Notes: generated by a model from the letters alone, not told the origin. A stretch of 64,000 bases of DNA from Adineta vaga (GCA_021613535.1 CP075493.1:12710001-12774000); one strand, 5' to 3'; positions 1 to 64,000 are shown, counted from the first letter of the stretch. Program-made: numbers and translations.

Positions 1-397
1 AGCGCTTCGAAAAAAAGATGAACTGGTTTTCATAAAACTAGAATGAAGAATATGCATTTTATTTGAAAGTAACCTTTGCCTTTTCATGTGACTTCGGTAG
101 ACACGTTTTTTTTATAATAACGGATAGACAGGGTAAGAAACTAGTGTCTATTCTTCTGTATCAATGATATGAAGTAAAATATACGATATATTTTCCACTT
201 GCTCGACTACTTACATAGGTATTACATCAATAAAGCATGTGATTATGATATAGCGTTCTTTTTCACGTGTAATATTAAAATTTGTCGTTCTATGACGAAA
301 TTCACAATCATGTGAATACTTAATATATGAGTACATTTATATGCTATCAATATTTTTAAAGTAAACGATATCTTTTATCTCTTATACTTATTCAAGA

Positions 398-2676
398 ATG
401 TCTACTGTGGATTCTCTATCATTACCCGTCGAACTTCTTTATCGAATTCTTGATCATTTGGATTTTAAAAGCATTTTTTGTTCTTTTCGATGTGTTTGCA
501 AACAATTCCATGCCACAAGTATTACTTACAATAAATTGAAGGTAGATTTTACCGCAATTTCAAAGTCCAATTTAGAACCCGTCTCTTATATTATTCAACC
601 TGAAAACATCATTTCATTAGTTATTCCCAATAATTATGAGGGGAAATTAAGCAAATTTTTCTCAATTTATGACATTCATCGTTTTACACGAATTTGCTCA
701 TTGACTTTTGATCGAATCGATCATGCGGATCTCGATCGATTCTTACAACATATCAATATTTTTACACTGGTTTCACTTTCAATGAATTCATGTGAATCAA
801 ATACATCCAAAACACTGACTACTATTTTATCAGCTACCAATCGATGTCATTTAAAGAAGTTATGTTCCCATAAGTGTGATGATACAATCAAACATGTGTC
901 ACAACCCGTTCAATATGCTTTACAACATCTGACTATTGGAATTTGTACATATTATGAGCTTAATTTGATTCTTTATCATTTACCTCATTTACGTACACTT
1001 GCATTGAAAAAATGTAATATGTTTAGTCTAGGCGGACCAAATATTGTACCTTCGGCTGACCTACACTATCCACAATTAACGTCACTAACGATGGAAAGTT
1101 GTCCATATTCTGCAGACCATCTCAAAACTATCCTTTCATTAACACCATCATTGATTCACCTTAAACTGAGTTCTCATGGACAATCATCGTTTTTTCTATT
1201 TGATGGTACCCTATGGGCCAAGTTTATTCAAGCAAAATTACCTCATTGGATAGATTCGAGTTTACGTTTTCTGCTTCTTTCTCTTTAAATTTTGATACGG
1301 ACAGTCCCAAATCACGAATACTTTCATTTCAAACACCATTTTGATTGGATGACAAACATTGGTTCGTTACTTGTGATTATTATCTTACAGGTTCGTGTGA
1401 ACATCGAATGGTAATCTACACATTACCAACATATACTACGATGGAATCAGGAATCATAGTCCGATATAAAGCATCATCAATCAATGATGTTCACCTTTTG
1501 AATAAAAACGTCATAGATGGAACTATTGTTACAGAAGATTTTAGTATAAAATAGTTTTCGATTTTAAAGTTCATTAGTTTTACGTAGATACTCACTACAC
1601 TCAATCTCGATGGCAAACAAATCACCGATATAATTCTAGTTTATTCTTTTCACATCTATTTTAATTGATTAACTTAGACGCTCAGTGCACTCTATCTTCG
1701 TGAAAGTTATATCCAAGATAATGAAATACAATATTTATCTGAAGCATTAAAAAATAATACGATAATTTATAGTTCTACTTTGTTTGTATATCTATCTTTC
1801 ATCTTTGAATGTATAGACACTCACCTTACTTTATCTTGAAAATAATCAGATTCATACGATTGGAATACAAGGCCTAACTGATATGTTGCGAAACAAAGTG
1901 ATATACTCTTTATTCTATCTCAACTTTCTCTTTCTACGTAGCCACTAATTACACTAGATCTTAAAAACAATCATTTCACAACTGAAGGAACACGATATCT
2001 TGCTGAGTTTTTACGATAAAATACAGTAAGTTTTGTTTCCCTTCTAATAAATCTTGATGCACTCACTTTTGATCATACAAGACACTCACTACACTCAATC
2101 TACAGAGTAATTGTATCAATGCAACAACGATACAACATGTGACTAATGCATTACGAAATAATAAAGTAATGGAAATTTTACATTCGCATTCATCTTACCT
2201 GTCTTTATATCTTTATACAGACACTGATGAACCTTTATCTTGGAGACAATCAAAGTGGCGATAAAGGAATACAACATTTAGCTGATATGTTCAATAGCAA
2301 CACAGTAATTCTTTCTCTGTTCTTATTGCTGATGTTCATTTCAATTGTTCTATACAGACATTGATCATACTTGATCTTAAAAGAAACAATATTACAAGAC
2401 AAGAAGCAGAATATTTAGTTGATGCTTTACAAAATAATACGGTATTGTAAATTGTATTTTTCATCATTTCTATTTTTATATTAATTAAACAGACATCCAT
2501 CACACTTTACCTTAGATCAAATAAAATATCAACAGACGAAATGCAACATTTGCGTCGTATAATACGAAAACATATAGTAGTTTTCATACTTCTTCCGATT
2601 CTTATCTCTAGTTTAGTTTTATTTTATATAGACTCTTACAACATCTAATCTTGAAGATTCGATATATCACAACTAG
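398..2676 (+). pseudogene. F-box + LRR protein with C-terminal RI/NLRC3-type LRR exons, disrupted
   Basis: F-box motif LSLPVELLYRILDHLD...FRCVCKQF. Frameshift near 1244, in-frame TGA at 1342-1344 (TPF*LDDKHWF). 84-nt phase-0 LRR exons at 1678-1761, 1817-1900, 1942-2025 (TAA at 2017), 2082-2165, 2221-2304, 2358-2441, 2493-2576; last exon 2632-2676. The donor after 1761 is AT rather than GT. Confidence 0.8.
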
Positions 2677-2706
2677 CCACATCGACACACTCGCATCCTC
2701 ATGATT
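2647..2706 (-). repeat. Imperfect hairpin element with GT-rich arm (family copy 1)
   Basis: AATCTTGAAGAT...ATCCTCATGATT, 10/12 inverted match; minus strand reads TGAGGATGCGAGTGTGTCGATGTGG. Confidence 0.5.
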
Positions 2707-2794
2707 TTGCATATATAAAGGAATCTTTTCTTAAAATAAATTTTCGTAATAGTATTATAATATAAAGCGTTGTCATTTGTCATGAATAAGATAT

Positions 2795-5700
2795 TCAATT
2801 ATCTTCCTCAAATGCGTAACTTTCAGATTGTTCTACAGCCTGTATGTTTGGTTGAGCATTTAAAACTTGTTCAATATCTTGAATAATTGTTTTGACTTCT
2901 TGAAGTTCTTCATGAGAATCCCATGAAGTTTGTTCATAAACGTGTAATGCTCGTTTATAATACTCCAAGGCCAAGATTTGATCATTGAAATGTTGATAAC
3001 ATTCACCAATAATAAATAGACTCCTACCAATATCGTATTCATCCGGTGGAAGAGTTTTTTCAAATGCTAATAGACATTTAAGTGCATATGTAAGTGAGAG
3101 ATCATATCGATTTATCATCCGCATCATTAAAACAAATGTTACAAGGGTTACTATCGTTGTTCTATGTTCAGTACCGAGATTAATTTCTTGAATTTCTGAA
3201 CATTTAATGAAATATTCGATGGCAAGTTCCCAATTCTCTTGATGAAAATAACGCTTAGCTATCTCATTAAACAACTCACTGATTTCAATATATTCTTCTG
3301 GATAATATTTTTCGAGAATATTCACACATTGTTGATAATAATTAATAGCTTGATCATAATTTTCATCGTTATCATGAATATCAGCAATATATTTTAATTT
3401 CTTTACTATACTCCTCTGATCAGATGGATTATATATCCGAAAAACATCGAGTGATTCTTGAAAGAAATGAACGGCATCATCATATTGTCCTTGAAGTTTT
3501 CGAATTTCACCTAGGAAATTAAGACATATTACAATTGGTTTATAAATAGAAGGATAATAACGTTGTCGAATATCTAATGCTTGTTTTTTATATTCGAATG
3601 CTTCATCATATTTTCCTTGCAGAGAAAAAACATCAGCAATAATACCGAGAACATTCGAGGTAGACATTTGAAAACCTGGAGAATATTTACGAAAGATTGT
3701 TAATGATTGTTGATAATACTGCATTGCTTCTTCATATCCTTCTTCGACATGTCGCATCATACCTATCCGAAATAAAATATTGCCAATACTCCAATCGGAA
3801 GATCCATAAAATTTCTCTTGTATACGAAGCGCTTTTTGAAAATATTCCAAAGCTTCATCGTATCTTGTTAACTTACATAGAACATCGGCACATCCATTGA
3901 AAATACGTCTATGAATAATAGTATCCATATGATGATAATTATCGAGTACTTGTAATACTTCTTTATAGATATCAAGAGCTTCCAGATATTTCTTTTTTGC
4001 CACTAAAAGACTACTACAAACGAAAAAAGTTTCAGCAATTTGTTCATGATAGGATGGATAATGTCTTTCTAAGATTGTAAGAGCTTGATCATAATAATTT
4101 TGAGCTTGTTCATAATCTTCTTCTCCATTTTGAAATACCCATCCAATAAGAGTCAATATTGCACTTGTATTTGTGTTACTAGAAGAATAATACTTGTTTG
4201 ATATTTGTAATGCTTGTTGAAGTAGATCTAAACTTTCATTATACATTTCTTGTTTATTTTTTATATCACTTAAGTTCTTTGCACTTATCAACATATCTGC
4301 ATGACCAAATGGATAGAATTTCTTTTGCATCGACCATGCTCTTTGAACAAAGTCGCAAGATTCATCAAACAATTCTTGATAACAGAGAAGAGTAGCCAGA
4401 TAATTGAGCACTATAGCAGCATAGACATGACCTGATGAATAGTAATTTTCATAAATAATTAAAGCTTGTGAAATAGAATCATAAGCTTTCGAAAAATTTT
4501 CCAACCGAATAAAAGTAAAACCGATTTTCCAAAGAAGTGAACCAATACTAACATGACGATAATTACAAAAATATTCTTCTCGCATTGCTATCGCTTGTTG
4601 AAATAAAAGTATCGCTTTATCAGTCATTCGCCGTTCTTCATGAATAAGACCGATATTTTCTAGACTGGTAGCAATACTAATATGATTCTCAGAATAATAT
4701 GTCTTTCGTATTTCTAATGCTCGCTGATGATAATCATAAGCTTCTTCATATTTTCCATCACGATACAATAACTCACCAATAGTTGAGAGAACGATAGCAG
4801 AATCTTTGATTCGATTAGGTTCAGTTTGCATCAATCGTTGATAAGCTTGATCATAATATACTCGTGCTTTATTCCATTCACCTTTCCAATGATGAGTTTG
4901 ACCAAGATTGAATTCAATCCATGCGAAATCTTCATTCGGAGAATCATTCAATAAATGTTCGAAATATGTTTGTGATTGATTCCATTGACTCATATCACAG
5001 ATTAATTTTCCAAAGATAATTGATAAACTTAAATCTTCATATTGACGATGAACATCATGGATATATTTTTCAATTATTCTTTCTCCATTTTGAACAGGTA
5101 TGAGTTTTACTATCCATAGATCTTTATTATCTTGTTGAATATTTTCTATATAGAATGTTGCATTGAAATCAAATAGAATGTCGGTAGTATTAACAAAGAT
5201 AATGTTTTGATTTATATAAAATTCAATTTCAAAAAGAACAGAATTTAAATTCTCATGCTGTGGAATTGAAGTTAATGCTAATGAACGAGAACGATAACCT
5301 ATGAAGAAATCTTTCATTGCCATAAGTTTATGTTGATTCTTTTTTAATTGATTTAATTCATCATTTGATAACATCATTCCACGATAAACGAGGAGTTCGT
5401 CTGTATTCAAATCAATATTGTTTTGATATTCATGTGTGAAATTTTCTATTAAATCTCTAAGAAAATCTCGTAATAGATAAAGTTGATCGGTATCTTCTGT
5501 TCGTAATGCTCGACTAATTATTCGTCTTAAAAATGAACATTTCATATAACAAGAAATCGCTTGATCTGATTGATATTTCTCTTCAAATTCATCAATCAAT
5601 GCAAGTTCTTTGATATTGTCATGATAATAAAGACGACATGTATCGATCATTTGTTTTCGACTTTTTGTTTCATTTCGTGGTAAATATAAAATAACCTTAT

Positions 5701-6196
5701 GAAGAAGTTGAAGCCAAAGAAAATCACTCGATTGTTGAGTTAAATCAATTGTTGCATATTGATCTTGATTAAAAAAACTCCATTGAGAAAAACGTTGATC
5801 AATTAAATTGATTTGTTCTTCAATCGATAAACATAATGAATCAAATTCGTTATAAATTCCAATTATTTTTGGATGTTTATTTTGAATATTTTCAGTATTG
5901 AACATAAATATCGAAACAATTTGGTTAAGATCGTTAATGTGAGATAAAATTGAAGAATTAGATGTAATTAAAAAGAGTTTTTCCGTTTCAATTGATTTAA
6001 GAAAAGTCATACAAGAATCGAGTTCACTATGAAAAATTAACCAATTATTCAAATGAGATAATCGCATTTGAAAATATGTATTGACATCTGATAATGCATT
6101 ATCTGGATCAAACCAGACGAGAATAATATTTTCAATCTTTTTAGGGATATTTATTGAAAGAAGTTGCTCGCCTATACTCGTAGATACCATTGCCAT
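2795..6196 (-). CDS. Degenerate ADP-ribosyltransferase-like domain + long TPR array protein (1133 aa, single ORF)
   Basis: N-terminal ILVWFD and FLWLQLL...MIDTCRLYY region; VYRG and SVLFEI ART-fold strands; then many ~42-aa kinesin-light-chain-type TPR repeats (A..Y.Q.AL.I....Y...H). Confidence 0.85.
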   Translation of the reverse strand: MAMVSTSIGEQLLSINIPKKIENIILVWFDPDNALSDVNTYFQMRLSHLNNWLIFHSELDSCMTFLKSIETEKLFLITSNSSILSHINDLNQIVSIFMFNTENIQNKHPKIIGIYNEFDSLCLSIEEQINLIDQRFSQWSFFNQDQYATIDLTQQSSDFLWLQLLHKVILYLPRNETKSRKQMIDTCRLYYHDNIKELALIDEFEEKYQSDQAISCYMKCSFLRRIISRALRTEDTDQLYLLRDFLRDLIENFTHEYQNNIDLNTDELLVYRGMMLSNDELNQLKKNQHKLMAMKDFFIGYRSRSLALTSIPQHENLNSVLFEIEFYINQNIIFVNTTDILFDFNATFYIENIQQDNKDLWIVKLIPVQNGERIIEKYIHDVHRQYEDLSLSIIFGKLICDMSQWNQSQTYFEHLLNDSPNEDFAWIEFNLGQTHHWKGEWNKARVYYDQAYQRLMQTEPNRIKDSAIVLSTIGELLYRDGKYEEAYDYHQRALEIRKTYYSENHISIATSLENIGLIHEERRMTDKAILLFQQAIAMREEYFCNYRHVSIGSLLWKIGFTFIRLENFSKAYDSISQALIIYENYYSSGHVYAAIVLNYLATLLCYQELFDESCDFVQRAWSMQKKFYPFGHADMLISAKNLSDIKNKQEMYNESLDLLQQALQISNKYYSSSNTNTSAILTLIGWVFQNGEEDYEQAQNYYDQALTILERHYPSYHEQIAETFFVCSSLLVAKKKYLEALDIYKEVLQVLDNYHHMDTIIHRRIFNGCADVLCKLTRYDEALEYFQKALRIQEKFYGSSDWSIGNILFRIGMMRHVEEGYEEAMQYYQQSLTIFRKYSPGFQMSTSNVLGIIADVFSLQGKYDEAFEYKKQALDIRQRYYPSIYKPIVICLNFLGEIRKLQGQYDDAVHFFQESLDVFRIYNPSDQRSIVKKLKYIADIHDNDENYDQAINYYQQCVNILEKYYPEEYIEISELFNEIAKRYFHQENWELAIEYFIKCSEIQEINLGTEHRTTIVTLVTFVLMMRMINRYDLSLTYALKCLLAFEKTLPPDEYDIGRSLFIIGECYQHFNDQILALEYYKRALHVYEQTSWDSHEELQEVKTIIQDIEQVLNAQPNIQAVEQSESYAFEEDN

Positions 6197-6695
6197 AATT
6201 ATTAATAACTATAGCTTAGTTTTGTCAAATAATTAATAAAATAAAGTCAAAATTGACGAATTGTTCTCACCAGTAAAATACTGAAGCAAAAGATAAACTT
6301 GCTTGTCTCTATTTGATCATTATTGCCTCTTCATATATCGATAAATAAATAAAAGTGTACATCCTTGTTTTTTTTCTCGCTGTAAATATATATTGATTGA
6401 TGTATTGAAAGAACGTATCAGGTTTTTTCTCCAATTTAAATTTCATGCGTGATTCATTTTACCTATCATATTATTATGTTTCGTTTGATATTTCCGTCGT
6501 TCTTTTTTATCATACCCTAAAGTTCGTATATTTGTTTGAATGAGTGGGTGTGCGTGTAAATTTAGTTGATTGAATTTGAAACGAAGACTATACTTCTACT
6601 CACATCTATGATGAAATATTAAACAATAGAATCAGATTTTAATTAGCATAGATCAAAAAAAGTTTCAAATAGAGTTTATAGTTTTAGTTCGTAAT

Positions 6696-7354
6696 TTAGT
6701 GTTTGATGCTTTCGTTTAGTTTGCGTTCATATCGAATCAATTGTAAGAAAAAACTATGATTAGGTGCAGCAAAACGACGACGTTCAACCAAATAATCATA
6801 GGCTTTAATCAAAGAATTATGAGTGGATCTAGATCAAAATACAGATGAGAACAGTGATTCATTAATAAGAAAGGCTGTTGTTACTTTAGTAGATAAGCGA
6901 GAACAATCGAAGATGAACGAGAAATACCCATCTGACAGTGAACCAATACCATATCGCCTTTTGTTTTACATGAATTCAAGAAATCATTTGTAGTTTCAAA
7001 ATGTTGAGAAATATTAGCAATGAAGTCATCATCCAAATTGATCCATAATACATTAAAATGATCATGAATATCTTGATCTAATGGACAATCACTCACATTA
7101 ATTATATGTCGAATGTTTAAGTCGGTCAATAATGTTTTATTCATTGCATGTTTTAATTCACCATGGTATAGAAAATCATCGATTATCATTGAAGGACTAG
7201 CATAGCCTGCATCTTTTGGTAATTGTGACTTTCGTTTCTTCGACCGTAGACTGATTAAATCTCGTAGATATGACAATTCATCATCGGTAGCTTTCATTTC
7301 ATTTTTCAAAGCGTCAAGTGACAGGGCACCGATCCATTCATTTGTTGAAGCCAT
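6696..7354 (-). CDS. Atypical dual-specificity protein phosphatase (2 exons)
   Basis: Active site VHCQMGISRSSSIVLAYL. Intron ~6829-6884; spliced last exon gives ...AYDYLVERRRFAAPNHSFFLQLIRYE...*. Confidence 0.9.
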
Positions 7355-7573
7355 ATGATTAACGATATTTTTCAATGTAAATTAAATTATTATCTACAGC
7401 TGCTTCGCGCGGAATAAATCGGTTTTTGAAGAAAATGACCTGTAAATTCCTAAAGTAGTCTACGGATGTTGTGCCTTTGAAAGAACTGTATTGAAAGAAA
7501 ACAAACGCTAAGATACGAGGGAAGCTTACTTCATAAAGTGTATAAAGTCGAATCGGATTGAAGAAGATCAACC

Positions 7574-7599
7574 ATATATATATATATATATATATATAT
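7574..7599. repeat. (AT)n microsatellite
   Basis: About 13 AT units. Confidence 0.95.
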
Positions 7600-7966
7600 G
7601 TTAAGTTTGTTAGTGATGAAACATCTGCAATATCCTTCTCTTCCTTCCCTTTCATGGGAAAAATTTGTTTGATGAGTCATTCATGAGAGAACAGAAAAAT
7701 ACGATAACGTCAGAATGACAGTATTGCACAATAACTGTATCGAAAGTTTTTATTTACCTAAGATTTGTTTTGATTCGCAAGAAAGAGAAACTTATGTAAG
7801 GTGAAAGAAAAATGAAAAACGAGTCCTCTACAAGATTTTTTTGATTGGTGTCTTACTGTGATCTTTGAATCACGTCATAGTTGGTGAGTATTGAGTATTA
7901 AACACTTTTTTATTTTTTATTTAGTTAATACGAGAGAATCAAGATTTATTTAGAGAACAATTTTCA

Positions 7967-9818
7967 ATGAGCCCTGTGGAACGTAATTTGAGTGATGGGG
8001 AAATAAAACAGATACAACGTAAGTTTCTCTTGGCATATTTTTCTTAAATGATTTTCGAATGACCTTTTTCTAGAGCCCTCGATTAACACAACGTAAGTGA
8101 TATAAAGAATAAAGAATATTTCATTTGTAATTCTATTTTGTATAGAAAATGTTTCGAAGATTTGTCCAATGAACTTTTCTACGAAATCTTTGATTATTTT
8201 GATGGATGGACATTATGGAATACATTTGGAAATTTAAATATTCGATTTCGAAATCTTCTTCTTGACTCATCCTATGGTTTCAAAATGGATTTTTCTCGTT
8301 CCAAAGAACAGGATATCAAGAATTGTCTTCGTGAATTTCTTATTCCAAATCGTCATCGAATTGTTTCACTTCGTCTAATCGATAAAGAGAAAACAACATT
8401 TTCTCTCAACTCGCTATTGATCAGTTCATTCTATGAACAACTTCAATTACTTTCTTTACCTTTATTAGATACAAGCAGCATCATATTTCTTTTGGAAGTC
8501 TTATCTTTACTTCCTCGATTATCTTCTTTAACTCTTTCTATCTTATCCGCTGAATCGCTTGAAGATCTTACTGAAATGTATTCTCTTATATTCAAATTAC
8601 CTTCTTTAAAATCAATGAAACTCACGAGTACAGTAACGAACACCAAAATTTCTCTTCGCCATAAGAAAAGAACTCAACAATACAGTCCCATCGAATATTT
8701 AATGATCAATCATTGTTGTTATTTGACTGATTTAATAACTTTATTTACCTACACACCTCAACTTAAGTATTTAATTTGCAAACATAATGTTTCATCTAAT
8801 TCGGTTGATAATAAGAAAATCTTATTTCGATTACCAAATTTACGTTATGTATCTATAGGAGCAGTATCTTTGAATTTTAATGAATTTCAACTATTTATCC
8901 AACAAATTGGTCCACAGTTACAAGTTATACGTATTCGAGTTGGATTGGCTGATATTTCTTCTCATGCAAATCAATGGGAAAAATTAATTTTACGAAATTT
9001 TCCTTCGTTAAAACGGTTTTATTTCGAATTTTCTGATCAATTACGAGAAATACAGAATTTTAAACCAATTGAAAAATTCATCAGTGAATTTACTTCATCA
9101 TTCTGGATCGAACGGAAACACAGTATTCACTTAACAATCGGTAATTTTGGACATCAAAAAGATGATGATTTCAAATTGTCTATACAACCATCGAGGTTTG
9201 TGAAAAAGAGGGTTTAATTTTACTAATCAATTTACATAAGTCATCTTGTCTAGAAAGAAATGGTACAATTTATCGAAAGATGTCAATGAATTCCATGGAG
9301 CTTCTGCAGTTATCGATGATAATACCAACCTTGAAAATATTCTTCCATTATTAGAAACGATTCAAATAACTGAATTAAAGTTTTGCCCTGGTAATAAATA
9401 TCTTTATTCATTTACTACTCTTCTTAGTCATTTTCCAAATTTGAATATCTTGGAGATTGCATCGTTTCCAGTTCACTTATTAGTATGGTCGCTACCAGAA
9501 AAAATGGCTATTCCTCTTTCGAACATCACCAAAAATCAAATCACTAAAGTGAAAATATGGGAAATGAAAACTTTACCACATATTGAATATATCTTTAAAC
9601 TTTGTCCATTAATTACATATCTTGAACTTGTCGATTGGTCTGGTAAGGATTTAAAATCAGTTGTTGAATTCATTGTAACAAACAGTCCAAAGTCTCTTCA
9701 TGTGTTGGGTCTTCATGTGCAGATGAATTTTTATGAAACAGTTGATCAATTAAAAGAACTCAACGAAACGTGGACAATTCAATATCAAAATGATAAAATA
9801 CTTCTTCAATGGAAATAG
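7967..9818 (+). CDS. F-box/LRR-like protein (4 exons including a 19-nt microexon at 8074-8092)
   Basis: Spliced N-terminus MSPVERNLSDGEIKQIQQPSINTTKCFEDLSNELFYEIFDYF; LRR-like LPRLSSLTL and LPSLKSMKL; FTSSFWIERK; intron near 9196-9253. Confidence 0.85.
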
Positions 9819-10039
9819 ACTTATCAAGGTTCTCTTCTCAAAGTATTATATTGTTTGTTTGTTAAAATATATCTAAATTAAGAAAAAGAGAAGAATATCA
9901 AACATAAATTCGATAATGAAAACTCTCACTCGATTAATTTGATTTTTTTGTCAATGGTAATGCATTTATTGTACCTATAAGTATTCTGATCGTTTCAGTA
10001 AACCTACAAGAGATTTATTTAAAATCAATGAAACGATTT

Positions 10040-10240
10040 CTAGATCATCATTTGTTTTTTCACGTGCGAGACGAAAATTATCATTGATATAATTGAGAGA
10101 AAGATACTAAGACAAATGAAAACAAATAAAGTCAATATAAATCGATCAAGAAATGATCCAGTTCGAGATAATTGATTGGAATCGAATTGAAGTAAAATCA
10201 TTCCAAATAACCTTTGAGAAGTTTTCAACAATGTTGTCAA
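10040..10240 (-). pseudogene. Relic resembling the C-terminal pore/last TM segment of a polycystin (PKD)-like channel
   Basis: TLLKTSQRLFGMILLQFD...GSFLDRFILTLFVFICLSIFLSII resembles the polycystin pore helix plus final TM; no intact upstream frame. Confidence 0.4.
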
Positions 10241-11593
10241 TAAACAAAATAAAATATCTTATTTTCTAATCAAATAATTGTTTCGACAATAGTTTTTTTG
10301 CTAACATGTTCTATGTTTAGTATTCTTTCTCTTCTCTTTGCACATATAAAAGAACAATTTAGTTGAATTTTTTGATCGATCATCATTCGGACAATTTTCA
10401 CTCTTCAATACATCTTATAGCTTCATTATTTATCTTTTAATAACAATCTCGTTCACACATATCACTTTCATCATCTATAATATAACATTTGTTACAAATT
10501 GAACTTTCTCAATGAACCGTTCGACAATCAACAACTGAAACAGAAACTATTATTATAAATTCTTGAAATGAATGAAAGTTTAGTTTAAGATCATGGAATA
10601 ACGAATGATATCCTTAGAAAATAATGAGATTTTGTTGATGTACAATCATCTCAATGTAAGAAGTCAAACAAGAAATGCGAATTATGAAACATTCTTTATT
10701 TAAAAAAATTGTGTTCTAATTTCAATTGGAAATTAAAAGATTAGGGAGAAGACTAGATTGATAAAAAACGAATAAAACAACAAGTATAGCCTAGTAGAGT
10801 GAGATTATTTAAAACTGTATGTGTTTATGTCATTGCTATTATAGTAATTGGTACAGGTTGTTTGATCGTTCATCAAATGCTGTATGAATAATTTTCGCCA
10901 AACAGACTATTGATTGTTCGTATATATCTAAGAGAAATATTTTTATAATTTTATTATTATATATACATACTAGAATTTCTTCATATTCATTTACCAATAT
11001 AGCAAAGAAAAAACATGTTTTACTCGCTGGAGCTGTTTTGAAATGAAAGGACACATCTATCGATTGGATATACTATTTCGTTCTTTTCTTTATCTTTTTT
11101 ATGATTATAATTATCACTCAACTGTGACGAAAGAACAATCTTTCGAAGAGAAAGAAAAGAAATAGATTATAACACACACATACCATCTTGATTTTGACAG
11201 TATAGATATCTTCTCGTAGTTTTGTAAATTACAGATCGAATTATGTTCGTGCGATGCGAGTTTCCTACATTTAAATGTATATTATGCTGACAGTAAAATC
11301 ATTTTTATTATTGCAAAGTATATAAAAATAAAAGAATTTGATCAACCGACTAAATGTTTATTCATGAACAAAGAGAGATACAATATTCTTTTCAGACTAT
11401 TTTCCCCTGCTTTTTAAGAATGTTTATTTTGAATGGATACATACATGTATGTTCTTCACTCAAAGTTATCTAATTAATATTGAAACCGGTAACTTTTGAT
11501 GAGAGAATTCTTTTTGTATCAAAGAGCATTGCAATGAAAAAAGAAATAATTATCGTTTCATTTTGAATTATACATGCTTATTCGCAGCACTGA

Positions 11594-12200
11594 AATGTCG
11601 TTCGATAATATATGTTCAATTTCAAATACTCATTAGAATTTGTTAACTAGGAGTACATTGTATCATCAAGTTTTGAAAACAAGCATTTTTATTCAACCTA
11701 TATGGTATTTGTTTTGATTGTAGTTACGAATCTTCTTAATATTTGTATTTTATGTTCACGTACTCTTCGTGTTTCACCATGCACATATTATTTTATTGGT
11801 TATGCGATCATCATTATTATTTATAGTTATTCAGTCTGTCCAACACAAGTTAAACGCCCTTTGGTCATCGGTAGGATATAACATATATTTTTACGTGTTA
11901 TTCTCTCCACTGTATCTTACTCAAGCTATGCTTGTGTTAGATCTTTTCTGTTCCAGTTCAAAATCACATCGATTACATTCTACTAGTACAGAACGAACAG
12001 CTCGTATAACTGTTATTATTATTCGTACAATAGTCATTACGGTGTACATTTTCTCGAAAAATATCTATCGTGAACAACTTCGTCCATTATTTCAATTTAC
12101 TAAACAAAACAAACGTTCCATCCATTCAATTCAACAGAATGAAACTACAAACAACATCGTACACGAATGAAGTTCATGATTATACATATTCTGTATTCAT
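11594..12200 (+). pseudogene. Rhodopsin-like 7TM GPCR pseudogene
   Basis: Broken frames give VTNLLNICILCSRTLRVSPCTYYFIGYA and QAMLVLD.FCSSSKSHRLHSTST.RTAR; frameshifts, stops and deletions. Confidence 0.7.
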
Positions 12201-12354
12201 ATCAATATTTTATGTACTTGAATGTTGTTTTTGTATAATCAGCTCTTAACAAGTGTCGGATGTGAATATATTTGAAGAGGACAAGACATGTGAGATAAAA
12301 GTGATAGAATAAATATATTTTAATTTAAAAAAAAGCTTTTAATCAAAACTTCTA

Positions 12355-12758
12355 TTACAAAATCGAATCGAATCGAATAATTCGATGATTTTCTCCGCGA
12401 CAACAATCTAAGAAGAACATTGTCAAAAATGGATGTCGATCATTAATAGAATTGAGAAGATTTTGTGCATTGATTGCATGATAAAAGTTCATACTGAATA
12501 TCTTGTTTACCTCCCATTGTATTTCATGACCAGCAAAATAAAAGAGAACTATATCACCTTCTTTTATCGAACATTCAAAATCAGTTATCCTATATCGCAT
12601 TTCTTTATATGTTAAATTAAGTTTTGATTGATCATTATCATGAATTAGGAATCCCATTTTTGCTCTGCATCTTCGACTGTATTTGGTAAACGATTTCCTA
12701 CACAATAATCTCCTATACCTATGACAGGTGCTAATTTCCGTCTTAAATTAGTTGTCAT
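12355..12758 (-). pseudogene. Caspase-like peptidase (C14, bacterial/metacaspase-like) remnant
   Basis: MTTNLRRKLAPVIGIGDY, then a frameshift, then GDIVLFYFAGH and FFLDCCR (His/Cys dyad); internally deleted and truncated. Confidence 0.75.
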
Positions 12759-13102
12759 TGAAGAAAATATTTGAATCTGAAAAGTGAAATTCATGTGGTT
12801 TTCCAGAAACCTCCTTGACTATTTTAAGTATGAATGTCATCATTTTTTGGAAGAACAATGTCGCAAAATGAACTAATAATAAATAATCATCACAAATTGC
12901 AAGTCTTTTAGCAAATATAAGTTTTTGTGCAACTAATCACTATTGTTTTACTGTATATGAAAAGAAAAACAGATAAAAGATAAGATAAAGAATGTGTCCA
13001 TCTTCAAGAGAAATATCCAGCAAAGAGAGAATTCCTTTTAACAAAAATGAAAATATTTCTAAAGCATTTTTAGTGAAACTACTATACATTTAGTTATTCT
13101 TT

Positions 13103-14158
13103 TCATTCACCCACACCCACACCCACATCCACACTTGCACCATGTTGTGGCATGATTTGATTCGGTTTTACACGACACCAATCTTTCCACAATAGCCAAA
13201 TTTTCTTTCTTAGAATCTGTTTTACTTGACGACGATATCGTGGTGATATCCATATAAATAGATAAAAGCTGATCTAGAAGAGAAAAAGAACTTGTTGAAT
13301 TCGAGTAATTTCGACAAAAAAAGCGTTTACTCCGTAATGAATATATAACAAAGTGTTAACCACTGCTTGAACTAATCGACCGATGGCCGATTCTAAAGCA
13401 TTCACTTTATAATAGGTAGTATTAATCGCGTAGATTCGATAGGAACTAAATGGAATCACTAAAATGGCAAAAAACATAACTCGAACCAAAATCATGGCCG
13501 TAATTTGACGATCGAATCGACGACGCTCAATAGGAATTTGTCGGCGAACGATTCGACGAACATCTCGATATGCCAATAAACTAAATAACGAGGCAATTGC
13601 TATCGGAAAGAAACCAACTAGTCCAGGATAGAAGAAATAAGTTGAATAGTGAGTCCAGATTACACTCCATATCACGCATCCTGATGATGGCTGAATATCC
13701 AGATAGAAAGCAAAGAGAATACTATGAAGAAACCAAAAACTGATTAGTATCGCTACAATCCATTGAACTAGTTTGAATCTACAAAGTTGTCTGCGGGACA
13801 ATTGATAATTTATCGTACAATACTGATCAGCGGCAGCTACACATAACATGTTGAAGCCAAGAAGTGCTGTAAATTGCAGTGCAATATATCGAAATCGACA
13901 CCAGACTATGGACTTCGATGCTAAATCATTTTGATAAATGTACGTGGAAGTATTGAAGATCAGGCAGACAATTCGATTGAGAGAAAATGATATGGTTTCG
14001 ATGATAAAATAAAATATAACTCGTTGATCACGAAAACATTTGAGATTAAAGAAAATTAACAAATTTAATAGATTACCGATGATTCCAATCACGAACGTAA
14101 TACAATCACTATAGAAGCCGTATATCGGAATTACAGCTAAAATTGTTGATACCGCCAT
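13103..14158 (-). CDS. Orphan rhodopsin-like 7TM GPCR (2 exons)
   Basis: GIIGNLLNLLIF, WCRFRY, AADQY, RQITAMIL. Intron ~13274-13330; last exon ISFYLFIWISPRYRRQVK...GVGVGE*. Confidence 0.9.
13110..13133 (-). repeat. (TGTGGG)3 telomere-like tract inside the GPCR C-terminal coding sequence
   Basis: Plus strand CCCACA x3 + TCCACA; encodes VDVGVGVG. Confidence 0.7.
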
Positions 14159-15070
14159 TGATACGTTGGTGATATCCTTTATTTTTACACTTTTGTTTCT
14201 CTTATTTTATCTCGATTTACAAAGTGAAAGTAACTAGATAAAAGCGTTGAAGATAGCTCAGTAACTGTATATAGAATTCTACGTGTCAATTCTAACAGAA
14301 ATAAGGGTGGAAATTCAAGCATATCTTTATATTTTTTTTGTACATCACATATGCGTGATTTCTTTGAATGACTGAATATATCATGCTCAATTTATTTTGT
14401 ACAAAAACGCCGCCTTTGATAATACGATGTTTTATGAATGTAGACTGAGTTGATAAAGTCATGCCTGTTCTCATATTCACGCTATCGATAAAACACACAA
14501 TACCTAGGATATTTCTGAATAATTTAGTTCTTATTATACGGTTGAACTCCATTTGCTCATGCTCACAATATATTAAGTTATAGACTTAAATAAAGCGCAA
14601 ACCATTTCTATTATGAAAAATCAAACATAAATGAAATATATTCGGAATAAACAACAGTATGCCATTTCATTCTAAATAAAAGAGATTAAAAAAGTAATAG
14701 TATTATCATTATAAATTATGAAATATTAACCATTGACAGCGTTTATGGTATTTCACCGGCATGATTTAAACATATAAATGTATCAATTGAATATTCATTC
14801 ATATCTTGAAAGCAGGTGTAATATGGATGATGATAAAAACTGGATGTTTCACTCATATTCACATCCGCCAAAATTGTAAAAAATAAGAATTAACAAGTTG
14901 ATTGGTTTATGACATCTATACAAAGAAAGCGACATTTCCTTTATTGGTATTCTTTACGTCAATACGACGTCTATGAATCATATCTTACTATTTACAAACA
15001 TAGGAAAACGTATTCCAAACACACAAAAAAATCAAATAGTTTCGTCAGATTTATTTATTACATATTCATA

Positions 15071-16201
15071 ATGACTGAAAATAACATTGAAATTACCAAG
15101 AACAATATTCCATCTGTTATGGTAGCAGCTCAACAGATAACCTATGGAAATGTTCGCGATGTGTTGAAACTTGATGATAATGTTGTTGTTCCTCGAGAAT
15201 TAACGTCTAAACAAGTTCTTGTTCGTGTTTATGCTGCATCAATAAATCCGGCCGATTGTAAATTATTATATGGAGACGTGTCTCTGGTTATTCGATATTC
15301 ATTTCCTCATATTCCTGGTGGTGACATAGCTGGTATTGTTGTTGATGTTGGTTCAGCTGTCGAACGTTTTCGTATTGGTGATCATGTTTATGGAAATTTA
15401 GGAACTAATGGAGGAGGTTATGCAGAATATGCTCGCGCAAATGAATCAATGTTAGCTCTTAAACCAACGAATTTAACTATGGAAGAAGCTGCAGCTATTC
15501 CATTAGCTTGTGAAACAAGTTATGAAGCATTATTTCAAAGATGCTCATCACCTGTTGGAAAAGGAACGAAATTATTCATTTGTGGAGGTGGTTCAGCAAC
15601 GGGACTTTTTGCTATTCAATTAGCTAAAGCAGTTGGAGCATCTGTCGCTATCACATGTTCACAACGAAATCTTTTCTTAATTGAAAAATTAGGTTATGAA
15701 ATCATTCGAAATAAATCTGATTTCATCAATATCGACAATCAAATCTTAGTGATTGATTATAAAGAAAAAGATTTTGGTGAAGAATTACAAGGTGAGAATT
15801 ATGATATTGTATGTGATTGTGTTGGAGGACAACAAAATTGGATATCGACTCAACGAATTCTTAAACATGGTGGAGAATTTATTACTTTTGTTGGTGATGA
15901 TCCTAATCCTGTTCTTTCTTTAACATGGATAATTAATACGGCTGCAAATTTAATCAATCGAAAATTCTGGTCATATTTTGGTTCAGCACGTCATAATTAT
16001 ATTATGCATGCTCATAAACAAACACCGGAGAATCTCGAAGATATGCGAATCAACTATATTGAAAATGGAAAAGTTAAACCACTTATTGATAAAGTGTGTG
16101 ATTGGAGACAAGATGGAGCTGAAGCATTGTATTCTCTTTATGAAAGATCGAGAAGTGGAACAGCACAAGGAAAATTAATATTAAAACTCGCTGATGAATA
16201 A
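15071..16201 (+). CDS. MDR-family NAD(P)H quinone oxidoreductase-like protein (zinc-independent, RTN4IP1-like)
   Basis: VLVRVYAASINPAD, IPGGDIAGIV, GGYAEY, EEAAAIPLA, GGGSATG nucleotide-binding loop, C-terminal AQGKLIL. Likely start MTENN at 15071. Confidence 0.9.
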   Translation: MTENNIEITKNNIPSVMVAAQQITYGNVRDVLKLDDNVVVPRELTSKQVLVRVYAASINPADCKLLYGDVSLVIRYSFPHIPGGDIAGIVVDVGSAVERFRIGDHVYGNLGTNGGGYAEYARANESMLALKPTNLTMEEAAAIPLACETSYEALFQRCSSPVGKGTKLFICGGGSATGLFAIQLAKAVGASVAITCSQRNLFLIEKLGYEIIRNKSDFINIDNQILVIDYKEKDFGEELQGENYDIVCDCVGGQQNWISTQRILKHGGEFITFVGDDPNPVLSLTWIINTAANLINRKFWSYFGSARHNYIMHAHKQTPENLEDMRINYIENGKVKPLIDKVCDWRQDGAEALYSLYERSRSGTAQGKLILKLADE

Positions 16202-16294
16202 TATTAGATCTCTTTTCGCATATTCCTTTTTTTTTAAACTATTTTCTCAATAAAAAACATTTTTTTGACAAATGATAACATAGTAGGATGCAAC

Positions 16295-16362
16295 ATCTTG
16301 AGGATGTGGGTGAGTAGGTGTATGTGATAACGATATAGACATTCCCAACCATCCATCAAGAT
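16295..16362 (+). repeat. Imperfect hairpin element with GT-rich arm (family copy 2)
   Basis: ATCTTGAGGATGTGGGTGAG...CATCCATCAAGAT; arms match over 12 nt with one indel. Confidence 0.6.
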
Positions 16363-16694
16363 TTTAACCGAAGAAGATATCAAGATTAAAAAGTGGGAAA
16401 AATATGGACAAAATAATAATATTTACAAAACTAAGAATAAAACTGACTTTTTTGTAATAGATTTTTATTCCACATCAAGCATCAAAGAATACAGCATGGC
16501 AATTTTATATCTAGAAAAAGAAAATCGACACGCAATAGACAATAATCTCACTAAAGTGCACTTCTCTTTATCTTAGAACATTTTTTACAGTGAAGAATTC
16601 TTTCAAAGTATCGATAAATTTAATGTTCGAGAAAGTTCTTTTCCAATATTTTATAGAAACAAAACAAATTACGTGATACAAAGATTAGAATAAT

Positions 16695-17687
16695 TCATAT
16701 CATAACCGGAACTGCACCTGTAACAGCAGTAGGAACAATTCCTGGCAGAATACGATTCCAATGACATACTTTCCAAATAATAGTTTTCAATTGTGGTGTA
16801 AAAATAGCCATTGATAAACTCAAACCAATCATAGAAAAACTTATAAAAAACCATTCAACACGAGCAAAATATATATATTCGTTTCCTGTTATAAATAACA
16901 TAATAAAAAGAATCGTACGTGGTATTTGAAGAATGATTAAAAATGTCACCGTTATAAAGATACGTCGAATAACAATAATATCACGTTGTTGACGTTGACG
17001 AACTATTAATGTTTGAGTATTCATTTGTCGATAAAGAAATCTTCCAATACGTATATAAGTTATTAATAAACATAGAAGAGGACTTCCATATCCTATTGAT
17101 AATAACCAAATAGTTCCACGAATATTTCCATTTCGTATATTACAATAATATTCCGTTGGTAGATAAACGATATCATGCCATATAAGAATTGGACAAAATA
17201 AAATGCAAAGAATAAGAAATTCAATAGGCGGAATAATGATGTACAACCAAGAATATTGTAACCATCGAATTGTTGAATATACAATACGAGCAAGACGAAA
17301 AAATGCCTAAAAAATTATATATATACATACATTATATGATTTAGTATGTCTCGTATTTACTTGATTTGTAAAACTCCAATAAATTGTGCTGAGAAAAACA
17401 GCGACAAAATATCCCAAGACTATACACCACCATGAATTAAAATCTTTTGTATATAATTCTCCCACTATTGCTTGAATATTAAATGAGATTAATATGATTG
17501 TATAGAAGAAAATCAAAGCATAGATATTAGCAGAAAGAATAATAGTGACTTTATCATCTTTTTTCAATCGTTTCTGACAAAGATTATATAAAGTCACGAT
17601 TAATATAATCAATGAAATTAAACATGTGATTATATTAAGACTAATTGTTATAAAATTAAGAGCGATTCCAACGTTATTAGTAACCAT
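16695..17687 (-). CDS. Orphan 7TM GPCR (2 exons)
   Basis: Intron 17307-17360 joins ...WCIVLGYF...FTNQ to AFFRLARIVY...; YLPTEYYC, QQRDIIVIRRI, FTPQLK. Confidence 0.88.
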
Positions 17688-18399
17688 TTCAAAAGATGTT
17701 ATCGTAAGATAATACTACGAAGCTTTATATAGGAAGAAAATTTTAATTATTTATTTGAGCATTTTTTCGCGAATATTCTCGAAAAGAAACAAATATTTGA
17801 AATAGGCACATCACGAACAATTCATTAATCTATATCTTTTTTGTAGAGAGATGTTCTGAAGTCACGATCTTTGACTCATTAAATTTAAAGATATTTCTCT
17901 CTTCTCGTCTGTTATGTTTCTTAAAAAGTCACGTTCGTTATTAGTTAGAGATTCTTTTCTGACTAATACAGAAAACAATTTCAGCTATTCTATTTCTATA
18001 TTTTGTCAACGACACGAGTACTCCTATTACCATATAATCATATTCTTGTGTCCATCGAACAGTTACTTATGTAAAGAATTTGACTATGGAATTGTTTTTT
18101 AATAATGATTATCAGTGATTAAAAAGAGGTTCATTTCTACTTAGTTGAGCATACAATTAAAATACAAACTTAAGTTTTATAACCGAAATATTGGAAGTTC
18201 ATAATTTATACATAAAAAAGAGAATATTCGAACATACCATAGATTTCTTGAGTACATATTTTGTCTTTATCTTTTTTAATTTTTATCTTTAGTATGAGCA
18301 ATCAGAAAACTCATTTACGATTTCTTTTTATATCTTTGTTGTGATGATAGCTATAATATATTTTATTTAGAATACTGTACAAAGCTAAAGGATCTTTAA

Positions 18400-18752
18400 A
18401 TGCCGACAAGATATCAGTCGGAGCATTCATTGAAAGCGAAAAATATTGAACGAACTACCGTCTTAAAAGTCGCTAAATGTTTTGCTAATATTGAAGATCC
18501 TTTTGTTGGATTTGAGTGTGAAGATAAGGGTGGTAAATATTTGCAATTACGGGCACATTAATATGATAATCAATGAAAACGAGAAACATGAATATATGGA
18601 CAAAACTTATGAATGGTACAAAAAGATTATAAACAATAATTAACGGAGGTATTTACTATGATGGTCCGCGAAACAAAGAGAATGTGTGGCAGACTGAGGA
18701 TCAAGAGAAGAATTCTAAATTTATTGTGGACATGGAGAAATACATGCATTAA
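18400..18752 (+). pseudogene. Degraded coding relic of unknown family
   Basis: Protein-like pieces in shifting frames (MPTRYQSEHSLKAKNIERTTVLKVAKCFANIEDPFVGFECEDKGG; YEWYKKII; YYDGPRNKENVWQTEDQ), interrupted by stops. Confidence 0.3.
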
Positions 18753-19344
18753 TTCATATAACTTGAAAAGACTATGTTTTATTTCTCAACTTTACTGTCC
18801 TTCTTATAATCAATCCTCAAAGATTCGTTGATCGATCATCTTCTATTGATATAATCCGATTGAAATCCTTCTTTTTTCCTTTCATTTTCGTGTAACTCTT
18901 TTACGTTAGTCCTATATTTCATTATTTGCAAACAGCTATTCTTCATCGATAAAGAATTAAGTTAAAAATATAAATCAATGTTCTTAATCACCTTTTTGCA
19001 TGAATGTGAGTGTCTATGAAATGAATAGAAATTTCATTCGCTTTTAGAATTCGCAATTGCATCGAAACAATTACCATCATAATTAGATTTATTCGTGCTA
19101 AAAACCAAGACATATTGTTTACGTTGATCAAGAACATACAGTTTACATGACGTGTACTGCGCAATTCCTGAAATTTCTACGTTATTTTCTAGTAATTGTA
19201 ACCAATGCATTCTCTTTGTCATGCATGAAAAATCGAATGTATAAAAGGTAAATGATAGATGCATGACACAAATCAAACACTATACAGCAATACAACGAAT
19301 ACACTGCGACAACAAAAAACAACGTCGTTGCCTTCCCATCCGAA

Positions 19345-20610
19345 ATGAATCGATCCGAAAGATTGGAAATTACTCGTTTCTTTCAAGAATTTGATCAAAA
19401 CAAAATTGGTTACATTAGCAAAGATGAACTAAAAGAATGTTTGATGAAAGCAAATACAAAGCTAATAAATGTAATACTTAAAACTTTGTTAAACCAAATA
19501 AAACAAGATAAAGATGGACAAGTGTCTCTCCCTGAATATACAAAGCTTATGGAAAAGATCAATTCTGACGAACACAAAATCATCACCAATGAACAATATA
19601 GTCTTCTTAATAGCATTCTGCAAAAACAACATGCGCGCGAGAGAGAAGCACAAGCAAAAATAGATTATGTACTTACGAATGATACTCCAAGTCGAAAAGA
19701 TTGTTTTAGTAATAGTTTGACAAAAGAACATGTTGACAGTATCTATGAATTTATAAAGAATCATCCTCTCTACCATTGGCATCAAGCACTTGGTTATGGA
19801 ATTTGTGTTTATCGTGCGGTACTCATGCGTGCGATGGCTGAAACAATGTGTTCTCTAATGCCTAAAGCATCTGGAGCGTTGGCTTTTATAAATTTTCAGG
19901 GACTTGACAAATCTTCCAAATCATCCCGTAAGATGAATAGACGTGGCTATTATGCTTCACAGTATAGACCCTTTTACATGAATACATCTAATGGTTTTCG
20001 CATTCCACTTAGAGGCAATATGCTTTCTTTGCTGAATTCCATAAGAATACCGCATGTAGCATTGTGTGCGAATGTGAAAGGTATAGGACCGATGGTTATC
20101 GATCCAGCATATACATATGATTCTATCTCAGACGGCCCACTCAGCATAAAAGAGTGGATTAAGCAACTAATCGAGCAGGATACTATCAACGAACGTATTG
20201 AGCACGGATATGTATCAATTCAGCCCGAATGGTCTCCTTGGACAATGAGTCATTTGTATCTATTAACAAACGGTGAAGCGTTACTGGATCCTAACACCTT
20301 TATGAGTGTGCCCACTTTGGAACACGTTATTAATGTCTTAACTATGTATCGTTTGATGGTTACAGAAAATCAACCTCCAACAAACTACTTACCAAGCCCA
20401 GAAGAAGTAAATGCTTATTTCCGAGCATTCATCAAGAAATGTGATGCAAAAGAAGAATTTATAACTTATATGGATAATGTTGCAAAATATGTAGAAAATC
20501 TTGGAGATCACTTTCCTCCACCAGGTCCAGCGCCTCTTCTTTCACCACCAGATCCAGTTTATTTCACTCTGAGTGAGGGTGATGTTATGATAACTCATTC
20601 CTTCACTTAG
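19345..20610 (+). CDS. EF-hand pair fused to a protein-glutaminase-like (papain-fold Cys-His-Asp) domain
   Basis: EF loops DQNKIGYISKDE and KQDKDGQVSLPE; GIC154VYRAVLM, PH237VA, VID253P...GPLSIKEW; single exon, 421 aa. Confidence 0.75.
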   Translation: MNRSERLEITRFFQEFDQNKIGYISKDELKECLMKANTKLINVILKTLLNQIKQDKDGQVSLPEYTKLMEKINSDEHKIITNEQYSLLNSILQKQHAREREAQAKIDYVLTNDTPSRKDCFSNSLTKEHVDSIYEFIKNHPLYHWHQALGYGICVYRAVLMRAMAETMCSLMPKASGALAFINFQGLDKSSKSSRKMNRRGYYASQYRPFYMNTSNGFRIPLRGNMLSLLNSIRIPHVALCANVKGIGPMVIDPAYTYDSISDGPLSIKEWIKQLIEQDTINERIEHGYVSIQPEWSPWTMSHLYLLTNGEALLDPNTFMSVPTLEHVINVLTMYRLMVTENQPPTNYLPSPEEVNAYFRAFIKKCDAKEEFITYMDNVAKYVENLGDHFPPPGPAPLLSPPDPVYFTLSEGDVMITHSFT

Positions 20611-21487
20611 TCTCATCGTTCTCCTCATTTTAGCTTCAATTCTTCAGAGAACCCTATTTTTTGAAAACAAACGAAGTTGATTTTTTTTACATAGGAAGAT
20701 GCATCAAACTCTTCTCTTTCCATAACACATGTAGGTTTTTCGTTAAACAACTAAATTTATTCGAAAAAACTTGGATTCTACTAGCATGATTTTTCACAGT
20801 TTTCAGAAAATTTGAGTTTTAATAATCAGAATAGAAATTGCATATTTAAACTTTATCCTTAGCATTGGACCGATAAATATACGATTTTAATGAGTCTAGT
20901 TTTTAAGCATTAAAACAAACATTTAATACTAATTTCTATAGAGTAAAATACATGAATGCTATGATGGCACCATTATTGAGAGATAATGGACGTATTGTTG
21001 ATGTTAGTATTAGGTTCAGATCAATAATATTAAATAACTGTTTGCAAGACTTAAAAATAAAACTATTCGATCCAAACATAAAAGAAACTCAATTAGAACA
21101 AATATTTTTCTAGATCTGGTTTCTTTTTTCTATTACTATATGCAATGATCTAAAATAAATCAGTTAATAGATACAAAACATAAACTTTATATTATTTACT
21201 TTTAATGCAATGGAGAAAAGATTGAACATGATACATAAACATTCATCAGCCTTCAAAAGATTCGTTTGATCGACTTTATTGAGTAAATCAATTGCTTACA
21301 AGATATCCATGACCATATTAAATTGAATTTCTTTCGTTCATTTCTGTTCAATCAAACTGCCCTTTTTAGGTGTGCATGCTTTTTCTTTGTTATTGATGCT
21401 CGTACAGAGCCGTTATAAATTTATTTGCACCGTTCTTATTCACGAATACAGACAACAAAAAAATATTTTAATTATATAAAAAAAATA

Positions 21488-23329
21488 TTAGATCTTCCAA
21501 CCACCAGTTAAATACATGACATTTTCTGGATCCCAAGTTTTTCGAATATTTTGTAATCTTGGCAGATTCTTCCCATAAATCAACGATACAGGCGTTGTTT
21601 CTAAAGCAAAATTCGGATAGATAATTTGTTCGGTAGCATTATTATATTGTCCATCTGCGATCATCGTTTTTAATAATGTATCAGCAATTGATTGTGTTGC
21701 ATTCATAAAAATCGAATCATCAGATGTTAAATTCCATTTTGAAATTACGCAGATAGGAAACGTTCCATTGGAAGAAATACGCGGATTGAAGGCACCTTCA
21801 ACTGAATGTTCTAGATGTTTCGAACTTTGTAGAAGAACAAGAATGGATATATCGCCATCATGTTTTGATGCTAATTCAGTATAATAATCCATGACCTGAT
21901 TGCCAATTGTCTTGAGTAGCTGAGTACTGAGTTCCTTCGACAAAACCGAATGATAGCGACCACTATAATAATACAAAAAAATCATGACTCGTTGATTTTC
22001 AAACAACATTAACAATTCTATCACTTTACCGTATATTATCGCTAAATGATCTACTCCAGAACTCCATCATTCGTCTGGTATTCAATTGCCAATATGATCA
22101 ATATCAACAAATTCCTTGTAAATATGTTCTGGTGCGCTTGGTCCATCATAAATAGCTGATAAACGTATAGTTAATACACCAGATTCAATATAGAATACTA
22201 ATTCAATTTGTGCTCTTGCATCTTGATTATTCTTTTGAAAATTAACTGCTGCATTAATGAATCGATCAAATTTTGTTGAGTTATCAATAGAATAAGTAAG
22301 AATACCACCATAGATTTGTCTTTGAGGTACCACATGCATTTTGAAATTAGTGACAATACCAAAATTATTGTATCCACCTTTCAAACCAAAGAATATGTCT
22401 GGATAAGAATTTTTGTTTACGTGTACAATCGTCCCACTTGGAGTTACTAACTAAATATATAACAAAGAATATCGAATCGAATACAATTCTTTGTAAAATA
22501 CAATATTTTACTTCGTATTCAATAACACTATCCATTGTCAGACCATACTGATTCGTTTTCCAACCATAACCACCACCGAGAGTAACACCAGCAACACCAG
22601 CTGTACCTTCACGTCCACCATTGACAGTAACATTGTAAGGCTCAAGAAACTTGTATACCTCAAGCCAAACAAGTCCTGCTCCTAAACGTACCGTTTGTTC
22701 TTGAGAATCGAAAGTGATTGAATTCAAACGTCTCATAACAATATGAATGCCTGTTGTTGAACTGAAATTTGGATTAGTTGCGTGACCACCTCCCTTGATA
22801 CCAAATGGAACTCGTCGTTCTCGAATAAGTTGCATCTATTTTCGGAAAAATTGTATTTCAACTCCAGCTAACGAACATCAATGATACTTACAATAATCGC
22901 AACATCAGCACTTATACCCGGTTCTACACTGCATACGGATAGAGCACTCGAAGACCATGTATGATGATGAATACCTTGAAAATATCTTTCATCTGATGGA
23001 AAGAACACTTCCGAAGCACGACTGATTCTATCTTGAATTGTGAGACATGTAGATAAAGTCAACAGATGCTCATCTACAATCAAATAACATTTTTGTTTTC
23101 ATTTTCACCATTAAGACTTATGTTTGAAAATTAATTCATTGATAAATATTACTTACAAGAATAATCTGTCCTGACATTTGAAATTGTTCGTCCAGAAATC
23201 TCTAAAATAGTCGAGATGTTATCGCCGAACGGTTTCTCAGACGATATATTTACTGTTATTTCCAATAAATAACAATAGAACACAAACCAGTTGACCAATT
23301 GCACCCGTCAGTTCACTAGAATATTTCAT
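21488..23329 (-). CDS. Secreted FAD-linked oxidase (berberine-bridge-enzyme/VAO family, fungal-like); one 1-bp frameshift near 22083
   Basis: PFGIKGGGH (covalent FAD His), GVAGVTLGGG, GLKGGYNNFGIVT, YPNFA and YGKNLPRLQNIRKTWDPENVM (BBE tail); six predicted exons with a signal-like N-terminus. Confidence 0.85.
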
Positions 23330-23747
23330 TTGAAAGAATGTTTCTCACAAGGAGAGATTGATATTTATTTACAATAGAAAAAAAGAGAAATAGAGCGGTC
23401 AACCGTTATCAGTCCAAAAAGAAAAGGACGAACTGGACGAATATCGGAGAGAAAAAAGTCGAAACATAACGTATGGACTGAGAAGAAAAAGGTTTGCTAA
23501 TCTATAACATCGAAATCAGTAGGAATCTTGAGAATAAGACTGAAGAAGAGATACCTTCATAGTCTCTTAGAAACGAGTAATTACAGTTTATTTATTTTTC
23601 GTGCTGTTTTTTTTGTATACACACTATCAAGTAACAATAATACGTGTGTTGATAGAATAAAAAGAAGATATAGATAGGAGTGGTAAGCAAGTTTATTCTT
23701 CTCAGTTTTACTTTATCTCAATTTCAATTATCAAACTATAGAACAGA

Positions 23748-25405
23748 ATGACTACTTATTTTACATACGTTCTTATTTTCATTATTTCTGTCCTCCACTA
23801 TTCTTTCGTAACTTCAGCATCTGTTTATGTGACATATATTCTATCTTATGAAAATACTGAATCAACAAATATCAATATACAAATTCAATTTACAAATGAT
23901 CGAAATACTGAACTTCAGTTACGAGGACCACAAATCTTTATCATGCCACGTGCTATTCCGTCTGGTTATAATTTACAATTTTATGATTTATACGTCGAGA
24001 ATTTAATTGCTAAAACTACGGATGAATCTATAGTTCCTATTAAGAAAGACAGTACAGGTGGTCCACGATGGATATTAGAATGTACAGCAAATCAAACATT
24101 ATCGAATATCTCTTATTCAATCAATTTAACCAAACATGAAAAAGGAATTTTAAGTGGTGGCGATTCATCAAAAATACGTCTACATCAGTATATAAGTATT
24201 CTCGGTTATTCTGTTTTTGGTTATCTCGAACAAATGGATAATAAGGAAGATTTTCCAATCATGTTAATCATTCATAGACCATCTGATTGGCCTATACATT
24301 GTACATTAGTATCTGGTGTTGCTAAAAATTATTATCATCTAGCTGATTCTCAAATCTATATGGGACCGAATTTAATCTATAAATATGCATCGATTCCTTT
24401 TGATCAATCAAATATTCAAATCGATAATAAACTTACATTCAAACAAGAACAAAACAAAACAACATTATCATTTTATGTTATTATCTATACGGAAGATGTG
24501 GAGAATCTGAATACTGATATGGTTTTTAATTTAAGTGTACAAGCAATGAGAAATCTATTAATCTATTATGATACTAAGAATAATAATACTTGTCCATTTT
24601 TATTCTATACAGTTGGAATAGAAATGATTACACCATTGGATGACTCACATACGTATGGATTTAGTATGGAACATTTATATAGTTGTACAATAGATATTCA
24701 GTATGGTACAGGAATAAATAAAAATAGTACACAAGATAATATAACTCGATTTCAATACAATCTCGCACATCATATTCAACATGCATGGATACCAAAACGA
24801 TTATTTTCAACTTATTATTATCCATTTACTTTTGAATTACCACCAGTAATTGATACAATCTGGTTTAATGAAGTAAGAATATAGGTATATACTATATATA
24901 ATAAGAAACTTTATAATTCTATGATACAAAGGGATTTGGACAATACCTAGCAATGGATGCAATGGCTAATGTTTTACCATCAAATGAATCTGAACAATAT
25001 CGTGACTATCTAATGAAAAATCGTTTTGAATACTTTTATCATTTAGCACCATTATTCATCCAACAAATGCCATTGAAATATTTATCTACGATTGCATCAT
25101 CTTTTTATGCAATTGATTTTCGAACAGGTAGTCATTTATTTGCACGTGGTGCATTAATGGCTAGAGATATCGATGATTGGATACAATCAAAAACTCAAAA
25201 ACAAAAGTAAATGATTCGTAGCTCACATGCATTCAAAAACTTTCATATTTATCATCATAGAAGTCTTCGTGATGGTATTGTTTATATGATCAAATGGTCG
25301 GAATGCAATTCATACAAAGTTGCATTTACAATGGAACAATTTCCGATGTTTTTTCTTAATGCTACTGATATTGATATTACTCCAGTTTTAAATAAATGGT
25401 TATAA
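23748..25405 (+). CDS. Secreted M61 glycyl-aminopeptidase-like metallopeptidase with HHxxH motif (3 exons)
   Basis: Signal peptide; MPRAIPSGY, NYYHLADS, FSMEHLYS, LAHHIQHAWIPKRL, WFNE|GFGQY across intron 24873-24931; second intron near 25207-25260. Confidence 0.8.
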
Positions 25406-25474
25406 TTAAGACTAATATTTTTACGCTTTATTTCTCTACTTCATCAACATCCATATCTATTCTCGTAGTATATT

Positions 25475-25524
25475 TGAGGGGTGGGTGTGGGTGTGATAAA
25501 TTCACTGTATCCCTACACCCCTCA
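25475..25524 (+). repeat. Imperfect hairpin element with GT-rich arm (family copy 3)
   Basis: TGAGGGGTG...CACCCCTCA perfect 9-bp inverted repeat enclosing GGTGTGGGTGTGATAAA. Confidence 0.6.
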
Positions 25525-25825
25525 TCTATGAATGTATTATCCATACTCTTACTCTCTATATGCGAATACTTGTTTATAACAAATGTAATTCAGAAAGAAT
25601 TAACAGTTTCTTTACACTATGACACAAGTTGATCATTTTGAGTATGCGTTTGATATCGATGAAAAAGATTAGATGATAATACTAATATGACAAACAAAAA
25701 AAAAACTTAATGCTATTCTTTTTTTTTCGTTCTTGATGCGCAAATAGTGAGAGTAAAGTACAATAAAAAAAAACAACAACATATAAAAATCCTAAGATAA
25801 GGTCATTTGTAAAATTCGATGTTCT

Positions 25826-27583
25826 ATGGCAAAGCAAAATTTATTCATGTTAAAATTATGGCTAATACTAACTATTGGCTTCACAAATGCTGATGTTGAA
25901 CTTCAAACACGGAAAGGAATTATTTATGGTCAACAAACTCAATACTCAAATGAGTATTTAGGGTTAGAGAAACTTTGAATATTCAAAATATAAATCTTAC
26001 TCTTAATATGAATGTTTTTTAGAATTCAATATGCGACAACAGAACGATGGAAACCACCAGTTGATCTTGCATCTGAAAAATTTTCACAAGGTTCATTTCA
26101 AGCAACATCCTTTGGTCCATGTTGTCCTCAATCAAATGCAGGAGTTTTTATACCTGCACAAGATGAACAATGTTTGTATCTGAATATATATACACCATTA
26201 AACACAACAAATCAATCTTTAATACCAGTTCTTGTTTGGATACATGGAGGTGGTCTTCAAGTTGGTTGCTCATCACAAAGTAATCCTGTTTTATACAATG
26301 GTACAAATATTATTGCTAATGCACCTTCAGAACAACCAGTTATTGTCGTAACAATAAATTATAGATTAGGTATACTAGGTGACTTGTACTTGAATGAATT
26401 AGTCGCGGAAAATCCATCGGAATGGCCTACAGCTGGGAATTATTATTATCTGGATATGTTATCAGCATTGCGTTGGATCAAAATGAATATTCATGACTAT
26501 GGCGGTAATCCTGACAATGTTTTACTATTTGGTGAAAGTTCTGGAGCTAATGCTGTTATTGATATTGGTGCATTAAAAGGATCAGCAAATCTTTATCAAC
26601 ATATTATATCACAATCGGGTGGTGGTGGATTTCATGCTTATTATACAAATACGAGCAATGCTTTGATAGAATCGAATCAGATTATTCGAAATATGAATTG
26701 TACAAATCAAAATATTTTGATCTGTTTACGTAATTCTTCGATTTCTAATTTACTTTCTGCTTATGGTTTACATCAAACAAAAGTAATTGTTGATAAATAT
26801 TTTCTACCCTATTATCCACCGTTAGCGATTGAGAAAGGAATATACAATGAAAATATTAGTATGATCATTGGTCGAAATGAATATGAATCTCCTATGTGTT
26901 TTTCTGATCCGGATATGAATTTAACTACTATCAGACAAATGCTCATTTCAGGTTTCGGAGAAAAATGGACGGATATATTTATTGAACATTCTCAATTGAG
27001 TAATTGTTCAACAGATAGAAATGCTACAAATCGTTGTTGTGATATGGCTCGTTTACTTCTCACAGATCTCGTACTTGATTGTAGTGCTCGTCGTATTTAC
27101 AATAATTTATATAAAGAAAACAATCAACAAACATTATATTGGTATCATATGGATTGTAATTATGGTGTGTGTCCAGTAAAATCAGCTGCAGAAGGAAAAG
27201 GTCTATGTATGCATGCAACAGAACTTCCATATGTCTTTGGAACAGTAAGCGACATGTATTCAAATGATCTACCTAATTGTACATGGGATGATGAAACAAG
27301 AATGTTTTCAAGTCAAATCATTTCACATTGGATCAATTTAGCAACAAATGGAGAACCATTGAAAGAATGGTTAAGCTATAGCCCATCAAAACCAAAATAT
27401 TTTCAAATTACACCTTTTCATCAATTTTCATCTTTCACATCCGATAGAAATTGTTCACGCATTGATCAATATGAACAAGAGATGGTCGAGCAGATGTTTG
27501 GCGATTCCAAAAATCATGGTTCACGAAACTATGTAACCATAAATATTACTATTTTACTCTTTGTATTTATACTAATATTTTAA
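25826..27583 (+). CDS. Type-B carboxylesterase, secreted/GPI-anchored-like (2 exons)
   Basis: Signal peptide MLKLWLILTIGFTNAD; EQCLYLNIYTP, WIHGGG, INYRLG, GESSG nucleophile elbow, MHATELPYVFG; hydrophobic C-tail. Confidence 0.93.
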
Positions 27584-27787
27584 ACTGACTCTATTTTTAT
27601 AACATGAATTTTAAAAAAAAGAATAATTGACGTCATTTCGTATCCGTCATGAATCACTTTCTTATCTCTTCTTCGGACATCTGAAAGATATGAATGACAA
27701 AAGACAGATACATTTTTTCTCATTTAGATGTTAAACTAGGTTTTTATGATTTTTTCATGACAAAAATTTCATTTCATTCAAACTAAA

Positions 27788-28064
27788 ATGAATCGTCGAT
27801 ATTTCAGTGTCTTCATGCTACAACAATGAACAGTATGTATTGAAATTTGAAGAGTATACATTTGATTGATAAATATTGCTTCTTTTTTCTCTTTTTTTTT
27901 TAAAAGTTAAACCTGATGAACAAGTCAAAGGTGGATGTCCACAAGCAGAAAAAGTCTGCCGTGGATTTGGTGGCGATGATTTATGTAATAGTCATTGTCG
28001 ACAATGTGGTTATGAACGTGGTGCTTGTGGAGGATTCGGTTGGCAAACTTGTCAATGTTTATAA
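27788..28064 (+). CDS. CS-alpha-beta defensin-like peptide (8 Cys); signal-peptide exon appears frameshifted
   Basis: Exon 27907-28064 encodes GGCPQAEKVCRGFGGDDLCNSHCRQCGYERGACGGFGWQTCQCL (CxxxC...GxC...CxC); phase-1 intron 27833-27906. Confidence 0.75.
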
Positions 28065-28179
28065 ATCAAAATTTATTCTTTAATGTAATTATATATTTTT
28101 TCTCGTTTATCAGAGAGAGAAAAAAATAACCAATATTTGTTTATATGGAAGTAGAAAAAAAACGATGTATATAAAAAAA

Positions 28180-29977
28180 TCAACATAAATGTTCACTTCT
28201 TGGTTGAGCAATTGAATTTTGTTTTAAAATTCTTCCTTCTGATTGTTTCGCTCGTTTACATGAGATTACAATAAATTTCTTATCCTCAATTTCAAATCGA
28301 ACATAAGCATCATCATCATCACTAGTATTCGATAATTGATCAATTAATACTGCTAAATGTTTTATATTCTCAATTGGAATACCATTCACGCTTTTTAATA
28401 TATTATTTGTTACATCCGACGTGATGCCATAATTCACATCATCAATCAGTATTTGACTGATAAAAACAATTTGTTGATTTAATTCTTCTAAATGACTACG
28501 TAATGCTAAATTAACTAGATTTGTTGGAGCTTTTCGATGCCAATCACGTTTACCAAATTCATATAAATAAAATCGACTTAATACTGTAAATACAATGCCA
28601 GCATAAATCAAATATTCTGGCTTTTTATCATGAAGATGTAATGGAACAAGCGTTGGAATTTTATCCAATGAACTAGTTAATGTTAATTCTTTACCTTGTC
28701 TTATCACCTTTAACGTTATAATGTCATCAACAAATTTTAATTTTTCTATATATCTAAAACTAAGTCTTTCACCACGACGAAAATAAATTGTACCATCATC
28801 AGCAATCGGTACATTATCGATTGCAGTAATAACATCATCTTCTTGTAATACTTTACTAAGAATACATGCCTTTTCAATTGATGTTACTAATATTCCATGT
28901 TGATCGTCAGTTAATTTTAAATATTCACGGTATGATGTATTTTCCATATGTTGATAATAAAATTTCATTATTGGAAATGCAGTATATTTATTATGCAATT
29001 CAATATCATCTAAGACATGTTGGATGACTACTACAGGTACAATATAGCCAATTAATTGAGCTTGAGCTTGACCTTGAAATGACATACCAATCACATGTTT
29101 TCCTGAAATATACGTATTAAAAATCTATTTATAATAAAGAAAAATTTCCTTTTTTTTCTATACCTTGAATAGCTGGTCCACCACTGTTACCAGGATTGAT
29201 TGCAGCATCGATTTGTATTGTTAATAAATGTTCAAGTGAATGTGAATAAGTTGACATAACAACGCGAGAAACAACACCTTTTGTTACTGATAAATTATCC
29301 CCGCCTATTATGAACGAATAACAACGAAATTCGTATAATAGAAAGAATTTCTTTTACCTATTGGATATCCCACAACTGTTATTGATTCTTGTAGTCGAGG
29401 TATAGTATCACTGAATGTTAATGGTTCTAGTCCATTCCAGAATTTATCGTCATCAACTGTCATAATGACTAAATCACATTCATGTGCCATATACAAAATA
29501 CGTGCGGAATATTTTTTCGCATCACCATGCTTTCGTATACGAATACTCGAAGCATTTGTAACAGCATGAGCATTTGATAGAATCCATCGATTTTTTATTA
29601 TAAAACCTGATGAAGTATGAGCTACCTGACGTTTCATTTGCCTATAGATAAGAAGTTGTCACTCGTTTATATTCGTTCATAATAAATTAGAAGTAAACGT
29701 CTTACCATGGTAAATAAAAATTGCACGGTATTGAAGTGCAAAAGACTTTAACAACACTATTCAATACCAATTCTAATGATTCAATAGCATCAGGATCGGT
29801 TTCTGTTGCAAGCAAAGAATCAATCGTTTTAGTTGATGATTGTTGGTTTGGTAATATAGGTCGCTGTTGAGAATCTACTTCTTCACTATTACCTAAATTC
29901 AATTGATCCGCAATTGATGTTGATAAATCATCTGCTAATGAAAGAGGATCTTCTTCAACGAGTGTATTATCTTCCAT
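28180..29977 (-). CDS. Deg/HtrA serine protease of plant Deg2/Deg9 type with two PDZ-like domains (4 exons)
   Basis: SVVKVFC...NFYLPW, LSNAHAV (His), HECDLVI (Asp), [15 protein letters not shown] (Ser), [30 protein letters not shown]. Confidence 0.92.
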
Positions 29978-30907
29978 AATTTTTCTCTAATTAGAGATCT
30001 ATCTAGAATCAACAATTTCAAGTAAAGACAATAAACAATAGGTCAGACAGCATTGTTTTACTACAAACAATGAGAACTATCACCTAATCCTTCATCGTTT
30101 TTTGTAGGTGAATATGACAGATACTTTTGATTTCTAACTATACATTAACGCAAGAATTAAGACATCATATTACATGAATCATTATTTCAACCAATCATGT
30201 TTGAAATGAAAGCCTCTATACAACAGAGGAATATTTAATTTTACTTATTCACGCATTTATACGATGTCTTTTTCTGACATCTATTACTAATTAGTATACT
30301 TCCTACTATTTTAATAATGCTAACGAATTATACAAGAAGAGGTCGCTAGAAAACCATCGTTTGAAGAGATGTCATGAATGAATTACAACGGATACTATAC
30401 TATCGTAATATATTGATTCGTCGATGATGATTTCCTTTAACGAAGGAATTTTGATATCAGATACAAGCATTAATGATAAAATTGCGACAATCCATTAGTT
30501 GAAACCAACAGCTTTCTTTATCATCGTAAGATAACGAATGCAATTGATATGAACTTTTGTACAGTAAGTATGATCATGATAAACCGGTAAAAACATATGA
30601 ATATTTGCTTGAGTGTCATCTGATACGCATATCGAATTGTGATTTTCTCTTACGATTAATTGGATGCAATAGAAGCTATTGAATAGTATAGTGGAGTAGC
30701 TACAATGTCATCTCATTTAAAAGAAAGAAAGCAAATTTCAACAGTTGTAAGGTGTTAAAGCATCGATAACTCTTTATTCGCTTGACGTTTATCTTATCGC
30801 ACACACTCTCGATACAAAATGAACAACTATATATAGGTTTGCAAAAGGAAAAAACCATATATGAATACGAAAGGAAAATCCCTAAAATGAAAATCTTCTA
30901 GAATAAC

Positions 30908-31690
30908 ATGAAAGATGACAGAGAGGACTAATCCCCCTATATGAAAGAGAAGAAAATACCTCTCGATAGAGAGAATGACAAGAGGGGAAAATACCTATAT
31001 AAAAGAACAGAAAGGAAAATGTCTATCGATAGAGAGAGGATAATACATATGTAAGAAGAATAGAAAGGAGAACGAAAGAGAATATAACAGATAAATTCAA
31101 CATATATGGATTCGGAATTTATTGATGAAGACTTATGCTTACCATCAATGTATTCTTTTCTATGCCATGCAAGAAGAACCAAGTATTGTGATAGATGAAT
31201 TTCTTTAATGTTAAATAGAAAAAAAAATTTATACCTCGTCGAATTCGATGTTGTTTATATATCAATGGTTGATGGAGTGCAAACGCTTATTAGACAGGTA
31301 CTAATGATAAGCATAGCAACTATGTTTTCTATATTTTTCTGTATAGTATTTCGATCGTACGAATGAACTATATTGCACAGTTATTATTTAAAAGGTGAAC
31401 GTTGTCTTGTTCATTGTGCTGCTAGTAAGCTCAAATTGTCATCTCTCAATGTTCGTGTTCAGAATAGTGAAATCACGAATGAAATTTTTTCTATAGGTGT
31501 TTCGAGATCAACAACGATTATCTATCCTATAGTATCATCACAATACACTCAAAGACACTTTTCTTTATCTTATCGATAAACGAATTCCAATCGATCCTAA
31601 TGAAGGCTTTTTATTACAATTATTTCGTTACGAAAATGAACTGATCAAATCACATGAAATTGAAACATGTAATCTTACAGCAAAATTTTA
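30908..31690 (+). pseudogene. Dual-specificity phosphatase pseudogene
   Basis: KGERCLVHCAA / GVSRSTTI and PIDPNEGFLLQLFRYENEL in broken frames; multiple stops and deletions upstream. Confidence 0.7.
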
Positions 31691-31914
31691 ACAAGTATTT
31701 ATCTTCTGTTCTTCTATATATAATTTCTATATAATGGAATAGAAACAGATATTTGAACGATCTTAATATTTCATGCGTAACTAAATTTAATATAACTATA
31801 TGTAACCTAAATCAGGAATAAGATAACGAATATCAGAAAATTTGATCTATTATTCGAATGAGCAGAAATGAAAATTATCTTTCTTTCTAACTAAAAGATT
31901 ATTTGGATTCAAAG

Positions 31915-32300
31915 TGTTATCTTGTACACATGGCATCCATCGCACTGGTAAAGATATTTATGTTTATTATGCAAGACTTATTGTTCAATTTTAACAATCA
32001 TAGATAGTATTTGCAGAAAAATCGATGCGAAAAACAATTCAGCGTCAATTTGATGTTCACTCTCTTACCAGTGATTATGACAGTAGATGATCAAGTTTGA
32101 TCTTTCTCAGCATTCATTTATTGATTTATGGTTACTCTTGAGTATTTTTGTCATATTCACAATGAGAAATCTCCGTCGATAGCAGCCATTCAACTGTAAC
32201 AAATCGATATCAAACACAATATCGTCAACTTGCTATATAACTTCTATCTGAAATTCTTACACTTATTCTTTTCAATCCATGAATATCATCATTAGAAGTT
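31915..32300 (+). pseudogene. Heavily decayed 7TM GPCR relic
   Basis: MRNLRR...NRYQTQYRQLAI.LLSEILTLILFNP resembles the ICL3/TM6 of the neighbouring GPCRs; many stops. Confidence 0.45.
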
Positions 32301-33120
32301 TAAAAAAAATGATGAACAAAATGCAATTGATTCTACTTTTGCTTTCCACTTTGATCAATCCAGTGACTCATTTCGAAGAATAATAAAATCCTTCTTTCGC
32401 TACGAAAATGCAGTCTCGTGAGTCATGCTATGAAATGAGCACAGATCAAACTGAAAAGAAAAACTAAATTGTTACTTTCGATATAATCGTAATGTATGTA
32501 TTAATCATCTATTATATACTGAGCTTGATGTTAGGTGAGAGTTTCGAAGTCAACAATTGCATTTTTTTGTTGAATAGAATAAAGGAACTTATTAATCCTT
32601 TTCTACATCTTTTTATGTTGGAAGAAAATTTGATTGTTTTCATAGTAAAAAAGCATAGCATTCTTCACTTCTTTGTCGTCTTTAAAAATCATGAAATAAA
32701 ACGAAAAACAAGAAATAACCATGCCCACTACTCTATAGACAAATACAATAATAGGTAAACATTTTCACAAAAAAACGGCCAAATTTTCAGTCTGTTTTTT
32801 CATCATGCAATCAAATATTCCTTCATACGCTAAGGCTGAAGTATATTCAGTCTTCTCACATCTGTTCTTTGAATTAAAGACAGATTAGATATAAGCTCGA
32901 GTTGAACAAACTACACTAGTAACCATTATTTGATTCTATTTTATATCTCATCTAGACAGAAGTCGACGATTAGACAACATCTGCACCACAGCAAACAGTG
33001 AACACATTCATCTATTTATTGATACATTATTACTTGAAAATGTAAGTAAAAAATTGCTGATTTACTATTCGAACACATCTATGAATTAGGGCTGGCCGAG
33101 TCACAGCACAACCAATCGAT

Positions 33121-33552
33121 ATGAACAATTTTGGAAACACATTTTCCACACTTGATACTGAACATTTCATTCGAATGTACCAGTGTAATGAAGGGTGCTG
33201 TGGACCCAAATCACTTGTTATCGTTAATGATAAGCGAATCATTGTTCGACGAGAAGAAGCAAGTATTTGCTGTTGTCTAGGAGGTGCTCATATTGACTCA
33301 GCGATCTTTATGCGTGATATTCAGCTGTTAAGAGAATACAGAGGTCAATCGAACGAATCATGCTTCACTACAATTGTCATCATTGTGACTTGCACATGGC
33401 CTTTATTACTCTTTTCACAATGTTGTGGTGATCAAGCTAAAATGCTCGAAATAAAAGGTGGTTTTGGCTCTGAATTACTCAAGTTCAAGGCAGAAGAAAT
33501 GAAAATCGCTGCTGATGAATTATCGTCGATCATCCTACCATTAAAGAGTTGA
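33121..33552 (+). CDS. Small Cys-cluster protein, possibly PH-like fold (upstream exons from ~32805 uncertain)
   Basis: CNEGCCG, VNDKRII, ICCC and QCC clusters with one hydrophobic stretch; splice acceptor at ~33089. Confidence 0.55.
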   Translation: MNNFGNTFSTLDTEHFIRMYQCNEGCCGPKSLVIVNDKRIIVRREEASICCCLGGAHIDSAIFMRDIQLLREYRGQSNESCFTTIVIIVTCTWPLLLFSQCCGDQAKMLEIKGGFGSELLKFKAEEMKIAADELSSIILPLKS

Positions 33553-33864
33553 TAGTGATTAAACTAAGTTATTTTCATTTTTGATTTGATATTTTTATTT
33601 TTACTCAAGATACTCTTCTTTCGTTTCTTTTTTATTCACCGATGATGTTTGTGTTGACGATTCTTGAAAAGAATTTCGTCGTACTCATCATTTCATCACC
33701 TGGTAACAACGAAAATAAAACCTTGAAAATATACAAACTATTATGGTTGTTAAAAAGGTGTATAGTAAAATAAAGTGATGACATATCAATGAGATCATTG
33801 TTATTCATTACGATTTAATATTTACTGATGGCATAAGTGTAATATTCTCGCTCCTTCTATTAGG

Positions 33865-34119
33865 ATGTATAAAATTGGACAACATCTTCAATTTCTATCA
33901 GATTCACTCATGGAGGCAGGTATTCTACGATGTGATTTTGACATAGCTTGCAATGATTTCATTTTCGATGTATATTGGGCTGTAACTGATGATGCACATC
34001 CTCAGTCTGTTGATCTTGATCATAGATTAAATACAACTTCTGGTCATTATCTTTTTCATAATCCATCAAGTAAACTAATTGTTCAATTAGCTGAAATAAA
34101 AAAACTAATGATTGGCTAA
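33865..34119 (+). pseudogene. MAM-domain fragment
   Basis: CDFDIAC....W.......P...DH..NTTSGHY matches the N-terminal half of a MAM domain; stops prematurely. Confidence 0.55.
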
Positions 34120-35366
34120 TATTATCTAGTAATCGTGCATCTTAAGGGTGTCAAAATATATGTGATGAAACAAAATGTTCCTCTTGAGGATTTTTCATTT
34201 GTTCGATATGTTAAAAATGTATATAACAACATATCGCATTAGCTAATATATGTACAAGGAACCATTGCACCAAATCCGAATTTTTGAGAGTTAAAGATGA
34301 TGGTGAACGATCTTTAAATCATCGAATATCCTCCTTACAAAAGATGCGTAGTGTTTGAAAATTCATCAGTTTCGTAAACAAATTTTTATTTGATTAATAA
34401 ATATTATAGGATAGGATAAAACATATAATGATCAAAAACGATTTAAATTTGAAATAATTAACAAATCAAAATCAATCATGTAGAAGAGTTTTGTAGAAAA
34501 AGAAAATTAATTTTCACGTAAACAGATGAATAGTAGTTGTATTCAATGTGTATCAACACGTATATACAATGATAATGTTTCGCTTGGTACAGAATGAGTT
34601 AATTAATTGTTTCGAGTATTCTTATAGCATTTTCAATTGGAAATTAATGACTATTTATTTCAAATGATTGAAGAGTAGAACATATTTTTTGTTCTCTGTG
34701 ATTGTAAAGAGTATAAGAATCAATAACGAATTTTTAGATAAACTTTGAATGGTACTATTTTGAGAGAGGCTCAAAACTATTTCCAACTGACGATAAATGA
34801 AAGATGCTATAATCGTATTAGTAATATCATTTTGATCATTTTACAGTAAACGGAGCTTTTATAAATACATTAGTGAATAGAATTCTAGTAAGCATAGTAC
34901 GGCTGTTTCAGTTTTGTCAGTTGCAAATAAATGTATACACTAGATTCGAAACTCATAAGCTCATGGATACTTAGCAATATTCATTAATGACATTCACCAA
35001 TGATTGAAAATATTTTTGATGATTTATTTAGTTATCATAACAAAAGAATGAAATCAATCTCTGCATGATTGTTCACTATATACGTTGACAATAACAGAAT
35101 CATTCATCATTTCGTACATATTTACATAAAATGTGCATTTATTCGTTTGTCCGTAAGTATTACTTTCTATTTCTAACCACATTACTAAGGGAATCGAAAA
35201 AAGTACATATGGTTGACATCAATGTCCTTTTCATAGTTATGCAAACATTCATCAGTTTATTTTTAATCACTAAGTAAATAATAAGAAAAATCATTTTCAT
35301 ATTCTCACGTTCTTAGTTATTTGAATCACTTACATTTTGTGACACATACGGTAGTATTAACTACAA

Positions 35367-38177
35367 ATGTTGTTTTCACATCAATGGTATATATGGTACT
35401 TATTGGTTATCGCTTCAAATGTTTACTGTTTTACACCTGATACATCACCATTCGATGCATATGGTCTTAAACTTGCTGCTAATGATCTACTTTTAGTTGA
35501 ATCTATCTCTTCGGTTTCTTTATTTCTTCTACGTTTAGCACCATTTAATTATTCTCTGACTTGTACAATTCCATACAATGATTCAAATCAATATGTATAT
35601 GCTGTAACACTTCAATCATATATTACATTCAATGATACCATTCGTTTCGTATTTATTGGTGTGAATAAAATGACTGATGTACCATTTATTGGTTCATTAA
35701 CATATACAGGTATAACAGGAGCAGCATATATAGCAACGATAAATTCCACGCGAAAAGTAAAATTTCCTTGTACGGGTTGGCAAAGTGGTAATTACCATAT
35801 TCATTATATTGATCAAATTACAAGTAGTAATCTTCAAGATACTGATGCCGAGAGGTTTTTTGTTGTGACTATTACGTAAGTATATTTCTTCTATTGTATT
35901 CATTTTAGATTTCTGTCTCTATTCTTATGTGTATAGACCCACCGGTGAATATGCCTATGCATTTACGAATACATTTCTAATTATTTATGATCTCAATCGA
36001 GATATGATTGCTACTCAACTGGGTAACGATACTTGGCCCGATACATCTTTTCTTCCACGAGCTGTTGATGTTAATCAAGATTCACTTATCGTTGTCTTTG
36101 GATATGTCGGTGATTCCGATAGTAAATATATGCCCTGCGCTTATCTGTTGAATATAACAAATACATTTTTTACTGTTATGGACACATGGTTATATACGCC
36201 ACCAACGAGTTCATCATGGCAAGCAAGTCTTACCAATTGGGATGCAGATATTTATGCATCAAAATATGATCTTTCTGTAAGTATCAATGATGCTGGTGAT
36301 AAAGTTTTATTTGGTATTCAAATAATGAATACAATTGCTTTACTTAATATTGATCGAATGCATCAAAATTTCAGTACATCATCTCAATCATTATCAAATG
36401 GAAAAGCAATTGGAATGGGTAAAACAGTTGCTTGGCTCGATACTGATCTGATTATAATATTGGTCAATACATATTCATTGAATTACATTTGGTCATCGTC
36501 ACAAATATTTGTGTACAATGTTAGTATTGATAATAGTTTTATTGTCACAGCAATTTTTCCAAATATTCAACAAACATTATCACCTACATTTGGTCCTATT
36601 CTTATTTCATTCGATGTAACTCTCAATGGAACAGTAGTATTATTAGATTCGCAAGGCAATTATTATTTACTTCTTCCTTCACCTACTGGTTCATTTTCAG
36701 ACAGTAGTTCAAGAACATCTTCGTCATCATCGCTCTGTATTCCTGGTACTTTTACTTCAAAAACGAATATTCTACCCTGTTCACTCTGTGCTCCCAATAG
36801 TACAACAAATGGTCTTGAGGGTCAATCTTCTTGTGTACCTTGCACAAATAATAGTTTTTGTTCATTAGGTGCCGCTTTTGGTAATATTGATATATTATCA
36901 TCTATTCTAAAAAATGTCAATCAAGCACGTGCATATCCTGTTTCTCCCCAATCGATTCGTTTTGATAATATTCTTATAGAGAATATGTTTGTTATTAATT
37001 ATTCATCCACATCACGTTGTTTAGTTCGATCACCACTTTTCTGGGCATTAATTGTTATTCTAGTTGGTTTATTCGTTTGGATCATTATGTTTATCTTCAA
37101 ACGTCATGTTCAACATCCACTAGGAAAGAAAACACATCAACAAATGGAACGATTTTTGAAGAAAACAGATTTGATCGGCGAAGGAGAAATGGTTATTGGT
37201 GGATTATTCAGTTTTGCTATTCTTGTTCTCGTAATATTTGCATATGCATTCAGTAATTCCTATTTTCAACGTTATCCTATTGAAAATGTTTATGAAGATG
37301 TGTACTTTGCTTGTGATGAATCCATGACCAATGCACAATTTAGTTCTGGTTTAATGCCTATTGGTATTCCACCCGATGATCTTGAAGAACCTATGTTTAC
37401 TTTGCTCGATACTCAACCGTTGACATTATACATGGATTTTATTAATACAGTCTTCAATTGTACAGATATATCTGTATCACAAATCAAAGATATTAGTCTA
37501 CAAATGACACTTTCATCTTGTAATGATAGTGCTAGTACAATTTCTTTATCATTACTTTTACCATCGAATGATATTAATCTTCAAATAGCACTTGCTGGTT
37601 CGCATACAATCGGTGCCTTTCGTCTGAGTTTTCAAGGGCCTGCTACAGAATTAGTGAATACGAAAGAAGCCGCCTCATATACACTTCAAAACTTGATGTT
37701 TGCACAGACCTTATCATTGGAAAGTCGATTATTAACACAACAAGCATCATGTTCATTACAGTTAACTAAAATAATTAATCGTACCTATCCATAATCGAAG
37801 AACATGGTGAAACTCGTTTTAGTGGCCTTTGGTTACCAACACTTTCTACAAGTCTTGATAAAATGTTTGTTGACGAAAATGAATACAAATTTAGTACGAG
37901 TACAAGCACTGTTCTTTCGATTGTCATCAATGAAACACCATATTATGTATTAAATATTCAAAAACCAATTACTGCGAAACAAGAACTTGTTTTTAGTAAT
38001 CTTCTGTATACAATTGTATGTTTAGAAATCTTTGGATTAGGTTTTCTTCTCTTTAAACTTATAATCATTCCGTTTCTTAAATGGATTTTATGTCATTTTC
38101 GTCAACGTCAATCTTCGTCGGACAAATTCCCTATAAACAAACGTTCTCTCACAGTAGAATTCGACACGCCTTTGTAA
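35367..38177 (+). CDS. Signal peptide + beta-rich ectodomain + GCC2/GCC3 (ephrin-receptor-like) Cys repeat + 3 TM protein; 1-bp frameshift at ~37792
   Basis: Intron near 35876-35937; CIPGTF...PCSLCAPNSTT....SSCVPC; TM segments FWALIVILVGLFVWII, MVIGGLFSFAILVLVIFAY and YTIVCLEIFGLGFLLFKLII. Adding one T (CCA TTA ATC) fuses the last two ORFs. Confidence 0.75.
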
Positions 38178-39206
38178 TGCACTTTTTCTTACATATTTTT
38201 TGTTAATAATGTCTTGTGCATATCTTTTTTAATGCTTTTAGTTCTACATTCGATAGACTTTGTGTTGTTCTATACAAATGAATGTTTCAGTGAGAGAGAG
38301 AGACACAATCACTTATTTTTTCCCTTCTAAATCAATTCAATTCATCGTTGATTTAAGCATTTGTTCGCGTGGTGTAAAAATTGATGAGATGATTGAGTAT
38401 TTTATCGTCAAAAAAACGTGTTGTGACGAATGCTTTTAAGATGATGTTGTTGTTTTCTTTTGAAGATATCTTTCATGTGCAGCACGAATGGGCAAGAATA
38501 TGTTTTTTCATTTACATTTATGTCTGTTTTTTGACAAAAACTCTTCCATTTAGTTAATTGTATAGTGTATAGTTAATTAAGATCGATACAGTTCTTTTTT
38601 GTTGTTTAAAGATTTTATTATGAAGTACAGTTATCGAATTTGTATCATAAATATTTTACCTTAGTCGAGATGAACTTTAGTATAAATTGGGTACTGTCCT
38701 TGTATTATAACAAGAAAATGACAATATTCACATAAATTATGAACTTTTATCGTAAAGGAATTCGTCGTTTTTTCAATATCTTCAGTATTATTCACAAAAT
38801 GTAAATATTACAAATACAAACAATTTATGATGAATCCTTTCCAGTTGAAAATGACGTATAAATGAATGTAATGCTTTCAGAGAATGTTGTTAAGAACTAT
38901 AAGTTATTGAATAATTATAAAGTGAAATAAAAGGTCTATTGCTATTTGCTCACTCTTTTTTATACTCTTTAAACCGACTATTACCAGTTAATGCGTTGAA
39001 AATTGCATTGTTTTTATGTGTTGATATTGATCGAAAGTAAATAGTAGACTATTAATTTTATTTAGTTTATTCAATAAAATAAATGAAATGATTCACACAG
39101 TAAAATGCGATAAAGAATAAGGCAGCTGAATTAACATATACATATATATAGAAAATCTCTCAAACGGAAAAATGATCTTTAAGTTGATAATCTTCTTTTA
39201 TATCCA

Positions 39207-39647
39207 TCAATGTTTAACAAAAAGAGCAAGAAAAGTAAGACCAAGAAGAAATGGTGCAAGATAGTTGCTTAGTGCCCCATTACAGTAATCTGTGGAACAG
39301 CAATATATGCCATAACCTCCAACACTGCTAGCTACACACGAGGATGATGAAGCATAACCACCGCGACTAGTGAGTAAACCAGCTGCAGTACTTTTCTATA
39401 CAGAATATATAAAATAATAAGCAACAAGAAAATATCTACTTACATAGCAAACTGCTTGACTGGCACTTGTGGGTGATACACCTGAGCCCGTCGCATTAAA
39501 TGGCTCGCATCCTCCCGATCCAACGGAGCATTGATAGCACGTGATACTAGCACAAATAGGTAGCATAGCTAGAAAATAAATGTCTTCGATTATTTAAGAT
39601 AAACTATTTAACGTACCCAAGAGGCATATTACAGTCGACCAGTTCAT
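39207..39647 (-). CDS. Three-finger (Ly6/LU) GPI-anchored protein A, 8-Cys type (3 exons)
   Basis: MNWSTVICLLAMLPICASITCYQCSVGSGGCEPFNATGSGVSPTSASQAVCYKSTAAGLLTSRGGYASSSSCVASSVGGYGIYCCSTDYCNGALSNYLAPFLLGLTFLALFVKH*; CCxxxxCN motif and hydrophobic tail. Confidence 0.88.
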
Positions 39648-41260
39648 TTTAAATTTTATTTTTCACTGAAATGATAATTCTATTCTAGTTATACCTTTTT
39701 ATAGTGAGCAGTAAATAATGAATTGTTTGCTATGCTAATATAAACAAATACAAAATTTTCTACCTTGTAGAGAAACTCCTTGTTAGAAAATTTCTTTTTC
39801 TTTTTATATGAAGAGTCCTCAAAGTAAAAAGTAAAGAAAAAAAGTCATGAAAAGAAATTGTTGCGTAAAAATAACGCCCCATCATGTTTTACTGAAAGAC
39901 ATTTTGTTTTGATACTGTTAACACTGAAGTTTATAATTAAGATGTCTGATTGGTTTAAATTTGAATTTATGTTAAATAACCTGCAAATTTTTCTTATTCA
40001 AGTAAAGTCCAAACAATTGTCAGTAAATCGTACATCTTATACATATTCAACTGTGTATATTGAAACTTTCTATTATAATTCCTTCTTTAATTGATTGACA
40101 ACCATTGATCTCTATGGCAAAATAGATGCAATGACTCTACATAAAAGTGACTAGTTTTCAAGCATATATTTATATTCCTCTGTCCATCGATATTCGTTCA
40201 CGCATTACAAATAGATTTCTCTTTCATTAACAGTCTACTGGAAAACTAATATCACTTTAATGACTTAAGCTTCAATAAATATTATAGTTTGCTGTTCACA
40301 TTTTTCTCCAATAGATATCAAATGTAAAAAGGTTTCTAAGTCATCATGGATTTCATTATAGATTCTGTGTAGTACAATAAACGTTATAATGAATTTCTGA
40401 CATCGTAAAAAGTATTGCTTCTGCACTACAATCTTTAAACAAATCACAGAAACTTTTTGATATACTGAAAGTTTTAACATGAGTAAGCATGCTTTTCTTC
40501 AGAATATAAATCTTCATCTGATATGCATACTTGAAAACCTATTCACAAGGATTCGACTTTCTTATAAATTGGTCATTTTAAAAATGAAATCTTTGTTATT
40601 GTCGAAACACTTAGACAGAGAGAGAAGTTATCTGACAGTCACATTGTTCTGTGACAGAAAAATCTGCATTATGCTAGGGATTGATCAATTCAGTTGAACT
40701 TCAACAAGGCACATCATTGCGAGTTTTACTTATTGATGATAGATATTACTCTCTAACTTAAAAGTGACGTCAAGAACTCTTGTTCTAAGAAATGAAAAAC
40801 AAATTGAAGCGTTAGTATCAATAGTGTACTTAATTGTGGACGAGTACGATGATTAGAGGAATGCGTGCAATCGCTCGTCGAAAGTCGCCTATGAATATAT
40901 ACTTCTTTCGTTATATTTTTTACAATACTTTTATTATAATCTACTGGGCAATATATTCCTCTCATCATTATCATAAACATAAAATAATGAGTGTGAGATA
41001 ATACTGTTAATAAACGAATATTTTATTTAGGTTCAGAAATGCTTTACAGATAAGCTCATACTTAAAAAAAGTTCATGTTACAAACCTTTGACGAAGTTTG
41101 ATGTTTTGTATCGAACGAATTAAGAAAATAGATATGAGTTTGTTTACAGAAATGTTTATTTCATCAGATAAAAAGTTGTGTTCAAACATAGATTTATGTG
41201 TCACGAAATGGATCACACAAAGTTCTGATAGAAAAGTTTTTAGACTTGAAAATATCCTTT

Positions 41261-41711
41261 TTATATCCATCGATATTTGATAATAAGAACAAGAAGAGTA
41301 AGACCAATAGGAAAGGATGCACGATAATTGCTCAGTGCTCCATTGCAATAATTTGTGTAACAACAATAGGTACCATAACCTCCTACACTAGCAGCCACAC
41401 ATGAAGCTGATGATGTATAACCACCGCGACTTGTGAATGATCCAGCTGCAGTAGTTTTCTATATACAGAATATACAAAAAAAATGCAATCAGAAAATATT
41501 CACTTACAAAGCAAACTACTTGACTAGAACTTGTTGATGATACACCTGAACCCGTTGCACTAAACGGATCACATCCTGATGATCCACCGGAGCATTGATA
41601 GCACGTGATACTAGCATAGACAGGCAGCATAACTGAAAACAAAATGTTTTTCATCCCTTATGATAAACCATTTAACTTACTGAGGAAGCAAATTGCAGTA
41701 AACGAGTTCAT
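41261..41711 (-). CDS. Three-finger (Ly6/LU) GPI-anchored protein B, 8-Cys type (3 exons)
   Basis: ITCYQCSGGSSGCDPF...QVVCF|KTTAAGSFTSRGGY...SCV...YCCYTNYCNG; same intron phases as A. Confidence 0.88.
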
Positions 41712-42259
41712 TTTAAATTTTATTTTTTACTCAAATGACAATTCTGTTCTAGTCACCCCAATATATAGTATATGCGCACCTTCCTAGAAAAACTCTGTTT
41801 GCTAACGTATTCATTGTTCTTTCAACGTTAAAAGACCTTAAAACAAGAAAGAAGGAAAAGAAAATTATGAAAAGATCTTTTTGTTATTTCATACTTATTG
41901 AACAATATTATATTTAAATCGCAAAAAGTATTTTTCTATTGTCAACACGGAAACTGATTCAGACGTCTAATTGAATATAAGACTGAGTAACACTGAATCT
42001 AAACCTTGTATAAATCTATCAAGGCCATGAGGGTGAGCGAGATTGATTGAAAACAAGATAATGGCACCCACACACACGTCAACGTCTCCTGATTCCTGCA
42101 AATTGGCCTTATAACGAAGAAGGATTTATTCTTTTCAAGAAAAATAAATGAAAAAATCCATATATTAGCGTATGATAAAGAATAAAAAGAGTGAATGGAA
42201 ACATAAACAGAGAAGCTATCGAACAAAACCAATAGCTCTTCGAGTTGAAAAGATCTTTT

Positions 42260-42718
42260 TTAAATCCATCGATGTTTACTAATAATAAGTGTCAGAAGAG
42301 TAACAATAATAAGGAATGGTTCACGATAGTTGCTCAGTGCACCATTACAATAATTTGTATAACAACAATAAGTACCATATCTTCCGGTACTAGTAATAGT
42401 AGCTACACACGAAGATGATATAAGATAACCACCACGGCTTGTAGAACCTGCAGCTGATGTAATTCTCTATGTAGAATACAGAAAATAATAGTTAATATGA
42501 AAATGTCTACTCACATAGCAAACTGCTTGACCGGAAGTTGTTGATGATACACCTGTACCTCCTACTTGAAATGGATCGCATCCTGACGATCCACTAGAGC
42601 ATCGATAGCACGTGATACTAATGGAAACAGGTAGCAAAACTGGCAACAAAATGTCCTTGATCATTCAAAATAAATCATTGAACTTACCGAGGAAGTAAAT
42701 CACAATCCACGAATTCAT
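42260..42718 (-). CDS. Three-finger (Ly6/LU) GPI-anchored protein C, 8-Cys type (3 exons)
   Basis: ITCYRCSSGSSGCDPF...QAVCY|RITSAAGSTSRGGY...SCV...YCCYTNYCNG. Confidence 0.88.
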
Positions 42719-43329
42719 TTTAAATTTTCTTTTTTACTCAAATGACAATTCTGTTGTAGCCATACCATTTTATAATGCGCGGTGACTATAAAAGTATTCT
42801 TTGCTTTGCATATAAAAAAATAAAAGATTCAAACAATTCTTCTTTTGATGTCGCAAATCTCTGAAATGAAAAAGAGAGAATAATTGCTACGAAACTATCC
42901 TGTCTCATAAAATCCATCAGTCACTGTTTATATTAAAACCAAAGACGTCATTTGATGACGTCTATGTTTGAATGTAAAAAAAGAAAAAGAAAGTGTCAAT
43001 CGAAGAATTGAAAGCGAAAACATGCAGAGACATGCGTACTTTTCAGTCACTCTTTATGTAAACATTTCGTCGATTACACATTAATGAGATTATTTTATGT
43101 ATTAAATCTAAAAATTTGAAAAAAAACATCTCTTATTCATAGCATGTAAATATTTCGGATTCAGTTCCATTCCAATTTCGTTTTAATATGGAGCACTAAC
43201 AATCATGTCCTGAATAGCATAGACAGGTGAGAGTAGATAAGAGTTTCTTCTCTTAGATCATCATGACAATCACCTCAGAAAATTTTTCGAATAAAAAAAC
43301 AAAGTTTTGCATTCAGTAATTTCAATGAC

Positions 43330-43482
43330 CTTGAATATCGTTCGAATCATTGCATTGTTAATAAATAATTCACATTTAATGATATTAATGGATATTTTCC
43401 ATATTTACTAATTATGATCTGATGCATTTCTAAAACATTCAGAAATCAGATTCTTGAAAAAAATCTTTGACTTTTCAGCAAA
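43330..43482 (+). repeat. Diverged dispersed repeat (second copy at ~51223-51365)
   Basis: Shared blocks AATATCGTTCGAAT.ATTGCATTGT..ATAAATAATTC, TATTTT.CATA.TTA...TGATCT, TTTTCAGCAA. Confidence 0.5.
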
Positions 43483-44007
43483 TTAAACGTATGTAATATT
43501 TAGCAACAAAAAAAAAGGAAGTATAGGTTTTTTTCCGGAATAAATATATTCATATCTTTGATGTTATTCTCTTCATGATAAATGATTAACTATAGAGGAA
43601 AAAACGATTGGGTTAGTCAAATAATTTCATTGAATGATAAAATTTAAAAGAAATTAAAATCATGTTTTGTATGTGTTTTACTATAGTGAATATGAAGCAC
43701 AGACTTTCTTTCAAACTCATTTTATTGAATAAATAAAGGATGTATAATTATTTATTCTATTCTAATGTGTTTATTTGTAATTACTAATAAAATATTCGAA
43801 CAGATGGACATCGACATTTGTTTTTATATCCAAAATCTAAAGAAGAAACTTCATAAATCTGTTGAACGTCAGCAAAAAAAAATTTTATTTCTATCAAAAC
43901 GGAACAAACGAATTTGTTCATGACAAAATGCTTTTAACAGATTGACGTCAAAGAGAATGTATCTATTCATATAAATGCGCAGTATTTTATTCTATACAAG
44001 AAGAAAC

Positions 44008-47000
44008 ATGTTTCATATGAAATATTTCTTATATTTCATCTTTCTATATTCTATTAAAGCTGTACCTCAACTTAATCTTCATTTTACCGATCAGATAAGC
44101 GTCAATCAATATGATGAGATAGGTCTGCGATACAATTGTTTACGTCTTGCTACAAATATTAAACTCGGAAGTCTCACTCGGGACATCGCATCATTTTGTA
44201 TGAGTGAATCATCATCAAAATTCCCTATGAAGATTGATAATGATTCGTTGAAAAGATTTTCTTTTGGTGACCTTGCAAAAATGAATATTACAAGTGAAGA
44301 ATTGTATCTATGGTCAATATCAATTGATACGACTGAACAATATCAATACTATTTAGAATCGAATGATTCATCTTTAACAAAACAAATCGTTTACAATTGT
44401 ACATTACCAAGATTTGGTTCCATGTGTCAATATCAATTATATTATTATCATGAAAATTATACAACATTATACGAAATAATTCATGGTTATTATCGAAGTT
44501 ATCCAAAGCACCTAAATAATTTGACTTGTTATACTCATTTGAAATGTCATCGTGGTTATTCATCAGCATGTTTAGATTGGACAGAAATTTGCGATGGCAA
44601 AGTTGATTGTCTTAATGGAAATTATGATGAAGAACATTGTTGGCAACTTGAATTAAATGAGTGTGAACTTAATGAATATCAGTGTACTATTGGACAATGT
44701 ATACCGAATGAGTTTGTGCAAGATACGTCAGGAACATATGATTGTCTTGATAGATCTGATGAAAAAGCAAGACGTAACGATAGAACTGGCGACTTTCGCA
44801 TAATTGAACCAGTGTTTGGATTGGAAGATGCAAGATGTGAAACGACATTTTTAACAAGTAGTTGTATACAGCAACGTTCATATCAAATCGTCGAATCGAT
44901 GTTTTCCAGGAAAGATGATTCTGTATCAGATAAATGTTGGTTTGCTTTTAAATGTTTTTTTGCTTTTTCCAATTCAGAATATCCCCAAATAACTTCTCAT
45001 ACTATCATGAAAAAGTGTATACCTGCCATAAGAAACGAATGTCCATATGCGCTATACGTACCCAATATTCCATCTTTTTTGGGTCATGTTTATACTGCAT
45101 ACAAGATTGATAATGGATCGTTTACAAACAATCTTCTCTTATATTACTTATGTTCAAACAAATCGTTTCATCATGGATCACTCAAACTAGTTTCACATAT
45201 GTTATTGAACAATACAAAATGTTTTGTTTCTCTTCTACCTACGAGTCTCGAGGGGTCCAATATTCCCAAGTCAGAACGTCGATATACCAAGGTTATGAAT
45301 AATATTTTCCATCAAATAAAAAATTTCAATCCAATAATTAGTTTTCTTTCGAATCAATGCAATGCATCCAATCTATATCAATGTATCAATTCATCGAAAT
45401 GTATTGGATTTCATCGTTTAATCGATGGTGAATCTGATTGTCCTTATCATGATGATGAAGATATATCCGAAAACAATAATCCTCAATTATTTGATCGATT
45501 GAAAGACAGATATTACTATTGTTATTACAAAAAGAAATATATTCCCAAAGCATTGGTTACAGATGAGAAATGTGATTGTGGCTATAATAATGAGGTTTTT
45601 TGCGAAGATGAACATGAATACGAAAATTTTACTCGACGAACAATATCATTCCAAACAATGTGTGATCGCTTCAGAGATGTATATCCAATAACAATTGATG
45701 AACAAAATCAAACGGATGAAACTGAATGTGAACAATGGGAATGTGATAATGTATATACTCGTTGTGATGGAATATGGAATTGTTGGGATGGACAAGATGA
45801 AATGGGTTGTAAGATACTATCATCGATATTTAATTGTACTTCAAATACTCGAATATGTGTTACATTAAATACATCTCAATTGACATGTCTACCATTCGAC
45901 AAAATCAATGATGGTCATGTCGATTGTCTTGGTGGTACTGATGAACCAAAACTATGTATACTTCAACAGGAATACTTAGGAAGGTTCTATTGTATGAACA
46001 GCCATACACGAAAATGTGCCACTTATAATGATTTGTGCGATAATAAGATACATTGTCCATATGGAGATGATGAACAATTTTGTCGTAAAAATCGATCAAT
46101 CTCAATTTTCAGTAGTATTTGTCAATTGAACTATTTAGTATTGGGTACAGATGTTGAAAAGTTTTTCTGTGAGTTTTTGAAAATAGAATCTAGACCAACG
46201 AAAAAATATTTTAGAATAAATGGTTTCAATCAATCGTGGCAAAATGAAGTGAATGAAAATGAACTAATTAATATAATCACTATAGGTGATTCTAATCCAA
46301 TTCCACTACTCGATGAACCTCGTTGTCATCGTGGTCTTGATTTATACGTTTGGTCAAATCAATCATCGAATTCGCATACAAGCACATGTCTTTGTCCACC
46401 AGGTTACTATGGTAATCAATGTCAATATCAAAATGAACGTTTAAGTTTAGCCATACGATTTCATACTTTAACTGAATCATGGCGAATTCCTTTCGCAATA
46501 TTAATTTTACTAATTGATAACACAAATCAACGAATCATTCATTCATATGAACAATTTACTTATCTACCTCTACGAGATTGTAAAATTAAATTTAATCTTC
46601 ATTTATTTTATGCAACTCGACCAAAAGATATGAATCGAACATATTCAATACATATTGATGTTTACGAGAAACTTTCTCTCAAATATCGAGGAAGTTTCCT
46701 GTATCCGGTGAATTTTTTATTTTTACCAGTTCATCGTTTGGCATATTTTGTAAATATTCCACCATTGAGCCATAGCCAACAACACATTTGTTCAGATCAC
46801 CAATGTCAACATGGAAGATGCATAAAATATTTTAATAAACAAGAAATATTTTGTCAATGTGATCAAGGTTGGTCTGGACAATACTGTCATAGTCAACATC
46901 ATTGTATTTGTTCAGTAAATTCTTTATGCATTGGTATGTTAAGTGATAATCGATCAATCTGTGTATGTCCAACAAATCAATTTGGTCCTCGATGTTATCT

Positions 47001-48774
47001 TCATAATCGAATATGTGAACAAAATCCATGTCGAAATAATGGTTCATGTATTCCACATGATGATTTTATGTTATCATATGGAAAAGAATATATTTGTATA
47101 TGTCCAAAAGGCTTTAGTGGAAGTAACTGTGAATTATTTGATAATCAACTTGATATCATATTTGATAAAGATATGGTTTTATCTTATTCAGTTTTTGTTC
47201 ATTTTATAAGAATTGTTCCGTTTGACGAATTTATTCCTCAAATACCCAAAACATCACCGCAAAAATCGACAACTTTACAGACAATATCTCAAGCAACCAA
47301 TTCGATCAGAATATTTTGGTCACAACCATACCATTTAGTTTTTATTGAAACATTAGAGAAGATTTATTATCTAACTATTGTTCAACCAAATTACCATCCC
47401 TCCACAAAAATAACTAAAAGAATCGATTCATCACATCGTTGTCCACCGATCAGTGAATTAACGAATAGAACATTTGCACAATTACATGTTCTTCGTCGGA
47501 TGAAATCGTATTATTCAATTTGTCAACAATACTCTCCTCATCTTTTATGTTTTCATGACGATCTACATCTTTGCATATGTTATGATTTTGACAAGAAACG
47601 TTTAGCCAATTGTTTCAATTTTGATCATGAAATGAAATTTGATTGTTTTGGACGGAGTGGATGTGAAAATGATGGTCAATGTTTTCAAGATTCACCTGAA
47701 TGTCCAAGACGATTTATTTGTGCCTGTCGTTCGTGTTATTACGGAAGTCGATGTCAATTTAGTACAAGTGAATTTGGTTTATCACTTGATGCAATTTTAG
47801 CTTATCATATTATTCCAAATGTTAATTTATTTTCTCAAACAACAATTGTCAAAATAAGTTTATTCTTAACAATTCTCTTTGTGATAATTGGAACGATCAA
47901 TGGTATTCTTTCATTAATTACATTTCAAAATCAAAGTGTACGTGAAGTTGGTTGTGGAATCTATTTATTTAGTTCTTCATGGATGACATTATTAACAACG
48001 ATTGTCTTTGGATTGAAATATTTCATTTTTCTTTCAACACAAATGTCAATAATATCGAATCAAACATTTCTAAAAGTTCAATGTATGTCACTTGATTTTC
48101 TTCTTCGAATCTGTCTCAATATGGATCAATGGTTAAATACATGTGTTGCAATGGAAAGAGCAACAACAGTCATTCAAGGTGCACAATTTAATAGAAACAA
48201 GAGTAAAATATTAGCGAAAAAAGTTCTAATTATTCTATTGATTCTGATTATTTCTACATCAATTCATGATCCAATCTATCGACGTTTATTTGAAGAAGAA
48301 AATGAAAATGATGATACGAAAAGAATCTGGTGTATTGTAACTTATTCGTCAAATTTACAAATTTACAATCGAACTGTTAATACATTTCATTTCTTTGTTC
48401 CATTTCTCATTAATCTCATTTCATCAATTATTTTGATCACAAAAAAATCTCATCAACGATCTAATCTTCATATAAATCGACCTTTTAAAGATGTTTTACG
48501 CAAGCAATTTCGAGAACATCAACATTTATTAATTGCACCTGTTGTTTTATTTATTCTTGCATTACCACGTTTAATTCTTTCCTATTTATCAAAATGTATG
48601 AATTCAACAAAAGATGCATGGTTATTTCTTTGTGGATACTTCATCTCATTTATTCCCTCAATGATCATATTTATTATTTTTATTCTACCATCTGATTTCT
48701 ATACGAAAGAATTTCGAAAATCGATGAAACGCTATCGAAATCTGTTTCGACAACGTATTAGTCCTATATTATAA
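44008..48774 (+). CDS. Giant intronless GPCR with LDLa and EGF-like ectodomain repeats
   Basis: Signal peptide; LDLa (CLDWTEICDGKVDC...DEEHC, CDGIWNCWDGQDE); EGF (CLCPPGYYGNQC, CQCDQGWSGQYC, CICPKGFSGSNC); 7TM with VGCGIYL and CVAMERA. The ORF track starts at 43975; 44008 is the more likely start. Confidence 0.93.
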   Translation: MFHMKYFLYFIFLYSIKAVPQLNLHFTDQISVNQYDEIGLRYNCLRLATNIKLGSLTRDIASFCMSESSSKFPMKIDNDSLKRFSFGDLAKMNITSEELYLWSISIDTTEQYQYYLESNDSSLTKQIVYNCTLPRFGSMCQYQLYYYHENYTTLYEIIHGYYRSYPKHLNNLTCYTHLKCHRGYSSACLDWTEICDGKVDCLNGNYDEEHCWQLELNECELNEYQCTIGQCIPNEFVQDTSGTYDCLDRSDEKARRNDRTGDFRIIEPVFGLEDARCETTFLTSSCIQQRSYQIVESMFSRKDDSVSDKCWFAFKCFFAFSNSEYPQITSHTIMKKCIPAIRNECPYALYVPNIPSFLGHVYTAYKIDNGSFTNNLLLYYLCSNKSFHHGSLKLVSHMLLNNTKCFVSLLPTSLEGSNIPKSERRYTKVMNNIFHQIKNFNPIISFLSNQCNASNLYQCINSSKCIGFHRLIDGESDCPYHDDEDISENNNPQLFDRLKDRYYYCYYKKKYIPKALVTDEKCDCGYNNEVFCEDEHEYENFTRRTISFQTMCDRFRDVYPITIDEQNQTDETECEQWECDNVYTRCDGIWNCWDGQDEMGCKILSSIFNCTSNTRICVTLNTSQLTCLPFDKINDGHVDCLGGTDEPKLCILQQEYLGRFYCMNSHTRKCATYNDLCDNKIHCPYGDDEQFCRKNRSISIFSSICQLNYLVLGTDVEKFFCEFLKIESRPTKKYFRINGFNQSWQNEVNENELINIITIGDSNPIPLLDEPRCHRGLDLYVWSNQSSNSHTSTCLCPPGYYGNQCQYQNERLSLAIRFHTLTESWRIPFAILILLIDNTNQRIIHSYEQFTYLPLRDCKIKFNLHLFYATRPKDMNRTYSIHIDVYEKLSLKYRGSFLYPVNFLFLPVHRLAYFVNIPPLSHSQQHICSDHQCQHGRCIKYFNKQEIFCQCDQGWSGQYCHSQHHCICSVNSLCIGMLSDNRSICVCPTNQFGPRCYLHNRICEQNPCRNNGSCIPHDDFMLSYGKEYICICPKGFSGSNCELFDNQLDIIFDKDMVLSYSVFVHFIRIVPFDEFIPQIPKTSPQKSTTLQTISQATNSIRIFWSQPYHLVFIETLEKIYYLTIVQPNYHPSTKITKRIDSSHRCPPISELTNRTFAQLHVLRRMKSYYSICQQYSPHLLCFHDDLHLCICYDFDKKRLANCFNFDHEMKFDCFGRSGCENDGQCFQDSPECPRRFICACRSCYYGSRCQFSTSEFGLSLDAILAYHIIPNVNLFSQTTIVKISLFLTILFVIIGTINGILSLITFQNQSVREVGCGIYLFSSSWMTLLTTIVFGLKYFIFLSTQMSIISNQTFLKVQCMSLDFLLRICLNMDQWLNTCVAMERATTVIQGAQFNRNKSKILAKKVLIILLILIISTSIHDPIYRRLFEEENENDDTKRIWCIVTYSSNLQIYNRTVNTFHFFVPFLINLISSIILITKKSHQRSNLHINRPFKDVLRKQFREHQHLLIAPVVLFILALPRLILSYLSKCMNSTKDAWLFLCGYFISFIPSMIIFIIFILPSDFYTKEFRKSMKRYRNLFRQRISPIL

Positions 48775-49244
48775 AGGTATAAAAAGCGGAAGAAAGATTG
48801 AAATCTATGTTCATTTACTGATTTGTTTTCGTGCAAATGATTTGAATAAATATTAGATATAAGTTTACTATTTTTAATTGATTTAATGAGAATACTTGAA
48901 AAAAAACAAGAATCGTTATATTTTATTCGTTGAAGAAATGAGAGAACCATAGCAGAAAGTTCATTCTCAGTAAATGGAATATCAATTCTAACAAAAGCTT
49001 GCTTAAAATTGTAAAAATTACTATGCAAAATAAGAATTCTGCTAAAAGCCGTGGTACCCTCGATGGTTTTAGCACAGTTGCACAAAGATCTTCCGAGAAA
49101 AATAGTAATTTAAACTTTACTGAGAATCATTTATTTTCATTATCAACAGTATCGTGATGAATGCTTTAGCTGTTTCAATCTCATTCAAGCATACTGCTCC
49201 TAATATTTTCACACTTAAATCCGCTAATTCAGATTTCAGAAATA

Positions 49245-50201
49245 AATATTCATCTCTCAAAGAAGGTCCTTTCGATTTGAGTTAAATATGTCAAAATGTA
49301 CTTTGACCACCTTCTGGGAATATTTCATGTATTCCTCAGATAGTATGAAAACTATATGATTTGTTTCAAAATCATGATTACATGAAAATTTCAACATCGA
49401 AACACTGTTTACTAATTCATACATATTGTCTTTTTTCGTTCGGTTACTATTTGCTCACTCTGTCTTATCCTTTTTCAAATCGACTGTCACAAGTTAATGT
49501 GTGGACATACATTGAAAGTAAATATATATGTTTCATTATGCATTACTTTTTCTTCTCATTCCCCTGCATTATTTCTTTTCTTCGCGAGGTAAACAGAAAG
49601 AAATGTTATTTTTCGATTCATAGAATTGTTTTGAAATTGGAGCACAAGGAGAATGTATAAACATACGATGATTGCAAGAAAAAAATTCATTTCTCACAAC
49701 TAAAATCAGTCTTCTGTCTGCCTTTTTAAATCGAAATACAAAATGAATTTTGGTGGTATAAGTGTTCTTCTTCTTCTAAGTACGTAGGATCTATTTTATA
49801 TCGCAAACTGATGTCTCTCTTTTTCTCAAAGGTTTTATACCTGTTGCTTCATCGTTATCTTGCTTTTATTGTTATTATGGAGGTAATTGTGGTGATCCTT
49901 TTATTATGACAAGCTCATCATTGGCTAGCGGAGTGTCTGTTACGAGCGGTTGTACTTCCTGCGTGGTAGGTCACTTGCTATTAGTTGTGTTTCTCGATCT
50001 ATTCTTGAAATTTTTTTTAATGCAAAAATAGAAAGCAGCGTACTCTTTCTCAATAACTCGATATTGCGGCTCGTGTCCAGGTGAGACTCCTTTTGTTAAT
50101 GGATCGGGAGTCGCTTGTTGTTCGGATCGAGATTATTGCAATGGTGCATCGACTTTTCAAAATATTTCAATTATACAACTATGCTTAACAGCTTTAGTAC
50201 T
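49245..50201 (+). repeat. Segmental duplication unit 1 (~960 bp; unit 2 at 51563-52531)
   Basis: Near-identical from AATATTCATCTCTCAAAGAAGGTCC through the Ly6 gene; offset ~2318 bp. Confidence 0.95.
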
Positions 50202-50229
50202 TGTTGATCTTAAATCTATCTATGCTTAA
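49743..50229 (+). CDS. Three-finger (Ly6/LU) GPI-anchored protein D, 10-Cys type (3 exons)
   Basis: MNFGGISVLLLLSFIPVASSLSCFYCYYGGNCGDPF...GCTSCV|KAAYSFSITRYCGSCPGETPFVNGSGVACCSDRDYCNG + hydrophobic tail. Confidence 0.9.
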
Positions 50230-51562
50230 ATTTGTTCTCAGCAACTAATCACAGTTACAGAACAAACTGTTTTTGGAGTGTTGAATATTTTCTATTTATG
50301 TTATTATATCACGTTTTTCTTCAAAATGAAAGCTGTGGTGACTTTTTCAATATTTAACTATTTTTTACCGAATACATGTAAGCTCGAATTTTTTTCATTT
50401 GAGAATGTAAACAATAAATTACGTTACGAAGAACAAAGCCAACCAAGTTTTTTTATGTGGAAAATGGATCGAGTTTCGTAAAAGCTGATTTAATAAGTCA
50501 TTTTAATATCATTTAAATGTGTTCTTACATAAAGTTTATTTACTGATCACTCGTCTTTTAGGTAAAAATTGCGATGTTAAGAAGAGTCGACTGTGAACAA
50601 TTCAAAGCTCGTTGACTCTTAGAAGCCGAAAGGGTCTCAGTAAAGTAAACGAATGAATAAGTATAGGAACAGAGTATTTAAGATGTAAACATATCTACAC
50701 TATAGTTGAAATTTATAGTGGCAGCATAGATCAACAAATCATTCAAAAACATATATGGTAGATTTTTTAAGACACGAGTTATTGTAAGTCATACTTATTT
50801 TATGATAAATCGTGCCCTGTGTCATAACGCTGTGACTTCAAAATTTTTTGTTCCAAAGAATGAAAATAAAGTTCAAGTGTTAAAATTAATAATGCAGTTA
50901 ATTGTGAGGAGTAGCATGATGAAAGAAATGCATTACTGTTAATTATCGTAAACCCTTCTCATAAAAGAAGCCTATCCCATATTAGAGGTCGATAACTAGA
51001 CGAAAGTTATCGTAGAGTATATAATTCTGACTAATGATGTCCTACGTCCTAAAGCGTAAGCAAACAAAGCTTTGGAGATGGATTGACCGACATTTCCGCA
51101 CACGACATTTCGACGCACTTCATATCCATGAGAAATAGTAGCTGACAAAGTCCGTATTTTCACTCTTCTCGTCATTCTCAAGCTCCTCCACACTCGGTCT
51201 TGCCTTCACTAAGCTAACTGAACTTCAATATCGTTCGAATTATTGCATTGTGATAAATAATTCGAGTTTCATTTCTCTATTGGTTTTCAATACTATTCAC
51301 GGGTATTTTTCATACTTATACTATTTGATCTTGTGTATTTCGAAAAGCTGTCATTTTTCAGCAACAGAAGAGAATAATTTCTATTCCGTGATCTTGAAAA
51401 TTGCCGAATCAGTTCTCACCAGTCCCAGAAATGGCATCATTTCTCCAATAACCGAATACATCTGGTACCGACAGATTTCAGTTCGATTTCAAAATTCCGT
51501 CATGGAATCCCGTCCTCTCCTCTCACCCTCACTTACTGCCCATAAATTCAGATTCAACAATG

Positions 51563-52531
51563 AATATTCATCTCTCAAAGAAGGTCCTTTCGATTTGAGT
51601 TAAATATGTCAAAATGTACTTTGACCACCTTCTGGGAATATTTCATGTATTCCTCAGATAGTATGAAAACTATATGATTTGTTTCAAAATCATGATCACA
51701 TGAAAATTTCAACATCGAAACACTGTTTACTAATTCATACACATTGTCTTTTTTCGTTCGGTTACTATTTGCACACTCTGTCTTATCCTTTTTCAAATCG
51801 ATTGTCACAAGTTAATGTGTGGACATACATTGAAAGTAAATATATATGTTTCATTATGCAATACTTTTCTTCTCAGTCTCCTGCAACATTTCTTCTTTTT
51901 TTCGCGAGGTAAACCGAAAGAAATGTTATTTTTTCGATTCATAGAATTGTTTTGAAATTGGCGCACAAGGAGAATGTATAAACATACGACGATTGCAAGA
52001 AAAAAATTCATTTCTCACAACTAAAATCACAGTCTTCTGTCTGCCTTTTTAAATCGAAATACAAAATGAATTTTGTTGGCATGAGTGTTCTTCTTCTTCT
52101 AAGTACGTAGGATCTATTTTATATCGCAAACTGATGTCTCTCTTTTTCTCAAAGGTTTTATACCTGTTGCTTCATCATTAGCTTGCTTTTCTTGTTGGAC
52201 AGGATGGGGAACTTATTGTGGTGATCCTTTTATTATGACAAGCTCATCGTTGGGCAGTGGAGTTTTTGTTACGACCGGCTGTTCTTATTCCTGTGTGGTA
52301 GGTCACTTGCTATTAGTTGTATTTCTCGATCTGTTTTCGAACTTCTTCATTTGTAATATAGAAATCAGTCTCCAATTTTGTAGTATATCGCTATTGTGGC
52401 TCGTGTCCAGGTGAGACTCCTTTTGTTAATGGATCGGGAGTCGCTTGTTGTTCGGATCGAGATTATTGCAATGGTGCATCGACTTTTCAAAATATTTCAA
52501 TTATCCAACTATGCTTAATAACTTTAGTACT
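51563..52531 (+). repeat. Segmental duplication unit 2
   Basis: Direct copy of 49245-50201. Confidence 0.95.
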
Positions 52532-52565
52532 CATAAGTGTGATGGTTTTATTTAAAAAAATTTGA
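52066..52565 (+). CDS. Three-finger (Ly6/LU) GPI-anchored protein E, 10-Cys type (3 exons)
   Basis: MNFVGMSVLLLLSFIPVASSLACFSCWTGWGTYCGDPF...GCSYSCV|KSVSNFVVYRYCGSCPGETPFVNGSGVACCSDRDYCNG + hydrophobic tail. Confidence 0.9.
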
Positions 52566-52843
52566 AAAAAAATGCTGTTGTATGGTGTCTGAGATTTTCG
52601 TGAAAGACAAACGTTTATGTGTGTTTATTTGCTGAAGTTTTATAGAGAAGATTCTATCGTATCTGAATTTAGTTGTTTTTCTATTATACAGGCGATGGAA
52701 GACGTTTGTCTCTTATCTTCAACTAAGGCAATGGCATGTGAATAAAGCACCGCAAGAATTCTAATCGTTGAAGTTTACAGATTTATCACTCGACAAAGTC
52801 ATGAAACATAGATGTAGCAATAATTTGAGATTAATAGTAGAAG

Positions 52844-53509
52844 CTATTTAGCTTCGAAAAAGACATACAACCGAGTATTAATCCACGGGAGTGTGAGTGA
52901 GAATAAGCAAGAACCACTGGCTGATGATAACCAATGAATACGATAAAAAATCGATCGAAAATGTTTCTGAATCACACTAAGTATATACATAGTAATATAT
53001 GGAATAGAGCGTATATCAAGAATAACAATTCTAATTAGCATACGACGTATAACATAATATTCAGAGGTAGAACGTTGGTAACGAATGCTATATATAACGT
53101 AGGGAATATAGGCGTTGCTGAAACACTACAATATTCGAACACAACAAAAGAATGCTAAAATAGTATAACTCCAAAATAGAGTAACAACCGTTGACCAATA
53201 GAGAAAAGCTCGAAATCGAAGAAAAGTTGTTTCCTTAAATTCAGTATTTATTTGAAAATCCTTCATCAATGTTGGTAATGTAACATGAGTTAGTTGTATA
53301 AGACTTTTTAAACAAATAATATTCAAAGAAAGAATTATTTAAGTATTATTTGTTCCTAAAATTTGATTATGATTTCTTCGATAAAGACTATAAATAATAA
53401 TAGATAAAAAAACAGAACAAATCAAAAGTGCCAACATATCGATAAGACCAGATGCAATATTACATGCCACATTACTTGGATTAAAACCAGAAAAATTCGC
53501 TGTAAACAT
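52844..53509 (-). pseudogene. 7TM GPCR pseudogene
   Basis: Start MFTANFSGFNPSNVAC; RFRAFLYWS...YTILAF..VRI and MLIRIVIL...YRIHWLS in different frames with deletions. Confidence 0.65.
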
Positions 53510-54209
53510 TTTTTTTTAATTAAAGACTGGATGAAATACAGATGTATCTATATTCTGTTACAAGATGTCATTCGGTGAATGTTAAGTAAATTATTAACAT
53601 AAGAAAGAAATTGTCAAATTTTCATGCAATGTCAAAACAGATATAATGTCTTTCGGAAAAGAAACTACATATAGAGAGATTAATGCTATAGACAGTGAAA
53701 CTGATTGATTGGCAGATATAAATATAGTTACTCATAAAATCCAATAGGAAGAGAACGAGAGCAAAGATTAAACATACGAAATAATTATATCATCATTTTT
53801 AAAACAAGAAAAATTAAGAATGCTCTTTTAGAATAATATTTCATACTCTGACTCATTCGGAAAAGTATGATAGCATAGTGATGTTGTACATGATATATCT
53901 ATTATCATTCAAATAGAAGGTTAAAGTGTCTTTATCGTAGTTGGCAACTCGAGAATAATGATCGTTATTTGAATTGTGTATACGAAACTAAAATTAATAT
54001 TAACTGGATTTTTCTTTTTTTTATGATGAATAATAAAAGTATCTATGCAGCATGTTTATCTTCCTTTTTTCTCCTTTATCTTTACGACTATTGATAACAA
54101 CTGTAAATGGTTTCTTTTCTACCGCATTTTGAAATTGTTGTGCATGTTGATTTCAAAACAAAGAAGTACGAAACGTGTTGTGTAATATTACTTACTTTCA
54201 AAATTGAGC

Positions 54210-57058
54210 ATGTATAATTTCAATACTGAATCACTTCGCGAAACTGAATGTCAATATTGTCATCAGAAATATCCAACGAACTATCTAGATCTTCACGAGG
54301 TAAGTATATGCTGAGACTTCTATAGTGCTCTCTTAACACAAAATCGATCTCAAATTAGATACATTCAAACTCTATGAAACGACGTTGTTTTTCTCTAAAC
54401 CCTCAGTTATTATACATGGACATCAATTTCTGGAGAATCCTTCGAAGACTTGAAGATAGACTATGTTTTTATGTATTCATCTGAAATTTTGAAAGAAAGT
54501 TACTCTTCTCAAGTGAAAAGTCGTAGAATTACGTAGTTTCAGAATTTACGTTAGAACTTCTGATTTCGACAGAGAATTTATTATTGAAGCGTAAATTGAT
54601 GTGTATATAAACTACATTCTATGAATTATTATAGGCAGTATGTCCATTACGAGACTCAATCAATCGCAATTCTCGCGATAGAATGCCTATTGCAACTGCA
54701 CCAAATTTTAGAGACATTTCCGATAACAACAATTTTCCTCTCGAAGAATTACGGCCTGAAGAACATGGTATTGACAGGGCGAAGCCGATAAATAACAAGA
54801 AAAAGAACAATCTCTTGCAATCAATAAAGAACCATAAGCAACGTGCTGTGATTATAGTAGTCATCGTTGTAATAATCATAGTAATCATCACAGTGTCTAC
54901 TACTCTTGGTGTAGTTTTGGGAAGAAAATCTACGACAAATGTAATCAATGGCACTGATACATCTTCGAGTGAGTCTCTAAATATGTAGAATATAGATAAC
55001 TATGGTAAAAAACTATATATGTTTTATATATACATATAATGTTTTTACGAAGAATCATGAGATATTTATCATGCGTCTTTGTAGGTGTCGGTGAGATTAT
55101 GAGTAGATGTAAGTTTGGAAATAATGAGAAATATTTACCGTCACTGAAGTTAACATCAATCCTACTCATCCATTTTCAATTCATTTTTGGAATCATTCGT
55201 GAACTTTTTGCAGTACGCATTCCAATTAACAATAGCACACATTGGAGATATTCAACTTGATGCAACTATTTTATGAACACCTGATAACTAGTGATTTACT
55301 GTAAAGAAAACAAAAAGATTTATCCGAAGAGTATTCAGATGACACGTATATACAATATACTAAGATCCTTTCTAACAAGAAACAACTTCTCTTGATCGTT
55401 AGAATCAGTTTTAAAGTTTTCTCTAACTGAGTCTATTAGTATGACATCTTCTGTTGATATTGTCACTTTTTTATTTCAAAATTTCTCAAAAATGCAAAAT
55501 TTCCAATCACCGCCAACGGTCAAGACGTCGGCTTACAACTCTAGCATTAATTTGTTCTTCATATCAAAATGAAATCACATTGAAATACGATTCTCCTTTT
55601 CTTTTATAATAGCGACGACTTCTCTAGTAACTCTCACATAGAGCATCACTACTACCGAACTGATTAGTACTAGTAAGATCTGAATTCGATAACATTCTTT
55701 GAAATTAACTAATATTTAATGCTGATTTTATGTACTTTCGCATCTTTTATCTTAGCTTCTTATTTTATAACTTTATTTTGTTTCTTTAGCAGATTCTTCA
55801 ACGACAACGACAACAAAAACATCTTCAACAATAAGTGGTGAGTGATTTAAAAGTACACCGATTCGACAAAACTTATATTTCTCTATAATCTTACACTAAG
55901 GAAAAATTTTTAAACTTCAAATTCAACTAAACAAAATATAATTGTGTTACAGATCGAAGTATTTTCATCGAGAATCTCGATGAATTGTAATAGTAGTCAG
56001 AAGTAATCTGTTTTATACAAGAGTGTAGAACTTCAGGGAAATAGTTACCTCACTAAATCATTGACTTGCATGGTAGAGTTCTATACATTCTTCTTCTTCT
56101 TCTTAAATTCTCTCTAGCAACAACTACAAAAACCAGCATTGGTCCAACATGTTTGTTATCGACATGGAATGAGAATGGAACTACCATCGCTGGTTCACAA
56201 GATGGAATTCACGGCGACACTCCAGGTTTTCTTTATAAGCCACGTGATTTATTTATTGATAACAATGATGTTTACATTACTGATACGTTGAATCGTCGTA
56301 TAATAAAATACACACTGAATATTGCTCAAGAACATACTATTATCAGTGATATAACTACGCGTGGAATTGCCTTTGCTTCGGAGAAACAAATCATTTATTT
56401 TTCTAACTTTATATCCAATATGGAACGTATCGAACGAGTAAATAAGGATGGTTCGGGTGGATCTAGCACAATTGTACCATCCGGAGTTCTTAGCATCTGT
56501 TATAGTCTTGTTGTTCGACTTGAAAGTACTTACATCTGTGACACAAATAATCATCGTGTGATTTTATGGTTCAATGTTAATTCAAGCTATGTTAACGTTG
56601 CTGGTGGAAATGGATTTGGAACCGATCCTAATAAATTGCAAACACCTGAAGGAATATTCGTTGATGATGATGGAAATATTTACGTAGCTGATACACGCAA
56701 CCATCGAATACAGCTTTGGAAACAAGGAGCATCCGAAGGAAAGACTGTCGGCGGAAGTTCCCTTTCACTAGCTGGCTCGGGTATGAAAGATCTGCGAAAT
56801 CCTACAGCAGTTATCGTAGATAAATATGGTACAATGTTTATTGCTGATACTGGTAATCATCGAATCGTGCAATGGCTCAAAGATGACACACAGGCGAAAT
56901 CAATACTTGTAGGAAGGAATGGCTTAGCAGGACTAAGTTTAAATGAATTGAATAGACCTACAAATTTGAAATTTGACTCTGAGGGAAATCTCGTTGTGGT
57001 GGATAGTGAAAATAATCGCATACAAAAGTATTTAGTTGATAACAGTCACTGTTTATAA
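54210..57058 (+). CDS. Type II membrane protein: C2HC zinc finger - TM - Thr-rich stalk - NHL beta-propeller
   Basis: Exons 54210-54299 and 54635-54968 give CQYC-x11-H-x3-C and TM VIIVVIVVIIIVIITVSTTLGVVL; phase-1 small exons (55085-55090, 55790-55837); last exon 56118-57058 with NHL repeats (PEGIFVDDDGNIYVADTRNHRIQ). Middle exon structure is tentative. Confidence 0.75.
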
Positions 57059-57182
57059 ACTGAATCTTTTGCGCTTTGAGTCTTTATTCTAAATAAAACA
57101 TACAATTGTTGCAACAGAAAAACAAAAAAAAGAAACTTGCAAACGGTTTAAGAGACTTGTTCAACGGAAGGATATTTCCCCA

Positions 57183-57785
57183 TTAAACTTCTGCAGTGAA
57201 GTCAGTTTCTGTTGTAGGTACTATTTCTGATGTTGTTGTTGTTGTTTCCAGTGTAGTTTTTACTGTAGTAGTACGTCTTGTTGTTGATATCGGCGTCGTG
57301 CAAGTTAAATCGATATATTTTTCACTTTTACAATCAAAGTTGAATACAGAATCGAATGAACATTGCATTAAATCAATTGTTGTGTTACTACAGCGCAGCT
57401 TGTTTAGCATAAATCGACATGGAACATTTATATGTTGATCTTTATGGTTGAAAGTGCACACTTCTTCTTCATGAACTGAACTATTTTTGGTGAATTTTGC
57501 TTCTGTATGACCTAATGTTCGACAAACTGTTTGTGCTTCTCGTCTATTGAAATTATCTGAGCATACCAAGCCACTAACAGAGAAAGTTTGATTCAATTGA
57601 AAAATATGAAAAGTAGTCTGGATTTTTAGAGGAAATTGATTAATAATCGAAATTTGTGTCAGTTCGCGTGGATAGAGAAGTACATTGTAATGACGTGGAC
57701 ATTTAATTTCATCTTGACTGAAGATTTGAGACACCTGTAGCAACGTTAGAATCATTACCAAGGTGAACAATTTGAAAACTACCAT
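57183..57785 (-). CDS. Secreted single SRCR-like domain protein with Thr-rich tail
   Basis: Signal peptide; GLVCSDNFNRREAQTVCRTLG, LNKLRC...LMQC...C......LTC. Confidence 0.8.
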   Translation of the reverse strand: MVVFKLFTLVMILTLLQVSQIFSQDEIKCPRHYNVLLYPRELTQISIINQFPLKIQTTFHIFQLNQTFSVSGLVCSDNFNRREAQTVCRTLGHTEAKFTKNSSVHEEEVCTFNHKDQHINVPCRFMLNKLRCSNTTIDLMQCSFDSVFNFDCKSEKYIDLTCTTPISTTRRTTTVKTTLETTTTTSEIVPTTETDFTAEV

Positions 57786-58397
57786 TGTGCACTGTACAGA
57801 AAAGAAAGAACAGTGAGTTTTTTTTCTTTGCAAGAGTGAATGAAAGTAAAAGTAAAGTCTATAACGAAATCCTTAAGCAAAACTGGACACCTCTGTTAGC
57901 CTTCCATTGATTATGAAAAAACCAATCTAGTTCTACATACGAATAGTTTTCTAAGGAGTACAAAAAGACAAATATCAATGTTGTTCGCTGAAAATTGATA
58001 TCAAACAGTGCTGAGTAAAATATTTGATTAAAGAAAAAAAAAATGTCCTATCTTCATGGGATGTGGCATGTTGCTGATTTCTCACAATACTTTTTTTTAT
58101 TATTTTCTCATAAGGGTATGTTCTTTTTATTAAATTTATATGTCATTATTTTTTTTATCTTGCTCGATTTTCTGCTAAAACCAATTCTAGAACACATCTG
58201 GTTGATAAGTATTCGGAGAAAGCTGAATATTATTGCTCTTTGATCTTTGAATTAGATAAATCTATGTACATAGTGAATAATGATAATGGTAAAACTGATA
58301 AAAGGAGAAGTATATAAACCGACAATTTTATTGAGAAAAAGTATTAACCGCAAATTCAAACAGAAAACAATCTATTATTAATTATCTTCAATAAATC

Positions 58398-58970
58398 ATG
58401 CATGCTCGTTTAGCAATCCTTGTTTTTGTTTCAATTATTGGCTGTCATCAAATTGTTGGTTCACTTTTTGGTGAAGAAATTCTTCATGCGCTTCAACCCA
58501 GTTTACCAACATCGAGAGGTATCTTTGATAAAACATGCTCAAAACTTTACAATCTTTTGGCATTTCCACGACGTGTTCTTGGTCTTACTGTTCTTGAAAA
58601 TACACCAGTCCGTGTACGTGTTGAAATGGAAATGACAGATCCAGCAACAAATGCAAAAGACAATTTCTTTGTTGAAGGTCTCGTTTGTCAAAATGGCTTT
58701 AACCAATATGTTTGCGATGCTATCTGTCGTTCACAAAACAAACGATGTGTTGCAGTAGTACCAAACTTACCATTTCGTCCTGATCCAGTTAATTCTAGAG
58801 ACAAATGCTTTTTTCAATATGGTCAAGATCAACTTGAAATTCAATGCACTTATATTCTCGATAAATTCAGTTGTCCATTCAATGCCATCAATCTTGGTAA
58901 ATGTAATCATACAACTTTGTTTGAACATCAATGTGCTGGTGATATGCATGTTGGAGTAATGTGTGTCTAA
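58398..58970 (+). CDS. Secreted single SRCR-like domain protein
   Basis: Signal peptide; EGLVCQNGFNQYVCDAICRS, LDKFSC...NLGKC.H......C....VGVMC; TATATAAA at ~58312. Confidence 0.8.
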   Translation: MHARLAILVFVSIIGCHQIVGSLFGEEILHALQPSLPTSRGIFDKTCSKLYNLLAFPRRVLGLTVLENTPVRVRVEMEMTDPATNAKDNFFVEGLVCQNGFNQYVCDAICRSQNKRCVAVVPNLPFRPDPVNSRDKCFFQYGQDQLEIQCTYILDKFSCPFNAINLGKCNHTTLFEHQCAGDMHVGVMCV

Positions 58971-59141
58971 GTGTCGCACATTTTCTATTTTTAAAATATA
59001 GCAAATTTTCCTTTGTGTTTCCTATAAAGTAAAGACTCTATGAAAATGTAATCAACGAAATTATTAAATAAATAAAGTGTGTTTAACAATGATTCTATGA
59101 AAAAACTACAGGATAAATATTTTTTTAACTCAATGAAATCA

Positions 59142-59211
59142 TTTTGAGAGTATGAATAGGAGTGTCAATATTATTCATCAACCGCACTCATACCCACACT
59201 CACCCTCAAAA
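59142..59211 (-). repeat. Imperfect hairpin element with GT-rich arm (family copy 4)
   Basis: TTTTGAGAGT...ACCCTCAAAA; minus strand reads TGAGGGTGAGTGTGGGTATGAGTG. Confidence 0.6.
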
Positions 59212-59434
59212 GACGTTTTTATTCGTTTCTGGAATATTTTTACCATGATGTTTTCACACAACTAATTGCTTTCTTCATTTTTTCTTTTGCTCTTTAGCAA
59301 TACTATATTGTTTCAATACATTTCACAATTGGTATTATCAACCAACCTACATTGATGATTCAAAACCTATCAGACTTTAAATTTTTATTTGTTTAGAGAA
59401 CATGATAAACGGATGATTTATGAAAATAAGAACT

Positions 59435-61446
59435 TTAGTAATCTTCAAGTTGAAATTCTTGTTTGAGTTGATATAAAGTTTTATTACTATGCCGTCGTGT
59501 ACATTCTTTTAATTGACGAATATATTCATCTGGTCGATCTTTTTTTCAACTGAGCTTTTTCTATGGATACAGCATCATCATAATTAGGTTCTTTTAACAG
59601 TTCCACAATACTTTGCAGAACTTAACACATAATCGTGTTATTTGTCCAACCACGATCAAGTAAATGATGACATATTTTACCATCTCCACTTACATCAACA
59701 TGATAAATTTCAGTTACAAAACGAATACGTGGTGGTTGTCGAGGGTATTCAAAATTGAATTAAACAAAAAGAAAACATCCTCACGACAAATATAGACGTT
59801 GATATTATCTATTGGAGTTTCCTTCGCATTGTGTGCTTCACGAAGAACTCGATGGTAATTTTAAGTAGACTGAATCTTTTCAGCAAATTGAACTGGAACT
59901 TTGCATGTAGCCTTGTGATGCATTTGTGTCGGCATCCGATATACAGGTTTGTTTACAATTCCATACGATTGAATGTCTCTTTCACAAAGCCAAATTGCTG
60001 TTTCTTGTTCAAATGTCGCACCGAATTCGATATCTGATAGAGGTTAATTTCGATATATATAACCATGAGTTCGTCTCGGTTACGTGTAATCGGACAAATA
60101 ACATCAAATGTAGTATCAAAGTGAATGAGTCCAACAGCATGAGCAGATTTACCAAAAACAATATTATCACACATGATTTCTAGCATTACAATACTCATAT
60201 CAAATACTGTTTTCGTATTATTTGGATTGATTGAAACGAATTTTTCAAACATCGATCGACTAATATCAAGTACTACAACAATAACAGTAATTTGTTGAAT
60301 TAGTGGTTTGACACTAAGATCATTGACACTTCCAACGTGTGTTGTTACACAAACATTTGAACGAAGATGATCAGGAATCAATGGATCTGGAACACCATTT
60401 CTGTTCGGTTCATAGGATTGAATATTTCAAAGATATGTTCAACTTCTCTAGCTTCTGTCCGATGACCTGTTTTAGGTCTTTTAGTCATTTTACGTGTGAA
60501 CAATAATGAAACAGTGCGATCTTGCATTAAAACTAGTTGATCATTAACATCTGTACGGATAGCACTACGCGTAATCAATATAAATGATTGATACTTTCGA
60601 GCCATAGTTGTATATAATTCTTTAATTCGATCATCAGTAAAACGCTCTATAGGAGCAATAGGAACACGTGTGTCCTGTGGTGGATCATAAATTAGATAAT
60701 CATAGCATTTACAAGACATAATATTTGCATAGTTGGATTTGTTTTGCATGTATATCGGGTAAACAATTGAATATCTACATGACGTATGACACCTACACGA
60801 ATTGTTCAAATATGTTTTGTTGTCGTTTGCCAAATCGATAAGATTAACAAGCTGATAAAAATCACTATCCGTTGCTTTCGGATTACATTGCTCGAGAAGC
60901 CAACAGAAAAGAACAGGAATAAAATCGCACTGTTCATGTTTGTTTATTTTAATAGGACAGAGTAAATTAAGTAATTGCAGTAAAGAATCAAAAATCAATG
61001 GTTTCTCAAACCAAAATATTGCACCTTCCATTGCATGTTTTAGAGCAAGAATAGCAGGTGAAAAAAGATACTTGCGAAGATGAATAAAGAATTGTGCTTC
61101 CATTGCTTGTCGCCACATACTCAATTCATCATTAGATCTAATAAAAAAGATATGTTATATACTATAGTAATATTCTTTGTTTTGTATGGCATGTTTCTCA
61201 GATAAAATAAATTCTCTTACTTATAGAAAAAAGACGTAACGCATAAAGACTACTGAGAAGTACACTTTGAGAACGTGGTGATTGAGTATACTTCACGAAA
61301 TATACTAGAGTCCACCATTCGGTATCGAGAGAGAATATATTGGGTATTTTTGTCTCATACGTATACATTTCATTGCTTTGTTGATATTGTTTGATCGCAT
61401 ACATATAAAAATGAGGTTCTGATGGTGTTAATTTCATCTTCTTCAC
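59435..61446 (-). pseudogene. vWA + ubiquitin-conjugating (E2/UBC) fusion pseudogene
   Basis: vWA VVVLDISRSMF (DxSxS) and VGLIHFD; E2 FEYPRQPPRIRFVTEIYHVDVSGDGKICHHLLDRGW at ~59650-59760, followed by an in-frame TAA and frameshifts. Confidence 0.8.
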
Positions 61447-61456
61447 TAATAAATAT

Positions 61457-62439
61457 ATGCATACGATGTGTGATAGACAACTAGCTAGTTTTCAGACATC
61501 CACAGTAAATTCACAGAACACTGTAACTGTTGATGAAGAATCTGATGATTCATCACTAATAAAAAAAAAACACAAAACAACGGACCATTTTCCTGCTAGG
61601 AAATTAATCATAAGAGGCAAGTATCTATGTCAAAGTGCTTTCTATAACGGGTTATTATAAGAAGAAACTTTGGCTTTTTGATAGATCAATCATCTGATGT
61701 ATCAAAGACTAGTCCTCTCTATAATGCATACCGAGCTAATGATATTGATTTGGTGGAACAGTATTTGAAAACTGTGATGGTAAAGGATATCAATCGAATT
61801 GAACTAAATGGATCTACAGCACTTCACGTTGCTGCATTTCGAGGACATCAGAAAATCGTCGAATTATTACTCTCAGAAAGGTGCTAATTGTTCAACAATC
61901 AATCTATACGGTTATACTCCATTTGATGAGACGAAAACTGATATGATTAGAAAATAAATACATCGTCGTAGAACTTCTAAACGTTTTATCAGTGAACCAA
62001 TCGAATGGATTATCTCAGAAAATGATGCGGATTACCAAGCACATAAATATATCAAAATACTTGAATCATATGGAAACAATTCTCGAGTTCACACTTCAAT
62101 TGCGTGTATAAAAGCAAATTATCTAGAAAACGAAATAAAAGATATTGAAGGCATCGACACGATAAAAACATATTTTCATCATCATGGAAATAGCGACGTA
62201 TTGCATCAACTTTTTATGAACAAATCCTCGATAACGATGATCAATTAAGTGAACTATGCATGTATAATATTCGTAATAAAAGAACGGCATTGACTGTTCA
62301 GCATCTATCAGTGTATCCTCACGAAGAAGAAGTGTTTATTCTACCTTATACAGTATTCAAAATAATTGAATTAAAACATACCGGAAATTGTGTACCGCAA
62401 ATTGAAATACTACTGACAGAATATGAACCATGGGATTAA
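61457..62439 (+). pseudogene. Ankyrin + ADP-ribosyltransferase pseudogene
   Basis: NGSTALHVAAFRGHQKIVELLL; frameshift at ~61879; internal deletion removes the YRG strand; C-terminal RTALTVQHLSVYPHEEEVFILPYTVFKI (ExE). Putative GC-AG intron ~61617-61684. Confidence 0.75.
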
Positions 62440-62731
62440 CAGCTATTTACCATTTAAAAGAATCTATTAGGTCTACACTCTCATTCTCAATATGCTTTAT
62501 AAAATCTATAATCACATATTTGTTATTGTTCGATAACTATTTATTATCAATGAAATAAAAGGAGAAAAAAATGGCTTGTGACATTTTTCTTATCTTTCGG
62601 TTTGAATAAAGCCGTCATAAGGCAAAGAAAAAAATACGTGTTTTAAGTATTTTGTCTGTTCTGTAAATGACAAGGCGAAAACTCACATGTATATAATAAT
62701 GAAGAGCAATTTAGAAGGACGCATAAACACC

Positions 62732-63942
62732 ATGGGAGTTACTGGTTCTCGAGAAAATTCAGCGAAGAAGCCCGTCGTACTCATCGTCGGAGGCGGATAT
62801 GGTGAGTAAAATAAACTCATTTAAAATATCATCATTGCATTTGTCTTTATTTATTTCTACTATAAGGTGGTGTCAAATGCGCTCAATTACTCGATAAAAA
62901 TGGCCAATTTTTCGTTGTACTCATTGATCGCAAATCTTATTTTCTGAACAATGTTGCTACATTACGTGCTTGTGTCGAGCCGAACTGTGCGCGTCGAATA
63001 ATGATTCCTTATGATCGACTACTTACTCATGGTTTGCATTCAACAAAATGTGAATTTTTTTCTATTTCATTTTGTTTTATTTCATGTTCTAGGTTGTGTT
63101 GTACAAGCTGAGGTGATATCGATTTCTTCGAATGGTGTGATGGTTCATGGATACGATCAACCTATTCATTTTAACTATTTAATCATTGCTACCGGATCTT
63201 CTTATGCATTTCCGGGTAAAATAGCCGAAGTTCAACGTGCACAAGCAATCTCACATTACAGTTCTATGCGAGAACAGATTGCGCAAGCACATCGAATTCT
63301 TGTTATTGGTGGAGGTTCTGTTGGTGTGGAACTTTGTGGTGAAGTGGCTACGGACTTTCCAGGAAAGGAGATTACTCTTGTGCACAGTGGTTCTACATTA
63401 CTTCAACCGAATGTATTCAATGAAAAACTGTATACTAATCTCCAACGACAGTTGGAAAAATTGAACGTTAAAATCTTGCTCAATGAGAGAATCAAATTGA
63501 TAAATGTTGCCAGTACACAATCGTCTGTCAACTATATTTATGGTGAGAAAACCTTTCTGACAGAGAATAAAAAACAATCCATAACAGCTGACCTCACATT
63601 TATTTGCACGGGAGCACCAGTAAACAATAAGAGTCTGATGAAAAGTGATCTTGCTGAAAAAATCGATCCTCAAAATGGCCGACTTAGAGTCAACGGTTAT
63701 TTACAAGTCGAAGGATGTACAAATATCTTCGCTATTGGCGACATTAGTAACAAGGAAAATCAAATGGCTTATTATGCTGAAATTCAAGCAGAATATGTTG
63801 CATCTTTAATTCGATTAATTGAAGGGAAAAAATCATATCCTAAAGAATATCAAGCTAGTCAATATCCGGTCATGTTTGTTACAGTCGGAAGGAACGGTGG
63901 AACGGGTCAACTACCCATTAAAAGTGGTCTTGTTGTCGGTTC
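62732..63942 (+). CDS. AIFM2: FSP1/AIFM2(AMID)-like NAD(P)H oxidoreductase, 3'-partial (continues past the window)
   Basis: Exons 62732-62801, 62867-63031, 63093-63942; MGVTGS N-terminus, VLIVGGGYGG, YLIIATGS, VIGGGSVGVELCGE, NIFAIGD. Confidence 0.85.
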
Positions 63943-64000
63943 GTAAAAATAATTTTAACTAATTGGAAATTTGAATTTTTTTTTCTTATTCTGTAAAGGA

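Follow-up and report, generated by a model that had tools for sequence, protein, structure and literature searches.

Protein-glutaminases are secreted bacterial enzymes with an industrial use in the deamidation of proteins in food. Calcium sites also occur with papain- and transglutaminase-like enzymes: calpain is a papain-like protease with five canonical C-terminal EF-hands (a penta-EF-hand), and LapG is a calcium-dependent transglutaminase-like protease. The catalytic triad of protein-glutaminase is Cys156-His197-Asp217 (PMC4214742, PMC13298967), and protein-glutaminase is in turn the closest structural homologue of NTAQ1, a cytosolic Gln deamidase of animals (PMC4214742). SseI and the C3 domain of Pasteurella multocida toxin (PMT), which have a Cys-His-Asp triad and are active inside eukaryotic cells, belong to cluster III of the papain-like superfamily (PMC10318531). 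A preliminary description of a locus in the bdelloid rotifer Adineta vaga, made from the DNA alone, had proposed an EF-hand-fused relative of protein-glutaminase that would act as a calcium-regulated cytosolic protein deamidase.

We analyzed this locus within a window of 64,000 nucleotides of A. vaga chromosome 1 (12.710-12.774 Mb), where the gene lies at 12.73 Mb on the 18.1-Mb chromosome. From the N to the C terminus, its product consists of an EF-hand pair, a linker, a protein-glutaminase-like core, and a C-terminal extension specific to rotifers (Table 1). The best profile and structural match to the core is the protein-glutaminase of Chryseobacterium proteolyticum and its relatives (Pfam PF18626, Gln_deamidase_2; PDB 2zk9, 2ksv, 3a54, 3a56, and 8z3i). 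We give a probability of roughly 60% to the reading that the gene encodes an expressed, single-exon intracellular enzyme whose nearest relatives are the bacterial protein-glutaminases and whose predicted chemistry is on Gln side chains.

Table 1. Features of the A. vaga gene and the Adineta loci of its family; positions count from the first nucleotide of the window unless given in Mb
Feature	Position	Strand	Basis or remarks
Whole gene, single exon (A. vaga chromosome 1 locus)	19345..20610	+	421 codons plus stop, ATG start; from the ORF listing; intact
Upstream exons of the NCBI model, approximate span	19034..19248	+	Only the last exon located, ~19195-19248; N terminus of P0001 compared with the ORF
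EF-hand pair, aa 8-69	19366..19551	+	Pfam EF-hand_7 and EF-hand_1, PDB calmodulin matches
Linker, aa 70-116, probably helical, poorly conserved	19552..19692	+	Identity, dN/dS
Protein-glutaminase-like core of papain/transglutaminase fold (predicted), aa 117-313	19693..20283	+	hhalign, joint alignment, AF2, VIA, dN/dS
Cys154 codon, predicted nucleophile	19804..19806	+	Aligned to the catalytic Cys in 37/37 bacterial rows (conserved there by construction) and 4/4 rotifer rows
His237 codon, predicted general base	20053..20055	+	His in 4/4 rotifer and 35/37 bacterial rows; within the confident hhalign segment
Asp253 codon, predicted third triad member	20101..20103	+	Asp in 4/4 rotifer and 36/37 bacterial rows; within the confident hhalign segment
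Rotifer-specific C-terminal extension, aa 314-421	20284..20607	+	Three helices, FPPPGPxPLLxPPxPVY motif, terminal beta-hairpin
A. vaga chromosome 5 copy	~4.503 Mb		Pseudogene, several stops and frameshifts; EF-hand 1 at 83% identity over 23 aa
A. ricciae P0002			EF-hand pair and enzyme domain
A. ricciae P0003 locus			Decayed EF-hand 1, in-frame stop immediately before the annotated ATG, intact enzyme domain

The ORF is as the preliminary description gave it, including all motifs and residue numbers quoted there. Its last 322 residues are 100% identical to the A. vaga protein I4U23_004158 at NCBI (P0001, 394 aa), and the N terminus of the NCBI model differs, being built from small upstream exons. 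That model removes positions ~19249-19613 as an intron, which is exactly the EF-hand region. Contigs from three RNA-like runs form an unbroken, overlapping tile over positions 19340-20672 with zero joints inside the gene, and three such contigs cross position 19613, the NCBI acceptor site, without interruption. The RNA-like runs gave no contigs on the flanks of this span, including positions 18600-19339, and none that touches the span of the NCBI upstream exons; a DNA run, by contrast, covers the entire 2.5 kb. The RNA nature of these runs (X1-X3) is the guess of the search tool, with coverage confined to the gene body as its sole support, and this is the pattern expected from a transcript. 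The contigs are of low depth and do not display strand or rare isoforms. Because they pass the boundary between the EF-hands and the enzyme domain unbroken and skip the NCBI upstream exons, they support a single-exon gene in which the EF-hands are included. These results show that the gene is genuine, transcribed, and, as first claimed, free of introns. The A. vaga model deposited at NCBI thus seems to be in error where it treats the EF-hand module as intronic. The homologues in A. ricciae are likewise single exon. Bacterial contamination was ruled out by the chromosomal position, by a GC content (~31%) that is the same as in the remainder of the window, and by the single-exon relatives on A. 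ricciae contigs. We also ruled out paralogy with a neighboring 430-aa ORF at positions 14909-16201, which is a zinc alcohol dehydrogenase.

The N-terminal module matched EF-hand_7 (E of 4e-10, 40.3 bits versus a cutoff of 30, aa 9-69) and EF-hand_1 (E of 3e-9, 36.2 bits versus a cutoff of 25.4) in Pfam and calmodulin in a PDB sequence search, and it passes the Pfam threshold for a helix-loop-helix pair. Neither the A. vaga protein nor A. ricciae P0002 has the canonical loop of 12 residues, in which positions 1, 3, 5, and 12 provide oxygen ligands. In A. vaga, loop 1 (aa 17-28, DQNKIGYISKDE) has Ile at position 5 and retains D1, N3, G6, S9, and E12, and loop 2 (aa 53-64, KQDKDGQVSLPE) has Lys at position 1, so the original observation that each loop lacks one canonical ligand was right. 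The loops of A. ricciae P0002, DRNRTGYIRKDQ and DADEDGRVCFIK, have Gln and Lys, respectively, at position 12 and thus are both missing the bidentate Glu12. The EF-hand region has a dN/dS of ~0.45 versus A. ricciae, and the linker is 19 to 30% identical among the Adineta copies, with a dN/dS of ~0.55-1.2. When we compared aa 1-116 with 72 pro-regions of bacterial protein-glutaminases, there was no detectable similarity (hhalign probability, 0.3%), which agrees with the proposal that the pro-domain is absent and that EF-hands and a linker make up the N-terminal 116 aa. A search for a signal peptide or transmembrane segment found none, and the absence of a signal peptide had been noted at the outset; the N terminus is not hydrophobic, and the maximum Kyte-Doolittle mean over 19 residues is 1.19.

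Sequence homologues were found only in Adineta and in one other organism, assembled in Logan (runs SRR33465384-476). In a word-indexed search, using either a single sequence or a profile, the only matches were three proteins from Adineta and a single fragment in Logan, and a phmmer search of aa 100-421 against 1.84 billion representatives gave six matches, zero of them bacterial. EF-hand remnants are present at all four Adineta loci, which indicates that the fusion is ancestral to these copies. Two of the four loci have lost the EF module, and one of those two has a constrained enzyme domain. Judging from these loci, the EF module has been repeatedly lost or eroded after an ancestral fusion, a family history of domain gain followed by piecemeal loss. 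The Logan homologue has no EF-hand in the 2.3 kb upstream and has an in-frame TAG at the position of Trp299 in the other members. The gene adjoining it is from a family represented >120 times in A. vaga (best identity, 45%), and its organism is therefore probably another bdelloid. The architecture has been seen so far only in bdelloid rotifers.

These losses bear on the idea that binding of Ca2+ to the EF-hands would release or activate the catalytic domain. The EF-hand pair is significant in Pfam, is under some constraint, and is ancestral to Adineta; it also sits at the position of the bacterial inhibitory pro-peptide, and five loop 1 residues are kept in A. vaga. Calpain and LapG, for which the LapG structure 4fgo is calcium bound, show calcium control within the superfamily and are precedents for Cys-His-Asx enzymes joined to or controlled by calcium sites, an analogy by architecture only. 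Unlike that of calpain, the rotifer module is N-terminal, has two EF-hands, and is degenerate. Gating of this kind is unlikely, given the missing ligand in each A. vaga loop, the missing Glu12 in both loops of A. ricciae P0002, the A. ricciae paralogue whose constrained enzyme domain lies behind a stop that cuts off a decayed EF-hand, and the Logan homologue without an upstream EF-hand. The label "calcium-gated" thus does not suit the family, with degenerate loops in both species and the module lost at two of four Adineta loci; the A. vaga protein may be gated in this way, but gating is not conserved across the family. The decaying calcium ligands make the EF module likelier to be a structural, targeting, or lid module than a conserved calcium switch, which is the most eye-catching idea yet the least supported. 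Predicted docking of aa 1-116 on aa 117-421 scored 0.00 and counts neither for nor against docking or calcium gating.

The enzyme core carries the motifs VDSIYEFIKN (aa 130-139), GIC154, PH237VA, VID253PAY, and GPLSIKEW (aa 264-271). Direct sequence searches with aa 100-421 of the A. vaga protein gave no match in Pfam, NCBIfam, or PDB. The A. vaga core had no match to PF18626 at E values up to 10, a six-frame genome scan missed the locus, and a family profile had zero matches for the enzyme domain among PDB sequences. Three of the six family members weakly matched PF18626 in the His-Asp region (best E, 0.0021), and this is the sole Pfam family matched repeatedly. The best family member, A. ricciae P0003 (18.4 bits, E of 0.0026), lies below the PF18626 gathering threshold of 25 bits, which no family member reaches.

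We collected 120 bacterial protein-glutaminase loci with a back-translated GCYARAHKM pattern, which yielded 114 distinct domains, a set biased by that motif. An HMM of these domains gives the rotifer proteins only 3 to 7 bits, so a profile-profile comparison was needed. Aligned by hhalign, the four rotifer cores matched the 114 bacterial domains with a probability of 91.9%, an E of 6.9e-7, and a score of 48.6. The maximum score in 60 column shuffles was 22.5, and a reversed alignment scored 15.4, so the motif resemblance pointed out in the preliminary description exceeds chance. The confident segment spans His..Asp..GP..W. Looser settings also pair GIC-VYRAVLMR with DGCYARAHKMR and the preceding IY..IKN with LF..IKN, and these pairings are colinear with the confident segment.

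MAFFT alone pairs C154, H237, and D253 with the bacterial triad, and hhalign agrees. In the Chryseobacterium row of the joint alignment, successive triad residues are 41 and 20 positions apart, as in the published triad. The triad His and Asp, P254, P265, and W271 are near-invariant in the rotifer and bacterial rows alike. The bacterial rows were fished with GCYARAHKM, so their C, R, A, and M are invariant by design. The rotifer and bacterial proteins are remote relatives, only 14 to 21% identical. The proposed Cys-His-Asp triad stands as an aligned and fully conserved set in the four rotifer sequences spanning the core, in a protein that scores below the PF18626 threshold.

Two AF2 models of the protein were used in the structural comparisons. 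The first, from an alignment of six rotifer sequences, was poor (pLDDT of 42.7), and a search with it placed protein-glutaminases at ranks 1 to 3, 5, and 6 of 350,542 PDB chains, with nonsignificant E values. The second, from an alignment seeded with 37 protein-glutaminase rows, had a pLDDT of 71.7 and a pTM of 0.73; its fold matches are not independent of protein-glutaminase because those rows were in the alignment. With this seeded model, Foldseek matched 2ksv at an E of 5e-3 (TMt of 0.58). VIA, which is independent of Foldseek, matched 2zk9, 3a54, and 8z3i at Z scores of 10.1 to 10.6 (root mean square deviation of 3.1 to 3.3 Å over 145 to 153 of 185 residues), ahead of SseI (4g29, Z of 7.0), NTAQ1 (3c9q, 6.2), LapG (4fgo, 5.5), PMT (2ebf, 5.1), and VASH1 (~5). 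Protein-glutaminases are thus the best matches in the fold search that had been suggested, at a Z of 10.6 versus 7.0 for the next family with the seeded model. A structural search of the ESM Atlas returned a PF18626 cluster as the top row. Language-model neighbors, which are independent of the alignment, differ in detail: the ten best named ones all belong to one transglutaminase-like clan, and their clusters are transglutaminase-like, DUF553, and Peptidase_C71, not PF18626.

In both models, Cys154 is at the N terminus of a helix and His237 and Asp253 are on successive strands, which form a hairpin in the seeded model. This order of a Cys helix followed by His and Asp strands, together with neighbors from the clan, is the criterion that we used for the papain/transglutaminase-like superfamily. 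The structural neighbors that cover the core with a Z of at least 5 are mostly clan members (protein-glutaminase, SseI, NTAQ1, VASH1, LapG, and PMT), and such neighbors make up cluster III of the papain-like superfamily (PMC10318531). Based on these comparisons, the core very probably has a papain/transglutaminase fold with a catalytic site of the Cys-His-Asp type.

In the mechanism that we propose, His237 and Asp253 would activate the Cys154 thiolate, which would attack a protein or peptide glutamine at its side-chain amide. Ammonia would leave via a gamma-glutamyl thioester, and water would resolve the thioester to give glutamate, or an amine acceptor would give transamidation instead. The N-terminal EF-hand pair would be an ancestral Adineta addition in the place of the bacterial secretion signal and inhibitory pro-peptide. 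Deamidation of Gln specifically is a tentative assignment, which we hold at a little under even odds, and it is not proven because proteases, transglutaminases, and acyltransferases are built on this fold as well.

The same fold might instead serve another chemistry, that of a cysteine protease or isopeptidase, a cross-linking transglutaminase, or an acyl or amide transferase. Lower-ranked structural neighbors include the proteases LapG and VASH1, the amide-bond enzyme CtaG, and arylamine N-acetyltransferases, and the language-model clusters outside PF18626 are consistent with this view. In addition, the substrate cleft could be reshaped by the 108-aa extension and by the segment joining the Cys helix to the His strand, which is ~40 residues longer in the rotifer core. 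Against this, protein-glutaminases clearly top the structural searches, PF18626 is the one Pfam family that the rotifer proteins touch, and C..RA..MR, HVA, IDP, and GP.....W are common to the rotifer family and protein-glutaminase. The neighbors SseI, NTAQ1, and PMT are themselves Gln deamidases. We therefore regard a different chemistry as rather unlikely and prefer an enzyme acting on Gln side chains. A role as a defense effector, which the preliminary description also offered, found no support, since the PADLOC defense models gave zero matches.

The likeness to protein-glutaminase includes the order of the triad, which falls on the same secondary-structure elements, and the helix before the nucleophile. 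The differences are extensive. Bacterial protein-glutaminases are secreted pre-pro-enzymes and the A. vaga protein is not; it has the EF-hand pair and linker in place of a signal peptide and pro-peptide of ~114 aa. The rotifer core has 2 to 5 Cys residues versus 9 to 11 and is missing the disulfide cysteines, and its stretch from the Cys helix to the His strand is ~40 residues longer than that of the Chryseobacterium enzyme. The rotifer protein also has the C-terminal extension, is eukaryotic, and is probably intracellular. The low number of core Cys residues and the absence of a signal peptide fit a reducing intracellular setting.

NTAQ1 shares with the rotifer protein the transglutaminase-type fold, the Cys-His-Asp triad, and intracellular glutamine deamidation, which is a prediction for the rotifer protein. 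It is among the structural neighbors both in VIA and in Foldseek (8jj* rows). However, its match is far weaker than that of protein-glutaminase, and it has no sequence signal with the rotifer family. NTAQ1 is also a single-domain protein without an EF-hand and is found eukaryote-wide, whereas the rotifer family is lineage restricted. The proposed concept of an animal protein deamidase in the cytosol has a precedent in NTAQ1 (PMC4214742). SseI and PMT resemble the rotifer core at the fold level only, with no sequence signal, and unlike them the rotifer gene is a host gene without delivery domains.

The enzyme core has a dN/dS of 0.11 to 0.26 across all three intact Adineta genes, values that are approximate because dS is near saturation. 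These results show that purifying selection acts on the core, including that of the paralogue without an EF module. They also argue against a decaying or nonenzymatic gene, a lineage relic nearing pseudogenization in which the triad is kept by recency only. Such a relic would be in keeping with the chromosome 5 pseudogene, the in-frame TAG at the conserved Trp of the Logan homologue, the low depth of the RNA-like contigs, and the finding that 10 of 16 coding variants across runs are nonsynonymous. With a 421-codon frame that is intact and transcribed, low core dN/dS at synonymous distances near saturation, and a triad and surrounding motifs kept in a homologue at 35% identity, we consider a relic very improbable.

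A maximum-likelihood tree groups the four rotifer sequences in one clade (100/99), which a branch of ~7 substitutions per site joins to all sampled bacteria. The sampled bacterial clades were Bacteroidota, Bdellovibrionota, and a mixed clade of Acidobacteriota, Gemmatimonadota, and Nitrospirota, and because the very long rotifer branch lies outside all of them, the phylogeny against bacterial homologues does not allow a donor to be named. Horizontal transfer is the most economical origin, given that the sampled PF18626 proteins are all bacterial, that no other animal homologue was found, that the gene has no intron, and that its neighbors include bacterial- or fungal-type genes. The proposed horizontal acquisition is therefore plausible as an inferred event, supported by the bacterial distribution and the lack of other animal homologues and weakened by the 14 to 21% identity and the absence of a donor in the tree. 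The fullest version of this history is quite doubtful; in it, an ancient capture of a bacterial-type protein-glutaminase by bdelloids was followed by its domestication into an intracellular deamidase of protein glutamine, with an EF-hand lid that responds to calcium at least in A. vaga. If true, it would describe a posttranslational Gln-to-Glu modifier without a counterpart in other metazoans.

In databases, these proteins go under the names "hypothetical" or "EF-hand domain-containing", and the architecture, said at the outset to be undescribed, is annotated nowhere in the sources that we searched. In the literature searched, no paper links protein-glutaminase to bdelloids, and PF18626 is mentioned only in a survey of the papain superfamily. 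From its sequence and distribution, the protein reads as a lineage-restricted enzyme with a new domain architecture, of a known enzyme kind and with a predicted activity. An intracellular animal relative, if true, would bring eukaryotes into the protein-glutaminase family and add a candidate for an animal enzyme that converts internal Gln to Glu in proteins. To our knowledge, the main other sources of such modification in animals are NTAQ1 and effector toxins from bacteria. Within bdelloid biology, the gene is a further case of a lineage-restricted gene without introns, probably of foreign ancestry, that selection has maintained.

The C-terminal extension has no counterpart in protein-glutaminases, and a fold search with it yielded generic helical matches only. 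Both the A. ricciae proteins and the Logan homologue conserve it; its dN/dS is 0.29 to 0.72, and its helices have a pLDDT of 76 to 86 over most of their length in the seeded model.

The deposited NCBI gene model differs from the single-exon, 421-aa reading frame at its 5' end, where the EF-hand region gives way to several small exons farther upstream and a ~365-bp intron. RNA-like contigs (from three runs guessed to be RNA) gave no support for these upstream exons within window positions 19034-19613 and crossed the proposed acceptor unspliced. Because of both results, the 5' end of I4U23_004158 is probably mis-annotated. Comparison of the reference with contigs of other runs identified 16 single-base differences in the coding region (window 19530-20440), 10 of which are non-synonymous (e.g., L68F, Y258F, and C366R). 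None of the 16 touched the predicted triad residues C154, H237, and D253 in this interval, and these changes may be allelic or strain differences.

A second copy of the gene on A. vaga chromosome 5 has decayed, with several in-frame stops and frameshifts, and EF-hand 1 is still discernible in it (83% identity over 23 aa). This copy is probably a pseudogenized ohnologue of the gene studied here. In A. ricciae, a remnant of EF-hand 1 lies upstream of P0003, the paralogue without EF-hands, in a short ORF whose stop codon (L131 5977-5979) abuts the annotated P0003 ATG (5980) in the same frame; EF-hand 2 is absent upstream of P0003 at this locus.

The more distant homologue on Logan-assembled contigs, whose source organism is probably a bdelloid, has an in-frame TAG (L005 2917-2919) exactly at the position of Adineta Trp299. 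The TAG is present in contigs of six runs, and conservation persists beyond it. This codon could represent a recent nonsense mutation or be read through.

Features at the A. vaga, A. ricciae, and Logan loci (G000:C5, A. vaga chromosome 5; L131 and L132, A. ricciae; L005 to L010, Logan contigs)
Feature	Coordinates	Strand	Remarks
NCBI model I4U23_004158, 5' part	window 19034-19613		394-aa protein; deposited annotation
Berberine-bridge/FAD-binding oxidase	window 21488-22835	-	split over several ORFs
M61-peptidase N-terminal domain protein	window 23748-24884	+	
Carboxylesterase	window 26012-27583	+	
Second gene copy, decayed	G000:C5:4502592-4503428		locus L002, about 1178-2014
73-codon ORF with EF-hand 1 remnant	L131:5758-5982		CAJNOJ010000384.1; 5' of P0003
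ART/ADP-ribosyl exotoxin-type and TPR domain protein	L132:210-4406		1398 aa; CAJNOR010000668.1
Homologue	L005:2353-3351		35% identical; Logan SRR33465438; same gene in L006-L010
Intron-free protein	L005:4698-5540	-	about 280 aa; Logan contig

Of the three neighboring genes in the window, those for the oxidase and the M61-peptidase domain protein belong to bacterial- or fungal-type families, which suggests that foreign-looking genes are enriched in this patch. The ART/TPR protein directly adjoins the A. ricciae EF-hand/glutaminase-like gene on its upstream side, and no counterpart of this neighbor was seen at the A. vaga locus. The intron-free protein encoded beside the Logan homologue had no Pfam match. 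Its family is very large in A. vaga, with 121 six-frame matches in the genome, many of them intact frames of 275 to 300 aa.
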